A stretch of DNA of 60,724 bases, counting the filler, from Ionaspis alba (taxonomy: Eukaryota): NCBI GenBank assembly GCA_964255285.1. It is 6 parts of 6 records of this genome, joined end to end, with 100 filler letters (N's around TTAATTAATTAA, not from the genome) between each part and the next. Parts side by side here need not be neighbours in the genome. Positions count along the whole stretch, not along the records: positions 1 to 10,071 come from CAXUUL010000629.1; 5 more parts are not named here. One strand, 5' to 3'. The stretch's first letter is position 1. Every line of letters begins with the position of its first letter. Made by a program: the position numbers and the translations under genes. The notes beneath the pieces were generated by a model. The model ran no database searches. It was given only the letters and a program-made list of their open reading frames with translations, and was not told the origin of the DNA. Shown piece by piece: positions 1 to 60,724 of this stretch.

Positions 1-10
1 TTTTGCAATC

Positions 11-836
11 ATGTCTAGTTCAAAATCCAAGACATTCGATCCTATCCAACGAGGAGTCTATAGATCTTCACCAATCGGCAGAGCTCTCTTCTGTTTCGTT
101 CGAGCTACTGATATACTCCTTCAACATCGTCTTCTCACTTCGAACCTTGCGCTTCCCCTCTTGCGCGTACTAGGTCAGGATGCCGTCACACCGGGTCCTC
201 CAGTGCTATTCTCGCTCTCATTGTATCGCCTTGTTCTACTCGCAATGTCGGCAGGAAGCGCTATGAAACAAGCCTATTGGGCACTCTTCCTCGGACGAGA
301 AGCAATAGGCCCATCTTCCGCTGTGTTGATCAGTTGTGCAAATTATGTATTCAACTCTCTGAATACACTCTTCTTCCTCGCGACCTTTACCTCCGCGGCA
401 GGACCTAGAGATGCATTGTCAATCCCTCTTATAGTGGGCTCGATACTCTATGTCATCGGAATCACGCTTGAGACCGCGGCAGAAATTCAGCGGAAGCGTT
501 TCAAGGATGACCCGCGCAACAAGGGAAAGCTCTTCACTGGAGGTCTCTTCGGATACGCGAGACATATAAATTATGGAAGCTATGCCCTTGGGAGAGGAGG
601 GTACGCACTGGCTTCGGGTGGATGGATCTACGGAGCCGCAATTGTATTGTGGTTCGCACGAGACTTTGCAACAAGAGGCATCCCGATACTAGACACATAC
701 TGTTCTGATCGGGTAGGTGTAGTTTCTCCACTCTACCAGATCGAGGGATCTTATGCTAACACAAAGCCAGTACGGAGCCGCATGGAAGGAGTTCAAAGTC
801 AAGGTCCCCTATAAACTTTTCCCTGGAGTGTATTGA
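11..836 (+). CDS. DUF1295 / steroid 5-alpha-reductase-like membrane protein
   Basis: Hydrophobic ORF with the family motif ETAAEIQRKRFK..NKGKLFTGGLFGYARHINY. Intron 713-770 (GTAGGT..GCTAAC..CAG); exon 2 reads YGAAWKEFKVKVPYKLFPGVY*. Confidence 0.8.
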
Positions 837-1141
837 GGCATTCTCAAGGCTCGGAGTATGGTTGGGCGCGAAATCCTAACATAACTGGAAACGAGAAAAG
901 ATTTGGGGTTGAGGCTGTGTCCCAAGCGTTGGTATGGAATCGTGGTTATGGCACGCATCGATGATATTATGGTTCAGCTTGCTGAGATTATATCTGCTTC
1001 ATCGTATGTCAACTTGAACCAACCGAAATGGCGGTTGAAAGGAAAAACAAGCATTGCTTAGATTGAGGAGTTGCCTAGCTACTAAAGCAAATTCGAAGAA
1101 GCAGAAGCTCGTATAAGACTGTGTCGTGCCCCGAAACCGTT

Positions 1142-3223
1142 TTATCTGACGATGTCGTGGTCCACAAGATGCATAGCAACCTCGTGTCTAGCTGTTTGTC
1201 CACGGTAGTGTTTCTTGCCACGAACGAACCAATCGACTACGATAATAACAACAACGACGGCATAGACGGCAGAAACATAATTCATATCTGTTCTAGTGAG
1301 TATCAGGACAATGGCGAAAGGAAGGACAACTTACTGCCGGCTGCGACAGGGAACACTGGTGGGAAGCTGTACATGATGAGGGTGAAGACTGTCCAGATGA
1401 GTAGGACAATGTTGGCGAACAGTCCGAGAGACCCCATCCAGAACGGGCCATGCTGGATATTGTTGCGACCTTTGATCAGAAGGCATACGACCGGAATGGC
1501 ATACGAAATGTACAGGAGTACAATACAGGCAGTCACCATACTGGAGAAAAATAGAGGTCAGCATGTACAACTAGTTTTGAACGTCTGACCAATTAAATCC
1601 TTGAACAACGGCTGCAAAGCATGAGATAGGAGCATAAGGATATATGAGAAGTGAGCTTCAAGTCGCACGATACAGATGATTATAGTTCAAATCATCTGCC
1701 AATCATAGAGCTCGATGGCTCTTGGCAACTCGAGAAAGGGCAGACTAGGATTTTCAGGGCTGGAGAGTTAGGTTTGAAGAGACCCCCAAAGTCGACAGCT
1801 AGTTGACTAGGATATTCGCATGGTGCTCTGCGTCCATGGATGTACACAAGAGATTTTGTTCATGCCAGAATCTGAAGGGAAAGAGTACACGAAAAGACCA
1901 GAGAAAGATCAGAGATAGGGATGAGAAGGTCAAGCTCACCTATTGAAAGCAGTGTATGACCCCAGGTACAGGCAGCCTAGGATAGCCACGATGACGCAAC
2001 TAACGAAATGAGCCTGCAGAGGAACGTCCAACTTAGGATGTACATGGCTGAGGAATTTGGCAGCTGGTAGACCATTGTCTCGTGCAAAGCTCCAGCACAA
2101 CCTTGATTGCCAAGTATGACTCGCAATCTGACAGCCAATGCCCGTAGCGATGATCAAACTTTCGAGAACGATTGCTCCAGCCTTGTTGGAGAGGGCCTGG
2201 TAGAAGAGTTCCAGGATCGGAACGAAGGTCAAGGTGCCAAACAACCCGTCGAGGTCTTGCATACTGAAGAACATAGAAACCGAATAGAACCAAGCAGTAA
2301 CGAAGCCAATGGCCACAGTGCCCATGATGGCGATTGGAATCATCTTCTCGGGTCTGGCGACCTCCTCTGCCATGTGTGTAGCACAATCCAAGCACGCGAA
2401 CGCCCAATTGGTGTTGATTAGACCAACGATGAAGGCAATGCCATTGGATTCCCAGCCAGTATTATTGACGAAGTTGGCAAAGACGAACTTGGCCTCTTGA
2501 TGCGTAGGAGCCCGGGCTGGGACCACAACCAAAATGACGAAGAAGGAGACGAGCGAGGTGTACAGGGTGGCGGTGGAAATGTTCGGTAGTATTTTGCCGT
2601 AGCAGTTGAAGAAGAAGGCAAAGGTATTAATGACTTGATAACCGACGAAAACGTGCCAAGGTAGAATTTCACTAGTTACTGTTAGTACGTCGTTGAACAG
2701 GACATGTTATGGAAAGAGGAGCAGCCTACAAATCGGGGTGAGCAAGCTGCCAACAGCCTACGACAGCGCTTCCCACAGCCAGTGCAACACTAGCTGACGT
2801 GAAGATGCTTCCTGCCCAAGCGAACCAGCCAGTCAAGTATGAAGCGAAATTGGCATATCGTTTGGGTGCCAACTCGTTGGCCCAAAAGTATTGTCCACCG
2901 GCATTGGGCAAAGCACTCGCCAGTTCGGATAAGGAAATGCCCACACAAGTCGAGATCAGAGCGATGAGGATGATGCCGTAGATGATCAGGACAGGACCAC
3001 CCGAGTTGATGCCGGTGACGAGGGCAGCAGAAATTCCAAACCACGAGTTGGTTAGTGAAAAGCCGACTCCCAGGACGGACCAAACGGAGAAGTTGCGCTT
3101 CATGTCTTGGGTGTAACCCATTTCGGCCAATTTGAGGGCATCGGCGTCAAGAGATTTGAGGTTGTCCATGTTGTCCTCCGATGGCGCACGGCCAATATCG
3201 AGGTCATTCTTCTCTTGATTCAT
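1142..3223 (-). CDS. HNM1: Choline / amino-acid permease (APC family, HNM1-like)
   Basis: Motifs LAEMGYTQDMKRNFSVWS, ELASALPNAGGQYFW, DCATHMAEEV and QSRLCWSFARDNGLP. Exons 3223-2730, 2671-1940, 1540-1335 and 1287-1142 join in frame through GT-AG introns. Confidence 0.85.
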
Positions 3224-4535
3224 CGTGACGTCGCACCAGCTGTGGGTAGACCTCGTCGAAGTTGGAACAGCGCGCGTTGGGTGGGTTAACCCAAGTCTGA
3301 GATGAGGGTTGCTCTTTGCGCGGGTGCGATGATGCGTCTGGCGCTTGTGGAATCGGAGGTGGAAGACAGGCCAGGCGGGGGATATGTATCTCAGTAGTCA
3401 CACGGCACGAAGGATGCAGTCAGGCCTTATCAATTAGGGCTTCGGTAGGCAGATATGGGGGGGGGTAACACGTTCCTTCGGGGATTTGTCAATATCGAAT
3501 GTCGTTATGGATGGAAGGAAAATCACGAGCGTCGTCAACCACTGAACTGACCACACGAGGAAAGAATGGTAAGTTGGTCTATGCGACAACCGTCTCCAAG
3601 TGATCTCTGTGTCAACTATCATACAATGCGGAGACTCAGCTCCCAAGGGCGTGATGGAGAGAAAAGTCCACTGGAGCTTGGTCGAAAGGAGGAAGGAGAT
3701 CCCAAGCAACGCCGAGGATCGCGGAAGGCTGGCTGGCACGTTCGTTGTGTTTTCTGCCGCTAGGAGATAACGACACCATTCATCCACCATCAACCAGACC
3801 CCCGGGGGAGAGGAAAACATGGCAACGGCATGGAAAGCGGGTTCCCAATGGTTTCCATGACGCCGGCACGGCATGTGGTTGCAAGCATGGACATGAGAGG
3901 AAAAGGATCAATTGGTTTCGTTTATCCACCAAGAGATGCTTGATTGCAAGCGTGTCACTAGTGGGAGGCCAGGAGGGGAGCATCGTGCTGTGATTCGTCC
4001 ACACCCACCCATCCAGAACGTCTAGGCCACCACCACCACCACACTGAAATTTGATTTGAAAGTCGAGCGACGACCAGTGCGGCAAGTACCAGATGGAGAC
4101 TTCCCTCCGTTAGAAACGGGTCATTCACCGTCATTGTCGTACCAGCGTCCAAACAAAACTCAACAAATTGATATACAGCTTATTGTCTATGTTTCCATGC
4201 TTGTCATCAAGCTCCGTGTAGCGTGTCTCGAGAGGCAGGAAGTCTTTGACTATTTCCACCGGTTTGACACTTTACATATTTGCTGAACTTTCCTGCACGT
4301 CGCTCTATCTCTCGTTCTCGATCTATGAATTCGACGATTCTAACCTCATCCACGCCCTCGAATGTTGTTCTGTAGTCAAGGGTTTGGGAGTGCGAAACAT
4401 GCTCATTCATAAAACACGCCTTGTTCGCTTCTTTCCAGGTCTTCGTACGGGGTATTTCCACAAGATCATACCTGCCAGACCAAAGAGCACAGCCCATATT
4501 ACCACCTTGGAGGTCCATATGACTCCAGAGCTGAG

Positions 4536-5525
<990 letters not shown>

Positions 5526-5751
5526 TCAATATTTTATAGATCGATCTGCGAAGAAGTCGAAAAGAGGATACATAGAAGCCTCAGTTAGAATGTTGAATAT
5601 GGGCGACGTTTAGATCCGAAGTATAACCGAATCACTGTTTGACTTCGGCCCTTGCTGCGATTGGGTAATAGGGTAAACAACAGCCTTCGACAGGGATCAA
5701 TTTCAACGCTCAGTCTCAATCCTATTGCTAGCCGTGAAAGCTCTCCCAAGC

Positions 5752-8453
5752 ATGACCACCACAATTCGACCAACCTCGAAGCGCAAACACCCTGATGGAC
5801 AAGCTTCAGCTTCAAACCTATCCCTTCACAACACGAAACGCGTCAAGGTCTTTTCAGCACGTTCCATCCTCTCGCAGACCTCGGACAAGGCACTCAATCA
5901 GAATGGCGAGCTCGATGTCTCTGCCTTTGTCAAGGCTCGTGAATACGAGATCAAGTCGCTGGAAGCAGGGATTGGTGCCTCCGAGAAAGCCTTGAGCACA
6001 AGGGCATTTCAACAAGTGCCCAGGGAGCTACGAAGAAGAACCGCCAGTCACAATGTGAAGAAGGTACCGAAGAGGTTGAGGGCTAGAGCCGCTAAGGAGG
6101 TCAGATACGCATTTTCTCCTCGTCTAGGAGGCTTTTGAGCTCGAGAGACTGACTCGATCTGGGAAGGGAATAGATGAAGGATGACAATACAGCCACAGTC
6201 ACGCCTCGAAGCCGCAATCTCAGCGCTACCCAGCATTTAAGAGCCAACAAAGTCAAGAGACTTCAGGGGATTGGGGCTCGGGCAAAGGCGACGAAAGAAG
6301 CCAAAAGGAATCCTCATAATGACAAAGATTCCTCGAAAGTCGACATCCTTGCTTCAAGTGCTCCGAAATTCAAGGCCAATACACTTGCAGTTCCTGTCGT
6401 GACATCCTCCAAATTCCGGAAGCGCCAGAAGCACAAATCGTGGTTACCCACCCACCTATACCACGCAAGGAGAGCACACATGACCTTACCAGAGAAACCA
6501 TTGTGGAGGTTCGCGATACCCATGACACCTACCGAGAAGAGCTACAGGGCTACTCACCGAGCGAGCTCACTGCGTGGATGCATTTCTTGGGATATGAGCT
6601 ACATAAGCACAATCGGCATCGAAGGCGTGGAAGGGAGTCTGGTTGGGCTGCTACGATGCCTAGGTGTACCGGAAGACCAATTGAGCTCAAAGAAGGGAAT
6701 TAGGTGGAGGAACGGAACTCGGTCATGGAGTGGTTGGGTTAGAGAACGGGATAATGCACAGACTTGGATCGCAGAGATCATGGTGCTGTGGTGCGCTCTG
6801 GAGGCTTCCCAAACAGTTGCTGGAGAGACAGCTATGGATATTGCGCCGTTCATGAAAAGCAAAACAAAAAGGGGAATGTTGATCAGGGTACATCCCTCAG
6901 CCTTCCTGCAAGTCTGGACGGAAATACTCAAAGTCGCCAAAATGCAACGTCCGTCCCCTTCCGTAGAGGATTTGAGGTTCGAAATCGGAAGCATCGATAT
7001 CGTGGGCCCAGGGGCGACTGCGGCTCTTGTGGGAGCATTACATCCCCTTAGCGCTGATGACTCCGATAGCCCTAACGTGCACGCAAGGTCCGCTTGGGGT
7101 GCGATCTGGAAGCAGCTGTCAAACATCAGTAATCCAGCTTGCCTACCTCCAAATGTGATTCTTGGGTTCGAGGTGTCCGACCCCCGCCTTTATTACCCAC
7201 CCCGAAAAGTCGAGGCGTCCGCTCCATCGCCGTCGGAGGACGATCTTCTTTACATTCTTTCATCCTGGCCACCTGATGAACAACCGTGTCCCTTATCCTT
7301 CTTTGACCGCAAGGCACGGTTAGAAGCATCACGAGCTCTTCCGAGTCAAAAGTCAATCAACCGACGGAAAGGAGATGCACTGGCTGGATCTTATCCAAGT
7401 CCTCTCTCATCTGACCCACGCATTCCCGTTGTTCTTTTAGCCTCCCGTCATGGTGACGGGGTAGGGAGTCAAGGTTCATGGACAGTACTTCTTCCATGGA
7501 AGTGTATAAAGCCGGTCTGGTATTCTCTGCTTCACTATCCTCTCAGTTCTGGCGGCAATCCTCGGTTCGGAGGGTTACAGGAGATCAGGCAGATTTCGTT
7601 TGAGAACCATGTTCCATGGTTTCCGGCAGACTTTCCAGGAACCAAGGCGGGCTGGGAATGGGAGATGAACGAGCGGAAAAGGCGTAAATTGGAATGGGGA
7701 AAGCATCCAAAGGGTCGCAGGATTGAGTGGGAGAGCGTGGATCTTGGCCAAGGTCGAAGAGGTGAGATTGGAAAGGGTTGGGCCTGTGATTGGGAACGTC
7801 TTCTTGATGTTTCTCCAGAGTCGGGGCCTACCTCAGAGTCGGACCAAATAGACAATGTCGTCCAACCAAACTCCGGGGCACAATCGGTTACGTCTGCTCA
7901 CATCAATCTCGATCATCTGCCGCCGGGGAGTCCTAAGCCCGTGCTTGCTTTGTCGTTCTCTAGAACACTAGCCACAGTCAGGCTTTCTTTTCTGTTCCGT
8001 GGAGCACCAACAACCTGCGCTCGGATCTATCGCTTCCCCACTACCGATTCAGTATTACGGGAGAAGTGGATTGCACTCTCCGAGTCTCAGTCCAGGATCG
8101 CTACCAAGCTCTCAGTCAACTCGAAAAATAGACTGCTGTCATCGGATGCGCCGTCCCATGAGAGGCGTACAGCTTTGGCAGCGTCGATTCTTGCGAACCC
8201 AACAGCCAATTTCGAAAATCAACCAGACGCCTTGGATGATGTCACGTGCCCCGCGGTACCTGCTGAGGAGGATTTGATAGGCTTTGTGACCACTGGGAAC
8301 TTCAACTTGGGAGAAGGGAGGGGCACGGGCATTGGAGCCGTTGCTCTTTCAAAATTGGGCACAGATTTTGGAAACGGAAAGCAGGGTGGACTGTGCATCG
8401 TGCGGGATGCAGGGAACAGGGTTGGAAGGATTGCTAGATGGAACATGGCGTAA
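5752..8453 (+). CDS. POP1: RNase P/MRP protein subunit POP1
   Basis: RAFQQVPRELRRRTASHN, WLPTHLYHARRAHM, POPLD region (WTVLLPW..PWFPADFPGT) and C-terminal LIGFVTTGNFNLGEGRG. Intron 6100-6173. Confidence 0.93.
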
Positions 8454-10071
8454 AGAGAGTCCGGCGAATATGGGCCTTGGTGGATACAATTCATACAAAC
8501 GGTCTTTCTGAAGCAGCTGTTTTCAGTTACTCACTTCGGTGTTCAGTTTCGCTACAGGTCTTGGGAGAGCTAGATATACGAAAGAATGAGAATTCTTTGA
8601 CTTGAGTAATCCATAGCTTATGAAGATTCACCGACTCTCGTGCTGAGAGCAAAGGAAGTCTTTGGGGACCGCCCAGTCATCGAGACCTTGGGAGGCGGGT
8701 GTGCAACATCCATAGCCATGCGGCACATACGGTTACTACTCCATGGCAGGAAAGCCTTTTCATGGCAGTGTGAGAGGTTTATAGCCATGCTTGATGGGGA
8801 GGTATAATCTCTCATCTTGAAAATCCCTGTCTACTCAACGGGCTCGCAGTTGATGTGCACACCTTGGCATTACAGGAAGAAAACCGGCCCCTGTCTAATA
8901 TACTACCCAGGTAGTACAACTCGACCACCCCAAAATCTCGATGTATGTCGACGTAAGCGAGCACCCCGTAACTCAGGGCATCCACCCACATTTCACCGGA
9001 GTATTCATGCCTCAGCTCTCGGACGTGCCAAGCTAGCTGGGTTCCCTTCGGCTGACTCTTTTGGTTTATCACAGAATCCCGGGTCGACAAGGGGCTTGGC
9101 AGCTCCAGCTAAGGTACTCGGCTGCCTTTTATCGTGGCACATCTGAGAACTGCAAATCACCGATCACCAATCAATAGCTGTAGCTCGCGATCGAGCCTGG
9201 AGGAGGCCAGACTTTTGGCTGATTCCAAGACTGATAGCCAGGATCTGTGTCCCTGCGGGATTCTTCCTTGATTTCATCACACATATCTGGCGTCCAAATT
9301 CAGCCCTTTTGTGCCCTGCCTTGCTCCTAAAACCGTTGTACTGCCCTGATTCAAGGTGTAACAATGTGATTCTACGCACATGACACATGTACACAATCAT
9401 ACATATGTCAACATTTGCATCAACATGGACATCTCTTCGAAATAGACCAGTCTGGTCCACGAGATTGGCTTATCGTCGCTGGTATAGCTTGGTGCATGGT
9501 TAGACGAGCACTGAAGCAGAGAAAGAACAGTTCATGTACGACGCAATGCTTGATGCCACTGGTGGTTAGCATTCGCCATCGACGCCAAAAAGGAACTTCC
9601 CAATCTCGCGCCAGCACTGTCTGGTAAAAGTACTCTTGATAGGTCGCTGAATGACGGCCAAAGCGTTTTGTTCACTCGATTCTCCAGAAGAATCCAAGTA
9701 TCGAAGTCGCAAAGGCTCGATGCCAATGAAAATGGAGGCTTCAGACGAAGTAAGGCGATAACGCCTCAAATTCCTTCTCCACACGGACATCGTTTCTTCC
9801 CTCTGGAAAACAAACGGCTGGGAAATGGCAATTTCTTAAGGTATATCGACGGCGCTGCACTAACGTCTCGCCGGACTGACGTTTTGACCTTCAAGCCACA
9901 ACCTAGATGTGACTTATAGCGTTCCTGCCTGCCGTAACAGAGCATGGCATGATGAAAAAAAACTATTTAGGCGCGCCAATCACGTATGGATATCTTTTGG
10001 GGCAATATTCTGGGGTTGGGAGCCAAGGTACGGCACGGCTCGATCCCGCTGTCTCCTGTGGTTACATTGCG

Positions 10072-10171
10072 NNNNNNNNNNNNNNNNNNNNNNNNNNNNN
10101 NNNNNNNNNNNNNNNTTAATTAATTAANNNNNNNNNNNNNNNNNNNNNNNNNNNNNNNNNNNNNNNNNNNN
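10072..10171. other. Artificial scaffold linker N44-TTAATTAATTAA-N44
   Basis: Six-frame stop spacer at 10116-10127, identical to four other linkers in the window. Confidence 0.97.
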
Positions 10172-10392
10172 GCAGAAGTTGATTCTACTTTGTATATAGA
10201 GTAACAGCGACTGTCCGCGCTGATCATAATCTTGTTGCCTCGACCGGAAAGAGCGTCGCATTGAGGAATCGACAACGCCCGGAATGCATCATGGATATCT
10301 CGTTCTAGAACAGACAGTAGAGTTCCCAAATTACGCCTCGTCACCTTGTATAGTCCGTATAGTCATCTCTCTTCGCCATCAGAAACACACCA

Positions 10393-10875
10393 TCAATTCT
10401 CACTATCCACTTCATTCTCGACCTTGTCCCACTCGCTATCTGTGCTCATCTCTCCAGAGCTCGACACGTCGCCCAAACTCCGTCGCTTCCGCAGGGCATC
10501 CTCGGCGACAGGAGGCCGCAAGCCGGATTCCGAAGTACCCGCTCTCTCTGTGCTCCGGCCCATCGCGTCTTCAGTCTCTGTCCCGCTATCATCCGAATGT
10601 CTTGCATCTCGTTCCTTCTTCAAATCCTTCAACTTCTTTGCTTTTTCTTCCTTCTCTTTCGCAGCCTGTAACTCGGCCGCAAACCAGTTGATGGCCCACC
10701 ATAGACCGCCGCAGAGAAATGATAAGATGATGAAGTGGATGCTGTAGGTTGCGATCAAAAGTGCAAGCAACAATACCTGTAGAGCGGCAAAGGCGGCATT
10801 CGTGGCGACGAGGAGAGTGGGAGTAGGACCGGGTGTAAAGATCGACTGGAAAAGGTCGGTGAGGAAAGTAGCCAT
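10393..10875 (-). CDS. PKR1: V-ATPase assembly factor PKR1 (ER membrane)
   Basis: MATFLTDLFQSIFTPGPTPTLLVATNAAF..TYSIHFIILSFLCGGLWWAINWFAAEL: two transmembrane segments followed by a charged tail. Confidence 0.9.
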   Translation of the reverse strand: MATFLTDLFQSIFTPGPTPTLLVATNAAFAALQVLLLALLIATYSIHFIILSFLCGGLWWAINWFAAELQAAKEKEEKAKKLKDLKKERDARHSDDSGTETEDAMGRSTERAGTSESGLRPPVAEDALRKRRSLGDVSSSGEMSTDSEWDKVENEVDSEN

Positions 10876-11645
10876 CGCAAATGGGCTTGCACAAGCTCTA
10901 ACCAGCTATCGCTGGTCGGTGCAGGATAGAAGAAAGTCGTAGCGCGATATCCAACTGAGAGGCAAGAGTTGCTTGAGCAGCTTCGGAGTTCCCGAAGTGG
11001 GCGGTGGCTTCGAGCAAGGTGAATCCTGAATTACCACTAGAGGCGACAGGAGGATTGGTGTTCTGCAATACGTTCGCGATGCAGTCTGGAACTGTAGCCT
11101 ACAGCTCTGGACTCGGAGATAACGTTGGATCCGAAGGGTCTGGTGGCGCAGAAGATCTCTGGGATGACTGCAGCTCAAGGCTTTGACCTCGGCGCTCGAT
11201 TTATCAGTAATCGAGACCTTGTCGATCGATATGACGAGAATAGAATGAAGAGGGGAGAATGTCGAAGCTAAAGGTTTACCATGCGTGTGAGGATTGACAT
11301 CAACTTGCATATCACAGGGGTTGCTCAGCCCTACGCTACATCAGCCTCGTCCTTCAGCCTTCTGCCACGGTCCATCATGTAGGAGTGGCTGCGGTACCTG
11401 ACAGGATCGGATGACCCACCCGTGGCTACCAACCCCATGTGTGAAATATTTTGCACACTTCTCGTTCTGGAGTGGCTATTCCGAAGGGTGCTTGGGGCTG
11501 TCTCAGCCCAGGAAGGAGGACATTTGCACCACTTACTTTTACTACATAGGAAACACTGGACGAGTTCTGAATTCATTCTCCAATAATGCGGGATCTGTTC
11601 ATCACGCTACGTCCTGTAACATGGCCATAGTTAGAGTTGTGTTGA

Positions 11646-11745
11646 NNNNNNNNNNNNNNNNNNNNNNNNNNNNNNNNNNNNNNNNNNNNNNNNNNNNNNN
11701 NNNNNNNNNNNNNNNNNNNNNNNNNNNNNNNNNNNNNNNNNNNNN
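11646..11745. other. Internal scaffold gap (N100)
   Basis: Run of 100 N with no duplication visible in the flanks. Confidence 0.95.
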
Positions 11746-14700
11746 CAGCATGATTCTTGCGCAAGCATTTCCTGATATGGTGGCCTTGTATAACCTTGTA
11801 AGGACTCTCACCTTTACGATCCACGAAATAGCTTGTTTTACGCTGGGAAGCGCTGCGATTCATCTCCCACCCTCAGAGGGTTGGATGAGTAGATCGATTT
11901 CCCTGGATCCCAAGTTCCTTCACCACCATTCCCGATTTGAGCATCAATGAGCTTAACTCTCTTGACCATTTTGAAAGTCAATTCAATGTGGCTTGCCGGT
12001 ATAGTATGCCTTAGTCTGAGCTGAAGCTCGTCTCTGGTCGTGGATTTGCCGAAAGCGCTCCTTTGAGTTCATACGAGACATTGCAATGGTCTCTCGGGGA
12101 TCGCCGAGAAATTGCGGTAGGGCTAATGAGATCGATAGGAATGAGATGACGGTAGGAGCTGATCATCTTGAGCACACAATTTCTGGCGAAGGAGATTGCT
12201 TCTTACTAGCTGCGTGACAGTTAATATTGAAATGGCATGGACCTGTCGAATACATCGCTCTGACCGCCAAACACATCTAATAGTGTCTTACATACATTAT
12301 CTTGACGCAGATATGTCAGCAGGAGGCCTGATTACCGACGATATGACTGATGGTAGTGGTTGAAACTCATAAAGCACCAAACACCTCGAATGCCAGGATT
12401 AGATTCCTTTGGTGTCTGGAGCGTGGTTCAATTAGACGTGCCGCAAGGCTGCATATGCCACTTTCGGAGGATGATGGTATTGGCCGACTCATGCTGTTCT
12501 TTTCACGTGGACTCTATGGTGTGCCTCGATCCTACAGCCCTCGAGAATAGGGCTAGACATTAGACTCCGCGCCAGAGGACTCCTCAGTGGAGGTTCGACA
12601 GGAGCTCCACCCCCACGGCAATCGCGGATCCATGGTAGAGACGACCACGTGTGCTGCATTATACATGGAAGACAAAAAAGACCCAAGCGCCTACCCTTTG
12701 CCGCCCTTGACCGCAAATCCTTCGAAGGAATAGACGGGACAAAAGCATACTTTGCTGGTAACACAATGAATGGGATATTCCGCGGGGGCTCTGGTACGGT
12801 ATGGGAAATGACAAGGTTGCACATTGTTTTGGCTCGACAGCGAGTCAAGACAAGATAAAAAGACGTGTGATCAGACCCCCTGGAAACGGCGGCAACGACA
12901 ATTCAATATCGTGGAGTAGCGGCCTCACAAAGGCCGACGATCAAGCCAGACGAATCCCGAAGGCCGAAGGATCAACAGGCGTATGGTAAGCAGTAGCAGA
13001 GCACGGAATCCTTGCGCGCCAACTGGTGGTGTGCCCGAAGGGTTGCTTGCGTCGAAGGAGACACAAATGTCGACAAGGAGCACCAGAGCGATTCGTAAAC
13101 CACAGCTTGGAGGCAACTCAAGCAGCAGGTATGGACCTGTGGAAATGCTCCGGAGGTCATCGTTACAGCGCAGGGCCTATGTGAGAAAATGGACGGAAGC
13201 GAGATCATTCCGTGCCCCGTTTGCGGTTTAATTTGCTGCTCGGCCCCGAGGACGGCCCCAAGCCGATTAGGGGGCGGCGTGTGGCTAGAACTCAAGGGGC
13301 CCCCCCGGGAATTGCCCGCTGTATCTCGCTGTCCCTCCCTTCCAACACCCCAAGACTGGCTGCGCCTCTCCCCTCATCTCACTCTCTCGCAGATGCCTAG
13401 AAGTTATATATAATGATTGTTGACGGGGATAACGATAGCTCCTAGCGATCAAGGCCTCAAAAATCTTTACTGTAGAAACGCTGTTGAGCTGGTGGTCCCA
13501 TAGGGTGTCATTTCCACGCACCGTCTGCCTTACGCACGCGCAGAGATTAGAATAGTCATCATCCATATGACAACCACATGTCAGGCCCTTCTTCAGAATC
13601 CAGTGAACTGCTCACTATATTACTACATGCCTCCTCTTGGAAATGACGTTTGGCTTGTCAGCTTCCAGATTGCATCGATACTGGTTGGTAGGGGTTAATT
13701 CATGGATAAAATGCTTTTCATCCGATCTCAGATATCCAGAGAATCTTTCATCCTATCACAACCGAGTGAGCCAGTGATAGACACTCTGAAAGAGCTCGGC
13801 ACCGGCCTTGATACAGTATAGCGGACTCTGCGACCGGGCTGCTTCATGGATGACTGTGCGGTTGCCATACATGATGACAATGACATATAGAAGGGCGGGC
13901 CATGGTTTACCGACCACTTTCCACGCGTCCCACACTGACAGGGTCAGAGTACATGCACCGACGATCACGCCCACCTCCATCTCTCAGCCGCACGTTGACC
14001 CCTCGTCCAACTACGTACGCAGTTGTGTGGATTGGTAATGTTGCTCACCGGAGAGTCTGTAGTGCCATTCGCTGTCATTATGGTATTGCGTTGTGGCCTG
14101 AACGTCCTGTGCCGCATCCGCAAAAAAAGGGCTATTTGGGGCTTGCAAGAAGCGGTATGCAAAGGAGAGTTCGCCGAATAACCCTCTGCCTCTGCCTCTC
14201 CCGTTTCCACCCTCGAGAGCTATTTCCGGCCAGTTGGAGTCGGCTCAATGTAGCCGATTCCGAGAGGGGCAGAATCGAGACTGGCTCACTGTAACAGTAG
14301 AGCAGTTCGACGACACCAAAGTGGGATGTGCTTCGCTCAACCAGGCCAGGCTGTGGGATCTACCACGCATAAGGCGTCAGGAAGATGATGCACCAAGACT
14401 CGAGCATTGACTATTCTGCTTGGGGGAACCTTTGCTGTTATCAAGTCCACCTACTTTCTCACCGTTTGGTTTCATCTCGTTGGACGGATCCTCCTGGCTC
14501 AGCCTTGGCCGGCTGTCCTCCCACCATCTCTTACCCAGACGGCATCTGCGAAAAGAGCAAGGTCGTGCCGATGTAAGGCTCACATGGCTCTGGATTGTGA
14601 TCCTTCCCCGTCCACACTATGTTGGTGGGAACCGCTCGCATTGGTAGCCATCCCAGGTAACGGCACTGACAGGGTTTCGATCCTTCGTGCCATGGCCCAG

Positions 14701-14993
14701 CATCAGGATGGCCGGCCAATGAGATGCGACCTCGAGTGTCGTACTTTCGCCCATGAATTTATTTGAACTCTTCGTTTTCCTCCTGCACAGCATTCTTTGC
14801 GTGGCGGAGAGCGAGCAGTGCAATAACAGCTCCGTGATCCTTTGTTTCTGCTTAGAGCTTCATCTTGGGCTGAAGACAACATCGTGATGTCAATTATATA
14901 GCACCAGTCCACCGGAATTGTCTTGAGAATTCCAGAATAGGCAGCAACCCTTGCATATCGTACGTTGCTTTCTTTTTGTCATTCACCTCTATT

Positions 14994-16398
14994 ATGTCGG
15001 GATCTCGTCGCCCAAGTGACTTACGCCGGGTCAGGCACCCAGACGAGGCCGATCTCGCTGTGACCGAAGCCAGCTTTCAGAATCTTGCTTTGACCCCAAG
15101 TGCTGAAGGGCAACCGTATTCCAGTCACCTGCAGCCCTATCAAGCCGCCATCCCTCAATATCAACCTCAAGCTTTCGCGCCTATCGGAGAAGTCGAGACA
15201 TCATATTTTCCACCCACTTACGGCCTCGGCACCTACTCGGCAACACCTAGTAGCAGCTACTCCGGAATCCCACCTCAAGGAACCCAACTGAACTCCAGAT
15301 CGTCACTTTATCCACCTACTATTGTCCCTTCCCAGCCAACAATGTCTGGACCAGGTCTAAGGTACTATAGATCGAAGGCAGCAACTACTGAATCGAGTTG
15401 ACCAGAAAAAGCAGCTATGGCTACATGCCATCACCCTTATCGGGACAACCCCCAGCATCATACAACCAACCCCCTGTGCAAGGTCAGTCGGTCACCTGCC
15501 CCATCTTCGATAGTATCGAGGATTGATTAGACCCAGGATATTACTCGGATCCTCAACTACATCGCAGTATGTCTGACTCGTTCCGTCCTATCCCTTCCCC
15601 GAACGTCGATTTTGGCACTTTCACCAGTCAAGAGCACGAGTTCGCTCGGCCACGGCGAAGGATCGCTCTGGAAAGCCGCCGGCAGTCTAAGCTTCGTGCT
15701 CGAAGGACTAGGTTGCCGGGTATCGCGGACGCTGGGCTGGGCAGCAATCAGGATTCGGGCAGTTTGGTTGACTTTTCTTTTGCAGCGCCTTCAAGCTCAT
15801 CCACGTACGTGAGCGACCCTACCGGTAGATCGTACTCGCGCCAGTCGTTCAACTCGGCATCGTCTAGTCGTGGCGACTACAGCGATGTGGTGTCAGGGTA
15901 CATCACACTTTGCCTCGACACATAATTCAGCTTAATGCTAATTCTGGTGTTCATTCAGACACCCCTCTCCATATCAGGGCCGGCCATATCAACAAACCTA
16001 TCCTATGAGTACTGTGGATCCACAGACACTTGCGTAAGGATTCAATACTAGATTGACTGATATTAGGCTGACTCTAGAGAAGTCCCTTACCCCCTCAGCC
16101 AGGAATGAGTTCCTACCAACCCCCAAGGCGAGGTCCCTTACCTTCGTCTACATCTCCAAATCCTGAACCGGTCGTGGTGGGAGAACGTGTTAAGCCCCAG
16201 TGCTGGGAACACGGCTGTAATGGTCGGGAGTTCTCAACTTTCAGTAATTTACTGAGGCATCAACGAGAAAAGTCAGGCAGCGCAGCGAAGTCTTATTGCC
16301 CTAATTGTGGAGCGGAGTTCACCCGGACTACAGCTCGAAATGGACATATGGAGCATGGTAAATGCAAACGAAGAGCTTCGGATGATAGGGGTCGATAG
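14994..16398 (+). CDS. C2H2 zinc-finger transcription factor (multi-exon)
   Basis: C-terminal [46 protein letters not shown] with a P/S/Q/Y-rich N-terminus. Probable introns 15362-15405, 15483-15536, 15898-15958 and 16034-16082; the internal exon structure is uncertain. Confidence 0.8.
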
Positions 16399-17589
16399 AG
16401 CTTACAGTAAACATAGTGGGAAGGAGTTCACGAGGGGCTATTGGATTGAGGATTACCAGGTTATGAGTACACGCTGGATTTGGAGGACATCGGACTGGTT
16501 CATCCGGTTTGCATAGCGAATGGCAACCAACAGACGGGAGGTTTAGGCGTTCATCGTTCAGCATTTACAAAAGGGGCAATGCTGCGAACTTTCGATTCAC
16601 GGTATTAAATTGTATCAGTACCTTAGCAATCAACTCTAGCACTACAACTTTATCACCATATAAATCTTCTCAATTATGCTTCCGTTTTGAGAGACATCAC
16701 ACCATACGTCTACGCAACCTACACCAACAGTGAAGAGGCAACAAACATTATTGTTGAGTTGACACAGCCGGGACCTTAGACGTCGCGAGAGTAACAACAT
16801 CCTCAACTCGAGCATCGACAATCAAACTTCAAGTTGGTTGGCGTGTCGACCCCAAGATGGCCATCATTGTCAGCAACACCAGAGCCATAGCAGAGACGAT
16901 CAGAAAGCCTTGAGCTACGGCCTTCTCAAGCCTGCAGAATCGATGACTTATCCGACTCTTATCTCCACGAGTTACAAAACGTGGTTGAGGCGGAGAAAGG
17001 ATCAGGATCCTAGATAGCTGCGCAGTAAGGCCGTGTCAAGAGCATTGGCTAAGGCAACTACCGGTAGTCGTTATTATTGCATGCGGAGTCTGGCCCTCAT
17101 GCGCCTTGTGGTGTTTGAGGTTGGTGAACGGCCGATGTTGGGTTTTTTGACAAGGCGAGGCGCGCAGCCGGGAGCGAGCAGAGTCAAGTTCTTTTCTTGG
17201 CTTGGAAGCGGAAAGGAAGTTTACCCGCTTTCTTTCTCTCTCGAGCGACTTCAATCCTCGTCACTGCAGCATACAACCGAATCAGAAAGCCACATTCGAC
17301 CTCCATCGACACAACGAGAAAAAATGTACGGTCTCGTCTGCAAGGAGTCTTAGACAGCGAGCACCTTCCTCGGATCCACGAAACAAGCTCAAGTTTCACG
17401 CATTCAAGATGCTTCTCTCTCTGGCCCAGCTGTTCCGCATCCATCATTCCCATACCAATACCCGGTCGTTACCAGACATATCTCCTATACGAATATTACA
17501 GCGGCGACCTCCTTATTCCATATCCCTGATACGGTGAAGCAAAGCTACGGCAAGGACCCGGGACTTCCAGAGTCCCGGAACTATAAACA

Positions 17590-20237
17590 ATGGCATCCGT
17601 CTTCACCTACGACCCCGACCCTCCGCGAGTGAACTCGCCCTGGTCAACACCCCCTGTGACAACCCCACGCCTGAAACCATCGGATGCGGAATATCAACTG
17701 GGAGGGCTAGCAGCCCCGCAGCCAGCTCTCTTAGCTGATTGCGGTATCACCAAACTGGATGCTGAACCACAGGAAGGGCCGACCGAGTACAAGCTGCATC
17801 TACTTCTCCGACCTCGCCGATCGTTCTCCAATTCGACCACTGCACGGCACGTTTCAGGCTCGCAGCAATCAAGGGCGAGAGCCTCCAAGTCCGAGTCTAC
17901 AGTGCCTGCACGGCGTGATACCCCGCCGTTGATACCTACTCCAACCCTGCAAGCTCGCCAAAACAGACTGCAGCATCTCACAACCCAGTTACTATGGCGC
18001 CTGCAGCAATCATCTCCATACCACTCTTCGTCAACGGCGGACCTCGTTTTACCGATCTTGCCAGAGGCAGCATCGAAACTTGGTCCGCCAAGACGGCCTG
18101 GAAAATTGCTCCCGGGCTTGGAAGATAGTCGAGGGGCTCTGTACGAGATTGGGGTTTCTGACGATGGAACGTTCATTGGTCTTACAAAAGATGAGATGGA
18201 CGAGAGTTTGACTAATCTACGAGCCATGGCTGCAAGCTTGGGCTGTAGAGCGGAGATCCAGAGGACCGTGATTGTTGGCGAGTGCGAGTGGCCCGAATTG
18301 TGTCCGTCGAAGTCTGAGGTGATATTGAAGACTCGATTAGAGAAGCTCTGGGTGGCTGAGGTGCTGGTTTTGCCTGATACTGCTCTTGCCCTACATGATT
18401 CTGCAGCTATATCGCCGTTCACGAATGGTGGTCATCCGCTGGTACCCCATGTGTCGGTTCCAGGTAAGGATTCCGAAGACGATAAGTCGCACACGGAGCA
18501 GCTTCGTGTTTCCCTCACTGGTAGCACCACGTCTGGAAAGTCCTCTCTGCTGGGAACGCTATCGACGTCAACTCTTGACAACGGGCGAGGGAAAAGCAGA
18601 CTCAGCCTGCTCAAGCATCGTCATGAAATTGCCTCCGGTATTACTAGCTCTGTTGCTCCAGAGCTCATCGGGTACCAAACCACTGTGTCAGATGTCGCCT
18701 CTCTCAAAAAGGATACTCGTGTCGTCAATTACGGATGCGGCAATGTCTCATCCTGGAATGACATCCACAACGCTGCAGAGAAGGGTCGGCTTGTTTTCTT
18801 GACGGACTCTGCTGGTCACCCAAGGTATAGACGAACCACAGTCCGTGGCTTAGTCTCCTGGGCTCCGCACTGGACTCTCTGTTGTATTGCGGCAGATGAT
18901 GCAGAGGACATTCCTGGTGTGCTCGGTGGGACGGCTTCCGCCGAAGAGGTTCTGGGATCAGCTGGTGCTGGTATTGATCTGTCTAAAGCGCACCTCGAGC
19001 TCTGTCTCAAGCTCAACCTCGCATTAGTGGTGGTCATCACCAAGTACGATCTTGCCTCCAAAGGTGGTCTGAGGCAGACGCTTGCCAAAGTTCTGTCTAC
19101 GATCAAGGATGCTGGTCGTCAGCCGGTTATGTTGAAACGGAGCTTGCTTCCTCGTCAAGATCTCGATTTACAGACAGTGCTGGCCAGGGATGAAAATGAG
19201 GTCAACGAGCTACTCCTGTCCCTTGGCAATGACTTCTCCTCAATTGTTCCCATTGTTCTCACAAGTGCCGTCACTGGGAGTGGTATTGGTAACTTGCATG
19301 CTCTTTTACGGCATCTTCCAATTCCGCAGACCGTAGACTCCGATGGCATGGATGATCATCATCATGCCAACGCTCGTGGGTTGAAAACACTTTTTCATAT
19401 TGACGAGGTCTTTGCAAGATCCGATCGTGGAGCACTTCCCTCCGCTAGTGACGTAGATCATAGTGACGATTCTATCTATGTTCTCAGTGGTCACCTCCGT
19501 TATGGAAGTCTCTCTATTGGCGAGATCTTCCAAGTTGGACCCTTCGCTCCCAGTCCAGCTCTCGACGAGATTACCCTACCAGAAATGCATCGAGCCCGTT
19601 CATATCCTGGCCAGCTCAGCCGCAGCCTCGGAACACCAAAGACAATGAAGAGACAACAGAGACCATTGTCTGGAGAGTTTGTGCGCGACCAGCTCGACTT
19701 GGACGTAAGGAACAACGGATACATGGACCAAGAATGGCAGCAAGTGCGTATCGTCAGTCTCAGGAATCTTCGTCTGCCTGTACGGAAGCTCTTGGCGGGC
19801 CAAGTAGGTACGATCGGCATCGACTTCATCAACAGCAACGGATCACTAGCGACAAAGCTGCGGAAAGGCATGATACTCTTCCGACATGTCAAAGAGCTGG
19901 AAGAATCTGACTCGTTCACTGCGTATGGTGGTTTCAGAGCTCTCTTCAGCGATGAAGACTACTTGGCCATGGAACCCGGAGCACTTTTCAGTGTCTACAT
20001 TGCCAGTGTCCGAGCCACTGCAAAGATCCTGCTGGTCGAAACGGCCAATGTTGATAATGGTTTGGAAATGGGTGCTGCTTCGAAACCTGTGGAGGAGTTG
20101 TTCCATTTTGACGACAGCGCCAGTCACAGCGGCGCTTCTGACCGCAGTCAGCCAAAACCACCACATGCAAAGAAGCAGATCGAAGTCACCTTCCAATTTG
20201 TGAGCTGTCGCGAATGGATCGAAGTCGGGACACAGGT
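17590..20237 (+). CDS. GTPBP1/GTPBP2-like translational GTPase (3' end truncated by the scaffold end)
   Basis: N-terminal AEPQEGPTEYKL and ALYEIGVSDDG; G1 GSTTSGKSS, RHRHE-like KHRHEIASGITSS, G3 DSAGH, G4 TKYD, G5 TSAVTG. The ORF runs into the linker. Confidence 0.88.
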
Positions 20238-20337
20238 NNNNNNNNNNNNNNNNNNNNNNNNNNNNNNNNNNNNNNNNNNNNTTAATTAATTAANNNNNNN
20301 NNNNNNNNNNNNNNNNNNNNNNNNNNNNNNNNNNNNN
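20238..20337. other. Artificial scaffold linker
   Basis: N44-TTAATTAATTAA-N44. Confidence 0.97.
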
Positions 20338-21322
20338 GGTGGCGGTGGCCAGTAGTCTACTCGCGCCGACTGGCGTAGGTATAATTCTTCGTGTGGACAT
20401 TGTTGTAGTGTTTTGATGTTTTGGTGATGTTGATGAAAGAAACTACAATTCTGTAGGATTGTGGATTTCACAAGGTGAAGCTAAATCCATGCACGGAATG
20501 ACGTTGAGGCAACGGATTCTCGATCGTTCGCCCGCCTTGGTCACGTGTCTCAAGCACAAATTCGGTCGCCGGTTTCTCCGATGTGTACAATCGTTCTATA
20601 AAATCGTTTTTGTTGTATAGCCACGCCTTCCATGCCGTCTCTACCTTGTGTACTACTGTATTACTGTATACTAGGCTGGTCTGGAGCCCTTATTAATTTG
20701 TACAATCACGCGCAATTGCCCCAGGAGATACTTGGCTTGTGAATCGCGGCCATCAAACTTACTCGTCCACTAGTTGATCCCACGATAATCCCTTTCGATC
20801 GCATTAACCCAGACTTTTAGAACTCGGCCAGAGCGTTGATCTGAGCACACAGCAACCATCACCACCACCCTTAAAGTTCGCGACTACATCTTCCCCACTC
20901 CACTACTTGCACATCGAAGGATCTTTCGATATCGTGTGGTGACAACCCATGCATCGTGCATCACCCCCGGGTTGGCTTCCCCGCAAGTTAATGCTGCTGT
21001 GGGCGCTGCGATGCGTCATAGGCATCAGCTATCTCCCTGGTATTGCTGAGGACTAATCGTCCAGCTCCTCTCTGAGTGGAAGATGACAGCGGGAGGGGGC
21101 TTGCCTCTAAAGTCCATCCAACGGTTATAACATACCCTGGATAAACACTGGAGAGCTCTGCAGCTGCTTTGCTTCAATCGGTCCTATTCATCTTCTGACA
21201 TATGCCTCGTGTATAGATAGATGATTCCCCTCTCTTCTACAAGGTGCTATACAGAACCTCGTCCTCAATTGTTTGCTGTGTTAATTCCTTGATCATTTGC
21301 ATTGATAAGCATTCTATCCACA

Positions 21323-23205
21323 ATGCAGCCGTACTTTGGTTTGAAAGGAGGCTGGTTGACCTTCTGGGTCAGTGTCGCGTGCGCCACTGATATGACTCTG
21401 TTCGGCTACGATCAAGGCGTATTTGGTATGTGCAACGCAGTTTTGTGATCCCAAAGAGGATCAGGCCTTCAGACTACTTTGTCGAGTATCATTCTCTACT
21501 CTCATACGCGTCGCCTTTATTCTTCCTTCTCGTTCTAGTGTCGTTGATTCGATCTAACATGCAGCAAAGGCGGCGTCATTGTTACCGACGATTTCCTGCA
21601 AACTCTCAAGCTTACCGGCCCTGAAAACACATCGTTGGTGGGCACCGTCACCGCTATATACGATGTGGGTTGCTTCTTTGGCGCCGTCTTTGCAATGTGG
21701 CTAGGAGAAAAACTCGGGCGTAAAAAGACGATTCTCGTCGGTACCACTATCATGTCCATTGGTGCCGTCCTTCAGGTCGCTGCTTATAGTGTGGGTCAAA
21801 TGATTGCTGGAAGAATAATTGCGGGCATTGGCAACGGCATCAACACTGCCACAGCCCCAGTATGGCAGTCGGAGACCTCCACGGTCAAATGGCGAGGCAA
21901 GCTGGTCGTCATTGAGATGATTCTGAATATTGCCGGATTTTCCATCTCCAATTGGGTAACTTATGGCTTTTCATTCCTGAACGGTCCGATCGCTTGGAGA
22001 TTCCCGCTGGCTTTCCAGTTCATTTTCATAATCGTCCTCTTCGCAACTGTACCGTGGCTACCCGAGTCGCCAAGGTAAGTGTTGTCTCCCCCTCGTATTT
22101 CATCTTGCGAATGATTGACCAGAATCAAGATGGCTCATTGCCCATGACGGAGAAGACGAAGCGTTTCAAATCCTGGCAGACCTCGAAAACAAGGACGTCG
22201 ACGACCCCTTTATCACGACTCAGCACAAAGAAATTGTCTTTGCAGTCCAATATGAACGCGACAATGGTGTCGGCTGGTGGGACTTACTCCGTGGTAAAAC
22301 AGGCCAAGGAGGTGGAACTTGCACCATTCGAAGATTGATCCTCGGGGCGGGCACACAAGCTATGCAGCAATTGGCTGGCATTAACGTCACCTCCTACTAC
22401 CTTCCAACCGTTTTGATCAATTCCGTCAAGCTGGACAACAAACTCGCACGATTGCTTGCTGCCTGCAACTCCGTCTCGTACCTTCTCTTCTCCTTGATTG
22501 CCATACCTAATGTTGAAAAATGGGGAAGGCGCCGTCTCATGATGTTTGGAGCGGCTGGACAAGCCTTTTGTTATCTCATCATCACCGTTCTCCTTCGCTA
22601 CACTATCTTACCGGGCTATTCGGCGACCAAGGAAGTAGCTTCTGCCTCTGTCGCATTCTTCTTCTTATACTATGTCTTCTTCGGCATTGGATGGCAAGGG
22701 GTTCCTTGGCTATACCCCGTGGAGATCAACTCTTTGAGCATGCGCACAAAAGGAGCAGCTATCGGAACAGCTACCAACTGGGCTTTCAACTTCATGGGTG
22801 AGCATTTATACTACCTACTACGAAAATGATACATGTCCTGACACAACAATAACACTAGTGGTCGAGATTACCCCGATAGGCATTCAAACCCTCGAGTGGC
22901 GTTTCTATATCATCTGGGTCGTCTTCAATGCCGCTTTCGTTCCCATTGTCTACCTCTTCTACCCCGAAACTGCAGACCGCACTCTGGAGGATATCGATCG
23001 CCTGTTCCGCGAGAACCCCAAGATCATCGTCTGCAACGATAAGGAAGCTATCTCGCCCCATAGACCTCGAGGCTACGTCGAATATGAGCAGGCGGAAGTG
23101 AGGAGGAATAGCTCGATTGATCCGAGGATGCTGAGACGCGGGAGTAGAGTGATGAAGAAGGGCAGTATGCCGATGCCAGAGGAGGAGTTCGTGGAGAAGG
23201 TTTGA
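21323..23205 (+). CDS. Sugar porter (MFS), STL1-like glycerol/sugar:H+ symporter
   Basis: LFGYDQG, GEKLGRKK, PVWQSE, WRFPLAFQ, LPESPRWL, QQLAGIN, VPWLYPVEI and YPETA. Introns 21426-21569, 22075-22129 and 22798-22858. Confidence 0.9.
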
Positions 23206-23589
23206 GGACGGGTAGGAAGTTTGAACGTTTTAATCTGATATCATATGCTGCGCTTGATACTTGAACAGGCTGTCGCTGCAGGTCATATCTCAACAGTTTG
23301 GCGAAATAAAGAACCGACGCCCGTGCAATGTTGCGTCTCTGTGCGGCGTTCGTTCCTACAACAACCTATGAATGCTTATATGATCGGCAAGCAGCATCGA
23401 CCTCTTCCTTCGTGAGAGCTATGGCGACCGCCTCCAAAGCTCATCTAGTCTATCCACACAATCATTCCCATCTACCGTTTCACTTTTTCTCATGCACATC
23501 GCTGACACCCTCTAAACCACCATCACTAACACTAAAATGCTGTTCTTCCACGTTGCTTGCAATTCGGTCCATTTGGTCGAAACAAAAAG

Positions 23590-24010
23590 ATGGATCCCTA
23601 TACTCGCATTGCCTCAAAGCATACAAGAGGCCGCCTCATTCCTGGATTAAAAGCAGACCACATCTTTCTCGAAAAGCGCCCGCTAAATCAAGCAACATGT
23701 CGTGTTCCACTCGGGCGCATGCCTCGTGGCCAGAACGTGAAGTCCGTCCTCGAGCTCGATCTTCATGATCGTATTCCCTAACACTCCTTATCAATGGCGC
23801 AAGATCAGTGGAGAAAATGTGTGGTGGCAATTAGAACAGCAGTCGGGCTGGCTGAAGATTGAAAAGCCGGGGAATGGTGGGGCGTGCGCTTGACTGAGGT
23901 TAACCAGGTTGATCGAGATAGTGAAGGGAGGTCTGTGGAGGATTTTACTGGTCTTCTGGCAACAGGGGTGTGCGTTTTATCCTGTCTTGATCAAATGCCA
24001 GTCTCCTGAA
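23590..24010 (+). pseudogene. Possible decayed coding remnant
   Basis: One frame reads protein-like through two internal stops (..DRIP*HSLSMAQDQWRKCVVAIRTAVGLAED*KAGEWWGVRLTEV..). No family recognised. Confidence 0.25.
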
Positions 24011-25196
24011 TCAATTGATGGACTCGAGCCCACGAACATGCCTCTACCTATCTGTTTGAGCATGGGACCTCGATCGATAGTGCTTCCTCAAATTGAAAGA
24101 CAGACCCTACAGGGCTAGTATCAAATCCGATTAAGACTACACCAGGGTCTATAGCCGGCAGAGCCATTCATGGTCAGATGTAGTACTGATCGCAGAACCT
24201 GCAACATAAGATTTTCAAATCTATCTTTAAGCACAGTAGTATGAGTCGGACATTCGCCCACCTCATGAATCCCGCTGTATCGAAGGACAAATGAAGGTGC
24301 AAAAAAGATAAAAACGTACATCAGCTGGTATTTGCTGGTGGTCACCCACTGAGAAAACGGATTGCACAGCAGTGAGGCGTAAGATGGTTTATTCATGAAC
24401 TACAAGGAAGGTCTTTTCATCCCCTCAGGACTAAACTAGTTCCGATTCATTTCACTGGGCATTGTTGCCCGTTTTCCATCCTCCACACCACCCAACTACT
24501 AATCAGCCGATCTTAAGCTTATGTATGGCAGAGCGGACGGCACGCAAAGTTGTCTTGACCCTCAATTTTCGGTGAGCGGTACCCAACCGTCCCCGACACG
24601 GTTTGACCAGGCCTAATCAGTTTCAAGAGTTCGAAAATGAGGCGTAGGAGAAATACAGTCAGTCAACGTAGGGTCGAGATAATCATTCGTGGATGAGAAC
24701 TCTACCTATGGATAGTGATAGACGATTTGTGAAGACATTATCTATCGGTGACTGGTACTCTTCATCGACGATAGTAATTCTTCATAAATTATTATATACT
24801 CTATAGGTGAGGTTGGTAGATCCATTTGAAAAAGGCTACAAAGTGTGTACCTTATGTAGGAGTAGGACTAAAGATTGTATTCTTGGAAGGTTCAGGTTAT
24901 ATACCCGTAATCATAGCGTTCCACGTGATTCAAACCCCTGAAATCCTAGACTTACACTACTCGTGCATCGATTAACTGTGCATTGGTTTTGTTAGCTTCA
25001 AGAAGTTCGGAAATGAGATGCTATAACTATCTGTCAACCTACGTTCCTAGCAATCGATTCCTACTTGTTTCTGATACAAATGGATCATTTACTTGATTTC
25101 GCGAGATCGGGCTCAAGCCCCTGAAACATCGTTCGATTTGCTCTAGGAAAACCCCAGCATTGTGTTTACCATTACCCGCCGAAGGTGTTACACTCT

Positions 25197-26390
25197 CTAA
25201 ACAATCGCATGATCTGCCCCGAACGACCCCAACGTCGTGCGACCATTGTCCCGGATCAGGGTCCGCATACCCGTCATCGTCGCTCCCGTCTGCAAGCTGG
25301 GCAGCTCAGGTTTGGACTTCTTTCCCCACAGTCGCTCACGAGAGGTGCGGCCGTCGCAGCGGCGTAGGGAAGCTTCCTTCCGAGCTTGTTTGGAAATGTT
25401 GGAGACAACGAAGAGTGTGCGGAAGGCCGTCATGGACACCATGATGACGCTGATGCAGGCTTCGACTTGTACCCAAAAGGATGACCACGCCTGGTCATTG
25501 GTGCCGTAGATGTAGGCCGTAATGCCGCGCACCATACCGATGCCGATCATGAATATGCTGAGGCAGAGCACGATGCCAATACTGAATTTCTGACGCACCT
25601 TGAACTGCGCTTGCCAGAGAAGGGAGACGGGGATGGAGATGACTAAGATCTTTACTTAGCCCTCATTCGGAACGGGGACCATAATCGCTTACGCAAAGTA
25701 TCGGTCAGTATATCCGAGATGACCGAATAGTATAGGAAAATGTGTTCTCTGCGTAGAAATCCTGCTCCAGCAACGCAATGTACTGCCGAAAAATCAGTTC
25801 CAAAGCCCAATAATTTGAGCTATCTATAAGCAAAACACTTACCCAACAGTTCAGAACCGATATATGGACACACAATAAAAGCCCCAAAAATTGAGGTGAA
25901 TGCCACGGGAGTCAATATGACAAGATTACACCACCACAAAATAGTCAAATTGCGCAGCCGCCTGACGAGACTGCGGAAGTAAAAAAGAAAAGAAAACTTG
26001 ACGGCGAAGATGGTGGTCCAGCATAGAACTTCACCTGTACTGGCGTATGTAGAGTCATGTATGGCTTCCTGAAGAATATCTGCTGGTGGTAAGGTGTGTC
26101 CGAGGGTGACTTCTGCGAATAAGTACAGATCTGGTATCATTTTCAGGAAGAGACCTGTGCCGCCGATAAGAGCAGCTGTGGCTAGGAATAGAAAATAGTC
26201 GTCAACGTGAAGCTGACCGAATTTGTAGATCCGAATGGCTGTTCGTGCGGTAGCAGCCAAGATTGCAATCCCGAAGAAGGTTCCTAGTGTCCCCTAGAGA
26301 TACTGTATCAGTGGAACGGATCGGCGGACAAAACTACTTGCTTTACCGTACCATATAAGTATTCTGGTTGATCAGCTGTCCTGTCTCCAT
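25197..26390 (-). CDS. PTH11-like (fungal rhodopsin-domain) integral membrane protein, no CFEM domain
   Basis: LHVDDYFL, WTTIFAVKFSFLFYFRSL, DILTD..ISIP..LW, QKFSIGIVLCLSIF and WVQVEACISVIMVSM. Introns 26351-26294, 25842-25783 and 25692-25643. Confidence 0.85.
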
Positions 26391-27697
26391 AATCGATACG
26401 AAAAGATCAAGCAATCCAACGTATATCTGAGCGAGGAAGTTCAAGACCTAAGCTTTGAAAAGATGGGGAAAGTAATGAGTATGTGGTAAAGAATTTGTTG
26501 ATTGAAAGCAATGTTGCGAGAAGGCTCGTTTTCTGCTATCAGCCTACGCCGCTCGCCAGCTTGCTCGAACGTGCAAGTTTTGAACCGGCCCAATAGATAT
26601 TCATCGTGACAGAAGTCCATTGAAGGAGAGGAATAAGAAAGTCAACGGGGAAGTGAGATGTAGGAATGCGGCGGTGTCGGATGGCAAAATGCTACTCCGT
26701 GAGCTTAGCAAGGTGATTTGCTCTTGTCCTCGATGCATGAGAGCAAAGGAGGCTGATCATAGATCTAGAGCTTATGATCAGAACCGACATTATGATTGTG
26801 AAGGCTGCACACTTGCATCGAGCATTCGGAGCAAGGTCTCGACACTGCATACATTTCAAGGTTGTTCATAGGGTGGGGGCCAGAGAGAGCCTTCTAGGAA
26901 CACAGCCGCACCATATACTAGATGAACAGCATACTTAGGCTTATGGATAGTCGAAATAACTCGACATTTATCCCGAGAAGTCCAACAGGGAAACAGTGTT
27001 ACTCAGGTCAAATTGCCGTGTATTTGTTCGTATCTGCGAATAGGTTAAGTCAGTCAACCACTATGTAATTTTCTAATGGTCCTCATACTGCTTCACAAAA
27101 GTCCTGTGCCGTCCAGTTCCCCCTCAAGATAGTGGACATCGTAGCCAAGGCGATTGGAGGTGTAGACATCTAAGCAGAAGGATTCAACCAAGGAGACTAA
27201 TGCACGTATTGAGTGAAAAGCTGTGGGCTGTGATAGAGAGCGCTTTGCTCTAGGCACACGCCGTTAGGGACGCCGCATCGTGTGCCGCGCGACAGCATTT
27301 GTTAATGGTTGGCAATACCAATTGGCATTTAGATAGTAGTACCGGAAGGAAGAGGCGCAGCTGCTTGGATGGGCATGGCCACGGTAATGCGTCGACCAAG
27401 GCTGCCAAGCTGCCCCCAAAAGCCCAGCTAGCCTTTCAGAACGAAGGTGCTGCTTACCTTACAGCACATAAAAAAACAAGGCAACCTTTGTAGAAGCCTC
27501 TGCTTTATTGTTGGCCGAGTTCCATCATGCGAGAGTTGAGTCTGTGCCTCTTATGCTCAGTCGAGTGATTATTAGAGAAGACGTGGAGTGCTAAGCGAGA
27601 TATCAATCTCTGGATGTGAGAGAGTACGCTAAATCATCCTTCATGCTCATCACTCAATACTCATCTAGTGTTATAGACTCCCTACTCTACAACACTC

Positions 27698-29047
27698 CTA
27701 GCCTAGGATAGACTTCACAATACTAAAGGGCAATACAATATCTTTCTCCTCCCCTTTGTTCCTCCGCATGGCCGGATAAGCCCACACAGGTGTTGACCAC
27801 ACCACAAAACCCGTCAACCATAGGAACCCAAGAACCCTGATCCAGCGCGTTGGTGATGAGCGCCTACTGCCGTTGAAGCTATCGCGAGTGAAGCAAAATA
27901 AAGCCTGTACGGCGTCCTCGATTATAATGCCTAGCACCTGTGTGCAAAAAAAGCGCAGCGACCCGGATTCATGGGACGAGATTCCGCTACCGATGTCGGT
28001 GAGGAGATGCAGCAAGCCAGAAATAAAGAAGATCACAAATATTTTCGAGTAGCGTTGTAAGACGCCGTCTTTTGGTAAGTGAAAAATATTGTGCACGAGA
28101 AAAGCGGCGCAGCTGGAGAAAGGTTGCCGGAACATCTGGTGCCAGAAGACGCTGCGAAGATAATGGCATTGAGTCAGTATTGAATCCATAATATCAGAGT
28201 TAGCGGGAAAAGATAGGCTTGTTTACCCCCAGAAACGCCGCACTGTATACGCCTCCGCCAGCGGTCCAAAAGCAGGAGGCCAGGCCGTGACTTCACTAAG
28301 GCCCGTGCCGACGGCAACAAAACCCATGATGCCATAACCGACCCTGAACATACAGTATATGTTGAGCCACACGGCGAGTGAGGCGAATGTCCTAACGGCG
28401 AGCTCGGCGGCAGAAAGCTCATCCCAGCGGGCCAAGAGCGGGACATTCTGCTGGTTGAACAGAATAGGATTCTGTTCGGGTTGTGCCGCCAACATGCTGA
28501 GATCGACGACTAGATAACAGACAAGGATGGCGAGGGCGGTGTTACGTAGGAAGACGGCTCGCGAAGGCACGAAGTTCGCGTGACGATTTGAAAAGCGTGG
28601 CACATTCTTCACTTGAAAAGGGGTATTCACTTGGCGGGAAGAGAGCGTAGCGAGAAGCCCGAAACGTAACGGTGCCACTGTTGCATTTGCAGAATGTGTA
28701 ATGCCGTTGTTGCTGCCACCAGCAGTAACGTGGCCCTCCTTCCTCCCATCATCGTCCAATACCGGTACGCTCGGGCCGCCAGCCTCGAAGCTCCATCGGT
28801 TTAGCAGAACCAGATCGAGGTATCGCAGCAGATATGTAGGGGCATTGCCTGCGACTAGAGATGCCCAAAAAATGCGCGGAATATTCTCAAGGCAAGTCGC
28901 AATAACGCAGCAGGTACTGACGGCGACAAGGGGGAGCAAGACTGGGCGGATGAATGATGAGGGGGATGTATATCCGATGGCAATGGCAGTGGCGAAAATC
29001 TCGAAAAGAACAAGGCTAATGGGATGGAGCAGCGGTGATGACAGCAT
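27698..29047 (-). CDS. TRI7-like / wax-synthase MBOAT-2 family membrane-bound O-acyltransferase
   Basis: R.VNTPFQVKNVPRF, WPPAFG..AYTVRRFWG|VFWHQ, FFISGLLH and FFCTQVLGIIIED. Intron 28226-28152. Confidence 0.85.
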
Positions 29048-29059
29048 GGGAGAATTGTA

Positions 29060-29075
29060 ATATATATATATATAT
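29060..29075. repeat. (AT)8 microsatellite just upstream of the acyltransferase ATG
   Basis: atatatatatatatat. Confidence 0.8.
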
Positions 29076-30381
29076 CGAAAAATTGGGGTGAAGTGTGCTG
29101 CTTCCCTTTTCTTGAGGGGAACGACCGAGGGAAAAGGTAGGCAAGTGATGATCAGAGGTGGGCATCGAGAAAAGAACAAATAGGGCTGCGGTTTGCCGAA
29201 GCTTGAAACGATACCCAGCCATTCTTTTGCATGTTGCATATGCAGCGTTGACTGCTTAGACTACGACGGTGTCCTCTGCCACTACACCATGTAGCTACTC
29301 GGCAAAAGATCGTTCATAGGAGTTGTACATAACTCTGCCAACAGCAGTAACCTATTAATTACCTTAACCACAATGCGTGCAAGAGTAGGTACTTCTTATC
29401 TGCTTTTAAGTTAGTGATAGTCCATAACGTTGAACACGAATCAATGAAATAAAAGCACAAACAATAACGATACATTAAAAAAAGCCGCCGGAAAGATTAC
29501 GTATACGAGCCAGGGTAAAGCAGTATCGGCTCATCTTTCAGAGCTAGAAGCTGAAATGGATGAAGTTTTTCGTGTTAGTCTCTGTAGAGGTAGTCGAGTC
29601 AAATCCACTTTCTTGTCAACACAAGCCAATAGAACTACTTTCCAAGCAGGCTGCTTTTCTTACCCACAAACATTATTTGGCGGAAGCAACGACGGAAACC
29701 TGTAATAGATGAGATGTGAATGATCGCGAAATTCTCGACTGTGACAGCATTTTGCGATCGTGAGTGACATAGCTGAACCGTGAGATGCAGCATCACCAGA
29801 CAGCAGTGGCGCAGTCGAAAAGGATAATGGAACGAGCAGCAACGGAAATTATATCCTAAAGGTTGAGAACAAAGCGGAGCCTTAGCACAGAAGCATCGTG
29901 AAGCGGCACTCAAAACCAGACCTATCTGGACGTTCTGCTTTGTAGGTAAAAACGTTGCCCAATTTTCTTGAGTCTGTGGTCGTATGTGAAGGATAGTGCT
30001 TCAATATTTCCTTATACTATAAATAATTGAACCCCTAAGGCACAGAGCTCAAGACGCAAAGTCTATGTCCAATCAGAAGTTCGGACCGAATGAATATTCA
30101 ATCAGGTATTATCCAAATCGTGATTGAGGGAAGACTGTCTGGAAATTTACTCCTGGCGATTATCGAACTACCTTCCAATTGCTGTTTGCCCCAATCCGAA
30201 ATCCCAACGACGACATGGGAAAAGGTAACATAAGGGTCACCTCCAGTCACATAACCAGCATCGGCTATACCATAGCTGAACTATTGCCTCTCTGATTACG
30301 ATAAAGTAACACGACACCCGGCCCTGACGCTCACGCTAACTACCTCCTAGACTCATTTTTTCATGCACGAATTTCTTCCCA

Positions 30382-30481
30382 NNNNNNNNNNNNNNNNNNN
30401 NNNNNNNNNNNNNNNNNNNNNNNNNTTAATTAATTAANNNNNNNNNNNNNNNNNNNNNNNNNNNNNNNNNNNNNNNNNNNN
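30382..30481. other. Artificial scaffold linker
   Basis: N44-TTAATTAATTAA-N44. Confidence 0.97.
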
Positions 30482-30483
30482 AC

Positions 30484-31125
30484 CCATGGACTTTAAATAG
30501 TCTCAGGACCTTAACGGCAATATCAAGACATCAAACAGAGAAAGAGGCCAAACCGTTCATGCGGATAAAGGTGATAGACTGTTTTATTTCGTTCACCGTC
30601 GAATACTCGAACACATCAATGGACAAGGATGTTCCCACGAAAGCCGGTGAGGTCCGCATGCTTCCGAAAAACGGTGAGGATTTCCTGTTCAATGGCTACA
30701 GTGGTCTTATCATCGAACGTCTGAACAGATCGATCTACGAGAATGGTTCCAACCAAGCTTCTGAGATCAACCTGTCTTTTCAGAATGGTGTGCTCAAAGT
30801 AGGAGTCAAAGGTTGTTGTGATTCTTTAATCGTCAAACGACCTCACGCAGCAATGGACAATGAGGATGATAAAGCTTCTGCGATGCAAGCTCTTCAACAG
30901 AAGACTAGGGAGTTCCGGGAAAGAATTATTAATGCAAGCACAGATGAGGCTATGATGTCTGGAATGATTGACGCCGTCACTCATAATTGTCAGGATCCCG
31001 CATGGTGTTCGCGTGTACGTGCGCTTAAGAAACATGACAAGCAAACTTCCTCGAGAGACAAAATGCTCGAATTCTTTGGCTCGGCGAAGAATTTTGCGGA
31101 ACTGATCTTTCGACCAAGGCATTGA
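30484..31125 (+). CDS. Hypothetical protein, 3' fragment (open to the scaffold start)
   Basis: The frame of ORF 30559-31125 stays open back to 30484 (PWTLNSLRTL..), giving more than 210 codons of protein-like composition. Confidence 0.5.
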   Translation, partial: PWTLNSLRTLTAISRHQTEKEAKPFMRIKVIDCFISFTVEYSNTSMDKDVPTKAGEVRMLPKNGEDFLFNGYSGLIIERLNRSIYENGSNQASEINLSFQNGVLKVGVKGCCDSLIVKRPHAAMDNEDDKASAMQALQQKTREFRERIINASTDEAMMSGMIDAVTHNCQDPAWCSRVRALKKHDKQTSSRDKMLEFFGSAKNFAELIFRPRH

Positions 31126-31322
31126 TACAAACAGTTTTCAATTCAGTACAATGCATACACAGCCATATAAATGCTATTGTTAAGGCAAAGCTCCTGACGG
31201 CATCCATGCCCTATTCTCCACCGTCCACGTCCTTCACGCCCTGCAGTCCCTATCCACATTCCAAGAACCAAAACCTGCCTTCCCCAATCAAACCTCACAT
31301 GACACCACCTCACCACCAGCCC

Positions 31323-34300
31323 TCACGTCGGAGGAGCAAAAAACCTCGAACACTCGATAATCTCCTCATCATCATTGGCAAAATCCCATCCCACGATTTT
31401 CGGGTCCTGCGAGCAGCAGATGATACGTCGGGCGTCGAACTGCAGCTTGAAGACGCGGGCGTTGGATTGGCCGATTGCGTGGTTCGGATTAGGGGCTGCG
31501 GGAGGGAGAGGTTGAGGGGCGACCTGGGGCTGGGCCTGAGGTTGCGGTTGTGCAGCTTGCGGAAAATGTGGTTGCTGCGGAGGCGCTTGCTGGGCTGGCT
31601 GTTGCTGGGCGGGTTGTTGCTGGACGGGCACCGGTTGGCTTGGCGGTTGCTGGACCGGGTTTTGCTGAGGGAGTGGTTGCTGGGCTGGGGCCTGCTGAAG
31701 TTGTGGTTGAGGTTGAGCTTGATCTGGTTGAGTCGGTTGCTGCTGAGGTAGAGGATACGAGCCTTGTGTTGCATAAAATTGTGCATTGTGAATTATTTGC
31801 ATCTGGATCCTTTGGGCTTGCCGACTAGCTTGTTGCATCAGTGCTCGGTGATGCTGTTGGTAGACCTGTACCTGGGGTAGAATTGCTGGATTTGCGCCTA
31901 GCTGTTGAGCACTGTTGGCGCCGAATAAGTTCTGAACCTCAGGCACATTGGAGAGTCCGTTATGCAGGGCAGCGGCGCCGCTTTGTAATGCGTGCTGTAT
32001 AATTTGCTGTGCGGACATGTGGGCTTGAAGCTGCTGCGTTGACATCTGAGGTGGCGGCTGTTGTGACCCAGGAGGAGCGTGCGGTATCGGCTGTCCGTTC
32101 GGATAGGCAATCGGAGCAGGTGGCACGACCAGTGGACCATGTCCATGGTGTTGCTGAATATGACGAGGACCTCCCATTCGATGTACTCGATCAGAATGGG
32201 CAAAAATGACAGGTCCAGCTGCACGAAGGGCATCTCCTTGATTGAGTCTATGACCAACAACCCATCGGCCATCGTACGCTTTCTTCCAGACAATGATGCT
32301 CTCGTCGTAAGATCCCGACACAATGCGGGCCCATTGACTTCCTCCACCACCTGGAGGCAATTTGGCACCAATAGCCATAATGTCCTCAGGGCGTCTTGAG
32401 CCAGCATTGCGATCTCGATTGCGGTGTGCACCGGTAGGCGTATCGGAGAGGTCACCGGATTCCCTTGCTTCGAAGAAACTGCGGTCTGTGGCACGAGCTT
32501 CCAATTCCAAGTCTTCCTGGGAGCCAGGAGTATCTCCGAATGAAGCTTGAATGGTCCGGACAAGCTTACTATGACCTTCAAGACAGCCAACTTCTGCTTG
32601 AGAAACAGGATCGAAGATGCGGATGGTATTGTCGCTGCTCCCACTCACAACTCTTGTGCCATCATACTGAACGCAGGCTATGCCTTTCGTATGTCCACGA
32701 CAGACGGCTGTGCAAACGCCTGAGTGGATATTCCATACCTTGAGAGACCGATCGCCCGAAGCTGAGACAAGCTGGTCATCGTGAATATGAACAGCGTTGA
32801 CGGCGGCGCCATGAGAATCGATGGTCATAATCGTAGAATACTCAGAGATTGGCTCCTTTTGTTGCAGTGTCAAGCCTTCTTCGATGTCGTAAGGGCTAGA
32901 GAAGGCGCTCAAGTCGATGATGTACTCGGGACATTTACCTCCACCAGGAACGCCTCGAATGGGATAGTCTTTGTCGCCGGGTCGTAACTTCTGGCGATTC
33001 CAGATTTTGATTGTCTTATCTTTCGAACAGGTCACCAAGAATCGTTTGTCGAACTTCAGATTCAGGACAGATTCTTTGTGAGCTTGAGAAATCTTATTGA
33101 TCATTCTCCCGCTCGAGAACTGCCATATCACAACATCTGTATCGCTACTACCAGAAATGATGATGTCCTCCTTCTCATCAAACTGCAAGCAGAGAACAGA
33201 TCCGGTGTGACCCGTAAGTGGTCCTTGGACAAGTCTTTGGGTGTCCAAGTTCCAGATGCGCAAAGTCCGATCTCGACTTCCGCTCACAAGATACTTTCCA
33301 GAATACTGTATGGTGTAGACGCATTCCGTATGTGCTTCCTCTGGATGGGAAGCGTGGGGAAGCTGGAAACTCTTATATCTCCCCGCAGACCAGTTCTCTT
33401 CAAGCCTTTTTCTATGTTTATAGACGTGATGAAAGTTCAGTCGGGGGCTTCCCGAGAAACTTGGGAAGACTAGAGAAGGTTCTCTCAACGGAGAGCCGCT
33501 CTCTGGAAAAGGTTCTCTGATAGTTTCATCCTGAATTGATTGACCATATGAACCACCCGGAGTCGAAGGCCCCTCAGATTGGGATGAATCCTGTGTATCC
33601 ATTCGATCCGAGAAGCTGGTAGTTCTTTCCGTACCACCCACGACGGATTGAGTATCTACATCTCGCATTTCTTCATCCTGTAGACTCTCTTGTCTCGAAA
33701 GCCCAGCCACAATACCGGAGTCGGTAGAGCCTTGCGCGTGGCTACGAGGTTCACTGATTGGGCCACTTCGCGCCATACTCTGAGGTTGTGATGTTATACT
33801 TCCAACTTGAACACTTCCAATGTCCCGAGCTTTTCTCTTTTGTCCTCTCTGTTCCGCATGAGCTTCGGCCTTCCGAGATTTTCCCTGCTTTGGCAGTCCA
33901 CCTCTTGCGAGCAGGGTTTTCTCGAAGTTTGCTACCTCTGCCACATTGTAACCCCATCCTTCCGCAGTATATTTCTGTCTCCACAGCTGGCTCTGTAGTG
34001 CACAATCTCGCCACGTTTTGGAAACTTTGGAGGTCTCCAACAACATATGTGGGGAGAGATATGACAATATCTGAGTGGTTGTCTCCGGGGGTAAGATCGA
34101 CACAGGATCCAGATGAAGAAGTGGTCGCAATCTTTCGACAATTGCAGCAATGGCTGACGTTGGTAAGGTGCGTAAGACATTGTAGGCGTACTCTGTAGAC
34201 GGTTGGTTAGTCCTGTTCAAAATTGAAATCCTTCGAGACGATCATGGGCGGAAATCATACCAGCTCTTTCACCCACATCCAGATTAAGGGCGACATCCGA

Positions 34301-34501
34301 TAGTCCCACAAGGGTAGAACCAGGAGCGCTCATGCCACTTATCCTTGCTTCTATACCCAGCGAAGAGTCACCATCTTGACTCCTTGTGTCCTCCGAATAA
34401 CCCTCATCACCCTTGAACGGAGCTGTTTCCATTGATGCGACAGGGCATGGTGACGTGCATACTCGTGAAGGGTCGAGGAGACTCGATGGAAATCGGTTCA
34501 T
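31323..34501 (-). CDS. fwd1: F-box/WD40 protein, beta-TrCP/FWD-1 orthologue
   Basis: F-box LHLDPVSILPPETTTQILSYL; WD40 repeats HTECVYTIQY..SGSRDRTLRIWN, GHTGSVLCLQF and GHTKGIACVQYD; terminal RVFKLQFDARRIICCSQD. Intron 34260-34193; start at 34501 or 34432. Confidence 0.9.
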
Positions 34502-34739
34502 ACTGGAAGCTGAGCGAGTGTGGAAAGAAGAGGCAAATCTTAGTCTTGGTCGCTCCTGCCAGCTGCCCCCCAGATTTGGCTGGCACAAGTTGCCCGGAAA
34601 CTGAACTATACCAGTGTTTCTATCGTAGCGGTACGACCGTTATGCAAACGATCTTGCATTGACCGATCGAATATGGTTCGAGATTTGATGGTATCTGTAT
34701 GCGAATCGTGTTACTCGTATCAGCAAGTTCGAGGCGGTG

Positions 34740-34949
34740 TATTCAGTGAATAGAATCAGAAGCTGAATCTTGATCTCGGGGAGGCAACCAAGCANNNNNN
34801 NNNNNNNNNNNNNNNNNNNNNNNNNNNNNNNNNNNNNNNNNNNNNNNNNNNNNNNNNNNNNNNNNNNNNNNNNNNNNNNNNNNNNNNNNNNNNNTATTCA
34901 GTGAATAGAATCAGAAGCTGAATCTTGATCTCGGGGAGGCAACCAAGCA
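34740..34949. other. N100 gap flanked by an exact 55-bp duplication (assembly artefact)
   Basis: 34740-34794 is identical to 34895-34949. Confidence 0.95.
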
Positions 34950-36028
34950 TGAAAACAGGTTCCGATCGTAAGCCAAATGCACTCGATTTTCACTATATTC
35001 AGCCTTGCCCAGCAAGATCAGATCTATCAGTTGTTTCGGTTATTACGACGCGAGGTCGTATAATAGAGAGACAGAGGAGCTGTGATGCCTCAGATTATTG
35101 ATAATCCGGAGGTGGTCTCCATGGGCGTTGCCTCGTTTGGCCTGGCTCCAATCATCGCCTCGTACTTCACTGTGGCCATAAACCGTTAGAGCTTTCTTCG
35201 GAATATGTGACGGGCCGAGCCAGGCATTAGTCTAGAAACGGCTAAGCCGCTATCTGGAAACGTGAAGGAAACCTTCGAAGGCCCAGTAGTCACGCAGTAG
35301 CACCCTGACCATCCATTTATTCAGGGAGCCACACTACCGAATACTCCCTACTGCTACCACTTGGGTCTTTTCTAACTACGACTACTTCTCTCCTTCTCAT
35401 CTGTTGCTCTTCACCCCAAGAATCATATGTCCGATCGACTTCCATTCTCTCAGCCTGCGATTACTAGGAAGAACTTCCACCGCCCAACTTCCACACTTCG
35501 ATCCTCAATTCCCCGCCTTTTTCAACTCCTTTCGCGGTCGGCTACGGGCAAAGCATACCCCTTCCTTCACTTGGGCATCAGCAATTGGTCCTTGCACCAA
35601 GCTCTGCGTGTGATAACGCTACTTAGTCTCTTGCTTTCGGTAGCCAACCTGCTCTCAGATCCAGATCAGTCTTGTTGACTGTCACATTCCTCGGTCGCAT
35701 TCAGCAAGCACGTCCATAGGGTCTGGAACTCTGTTCAATAATCACATCGACTGGAGCGGTTCTGCAACTGCAGTGCGAATAACACTCTTTGGATCCTTGT
35801 CATAATATCGAATACCGCGTCTCGCACGTCTTTACCTGGGCGGACCCGGCCTCGGGTGAGGCCACTTGCAGGCTCAGACCGCATTGGCTTGCCATTCGTG
35901 CATACCACTAAGCTATTGACAAAGCTATCCCTCGTTGACGGCATGTCATCCACTCCATAGAAAGGAGCTCTGGATTGTGTTTCTGTATTGATAATTCGAA
36001 ACCGTCACCTCATCGCGCAGTACCATTG

Positions 36029-39000
36029 ATGGCCGCTGTTGCACCTGCCGCTCGAACAGTCGCCAGCAACATGAATTACATGACTGCATATCATCCTTCG
36101 AGGATGAACGGGACAGCGGCTACACCAACGCCCTTCTCCCCTTCTTCCGCGGGTCAATATCCACGTCCTGGCCTGGAGCGCAGCCAAACCGAGTCGACCC
36201 TCACTCAGATCCCAAGCTCATCGACTGTCACGGTGCAAGAGAACAATATCGTGAATAGGAAAGGGGGCGTGAACAGTTCGCTGTATCGAAGCAGTCTTGC
36301 ATTGAAGAGACGACTAGCAGAGGTTCCGGGATTTGTTCAATATCTCATGGAAATGGATATGTTAGAGCGAGAAAGCGACGATGAGACGGATCCTGTCACA
36401 TCAATGTGGAATCTCCTACGACGGGGTGTTCCACTCCTGGCCATATACAATGCTTTGGATCCGAAGGTCCCTTTACAGATAAGCTCCGTGGTATCAGAAG
36501 CGAAGGTTGGGAAAGTTGCGACATTCAAGTTCTTGGAAGCTTGTCTCGAAGAGTTGAAGTTCCCTCCAAGTGAATGTTTTCTGATTACAGACTTGTATGG
36601 AGAAGACACTACCGGTTTTGTAAAGGTATGTCAAGTATTCTCGAAAGTCATGACTACCCTTACCCTTTCCTGTCTGCCTCAGTAAAAGCGATGGTTGAGA
36701 AGCTAACTCTCCTCGAAGGTGTTGAGAGTCATCAATCGGGTTCTTGATGTTCTCGAAGAGCGTGGCGTGCTTTTACATACTGAAGATCCCTCAGGAGTCA
36801 ATGGTGATACTGACCAACAGCCGCGAAGTCATGCGCAAAAGATTATTGACGAACTTGTGTCCACCGAAAGCGACTATGTACAGCATCTCGAAACGCTTCA
36901 GCAGTTCAAAAACCAATTGGAGGAGTCCGGAGCGATACCTGGAGATGTAGTACACGACATCTTCCTTAACCTCAATGCTTTACTCGATTTTCAACGGCGC
37001 TTTCTGATACGAATAGAACAACAATATTCTCTGGATCCAGCTGCACAGAATTGGGGCCAATTATTTGTTCAGTACCAAGAGTCATTCCGAGTATACGAGC
37101 CTTTCATTGCGAATCAGAATCGATGTAATGCTATCGTCAGCAGAGAGTGGGACAAGATCAAAGCAGCACCGTTGTCACCAGCTTTCCAAGGGATGGTTGA
37201 GACTCAGGCCGTGCTTGGGGGTTTTCTGATGAAGCCATTTACACGACTGACTAAATACCCTATGCTGTTGAAGGTATGATCTATCTGGAACCTCGGCCTA
37301 TCAATCTTTCGTCGTGGTAGTGCATGCACTGACTTATGATCCAGGAGTTGAAAAGAAAAGGCAATCTTAGTCCAGAGAAGATCGAAGATCTAGATAAAGG
37401 GTCCGAAGCAACGACCTCCATTCTTGCCAGAGCAGACCAAGCAATTGATAGAGAGTCACGCCACGCCGCCATTCAAGAATTACAGGCCCGCGTCGAAGAC
37501 TGGAAAGGACACCAGATCGAGAATTTTGGCGATTTGATTCTCTCCGGTGATCATACGGTTCTCAAGCCGGATGGAGCGAAAGAGGTAGAAAGGGAGGTTC
37601 GTAAAAGCCCACCAACAGTACGAGAATTTCCTTGCTTGCAAGCCGGTACTGTCTCAGATTCTGGTCGAATGACTGCCAGTACTTTGCTTTGCGTATGATG
37701 GAAAAGCAATTTAATCATTATAGCTAACAGCATTGTTTGCACTCTAGTACAAGATTTACCTGTTCGAGCGCATCCTTCTGTGCTGCAAAGAGATCAATCC
37801 AAACAAGTCGAAGAATCGACTTGGAACCAAAGCTGTGGACAAGAAGGGAAAGCCTCGTCTACAGTTGAAAGGCCGCATCTTTATGCAAAACGTGACAAAC
37901 ATTATTATGGAACATGGTAGGCTTGTCCCAGCTTTTAGCAAATCACAACGCATGGTCACATTCATATATGCTCACAACCAATCGCTGTAGGCACTCTTTG
38001 GCTTCAGATCTTTTGGAAAGCGGATCCTGGGATGGAAAATTTCATCATTCGCTTTGCGAATGAGGAGATGAGGAACAAATGGTATCACCACGTTTTGGAG
38101 CAGAAAAATACACTGAATGGGTGGCTACGAGAAGCAAAACCGGGTACCGCGACCTCTGACACAGATTTCGTGTACATGAGGACACAGCCGAATATTAAGA
38201 ACCCCTACGAGCAGGAAGATGACGGCGAAGAGGATGACGAGAGGACACTGGTCGGTTCACCACCCATTGGTGGCTACTCTGAATTTGCCTCAAGTAGAAA
38301 TGCTTCAAGTACAAGTTTGAGTGGTCGATCGAGAGCAACACCTGGTAGCAGCGGAACACCGGTATTGCAACATTTGAATCGAGTACCGCCAGCTAGGTTT
38401 CCCCTTCCGGAAAATATCGCTGGGTCGAATGTACCTCCCTTGACAGTTGCAACGACCTTTCCTGCTGCTATGGTAACCCCGGATGAGCGTGCTGGATTTT
38501 CGTACTTTTCTCCCTCCGTGGAATCTCCCGCATCAACGCGATCGAGCTCGCAGATGGGTATGTATCCGTTCCCGCGGCAGCACACTCCTGTAACGAATGG
38601 CTGGACTGGAGAAGAGAAAAAACACAACACCGCGCCTCCTATGGGCCGCGGCCCTCAGAGAGATGATCAGAATGGCTACATGGTAAATGGACGCACGAAT
38701 CAGCGACCTTCCTTACCTGTAATGACCGCTTCTCAGCAGCAGCTATCCCTCGCCCAAAGCCGTCTACGGTCGGCCAGTAGTCCAGATATCCAAAACACAA
38801 ACTCCACCGCCCAGAGAAGATACGCAAACGGACAATTGCAACCCCCGATCGATATGGTTCCCGTCCCACCAATCCCGTCTCACATGCTTAACAATCGCAG
38901 CCAGACTAACTCACCTGTTGACCTGCAACGAGGTGTACGGACCGCAACCCAATCTCCAGTTCTCTCCCGAGACCGCATACCACCGCAATATCCACCTCAA

Positions 39001-39456
39001 TATGGTTACGAGCCATCGCATCAGCCAGCCATCCGCCCTGACCCTCGGGTCAATGGACACCCAATACACGCACCACCCAACCTCGCCCAGCGAGTGATGC
39101 CACCGAACCTCCAAACCCTTACTCTCCAAGACGAGGAGATTCCTTGTCCATCGCAATTGAAGGTCAAGATATTCTTCGACCCTGCGCCGAGTCATGTCAC
39201 GATAGTGGTGAACAGCTCTATTAAGCATCGCTCACTGATCGACCGGATCGATTCTAAGATGGAGAAGGTGACATCCTCCTCGATAGCGAAGGGTACCGCA
39301 AGACTGAGATATGTCGATGCGGAAGAGGACTTTGTGACGATCAATTGCGATGACGATGTCAAGATGGCTATCCAAGAGTGGGCGGAAGTGAATGAGGAGA
39401 GTTTGAGGAATGGGTCGACGCCGGATTTCCAACTGTATTGGGCGGAGATTCACTAG
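36029..39456 (+). CDS. CDC24: Cdc42 guanine-nucleotide exchange factor CDC24/Scd1 (CH-DH-PH-PB1)
   Basis: CH-like DPVTSMWNLLRRGVPL..FLITDLYGEDTTGFVKV; DH ELVSTESDYVQHLE..KPFTRLTKYPMLL; PH LQLKGRIFMQNV; PB1 LRYVDAEEDFVTINCDDDV. Introns 36626-36718, 37274-37344, 37597-37747 and 37917-37990. Confidence 0.95.
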
Positions 39457-40516
39457 TTGGGTTCGAGAAGTGTTTATGAGTCACGAGTGAATGAGTCCGT
39501 GGTCCTTGTCGTCATGCGGACGAAAGCAATATCCAATCTGTTCTTTGTTTAGCTGTTTCCATACAGTCTACCGAATTAGAACATCTCTTCCTTCCACCTT
39601 TCACATTCTGGCGTTGGCGGCTCGTCTCCCGCAACCATGTTCGAGACTTTTACTTGAAAGCACTACAGGGAGGCTGGGCATTGGCATTCAGCTGCCGGAG
39701 CAATCCGGCAGGGCGTTCGTCGGATTGGGTTGCAGATAATTGGTTCATACGGTGGGTCTGTGGTGTTTGTGCTTTTACTGTGGCGCGCAGGCCAAGAAGG
39801 CTATGATGGGTTGATCGATGATGGGATGAAGTTGATATGTCTTTATGAATGCCGGGAAGAGAAATTAGGTATCATTCTCATCTTGGCTTTCTCGTGAATG
39901 TGACATGTTGTGATTACTGTGATTGGTGGATCCGAGGGATTGTGGATGTACTGATATGGGACATGCTTACCGGCCGTGGAATAACAGCTGCCTTGGTTTT
40001 GGTACCGTGGTTCACGTACAGTCGTTCCAAAGAGCCGGATTTTATGTTTACCGGAAAGGTGGGTCGTCGTTGCTTAATTCGCTGTCGCCTGCTTACCATT
40101 ATTCGATAAGCTGCTTTGTTTACTCGCAGTTCAAACTTTACGATCCACTGACTCCCAGCCTTCTGATTTTGTTATCTATTGCCAAGAAATGTATCAATTA
40201 TGCCTTATCAATTACACTTTGCACTGCCCCCTTCAGTGAGGAGGCATAGCTATAAAGGTACGCTTTCCCCTCAATTTCTATCGACTGGCAGGCGAGCTAG
40301 GATCGGGGAAGGAAAGGGAAGGGAAGGAAGGACCTGGGTTTGTTTTTCGGCGATTGTGTACATACCGAGGAGGATCGGGGTTTGGTTTTTTGGCGATTGT
40401 GTACGTAGAGGAGGACTTGGGATTTGATGGGCTTTGCTTTTCTGGGCGAGGGGGAAATGGGATGATGGACTTTGAACTTGGGAATTGGGAACGGGCTGGG
40501 TATCGAGGGTCGGGGG

Positions 40517-40616
40517 NNNNNNNNNNNNNNNNNNNNNNNNNNNNNNNNNNNNNNNNNNNNTTAATTAATTAANNNNNNNNNNNNNNNNNNNNNNNNNNNN
40601 NNNNNNNNNNNNNNNN
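40517..40616. other. Artificial scaffold linker
   Basis: N44-TTAATTAATTAA-N44. Confidence 0.97.
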
Positions 40617-41372
40617 CCTGGCTGTATCTTGAGTGCGAGTCCGTGGGGAGCCAATACACGTTCGCAATCTTCATAGAATAAGCGCCAGTTATAACAACAG
40701 CCTTCTTGCACGAACACTACCGCAGTCGCTTACAGATCGCACGGACGATGGGAAAGACAGCACATACAAAGCGCAAGAGGAAAGACACGTCCCTCCGTAG
40801 ATAAGACGAGCAGGAGCAACCGTAATCAAGTCTGCAGAACCGCTTGTACGAGACGAGAAGGTCGTTCAAAAAAATACATCAAAGATCTGGTTTTATAACA
40901 TAGGATTCGGGCGCCGTGTTGCCGTGCTGGTGTAGACAACAACACTGACAAGGCTCCTGGCTTCATTTGAATAGAAAGGTTCTATACGTTTGAAGAATGG
41001 GGGGGGGGGAAAGAAAAACGTACTGTACATAATTGAAGACGTTGAGAGGCAGTGCAAAGCCCGAAGAAGGCGTGGACGACACTGGCTGATGTTAGACTCA
41101 GTTCTCGGCACAGTAGGCTTCACAAAGATGCTGTCGTCAGAAACATGTCATGTACTCTAGTTGGACATGATATGAGAGCTACGAATCTGCGCTTTACCGA
41201 TGACTGACGTCGTGTAAAGACTAACAAGCCTTTATTATGGGTTGGCAGAAACCTCAGCCCAAAAGACGCTCGAGAGCAGCATTTCTAAGATGCTGAAAAC
41301 AGCCGCAGGATTCTCGCTGCTAAGGTCGGGCAGCCGCCTTAGAACGGACAATCGTCTTCGTCAGACACCGTA

Positions 41373-42819
41373 TCATCCTCTTTTCTTCTTGCTTTTGTTC
41401 TCTTCCTTTTGTTCTCTTCCTCTTCTTCTCCTACTCTTCTTCTCTTCCCCTGCTGCTCCTCCTCCTCCTCTTCTCTTCCTCTCCTTCTGTTCCTCTTCTT
41501 CCCTTTCTATTCTCTTTCTCTCTGCTCTCCCTTCTCGTCTCTGGCTGCGAGTCCTCGAGGAGGCCGATGGTGGAGGCGTTGGATTGGGGATCTTTGCCTT
41601 CAGTTCCTCCAAAGCGTCATCCCAGCGGTTGCTAGCAGTTTCTGAAATAGCGTCGATTAATCTCCTCTTGATTTCATCTCGAGGAATCTCGAGAACACAA
41701 GATGTCTCGGGAGGCGAGATAAGATAAGGTGCGAAATCGATGCGCAATTTGTCGGGAGCATAGTCGCCGAAAATTTGCTGATTATGTTAGAACGATTCGG
41801 CTTTTAAATGAGTGCAACATACCATTCTCCTGCCATATCTTTGGGCCTGTCCATCCTTTCCTATCTTCCAGACCTCTATCCAGGCGTCAAAAGGATTGAT
41901 CACCGGATAACCCTTATATGTCACACCATTTGTAGGGCTCGATTTATTTACGGTGAACATGTCTGCGGTCGTGTTGCATTTTTCGAAAAGAGTATTATAC
42001 TCAAATTCTTTGTCTTCGTCGTCCACGTATTGGAAAGGAGTTTTATATGAAACTATCTCTTTCACACCGACCTTGATGACGATCTTGATTCGTCCTTGAG
42101 AATTCTGCAAATAATCGACTGTTGCTTCGCCAAGGCTTTGCAGTGATTGAGCAAAGGCCGATTCTACCACCAGAAAAGGCTCGTCTATTCCCTTGGCATT
42201 CTTCGTCGTAATTGTAAGATCTGGAGTCCTTTTGTGGCGCTCGAGGTCCGTATTGAATAGGTTCCTTATTCGGTGGTTCAGTTTTACTTCGATATCATGG
42301 GAAAGAGGGTTGTCTAAGGCCAATTTCATGATATATCTGTTGAGTGTATCCGGGACGGAGTTGTGGACGACATGAGCCATGACCTGGATAGACAACTGCT
42401 GTAGTTGAGAACAATAGTAGAAGCGTGGATAGCTATAACATCAGATAATCAGACTCGCATGCCAAAATCAATTAGCTAGAAATCTCTTACCGTTTGTCTC
42501 GACCATCTATATCTAACACTTTGCAAAGTCCGGCGAATTGATCTGAGGGGACATTATTTCGATAAATAACTTCGGGCTGACCTTCAGGTGCGGAAATAAT
42601 GGCCTTGACCCAGTCAACCAGATCTTCCAAGGATGCTGTTAGACTGTGCCTTTCGTTGGTTGGTAGGTCTGGAAGTGAAGTCTGAACAATATTGGATGCT
42701 AGGCCGATGCCGCGGCCAACTTTTCCCGATACATAATGGCCTTTCGACCGTACAGAGCTCATGCTGGATTCTGAGCTCTCACTGCGGCCCTCAGACCACC
42801 TAGGGCGGGGGTTCGACAT
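41373..42819 (-). CDS. Putative Uma2-like PD-(D/E)xK restriction-endonuclease-fold protein
   Basis: RFYY..LSIQVMAHVVH, RTPDLTI, PFLVVESAFAQSLQSL..YLQNSQGRIKIVIKV and WIEVW. Introns 42490-42433 and 41822-41778 join three ORFs in frame; charged C-terminal tail. Confidence 0.65.
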
Positions 42820-43004
42820 CGTGTTATGTTGTTTGACTGAGGTGACGGTTTGTCTACCAAACGATGTTGACGATATTTTCCAGAACCTGGTCCGAGCTTT
42901 TTTTACCCAAAATTTGACTATTCTCTGCAGACGAGCCGGCCCATTGTGACCTTCTTACTCAACCTGTATGCATCTATTCTGGAGACGGAGGGATCTCACA
43001 TTTC

Positions 43005-43440
43005 TTAACAGCAATTTGTCCTATTCCGAATACGTCTTTCAGCTGGAGACGGGATCATATCAAGCAAATCAACACCACGAGCAGCATAGGGGTAAGGAAG
43101 ACTCGGTTCGCAGTCTGGGTTGTCGTGTACTTAGGTAAATATAATCAGTGCCAAATACTGTCATGGCTTACTCTCCAAGGGAAGACAACGACTGCCTCAA
43201 GCCTAGACTGAAAGTCCATCCTCCGATTGCCCACCATAGGACTTCTTGCCTCAATAAGTTCCGATATCCTCGTCTTTCTCCTCATCAAGACGGATCTCAT
43301 GCACGTAATTAAAAATGGGCTGGATCAGTGTCATAAACGCTGGCACATCATACGACACGAATATACGTTCTGGCGAAATTCAGCGCATCCTGATGATTGT
43401 TTCATGGAGCCGTGCAGAGAATGACGCAGAGCCGTCAGCC
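43005..43440 (-). pseudogene. Possible decayed two-exon gene remnant
   Basis: Protein-like frame with four in-frame stops (IIRMR*ISPERIFVSYDVPAFMTLIQPIFNYVHEIRLDEEKDEDIGTY*..) and a GTAAGC..CTGAT..AAG intron-like segment. Confidence 0.25.
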
Positions 43441-44030
43441 GCGCGGCTATAATATAGGGGTGCTTGCAGGTCCCCACATTATCACCTTTCAGTTTCGCCC
43501 GTTATGACTCGTTCCATGTCTACTTTTGCTTTTTGACCACCGTCTGCTCGTCACGTATCTACGATTTTACCACTCACTTCACTTCCAATCCCTTTCCGCC
43601 CATTCAACTTGGCAATGCAAACTCGTCAATCCACGAAATATGACGGGCGCCAAGGATGGTTCGGGATGGAAAAGAATTGGAGATAGAAGACCCACCATAA
43701 TGTGAGGGATATTTGGTGGGTTAACGTTTTGCCATAGTAACTCGGGAGCTAACCTTCCTTATTTGACGCCCGGATACCTTATGCATGTTTGGCAAAAAGA
43801 TACACCGAAATTGAAATCGCTTATATTTATGCCAAGGGATGAATAATCTGCATTTCGCGACTCTAAATATCGCTCCCCCACCCTGTCGATTGGAGGGGCT
43901 ACCCCCACCACTCCCGACCATCAGAGCTTCACGTTTGCATTTTTCACCTCACCATTACAACAACCCATCTACCAAACCAATTCCGCTATTCAGATAAACT
44001 CCAGTTTCTTACACCAGCCTCAATCGCAAA

Positions 44031-46406
44031 ATGGGGTATACTAAGGATGACGAGCTTGCGATCAATACTATCCGGCTCCTTGCGGTAGGCCCAACGTCTT
44101 TTTTGGGAACTCTAGCAGAAGAAATGGCTTCCCAAGATGGCCTTCAATGCGCAATTTCTGATGCTTGGATAGGTCGATGCAACAATCAAAGCCAACTCTG
44201 GGCATCCAGGTGCTCCCATGGGCATGGCACCTGTTGCCCATGTCATGTTCAACAAATTCATGACGTTCAATCCCAGCAACCCGGACTGGCTCAATCGGGA
44301 TCGATTCGTTCTCTCGTGAGTATATCTCTAGCACTTCGCTTAGCGATGGTGAGGATAAGATTTCTGATGGACGATTGGCAATAGGAATGGCCATGGATGC
44401 ATGTTGCAATATGCCTTGCTGCACCTCTTTGGTTACAAAGTCTCACTGGATGACCTTAAGGCCTTTCGCGTGAGCAGAGACGCTGTCGGTTTCCTTTTCG
44501 CGTCGTTGCTGACGACTTTTTAATGATAGACGGTAGACAGCATCACACCAGGCCACCCCGAAGCTCAAGATACCCCTGGTATTGAGGTGACTACGGGGCC
44601 CCTTGGTCAGGGTTTTGCGAATGCTGTTGGTTTGGCCATCGCTCAAGCACATATGGCCGCTACGTTCAACAAGCCCGGCTTCGATTTGATCAACAACCAT
44701 ACCTACTGCTTCTTTGGAGATGGCTGTGCCATGGAAGGCATTGCTAGCGAGGCTGCAAGTACTGCTGGTCACTTGCAGCTTGGAAACCTCATCATGGTCT
44801 ACGATGACAACCACATTTCGATTGGTGAGAGAACTGTTGCTTAACGTATAGCGAATCATTAGCTCACAATTCTCAGACGGCGATACAAAGTGTGCCTTCA
44901 CGGAAGATGTGATGAAGCGGTTCGAAGCATACGGCTGGCATACGCAATGGGTGAAAGAAGGCGACAGTGATCTCGAAGGGATCGAACAAGCTCTGGCCAA
45001 GGCCAAAGAGGTGAAAGATAAACCATCTGTCATCAAGCTCACAACGACGATTGGTTTCGGATCCAAGCTACAGGGCACAGGCGGTGTCCACGGAAACCCA
45101 CTGAAACTCGATGATGCCAAGGAAGTCAAGAAGAAGTTTGGTTTCGATCCCGAACAGTCCTTCGTGGTACCACAAAAGGTCTACGATATGTATCATGCCC
45201 ATGCTGCCGAGGGAGCAGCGAAGGAGCAAGAGTGGAACAAGATGTTCGAAGAATATGGCAAGGAGCACAAGGCCGAGCGTGAAGATCTACTCCGAAGACT
45301 GAGCGGCAAGCTGCCGGAAGGTTGGCAGAAGTGCTTGCCAACGTATAAGCCCGGTGATTCTGCCGTGGCTTCTCGCAAGCTCTCCGAGGCCGTCCTCGAG
45401 GCTATCCATGAGGCAATCCCGGACCTAGTGGGAGGGTCTGCTGATCTGACCGGATCGAACAACACTCGATGGAAGAATGCTGTAGACTTCCAGCCACCCA
45501 ATTTGGGGATTGGCGATTACGCAGGTCGCTACATTCGCTATGGAGTCCGCGAGCATGCTATGGCTGGCATCATGAACGGTCTCGCTGCGTATGGTACCAT
45601 CATTCCGTTCGGAGGCACGTTCCTCAATTTTGTTTCATACGCTTCTGGTTCCGTGCGCTTGTCTGCTCTTTCGCATTGTCGGGTCATCTATGTCGCTACT
45701 CATGATTCTATTGGTCTGGGTGAAGACGGTCCAACGCATCAACCTATCGAGACACTAGCTCATTTTCGTGCTCTGCCGAACATGATGGTCTGGCGTCCGG
45801 CTGATGGTAACGAGACAAGTGCAGCATATTATATTGCCTTGACCTCGAAATCGACTCCTAGCATTCTAGCCCTGACGCGACAGAATCTTCCTCAGCTCGA
45901 GAACTCGACTCTTGAAAATGCTATCAAGGGAGGATACGTCTCGGTTGAGGCTGAGAACGCTGATATCACCCTCGTGAGTACGGGGTCGGAGGTCAGCATC
46001 TGCATCGACGCTGCGAAATACCTTAAAAAGAACAACAACCTTACAGCACGTGTCGTATCGATGCCGTGTTTCGAAGTCTTCGACACACAGAGCAAGGAGT
46101 ATCGTCTGAAGGTCATTCCTGATGGAATCCCCGCAATGAGCGTCGAGGTCATGTCGACGCTAGGCTGGGAGCGATATACCCACGAGCAGTTTGGATTGAA
46201 CAGATTTGGTGCCAGTGGAGCTTACAAGGATGTATACAAGGTAAGGCAACATTCGAGGTGTTTGATGGAGCAGTGACTAACACTGCATGCAGAAATTCGA
46301 ATTCACGCCCGAAGGTATCAGCAAACGAGCTGTGGCCACCGTCGACTTCTACAAGGGAGCAAAAGTCCGCTCTCCGATCAACAGAGCCTTCCAGCAGCTG
46401 ATTTAG
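44031..46406 (+). CDS. TKL1: Transketolase
   Basis: [46 protein letters not shown] and [16 protein letters not shown]. Introns 44085-44172, 44316-44384, 44470-44529, 44825-44876 and 46241-46292. Confidence 0.97.
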
Positions 46407-46563
46407 AAAGAACGATGTGGATATGAATGCTGGGTGAGGCTTGTCAGCCGTTTTCGACGAAAAGAAGTGATAGCAATTGTATGGATGACTGTGGTTTTCA
46501 GACATAGAGTGCACGAAGATGAATTCTAAGGATTTAGAGCAGTCCCGTTGTCGCATGCATCTC

Positions 46564-47247
46564 TCACTGTGATGTGTACCCTACCTTCTTCCCATTCATC
46601 TCTCCGACATCTAGAGCAACCAAGAACCTACTCACACAGTTGTAGCCTGCCACTGTGGCAGTAATCTCCACTATCTCCCGGGGCGTAAACAACCTTTGCA
46701 GCCTCTGAAACAACTCATCATCCACTTTGATTTGCCGGGTCATCTGATCCGTGTAAGCAAGCACCGCGTACTGCTTCTCATTCAAACCCGCTCCGCTCTC
46801 CTCCCGAACAGATACCGCATCTTCTTCTGCACCATCTTCCAGCACTTCCTCTATTCCCGCCGTGGTTCCTTCTCCCACTCCTACACTAGTAACATTCGCA
46901 ACCCTCCGCATTCCCTCATCCCCAATCTCCCCTTCACCCTGGGCAAGTGGTGCATGCTGCTCCCATTCGTAGGCTGCGCCATTCAGCGCCGCTACTCGAC
47001 ATATGGCCAGCTCGCGGATCGAAGCAGGAAGTGATGTTCCTGTGCGGAGGGCACCGAGGAAGCTGTTCCACCCGTCCGCTAGGGGGGGTGCGTGGAGCAG
47101 GGATAGGTCTAGTGAGAGAAGGGGGTAAGGGTATCGGCGAGCTTGGAGGCGGGCGATGATTCCTGCTGTTGTGGAATAGGGAGAGGCAACAGTGGGAGCG
47201 GGAGGGTTTGTTAGGGGTAGGGGAGTGGTGATGTAGGGGAGGCGCAT
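46564..47247 (-). CDS. Carboxymuconolactone decarboxylase / AhpD-like protein
   Basis: MRLPY.., LDLSLLHAPPLADGWNSFLGA, IRELAICRVAALNGAAYEWEQH and VEITATVAGYNCVSRFLVALDVGE. Confidence 0.85.
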   Translation of the reverse strand: MRLPYITTPLPLTNPPAPTVASPYSTTAGIIARLQARRYPYPLLSLDLSLLHAPPLADGWNSFLGALRTGTSLPASIRELAICRVAALNGAAYEWEQHAPLAQGEGEIGDEGMRRVANVTSVGVGEGTTAGIEEVLEDGAEEDAVSVREESGAGLNEKQYAVLAYTDQMTRQIKVDDELFQRLQRLFTPREIVEITATVAGYNCVSRFLVALDVGEMNGKKVGYTSQ

Positions 47248-48507
47248 GGTGGTTCGGGTTGAGGCTCTGCGACTTGTAGGGTTGATGCGGTTGGATCTGG
47301 AAGGAGAGCGGCATGAGGGTTGGGGTGACTTGGCATGGCTCAAAAGTTGAGTGAGAACAAGCAAAATGTACGTCGGGGCGCCACCCTTGTTGTGGAAATC
47401 ATTAGGAATAGTATCCCTTAGGATCTGAAGTTCATGTCATGACCTTTTAGTGTGTTGATACTGTTATTCTTGAGAATTCTTTGCGCCGCAACCGGCGGGC
47501 TATTTCGGGAAGTGCTACCTACCCACGATTGTTATTTCTGAAACGTACATGCTTTTTTTGTTGGTGCCTGTACCGGCTATTTGCCGATTGCATGCATGCC
47601 ACCTTCCGGTGACTGCGCGCGACAAACATAATGGCCCTCGAGTCCTTTGCAATAATTATGCCAATTATCTTTGCGTTCAGCTTCTCGCGACTCCATGATA
47701 ATCCGAATCGCGAAGTTTCTAGTGCGCACATTTCATCCCGCTGACCAACATGCTTAGGCGCCCTCCCCGGAAAAAATCGTGATCCTCGAATGCTCGTGGT
47801 GTGTCCCGGCACAGCCACTCCTCTCTTCAACGTCCACGCCTCCTGGAGAAGCAAAGAGACAACTGTGCTGGACTCAATACGCAGTGCATGCAGCAGGGCC
47901 ACGTGTAGGTGTCCTCGTTATTACATGCATCCTCAAGAATGGCTGCACGGAGCAGGAGTGCTCCGTGAATCTAATCTTGGCTTGATTGGTGACTACAGAA
48001 AGAGCACAGCAGTGCAACCTGCTTTTCTTCGCTCGATTTGTACCTTATCATGAGACCACCAGTGACGCAAAGCGACATGCATTTGATATCAAACCTAAAT
48101 ATGGAGGCTGTGGCTGTTGTATGGGCCTGACGTTGGTATTGGTCTTTGCATAGTTTTGTCGTCGTCGAAGGATGATTACCCGTTCTCCCAGTCCAACAAT
48201 GACGACAGGAAGGAGTGATAGAAGCAGATGTGTCTAATACTGCGTACATGTTGCAGCAAGAATAGTCCGAGGTCCCCGCAATTCACTGGTACTATATAGG
48301 GCACAGTGAATTGGTCTTTCTCGATCGCCTGATCTCATAATGACTCGAGTTGAGATCTATATAACGCAGATTTCCCTTGTTCTGAGCTTTCTTCATTGAG
48401 AAGACTGCCACTCTTTTCTTCGTTTGCTCCCGCTCCCCTCTCTGTTCCTCCATCTGGGCCAGTACTTCTAGTACAATCGACTTTCCTAGCATCAAATCGA
48501 GGATCTA

Positions 48508-50290
48508 ATGGATCTTATTCGTGAAGCGCCCATCGGGCAATTGCTCCGCTACATTACTGGGGATCGTGTGTTACTCTATCCAGAAGAGAAGTCGGACTTC
48601 ATACTCCCGGATAGGTACCGCTTGGCATTGGGAGAGAAAGCCTTGAGTATACCGTCAACGACCAGCACATTTTCGTCCCCTTCGACGTCTTCGTTTGGCA
48701 GAGACGAGCGTACTCTTGCTGATACCGAAATTGGTTCTGGGGACTTGCACTCACAAATCGTTGCACCTCATGCTATCAATGATGGAGCAATCCTTGTTGA
48801 CTGGTACAGCACGAATGACCCGGCCAATCCACAGAATTGGTCGAACTCAAAACGATCAGTTGTTGCAAGCATCATATGTCTCTACACCTTTGTAGTCTAC
48901 ACTGGCTCGGCTATCTATACTTCCAGCGAGCCCGGCGTCATGGCAGCCTTTGGTGTCTCTGCTCAACAGGCGGCTCTCCCACTATCGCTGTACGTCCTAG
49001 CATACGGAATTGGACCCCTCCTATTTGCTCCGCTTAGTGAGATACCCTCAATCGGCCGTAATCCGGTGTATGCTGTGACGTTTGTCCTGTTCGTCGTACT
49101 GTGTCTTCCCACCGCATTGGTCAACAGCTTCGGAGGGCTTCTCGTGTTACGATTCCTTCAAGGCTTTTTTGGAAGCCCATGCCTCGCCAATGGAGGTGCT
49201 TCGATGCAAGATCTATACTCCGAACTCAACATTCCCTTTGCGATGACTGTATGGGTATCAGCTGCTTATGGAGGACCTGCGCTTGGCCCCTTGTTGTCTG
49301 GTTTTGCTGTTACTGCCAAAGGCTGGCGGTGGTCGTTGTGGGAGATCTTATGGGTGAGGCAGCCCTGATTCGTATCCGCATATGGGGGCTAACTTTGCGA
49401 TATAGCTAGCAGCACCCATTTGCGTATTCTTGATGCTGTTCCTCGCCGAGACTCATGCACCTACCATCCTTCTGCGCCGTGCTCAGCGTCTGCGCAAAAT
49501 TACTGGATCGCATCGCCTTAGATCACAGAGCGAGATTGATCAAGCTCATCTCACGCCTCGTGCTGTTGCTTTCGATGCCCTGATCAAGCCCGTCGAGATC
49601 TCTCTCAAAGATCCAGCTGTGGGCTTCACGAAGTTAGTCACATTCTTAGGCTCGTCTGCATTCATGCTAAGTCAGTACAGTGCGTACACTAGCCTTGTTT
49701 ATGGAATATATTATTCCTTCTTCGAAGTATTTCCCATGGTGTATCCCCCAATGTACGGTTTCAACCTTGGAGAGCTAGGTCTGGTCTTTATCTGTATCAT
49801 CGTGGCATGCTTCATTGGAGCGATCGTCTACGCATCTTATGTTTATCTCCGACTCAATCCAGACATCAGGAAGAATGGTGCCAAGCCTCATGAGTATCGT
49901 CTTCGGCCGGCTTTATTGGCCACATTTGGCCCGCCCATTGGGCTGTTTCTTTTCGGGTGGACAGCGACGCCGAAGGTTCATTGGATCGTGTCCGTCATTG
50001 GCGTCGTCATCTACTCGATAGGGGTCTTCACCATTTTGCAATGTCTCTCTATCTACATCCCGCGCAGCTACCCCGAGTACGCAGCGTCACTGTTCGCGGC
50101 CAACGACTTCTGCCGATCTGCCCTCGCAGCTGGGGCCATTCACTTCGCTTCTCCACTCTATATCAACCTGGGTGTGGGAAAAGGTGTTTCGGTGCTTGCA
50201 GGTCTAAGTACTCTAGGCATTGCTGGCATGTTCTTTATCTATATCTGGGGCGCAAAGTTGAGGGCAAGGTCTAAGTTTGCCGTGTCCTAG
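48508..50290 (+). CDS. DHA1-family MFS drug:H+ antiporter (Caf5/FLR1-like)
   Basis: MDLIREAPIGQ, LVDWYSTNDPANPQNWS, LSEIPSIGRNPVY, LRFLQGFFGSP and YAASLFAANDFCRS. Introns 49354-49405 and 49633-49680. Confidence 0.92.
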
Positions 50291-50631
50291 AATCAGGGCG
50301 TATTCTTGTGCGAGGACATTATGAGTCTTATGATCTACGACTACCTTGAATTGCTATTAGATATTAGTGCCAGAGTATAACCCGTAACAGAAGTATAAAG
50401 GGCAAAGGAAGCGAGGGATGCTGGTTGCTTACTGATCGGTCCATCCTCACAATCTCTTTCTCCAGAGCCTCCATAGACGAAGAATATATATTACTGTAAA
50501 CAAAGCTTACCTGCTGGCCCCTTCATGGCTGGTGTACAAAATTGCTCTGCACATGTCTGTCCTCCCTGAATTCCTCTGCAGCTTGCCCTAATTCTTGTCT
50601 CGGTAAAGTCCCCGGGCCGGAGCAAGCCGTA

Positions 50632-50731
50632 NNNNNNNNNNNNNNNNNNNNNNNNNNNNNNNNNNNNNNNNNNNNTTAATTAATTAANNNNNNNNNNNNN
50701 NNNNNNNNNNNNNNNNNNNNNNNNNNNNNNN
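50632..50731. other. Artificial scaffold linker
   Basis: N44-TTAATTAATTAA-N44. Confidence 0.97.
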
Positions 50732-50863
50732 CGTCTGACATTTCCACCATGTACTTTTCATATTGCCGTTGAATTGCTGACAATCACTCAATCCACCGCT
50801 TACACTTAGCATCATATCAGCGACTGGTAGCTCCTTCCCTCCCATGGCCGCCTCGTCAGCATG

Positions 50864-51685
50864 ATGACCACGGACGTTCTCGACCCTAACTTCAGCTTCG
50901 ACAATTGGCGTCACGAATTTCAAGAGCTCAGTCCCCCTCACACCCCTCTCGAGGACCGAAAGCCAACGACCCGACTCTATCATCATGCTCTATCCGAGTC
51001 CCCCACTTCCACCAGGTCCTCACTCCTCAACTTCCGCCCCTCCTCAGATGGCGTCCGCGTTTGGCCCATCAGACCAGTCTTCCCCCTCATGCGACTCCCG
51101 TCCGAAATCCGCCTCCAGATCTATGCCCATGTCCTCTTAGAACCCCGCTCGAGTAACCTATTCAAATGGTGGGGCACCATCTCCAGTAGACCCAACTACG
51201 AATTTCCCAAAGTACACTACCAATGTCCCGCGCTCCTGCTCGTCAGTCGGCAGATAAGCAATGAAGCAGCACCGGTTTACTACGAGAACCATCCATTCCA
51301 CTTCACGGACATGAAAGCTCTGTCACGGTTTCTGAAGGAGCGGCCGGCTAATCAGCTCGCTTTTATACGACGCGTGACGGTGTGTCCGCATCCGATGCTC
51401 GCCCTTAAGACATATGACTACGAAGATGATGTCAGAACGTGGGAGATGCTGCTAGAGAGGTGTGTGCAGCTCAAGGAGCTGTGGTTCGAGGTCATGCTCA
51501 GCTCGAGAGTGTTCAGGAACGGCGTGGCGGGCATGGAAGTGCTGAGTCAGTTGAGGGGAATGAGAGATGGTGGGATGCAGCAGACGTTGAGAGAGAATAG
51601 TGTGGAGGTGGAGTTTGAATGGATGAAGACGCTAAGGGAGCTGTGGAGGATGCCGAAGCGGGACGAAGGGCAGTCTGGTAGCTGA
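50864..51685 (+). CDS. Fungal F-box-like protein
   Basis: FPLMRLPSEIRLQIYAHVL ... ALLLVSRQISNEAAPVYYENHPFHF..ALSRFL..IRRVTV, the pattern of Pezizomycotina F-box-like families. Confidence 0.75.
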   Translation: MTTDVLDPNFSFDNWRHEFQELSPPHTPLEDRKPTTRLYHHALSESPTSTRSSLLNFRPSSDGVRVWPIRPVFPLMRLPSEIRLQIYAHVLLEPRSSNLFKWWGTISSRPNYEFPKVHYQCPALLLVSRQISNEAAPVYYENHPFHFTDMKALSRFLKERPANQLAFIRRVTVCPHPMLALKTYDYEDDVRTWEMLLERCVQLKELWFEVMLSSRVFRNGVAGMEVLSQLRGMRDGGMQQTLRENSVEVEFEWMKTLRELWRMPKRDEGQSGS

Positions 51686-52200
51686 ATGCTTTGGCGTCGT
51701 TGACATTGCACCGGAAGGGGCGAAATATGGATGGTGAGGGGTTGCTCATAGCCCGAGAATCGAATGGCTGGATGACAATGGGAGATCCACGAGTATCTTT
51801 TTTTCACCTTGATACCCCCATCTTTCGGATCTATCGACCAGGGTCGAGAACCCATGTGCTTTTGTTTGAGAGAATTCCCAGCTTGTTTCTTGGACCTGTT
51901 GTCACATAACAACAAGGCCTCCTGGGGCAGTCTCAATTTATGCCCCGACCACATCTGCCGTTGGTGCCAACCATTCGAGACCAGGTACAGGAGGCCATGT
52001 TCGTGTCAAAACCGGGGATATAACTGTGAAATTTTCTTCCTGCTGCTGAATGGGACGTTATATGGTGTTTGTCTATCTCGAATGCTGTATTGAATTGTAT
52101 AGCAGACCAGTGACTTCAAATCCATTATCATGTCCGATTTCAGTTTCGCCAGCAAGAATCTTGGGCCAAGTCAAGGACTAGCATCATCCTTTGCCCATCT

Positions 52201-53085
52201 TCACTCTCCATTGCCCTTTTTCGGTCTGAACCATACCTGCCTCAATCTATCCGCCGCCTATATACCCACTTCAGTAGCTACGGACTTCCGTGAGTCTTTC
52301 CACAACTTCGACTTCACGTCCGGCGTGGTTCATATCTGTGGATCTCCACCTCATGTATTCCCCTCATGCTTCGAAGGATACCAAGATTTTACAATTTGGT
52401 AAAACAGTCCCATGACATATTGTTGTATAACAGGAGTCCTAAATGTTTTAGCTGCGACCAGGTCTGCAACATCCTGTACCCGTTGACTGCTAGAGCAATT
52501 CTACGCTCGGTGGGACGTCGATACTCCTCGTCATAGAGTGGCTCGGTGATCGTGATGTGCTCAATCTGTCCACGAGTCTTTTCTCGGATTTCAGAAATAA
52601 AACGCTGGAGGGCGTCCGACTCCGTTGGCAAGAAGTGATTACAGCGTTAGTAGAAGGGACAAGCCACCTCGTGCACTTCGTGAACTTCGTGGCAAGTCGA
52701 CAGCAGAGTTCGTTCCTTGGGTGATGTGGCACTGAGACCTGGGTTTGGTACGTCTGACCCTGACAGGCCGTTAGGAGCATGTGAGGGCGAAGTAGTAGCC
52801 CAGTCTCCTGATTTTGGTGGCAAGTAGTAGAATAATTTGAAATGCTTCGTTGAGTCTTTACACTTGGTATCAGCTGTGGATGCCTCGTTGGTCGAGGGAT
52901 TCGAGCGCTCCTGAGATGTCACCGTCTTGTCGGCCAAACTCTCCAATATTGTGGCTTCAGGTGAGAAAGTCCCAAGTGGACAAGTAGCGGAGGCAAGGAA
53001 TGAGACAGTAACATAAAGCGCCGTGGCGTCAAGGTTACCATGTACTTCGAATTGCGGGAACTTGATTGCTTCTTCCAAGGCATTG
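52201..53085 (-). pseudogene. Pseudogene paralogous to the neighbouring F-box-like gene
   Basis: FKLFYYLPP/(frameshift)IRRLGYYFAL, LLSTCHEV..CPFY*RCNHF..ALQRFI..IEHITI, KL*NLGILRSMRG and RLRQVWFRPKK. In-frame TAA at 52647 and 52389 plus frameshifts. Confidence 0.6.
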
Positions 53086-53311
53086 CGATCTTTCCAACCT
53101 GACTTTTATAACGCAGTGTGATAAGAGAGGTGCAACAGAAATAAGCAGACTCTTCTTTATGGCAAAGGACGTTACCGCCTTGGGAAGAGATGCGCATCCT
53201 GGTTGAGTACAGCCCCGTCAAAGAGTGCGTCTGGCAATGCGGGACGAGCTTCCAGCTGCTTTACCGGCCTCTCGATTCTGGAACGCTCAAGATTCTCACT
53301 AACTCCCCAAA

Positions 53312-54544
53312 CTAGACGTTTCGAATGACAGTGAATTCCAAGATCAAGAACACTCCGTACGCACCCAGCATCCCTCCTCCAATCCACCGGCTCCACCTCG
53401 CACCGACCCATACAGTGGCGGTCAGAGCAACAGTGCTCGCCACCATAACACCCAGCTCTGCGGCGTTGACCGAGCCCTTATCATAATCTCCTCCTGAGGC
53501 TAAGAACACGATTCCAAGACAGAGTGTGAGCAAGAAGATATTGCTACCAACCGTGTTAGCAACAAGAATGCCTGGCTGACCACGCGCTCCACTAATGACT
53601 GCTACAAACTTCTCCGGCAATGTCGTAGCAATGGACAGGATGATCACACCGAAGAGGACGTCCGAGATGCCCGTTTCATCACTGATTGTAGATGAAGCGT
53701 GGGAAAGTACGTAGCCGGATAGACTGATGGCTAAGAAGCCAAGCAGTAAGAAAAGTATGTGATAAATGAGTCCGTGTTTCAGTGGGCGAGCCCGATGAGA
53801 TCGTGATTTCGAGGAGTCAGACAAAACATCCGAGGCACCAGAGTCCTGTGCCAGTAGGGGAGCAGTCTCTCCATTCTGGGATGGTCGTATTCGTGCAACA
53901 CGGCTATGAGCCTTTGGTGCTCTACCGTCTTCCGCGACAGAGTCCGAGTCCGAGTCCGCACCTGAATTGGAGTCTGAATCTGAGTCGGAAAGCTCAGGTG
54001 CAGAAATTGCTCCATGGCTAATTGCCCAAGTGATGGAGACTACATATACGATGAAGGCTGCGATTAATACTCCGCCAAAAGCTCTCCAAGCGCGTTTTGT
54101 ACCAACGAAGGTAAAGATAGTGGCGACCGCCGTCAGTAAAAGAAGAAGCAAAGAATAGAGCCTTGAGCTCCTGTCAAACTTAATATCGACCTCTTTGGCG
54201 TAGAAAAGCAGCCCCAGCGAGAAGGCGCCTAGGATGTTGGCTATGACTGAGCCGATAATATTGCCAATTGCAAGGGAAGAGCGGTTCCGTGCTAGAGATG
54301 CCACTACCACCACCAACTAATTGCTCAGTGTAAGCGGATGTTAATATGAAGGAGCGGGAAGACTTGAACAGACCTCTTCCCATTCAGCTCCGGCAGTCAA
54401 TAAGCCAATCAGTGCTGGCGAAATGCCTGTTCTGCGGGCCACGATTGCCGTGTGGTCCACGAACCAATCTGCACCAGCTTCGAGGACGAAAAGCGCGCAC
54501 ACAAAGGCGGCGACATTGTAGGCAATGAGGTCACCGTCAGGCAT
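53312..54544 (-). CDS. Ca2+/cation antiporter (CaCA, Na_Ca_ex; YrbG-like)
   Basis: Two alpha repeats, GLLTAGAEWEE..AIGNIIGSVIANIL and SIATTLPEKFVAV..VANTVGSNIF, with an acidic SDSDSD loop. Intron 54373-54317. Confidence 0.88.
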
Positions 54545-54955
54545 TGCTGAAGCTGCAGATACAACAATACTATGCTACTAATCTCGAGAAGGAACAAACG
54601 ACAAGGACTTGTGCAAACGATCACGGGAAATCATCAACTTTGAGCATCTGGAGGCCGCCCGATACACGGATGTTCAGATCGGTCGTTGTGTAGCTTATTG
54701 CGAGGTAAACAATCCTACGTCATAACCACGTTATTTACTGAATGGATGTTTGTTCGTAAATTCCAATGATCCCATCCACCGCATACAAATATTACGTTAG
54801 ATCTGTCCGTAGTCCAACCAAAAGCCGGATTGTTGCCAACTTCCTATTTCGATTATCATCTGTTTCCGTTCCCAACCCTTCGAGCACCTTATTCATATCC
54901 CTCTCGACAATCAAATAAGCCAGAGCTCGGGTAACTTTTGTTGAGAATATATATA

Positions 54956-55165
54956 TGTCAATCTATGTTTTTCAAGCGTTCATTTATATATCGTTGAAGC
55001 GCTGGTTCATNNNNNNNNNNNNNNNNNNNNNNNNNNNNNNNNNNNNNNNNNNNNNNNNNNNNNNNNNNNNNNNNNNNNNNNNNNNNNNNNNNNNNNNNNN
55101 NNNNNNNNNNTGTCAATCTATGTTTTTCAAGCGTTCATTTATATATCGTTGAAGCGCTGGTTCAT
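54956..55165. other. N100 gap flanked by an exact 55-bp duplication (assembly artefact)
   Basis: 54956-55010 is identical to 55111-55165. Confidence 0.95.
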
Positions 55166-55894
55166 AATTCGTTCCATATTATCGAAACGTTGTGTGAATC
55201 TATCGAGAACTTGGAGATTGCCGTTCCCTTTCACAAGGCCGGAATGTCTGAATATTTTTCAAGTTCCTGGGAGGCGGTTTGAAAAGATTGTGGGATAAGA
55301 CTGAAATATGGCTGAGAATTGTTCAGAGGAGTAGTATCCATGATTTACTAATCTAAAGAGCAGAACAAAGGAAAGGAAGGAAATAAGTGTGTTGTGTAAT
55401 TGATCAAGCAGGATGTGTTGAAGTTTGATTTAGTAGGCGGGCAATTGAGGTTTAGGCTTGCCCGGACAACGAGTGGAGGCAAAACAACCACCCATTTTAC
55501 CGGGACCACATGGTGCTCGCCCTGGAGGCGCAGAACTGAGATACACAATGTCAGCACGGATACAAAGTGTTCGCGTCGAGTCTTAGAGGGGTGGTACAGG
55601 TCCCCTCTTCAATGTTCATTTAAGAAAGTCATAGCACGGTCACGAACAGTTTTGTTAACATTTGATTTACTTGGGTTTGATGTATTTGATTGAGAAGTAC
55701 ATAGGGATAACAAGCATTCTGTTGTTCAAGTGTAAGGAGTGGAGTGCCAGCCTCTGATGCCAAAAGCAACAAGCAAAGCGCATATTCTAAACCAAGACTC
55801 CTAAAACTCCGAAAACTCCGTAAACAAAAGAAATTATCCGGCACTTACCTGCCTCTTCAGGACGCCCACCGCTTTGCCCCTCGTAACCTCTCCT

Positions 55895-56498
55895 CTACGC
55901 CTCCCGGCACTTCTTACACAGGCCGGTCCATCTGCACGGCGTCATTAGAGGGAATAGTTCGCTGTTGTCCGGTCCCACGAACATCTTGACTTTTCCGTTC
56001 CCCTCGAACGCGACAAAGATTGACATCGCACCCCCACTCTGGGCGTAAGCCTCCTCGTCGTCGAGACACTCCCGGAACTCCTTAAGAATGAAGCTTCGAA
56101 GTTTGCGATGATACAGACAACCAGGGCAGACACGAAGCGCCGAGTGAATTTCGCATGTGGAGCTGAGGAGAATTGGTCCGCTTCCGAAGTTTGAGAAGCC
56201 GTTGATCTTGAGCCATCCAGCACGTGTGGGGACGTATGACAGGAAGTTGCGGCGCATGAAGTTTGCGCACTCCTCGACTGTGAAGTAATCGATGAAGAAA
56301 AGAATGCCTGTATTCACGAGCGAAACCGTGAGTAGAAGCTTGATGAGGATGGGTGATAGGAAGACGCGGCTCATGAAGCTAGCGCTCTCCTTGATTGTGA
56401 AGTTATCGATGAAGAGAAGAATGTCCGTGTTCACGAGCGAACCAATCAGCAGAAGCCTGATGAGAGGACCGAGAAGGTCAGGCATTCCTGAGGACATG
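55895..56498 (-). CDS. Hypothetical protein with a tandem 39-aa repeat and Cys motifs
   Basis: ORF from MSSGMPD; two copies of LI.LLL..SLVNT.IL.FID.FT..E.A.FM.R.FLS; CEIH, CPGC and CKKC motifs. Start and 3' end are uncertain. Confidence 0.5.
56241..56464. repeat. Diverged tandem duplication with a 117-bp period
   Basis: 56241-56347 aligns without gaps to 56358-56464. Confidence 0.85.
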
Positions 56499-57220
56499 CT
56501 TAGTGTTGTGCTGGTCTGGAACTTATATAGATTTAGGCGCTGTGGATCTGAATGTTGATGATCGGCTTCTTGGAAACGATGATGAGAAAGGATAGATTTC
56601 ATGGGGTCTATATAGGCAGTTCGGAACAGAGCAGCTGTACAAAGATGCTTGTCATTGGCATTGTTGGGGACAATGGGATTGTAATGTACCTCTGTTCCAT
56701 TGTACGATTGTGAGCGATCAGTACCCCTTCTGCCTTTGTTCAGAAAGCCCAAGGTTGACAAAGGGTAGAATAGCAACCACTCGTTGACAGTTGTGCGTTA
56801 CCCTCGGCCACGAGAAAGAATTTTTTCGAGCAATAATATTTCTTCCATCAGCGAGAGTAGACAGTAGATTTGCCACGTAATTAATAAGAAACATGATGTT
56901 CAAATCATCGCTGACAATGATATATTCATTCCTGGTGACATAAGATTTAATGTTCTAGTGGTACTAAGTGTTCGCGCACTGAGCCATGGTCGACGCGAGA
57001 TTCTGCGTAACATCAGTCTCATAGTGCACCAAACAAAGAGGGATTGCCTTAACCTGTATCATTCGATGTCAAGCTTCGTACTAGCAGACTGTCCTCCTAG
57101 ATGAGCTAGCGTACAACATTGGCGGCCTCTCGCTATGGTCTTGCCCTCTTACTATGTCGGTAGTCGGTACGGTTACGATTCGCACATGCTGGTATGGCTC
57201 CGAAAAAACTCGAGCGCTGC

Positions 57221-58837
57221 CTACATCAGTCCTCCCAAAACCACCTTTCCGATACCTGCCACTTCGCTCTTGATGCCACTCCTAGTTGCATCCTCAAACT
57301 CCTTGACAATCCCTGACACCATGACCTTTCGAACCCGTCCATCTGNNNNNNNNNNNNNNNNNNNNNNNNNNNNNNNNNNNNNNNNNNNNNNNNNNNNNNN
57401 NNNNNNNNNNNNNNNNNNNNNNNNNNNNNNNNNNNNNNNNNNNNNTCCTCAAACTCCTTGACAATCCCTGACACCATGACCTTTCGAACCCGTCCATCTG
57501 CTTTGGAAAAGGCCTCTCCAACTCCTAAAACACAAGACGTTGGCGAGTTGACTAGACTCATAATTCGTACGTAGCAATCGATGAGAACATCACACAACGT
57601 AGCAAACGTTTCGTAGAAGTCGGGATCGAATGGAAGTGAAGGAGTAAGCAGATATGTATATTCTTCTCCCGGAAGAAGCTCTTGCTCACTTGCGGCAAAG
57701 GAAACGTTGGACGATGCTATCGGCAATCCGTTTCCGTTCATTGATTTCAGATCTGCTGGATCACTCGTATTCATTGGGAGTCCAATGTCAGCGGCAGAGC
57801 TCGTTCGTCGGCCTTTAGAGCCTGTGCTGTAATTCGATCGTTTGAACATTTGTGGGATACGTGCCCGAGACAGGGAAGAGGCTCCGGTCCCATCTGTTGG
57901 ATGGACCTGCTGATACGATTCGAATTCGCCGAGCAGAGCATTAAACATACGCAGATAGTCCAGAGCACTAGTGGTATTCAATTCGAGAACGGTAGGAAGA
58001 GAAAGGCCTAAGAGAAGAAAGTTCGTAGCTCGTCGGGCAAGCCTTTTCGCCTCGGAACTGTGCATCCTTGATATATCGGTCTTGCTTATCCAAAGAGTGT
58101 TATACCAGTACCCTCGCCCTTGGTGCCTGGTTTGATAAGTCAGCGACATATCGCGTTTGTGGCGGAGCGACTGCCAGAGCTTTTACGACCACTTACGCTC
58201 TTCTCAAATAGTCCAAGGTCGAAACGCGCTTTGCAGCCATCTCTTGAATATGCTGGTACACAGTAGCCGGATTGAACGAGTTGGCAATCGCTGGCCCTCC
58301 AACTGCCGTTCCTGCACTCTTCTGAAAGTTGATCAGAGCCTCTGAGACATCTATGTTTCTCCCATTGGGACCTCCCCTTCCCCCTTCATCCGTCGAAGTT
58401 GGAGCAACCATTTCCTCGCCTTCAGGCAGTTGTGTAAGATCGGCGGTAGAGACAGACGCGGACGGACCACGGGTGCGTGGCGCTCCTGATGTCAAGCTGT
58501 CGGTAGATGCCTCCTGTCGTAGTAGGGGTGAGGGCGCGAGCTTTGTGGCGGGAAATGATGGTGCGTGCTTCAATTGACGGGATGGGCTGCCATTCTGGTC
58601 TGCGAAGAATGAGGGCGTACTGGTCGATGCGGCAGCAGAAGTATATGCCGATGGGACGGAGTCGCTAGCATCTAGAGCAAGGTCTGTCCGTGTACTGGAA
58701 TTGGACACTTGACCGGAGAGGCCTGAGATTGACTCCGTGCGATGTGCAATGCGCTTTGCCGAAGATTTGAGAAAGAGATTGGCTTTAGAGAGGATGCCCG
58801 CATTGTTTGTAGGCTGGAGGCCAACTGTCGGGTCCAT
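57221..58837 (-). CDS. Conserved-looking fungal hypothetical protein (interrupted only by an assembly gap)
   Basis: S/T-rich N-terminus, then KRVSTLDYLRRA|HQGRGYWYNT..NFLLLGLSL..YTYLLTPSLPFDPDFYETFATLCDVLIDCY..GKVVLGGLM*. Intron 58196-58127; the frame is restored by collapsing the 55-bp duplication. Confidence 0.75.
57291..57500. other. N100 gap flanked by an exact 55-bp duplication (assembly artefact inside a CDS)
   Basis: 57291-57345 is identical to 57446-57500. Confidence 0.95.
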
Positions 58838-59167
58838 CTCGGAGGTCTCACGCCCCGGGGGGACTTAGGCGCTTCCGAGTACCGGTACGGAGGCGGTCCG
58901 TAACCTCCGTGGTTTCCTGGTCGCTATTTCTCGAAAAGAGCCATTGTTCTCGAGGCAGTAAGTTGGGCCAGCATTGATGTGTAAGAAGGAATTGTCAATG
59001 CGTGTCAGCCCTTAGGTTACCATACTGTTAGACTTCGAAGAGAATTTCTAGCCCACGCGGCTGGACTTCCACACAACTGCTGTGCCGGCGCCACTCCCGG
59101 CGTAGCACGTCCACATTATTGTGCCACACCGCTGAGGAAACCAATAAGAGATTTTATCTTTCCCAGG

Positions 59168-60704
59168 ATGTCACCTCAAGAGGATTTGGCAGTGCCTGAG
59201 CCAGGCCACTGGCCGGTTGATCCTCAGGAGGACGTCGCAGTCTCTAAGGATAGGATTTGGATAGATGGGTGTTTTGATTTCAGTCACCATGGTAAATGAA
59301 CCTCATCCCCAGTGATACCCTGTCTCTGGTTTGATTGATCGGATCGACGCAGGACACGCAGGAGCAATGCTTCAAGCACGTCGACTGGGAAAAGAGCTAC
59401 TTGTTGGTGTCCACTCAGATGAAGCTATCCTTGAAAACAAAGGACCCACAGTGATGACGCTCAAGGAACGGTAGGGTAGGCTTCTCTGCTTAACCACTGA
59501 CGAGAGCATACTGAGAATGGTTCAGCATATCTGCAGTCGATGCTTGTCGATGGTCTACGCTCTCTATTCCCCATGCTCCATATGTCACGTCACTTCCATG
59601 GATATCTCATTATGGCTGTCAGTATGTTGTTCATGGAGACGATATTACCTCAGACAGCAGCGGTGAAGACTGCTACCGATTCGTGAAGGCAGCAAATCGT
59701 TTTCTTGTTGTGAAAAGGACTCCAGGAATCTCAACCACTGATTTGGTCGGTCGTATGCTTCTCTGCACGAAAGGACATTTCATTAGGTCCCTGATTCGTA
59801 CCCTTGATGGCGAGGAAGGATATGGGAGTCCTGACGAGAGAAAGCAGGTGGGACAGGATATAAGACAACGAATCAGAGATTATGCAACTGATGCGACTGG
59901 ACTTGGGCCAGGCGCTCAGGTATGGAGCTGGAATGCCTCGCAATCCGCAATGAAAGACCAGATTTCAGAGGAAGCTGGAAGCCATCAAACAATGGTCGAT
60001 GGTATTTCCCCTAAACCTGGCCAGCGAATCGCATACGTCGATGGAGGCTTCGATCTATTCTCCTCAGGGCATATCGAGTTCCTTCGTCAGGTAGTGCATG
60101 CTGAAGAGGCTCGCGGCCGAAAAACGGGCTGGTATGAGGAGACTGCGAAGGCGAGTCGCCTAGCTAAATTTGGAGAAGACTTTGCACCTGCCTGGATTGT
60201 TGCAGGTGTACATGACGACGAAGTCATCAATCATTGGAAAGGCGTCAATTATCCTATTATGAACATTTTCGAACGAGGCCTTTGCGTTTTGCAATGCAGA
60301 GTATGTTCTGGGATAATCTCGGTATATCGTCTTGCTAACTGCATAAGTACATCAATGGAGTAATCTTCTCGGCACCGTTCACACCCACAAAATCATACCT
60401 GGAGAACATTCCATATGGACCAGCCCAGGCAGTCTATCACGGTCCAACAGCGTTCATGCCACTGACGTATGATCCTTACATAGCTCCAAAAGAAATGGGG
60501 ATCTTTCATGAGGTCGGCAACCATGATTTTCAAAATGTCAACGCTGGAGAGATCGTGCAAAGAATCATGAAGAGCCGTGCCATGTATGAAGAACGGCAGC
60601 GCGCTAAGGGCGAGAAAGCTGCGGGAGAAGAGGCAGTTAGAAGAAGGGAACAGCTCGAGAAGGAGGCGGCGGATTTGGAGCAGCAGAGAGCGGTCAACAG
60701 ATGA
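59168..60704 (+). CDS. ECT1: Ethanolamine-phosphate cytidylyltransferase
   Basis: Two cytidylyltransferase domains: WIDGCFDFSHHGHAGAMLQA..VGVHSD..HGDD..KRTPGISTTDLVGRML and YVDGGFDLFSSGHIEFL..KGVNYPIMNIFERGL. First intron 59292-59352; two more near 59471-59526 and 60301-60347. Confidence 0.93.
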
Positions 60705-60724
60705 GACGGGTCCTTGTTCTAGTG

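Follow-up and report, generated by a model that had tools for sequence, protein, structure and literature searches.

Can a soluble enzyme be given a membrane anchor by translation past its own stop codon? This question is raised by a thioesterase gene of Ionaspis alba, located in the stretch of DNA analysed here (60,724 nucleotides, six parts joined end to end; hereafter the window), in which the reading frame stays open behind the stop codon and encodes a hydrophobic stretch followed by a basic tail.

The APT1 gene and the frame behind its stop codon

The gene lies on the minus strand (5507-4536) and consists of five exons, with GT-AG at all borders and an open frame after splicing. Exon 1 (5413..5507), which was also placed with the help of homologues, begins with the ATG at 5507 and encodes an N-terminus without a nearby cysteine, and exons 2 (5230..5356) and 3 (5004..5127) were assigned from their borders and the open spliced frame. 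Exon 4 (4691..4952) encodes the nucleophile motif GFSQG together with GHGDQD and matches PF02230 (Abhydrolase_2; E 5.4e-17), and exon 5 up to the stop (4539..4638) encodes HSAD with the catalytic His, the last helix and a polar linker. The spliced product has 236 residues, and its motifs GFSQG (117), GHGDQD (170) and HSAD (207), all intact, are those that we take to form the Ser-Asp-His triad. The top named matches are APT1 proteins; the nearest named relatives belong to lichen-forming Lecanoromycetes, among them Toensbergia, Icmadophila and Loxospora, and the same grouping was found in the tree. When the top named homologue (P0003) was compared with the PDB, human APT1/APT2 (1fj2, 5sym, 5syn) came closest with an E of about 2e-45, and LYPLAL1 gave 2e-27. 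Judged by sequence, the window protein is an acyl-protein thioesterase 1 of the LYPLA1/2-like kind that resembles APT1/2 more than it does LYPLAL1 or the bacterial carboxylesterases, and its soluble form is an alpha/beta-hydrolase predicted to act as a depalmitoylase or lysophospholipase.

The first cysteine of the window protein is residue 48, so that the N-terminal Cys2 S-acylation feature of mammals is absent, and a cysteine within the first six residues was found in only 1 of 218 near-full-length fungal APT1 homologues. Upstream of the start codon the open frame never extends beyond 6 codons, and no signal peptide was found. The normal C-termini of the homologues are mostly x-x-Leu (SEL in 47, PEL in 13 and TSL in 10 of 218); such C-termini also occur in tail-less Sordariomycetes. 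On the plus strand, a divergent neighbour, presumably POP1-like from its translation, occupies 5677-8453, with a short stretch of intergenic DNA between it and APT1; the gene downstream of APT1 (1300-3220, minus strand) is, as we assume from its translation, amino-acid/choline permease-like.

On the minus strand, the coding sequence ends in ...ESTSSKT and TGA (4538-4536), behind which CTC AGC opens a run of 42 sense codons in all that is closed by TGA (4409-4407). The first stop stands in the putatively leaky context TGA-CT (4534..4538; UGA-CU core), which is conserved in orthologues and is reported as sufficient for readthrough in Ustilago maydis (PMC4207609). Residues 1-10 of the extension (4506..4535) form a spacer preceding the helix, and the spacers of orthologues, 2-42 codons long, are stop-free among the matches listed. 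Residues 11-26 (4458..4505) form the core of a transmembrane helix predicted by Kyte-Doolittle (KD) hydropathy (16-mer KD 2.42, best 19-mer KD 1.79), followed by a basic tail of 16 residues (4410..4457) with 8 K/R, no D/E and a net charge of +8. The second stop (4407..4409) is TGA-A, a non-leaky context; among the matches listed, the second stop is TGA in 24, TAA in 19 and TAG in 16, and TGA-C in only 2 of 59. The preliminary description of this locus had named the TGA-CTC, the 42-codon open frame, the hydrophobic helix and the 16-residue tail with 8 K/R, and its coordinates and counts proved exact.

A public contig, possibly the one from which the window derives, is near-identical to the window over 3400-6400, with a sole difference at 5643, so that the TGA-CTC and the open frame are not a local assembly slip. 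In a further public run, 4270-4431 of the window is covered by one short contig. The difference at 5643, upstream of the APT1 start, is a single C/T difference from both covering public runs.

How often such a frame arises by chance was estimated in several ways. When sequences were drawn from the 3' region's first-order Markov null model, any in-frame helix appeared in 0.36% of 20,000 draws, and a helix with KD >= 2.0 and a tail of at least +4 in 1 of 20,000. Within the window, a tail-anchor-like frame follows 16 of 4,290 other stop triplets; for TGACT, with the APT1 site counted, it follows 2 of 125 sites. The only other such TGACT site, at 49244 on the plus strand, has a weak tail-anchor-like frame and seems to lie inside a long ORF of another frame, probably by chance. 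Behind 72 long-ORF ends of the window, which are not curated gene ends, a short frame with a hydrophobic stretch was found twice, in neither case after TGA-CT. These counts are a rough check on the earlier statement that nothing comparable stands behind most other genes of the window.

Orthologues, losses and selection

To collect orthologues, a degenerate last-exon motif pattern was run against metagenome contigs, which yielded at least 115 loci; the pattern had been drawn from non-Sordariomycete proteins, and Sordariomycetes are under-sampled. One locus without an APT1 match (L065) and three without a stop inside the locus (L008, L039 and L090, the last also unrelated-looking) were left out, and the 111 kept loci and the window were reduced to 83 distinct sequences at 90% identity (82 metagenome loci and the window). 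A tail was called when the frame of the stop stayed open for 30-89 codons (59 of 60 within 30-55) and contained a 17-residue window with KD >= 1.6 and no more than one charge.

As had been supposed for orthologues, UGA-C is conserved and the frame stays open, with an in-frame helix and a basic flank past the stop in 60 of the 83 distinct sequences among the matches listed. Applied to the same matches, the helix test was positive in 1/83 and 0/83 for the +1 and +2 frames, in 0/40 behind the second stop and in 20/731 (~2.7%) behind arbitrary downstream stop triplets. The first stop is TGA in all 60 listed tail-bearing sequences, with C at +4 in 59 and T at +5 in 58. TGA-CT is found in 57 of these 60 versus 2 of the 23 listed tail-less sequences (Fisher p 2e-14, a value inflated by kinship); the tail-less ones otherwise have TGA in another context (12) or TAA or TAG (9). 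Both tail-less sequences with TGA-CT, L015 and L032, keep the motif but lack the in-frame helix. In three loci, L027, L060 and L099, the helix occurs without CT, behind TGA-CGA, TGA-ATA and TGA-CCA, respectively.

The triplet behind TGA in the listed tail-bearing sequences is CTA in 19, CTC in 17, CTG in 14 and CTT in 7, with CGA, CCA and ATA once each. The first codon past the stop is therefore CTN in 57 and TTR in none of them, compared with 65% CTN and 35% TTR for the other Leu codons of the listed extensions, which places the constraint here on the bases. With the third base after UGA-CU free, the CUC of the window is a normal form of the motif. The preliminary description had regarded UGA-C as leaky and best known as UGA-CUA; the C at +4 stands, but what orthologues conserve is UGA-CU, the third base being free.

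Behind the helix stands a basic residue in 60/60 of the listed tail-bearing sequences, and at least two of the next six residues are K/R in 57. In the same listed set, the tail beyond the helix has a median of 14 residues (maximum 30) and a median net charge of +4, the charge ranging from -2 to +9 and being 0 or negative in 5/60, and the helix starts at a median of 24 residues past the end of the catalytic fold. By hydropathy, this is the layout of a tail anchor, with a single helix at most 30 residues from the C-terminus and no signal peptide. The sequence of the extension is not kept between orders, but the properties of spacer, helix and basic flank are. In L026 and L058, near-copies of L003, an Arg stands inside the helix.

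Assigned by the best named match at >= 65% identity, the tail-bearing sequences among the matches listed are Dothideomycete-like (31), Leotiomycete-like (9), Eurotiomycete-like (6), Lecanoromycete-like (5, the window counted) and Pycnora-like (1), and 8 have no assignment. The class labels (Dothideo-, Leotio-, Eurotio- and Lecanoromycetes) are those to which we take the best-match named genera to belong. By these assignments, tail-bearing APT1 genes span four fungal classes. In a tree of 75 of the 83 sequences, in which deep nodes have weak support and Sordariomycetes are under-sampled, about eight tail-less lineages are nested amid tail-bearing ones among the matches listed, namely a Lecanorales clade, L037/L091, L057/L098, L040, L032, L015, L070 and L113; UGA-CU is also gone in six of these listed lineages. 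No tail was found in the three listed Sordariomycete-like loci (L010, L093, L104) or in the distant L020 and L094. The tail is thus missing in 23/83 of the matches listed, including the Sordariomycete-like loci and the Lecanorales clade, indicating that it is dispensable in many lineages.

Several tail-less loci bear traces of other states. In L032, the sister of the intact L041, and in L031, decayed remnants of the extension were seen, with the hydrophobic stretch frameshifted or interrupted. In L015 and L115, an intact helix and basic tail lie in the +1 frame behind CTT-TGA-C, which in our estimation resembles the RF2 frameshift site, and the two loci differ in that frame by both synonymous and replacement changes; they possibly represent a recent relic or a +1 frameshift site. 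In 9 of 218 annotated proteins, the nine all from Sordariomycetes (4 Hypoxylaceae and 5 Fusarium; P0327, P0338, P0341, P0343, P0364, P0368, P0369, P0372 and P0375), the conserved Met is preceded by an in-frame hydrophobic N-terminal segment. Among the matches listed with a visible 5' end, such a segment was found in 3/7 tail-less versus 1/28 tail-bearing loci, the three being L037 and L040, with an upstream ATG, and L023, without one. These segments may possibly give a signal-anchor isoform from an upstream start; L043, which is near L037, lacks the segment, so that an N-terminal anchor in tail-less loci is only a hint.

Selection on the extension was measured over 18 independent, non-overlapping pairs among the matches listed. 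The extension gave a pS of 0.36 and a pN of 0.15 (pN/pS 0.41, dN/dS 0.33), and the last coding exon of the same pairs a pS of 0.33, a pN of 0.065 and a dN/dS of 0.16. In the shifted frames, the same aligned extension bases gave 0.91 and 1.38, and the differences in the extension fell on codon positions 1, 2 and 3 in 137, 95 and 226 cases. The ten pairs of equal length, compared gap-free, gave a pN/pS of 0.45 (0.92 and 1.25 in the shifted frames), the same picture, indicating that the signal is not a product of the protein-guided alignment. In a nucleotide indel test, with spurious gaps in distant pairs, multiples of three made up 8/33 in the extension versus 9/54 in the UTR. The extension is under protein-level purifying selection that is specific to the sense frame, and a dN/dS below 1, which had been put forward as a mark of a functional extension, is borne out by the value of 0.33.

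Probable readthrough and rival routes to a long form

One orthologue locus, L073, has no introns between Met and stop, although its close relatives do, and continues for 247 bases beyond the stop, holding the complete extension plus ~100 more bases. This cDNA-like contig suggests that in one orthologue the extension is part of the mature mRNA, in agreement, for this spliced-looking contig, with the earlier idea that the extension lies within the transcript. Folded as a single sequence, the read-through product of L073 had a poor overall pLDDT of 37.9, with 65-77 reached by the C-terminal helix alone, and this model is given no weight here.

A natural form without the stop was not found: a C-terminal helix occurs in 0 of the 218 near-full-length proteins, and a profile search of longer proteins (8,000 candidates scored) gave none in 54 matches. 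As the long isoform is in none of the 218 database proteins, proteomics searches would miss it. In a representative protein library (90 matches), P0161-P0163 fit the whole profile and have the same tail, with a W precisely where the stop would stand. P0011 breaks off at the point from which P0162 goes on, and we therefore read P0161-P0163 as gene calls in which UGA was taken for Trp rather than as cases of stop loss. Genome-wide reassignment of UGA was rejected because the second stop is itself TGA in the window and in 24/59 of the matches listed, and selenocysteine at the UGA was rejected on a statement in PMC4207609 and on the non-catalytic position. For RNA structure 3' of the stop, the mean z was 0.04, with z below -2 in 1/59 of the matches listed.

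We put the probability at roughly 85% that programmed UGA-CU readthrough yields a minor tail-anchored APT1 isoform. One mRNA would then give two products: most ribosomes would end at the UGA and free the soluble 236-residue APT1, and a near-cognate tRNA (Trp, Arg or Cys at UGA) would occasionally win at UGA-CU, probably at a rate of a few percent, adding 42 residues that comprise the spacer, one transmembrane helix and the short basic tail. The sole membrane segment of this 279-residue form would be C-terminal, which suggests insertion after translation, as a tail-anchored protein, and the catalytic domain would stay cytosolic on a flexible linker, beside S-acylated proteins or lysolipids of one organelle. 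The sequences themselves show the stop context, the open frame, the helix with its basic flank, their conservation, the amino-acid selection and the spliced-looking contig that includes the extension; readthrough as the route, membrane insertion and retained activity of the long form we infer. In Neurospora, a C at +4 is reported to promote readthrough (PMC12790415). The single early Cys among 218 fungal proteins suggests that the anchor replaces the Cys2 S-acylation of mammalian APT2, and the tail anchor would by this analogy supply a membrane-resident pool of APT1.

Readthrough might also occur without anchoring, the hydrophobic tail acting instead as a degradation signal that tunes dosage via Sgt2/GET-type triage. 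In animals, SGTA-BAG6 is reported to clear hydrophobic readthrough extensions (PMC10364623), and Fusarium Dbf2 is destabilised by stop-loss tails (PMC13123824). We consider this very improbable, since a readthrough of a few percent would presumably hardly shift dosage, the Fusarium tails are described in the latter source as disordered and not transmembrane, and polar spacer, one helix and basic flank, the real build of a tail anchor, are present in 60/60 of the listed tail-bearing sequences. Alternative splicing, using TGACT as a branch point with a downstream YAG acceptor or removing a small intron across the stop, could join the same frame to the coding sequence. TGAC resembles the fungal branch core CTRAC, intron 2 of the window gene contains GCTGACT, an in-frame CAG stands just past the window stop, and an in-frame YAG precedes the helix in 28/60 of the listed tail-bearing sequences. 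PTS1 isoforms are also created by splicing in fungi (PMC9549241). However, an out-of-frame YAG is found in 34/60 of the listed sequences, so that the in-frame one is no commoner; C precedes TGA in only 11/60 of them, the last intron is missing in 23/57 testable tail-bearing loci among the matches listed, and no more than 16/60 of these matches allow an intron across the stop, mostly with weak donors inside the last helix. Moreover, the in-frame CAG of the window is five bases from the would-be branch A, use of an alternative acceptor would remove the catalytic His, the spacer is stop-free in the frame of the stop in all 60 listed sequences, and L073 is unspliced there. On the sequences compared, splicing fails as a general route, and we hold it very improbable.

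The UGA could instead be turned into UGG by A-to-I editing at some developmental stage, and stop-loss editing does make C-terminal extensions in filamentous ascomycetes (PMC13123824). The known form is described there as biased to UAG in hairpins and for Sordariomycetes, but here the stop is TGA in 60/60 of the listed tail-bearing sequences, the 3' structure signal is absent and no UAG in a hairpin was found; with the conserved bases being those of the readthrough motif and three Sordariomycete-like loci being tail-less, we regard editing as highly improbable. The pattern might also stem from a hydrophobic 3' UTR frame that arose by chance, from an antisense gene overlapping the extension, or from reinitiation at an AUG further downstream: the window does have a long antisense frame (4222-4590) across this region, and a hydrophobic frame stands behind ~2.7% of arbitrary downstream stop triplets (20/731 among the matches listed). 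Yet antisense frames are open in just 14, 23 and 4 of the 60 listed sequences, a Met stands ahead of the helix in just 14/60 of them, and selection is specific to the sense frame. Such origins are largely refuted by conservation and selection and are extremely improbable.

Possible membrane target and comparison with known systems

If APT1 is anchored through UGA-CU readthrough, its target membrane would depend on helix and tail. In mammals, a highly positive tail favours the peroxisome and a moderately positive one mitochondria, low charge combined with a hydrophobic helix favours the ER, and in yeast a helix GRAVY > 1.75 marks an ER tail anchor (PMC5450235). Among the matches listed, 58/60 orthologue helices exceed 1.75, although the rules of PMC5450235 use differently defined helices; together with tail charges of -2 to +9, this leaves the ER as open as the peroxisome or mitochondrion. 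The preliminary description had seen a peroxisomal or mitochondrial signature, and the +8 tail of the window does fit the mammalian peroxisomal pattern, but the hydrophobicity and charge of the family admit the ER equally. For the window species we lean towards the peroxisome or the mitochondrial outer membrane, from its +8 tail and moderate helix (19-mer 1.79); orthologues with neutral tails would likely be directed to the ER, and the target may differ between lineages. A PTS1-like tripeptide ([SAC][KRH][LM]) ends the extension in 0/60 of the listed tail-bearing sequences, and no cryptic PTS1 isoform was thus found among them.

The preliminary description knew of no such isoform in the APT1 family. 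In agreement, a full-text literature search, with most subscription papers outside its scope, found no report of APT1 readthrough or of a readthrough-gated fungal tail anchor. The supplements of PMC4207609 gave no text match for the terms sought, and their Ustilago table perhaps lists genes by number alone; Neurospora supplements, searched by gene number, gave expression rows and no readthrough score.

An anchored APT1 would mean that functional readthrough in fungi can expose a complete membrane anchor as well as PTS1 tripeptides, in this case on the enzyme that erases protein palmitoylation, and would offer an answer to how a Cys2-less fungal APT1 reaches its membrane substrates. It also suggests that a hidden class of such isoforms could be sought by screening whole genomes for TGA-CT combined with a helix and a basic tail. 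As a tentative wider reading, which we think somewhat more apt to be wrong than right, UGA-CU readthrough might be a general switch between soluble and membrane forms in filamentous ascomycetes, with APT1 as the first transmembrane case, an ancient recoded anchor replacing the self-palmitoylation of animals. Lineages without the tail would then have regained an anchor either through an upstream start that supplies an N-terminal signal anchor (Hypoxylaceae, the Fusarium solani complex, L037, L040) or by a +1 frameshift at CUU-UGA-C (L015/L115), and the need for an anchored APT1 pool may be constant enough to force such regain.

Several known systems resemble parts of this proposal. Readthrough at UGA-CU(A) exposes a cryptic PTS1 in Ustilago PGK and others and in human LDHB and MDH1 (Stiebler 2014, PMC4207609), and cryptic PTS1 readthrough was also described by Freitag 2012, as cited in PMC9549241 and PMC3840789. 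The candidate APT1 isoform shares with these cases the stop context, the host group, the pairing of a major soluble product with a minor one sent elsewhere, and a patchy spread among species. Different from them, APT1 is a lipid/protein deacylase whose hidden signal would be a transmembrane helix with a basic tail, and its product would sit on the organelle surface facing the cytosol. In Drosophila, eight readthrough extensions with predicted transmembrane domains are reported; five of these eight are PhyloCSF-negative, and the tests reported there concern NLS extensions (Dunn 2013, PMC3840789). The APT1 extension likewise adds a predicted transmembrane segment to the C-terminus, but this predicted anchor is retained in four classes of fungi and is subject to purifying selection.

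Mammalian APT1/APT2 (LYPLA1/2) are the closest solved relatives and, like the fungal enzyme, have to get to membranes in order to act. Activity of APT1 in mitochondria is reported (PMC5780395), and stable binding of APT2 to membranes is reported to depend on S-acylation and a hydrophobic loop (10.1101/2020.06.18.157545). In contrast to the loop and Cys2 S-acylation of mammalian APT2, fungal APT1 is without an N-terminal Cys and appears to use a recoded tail anchor. A parallel in sorting is FALDH, whose tail-anchor isoforms FALDH-ER and FALDH-PO (PMC5450235) are, as proposed here for APT1, forms of one lipid enzyme sorted by the charge of the tail and by the helix at the C-terminus. In FALDH, however, each of the two forms is anchored, whereas APT1 has one soluble form, and its switch would be the stop codon.
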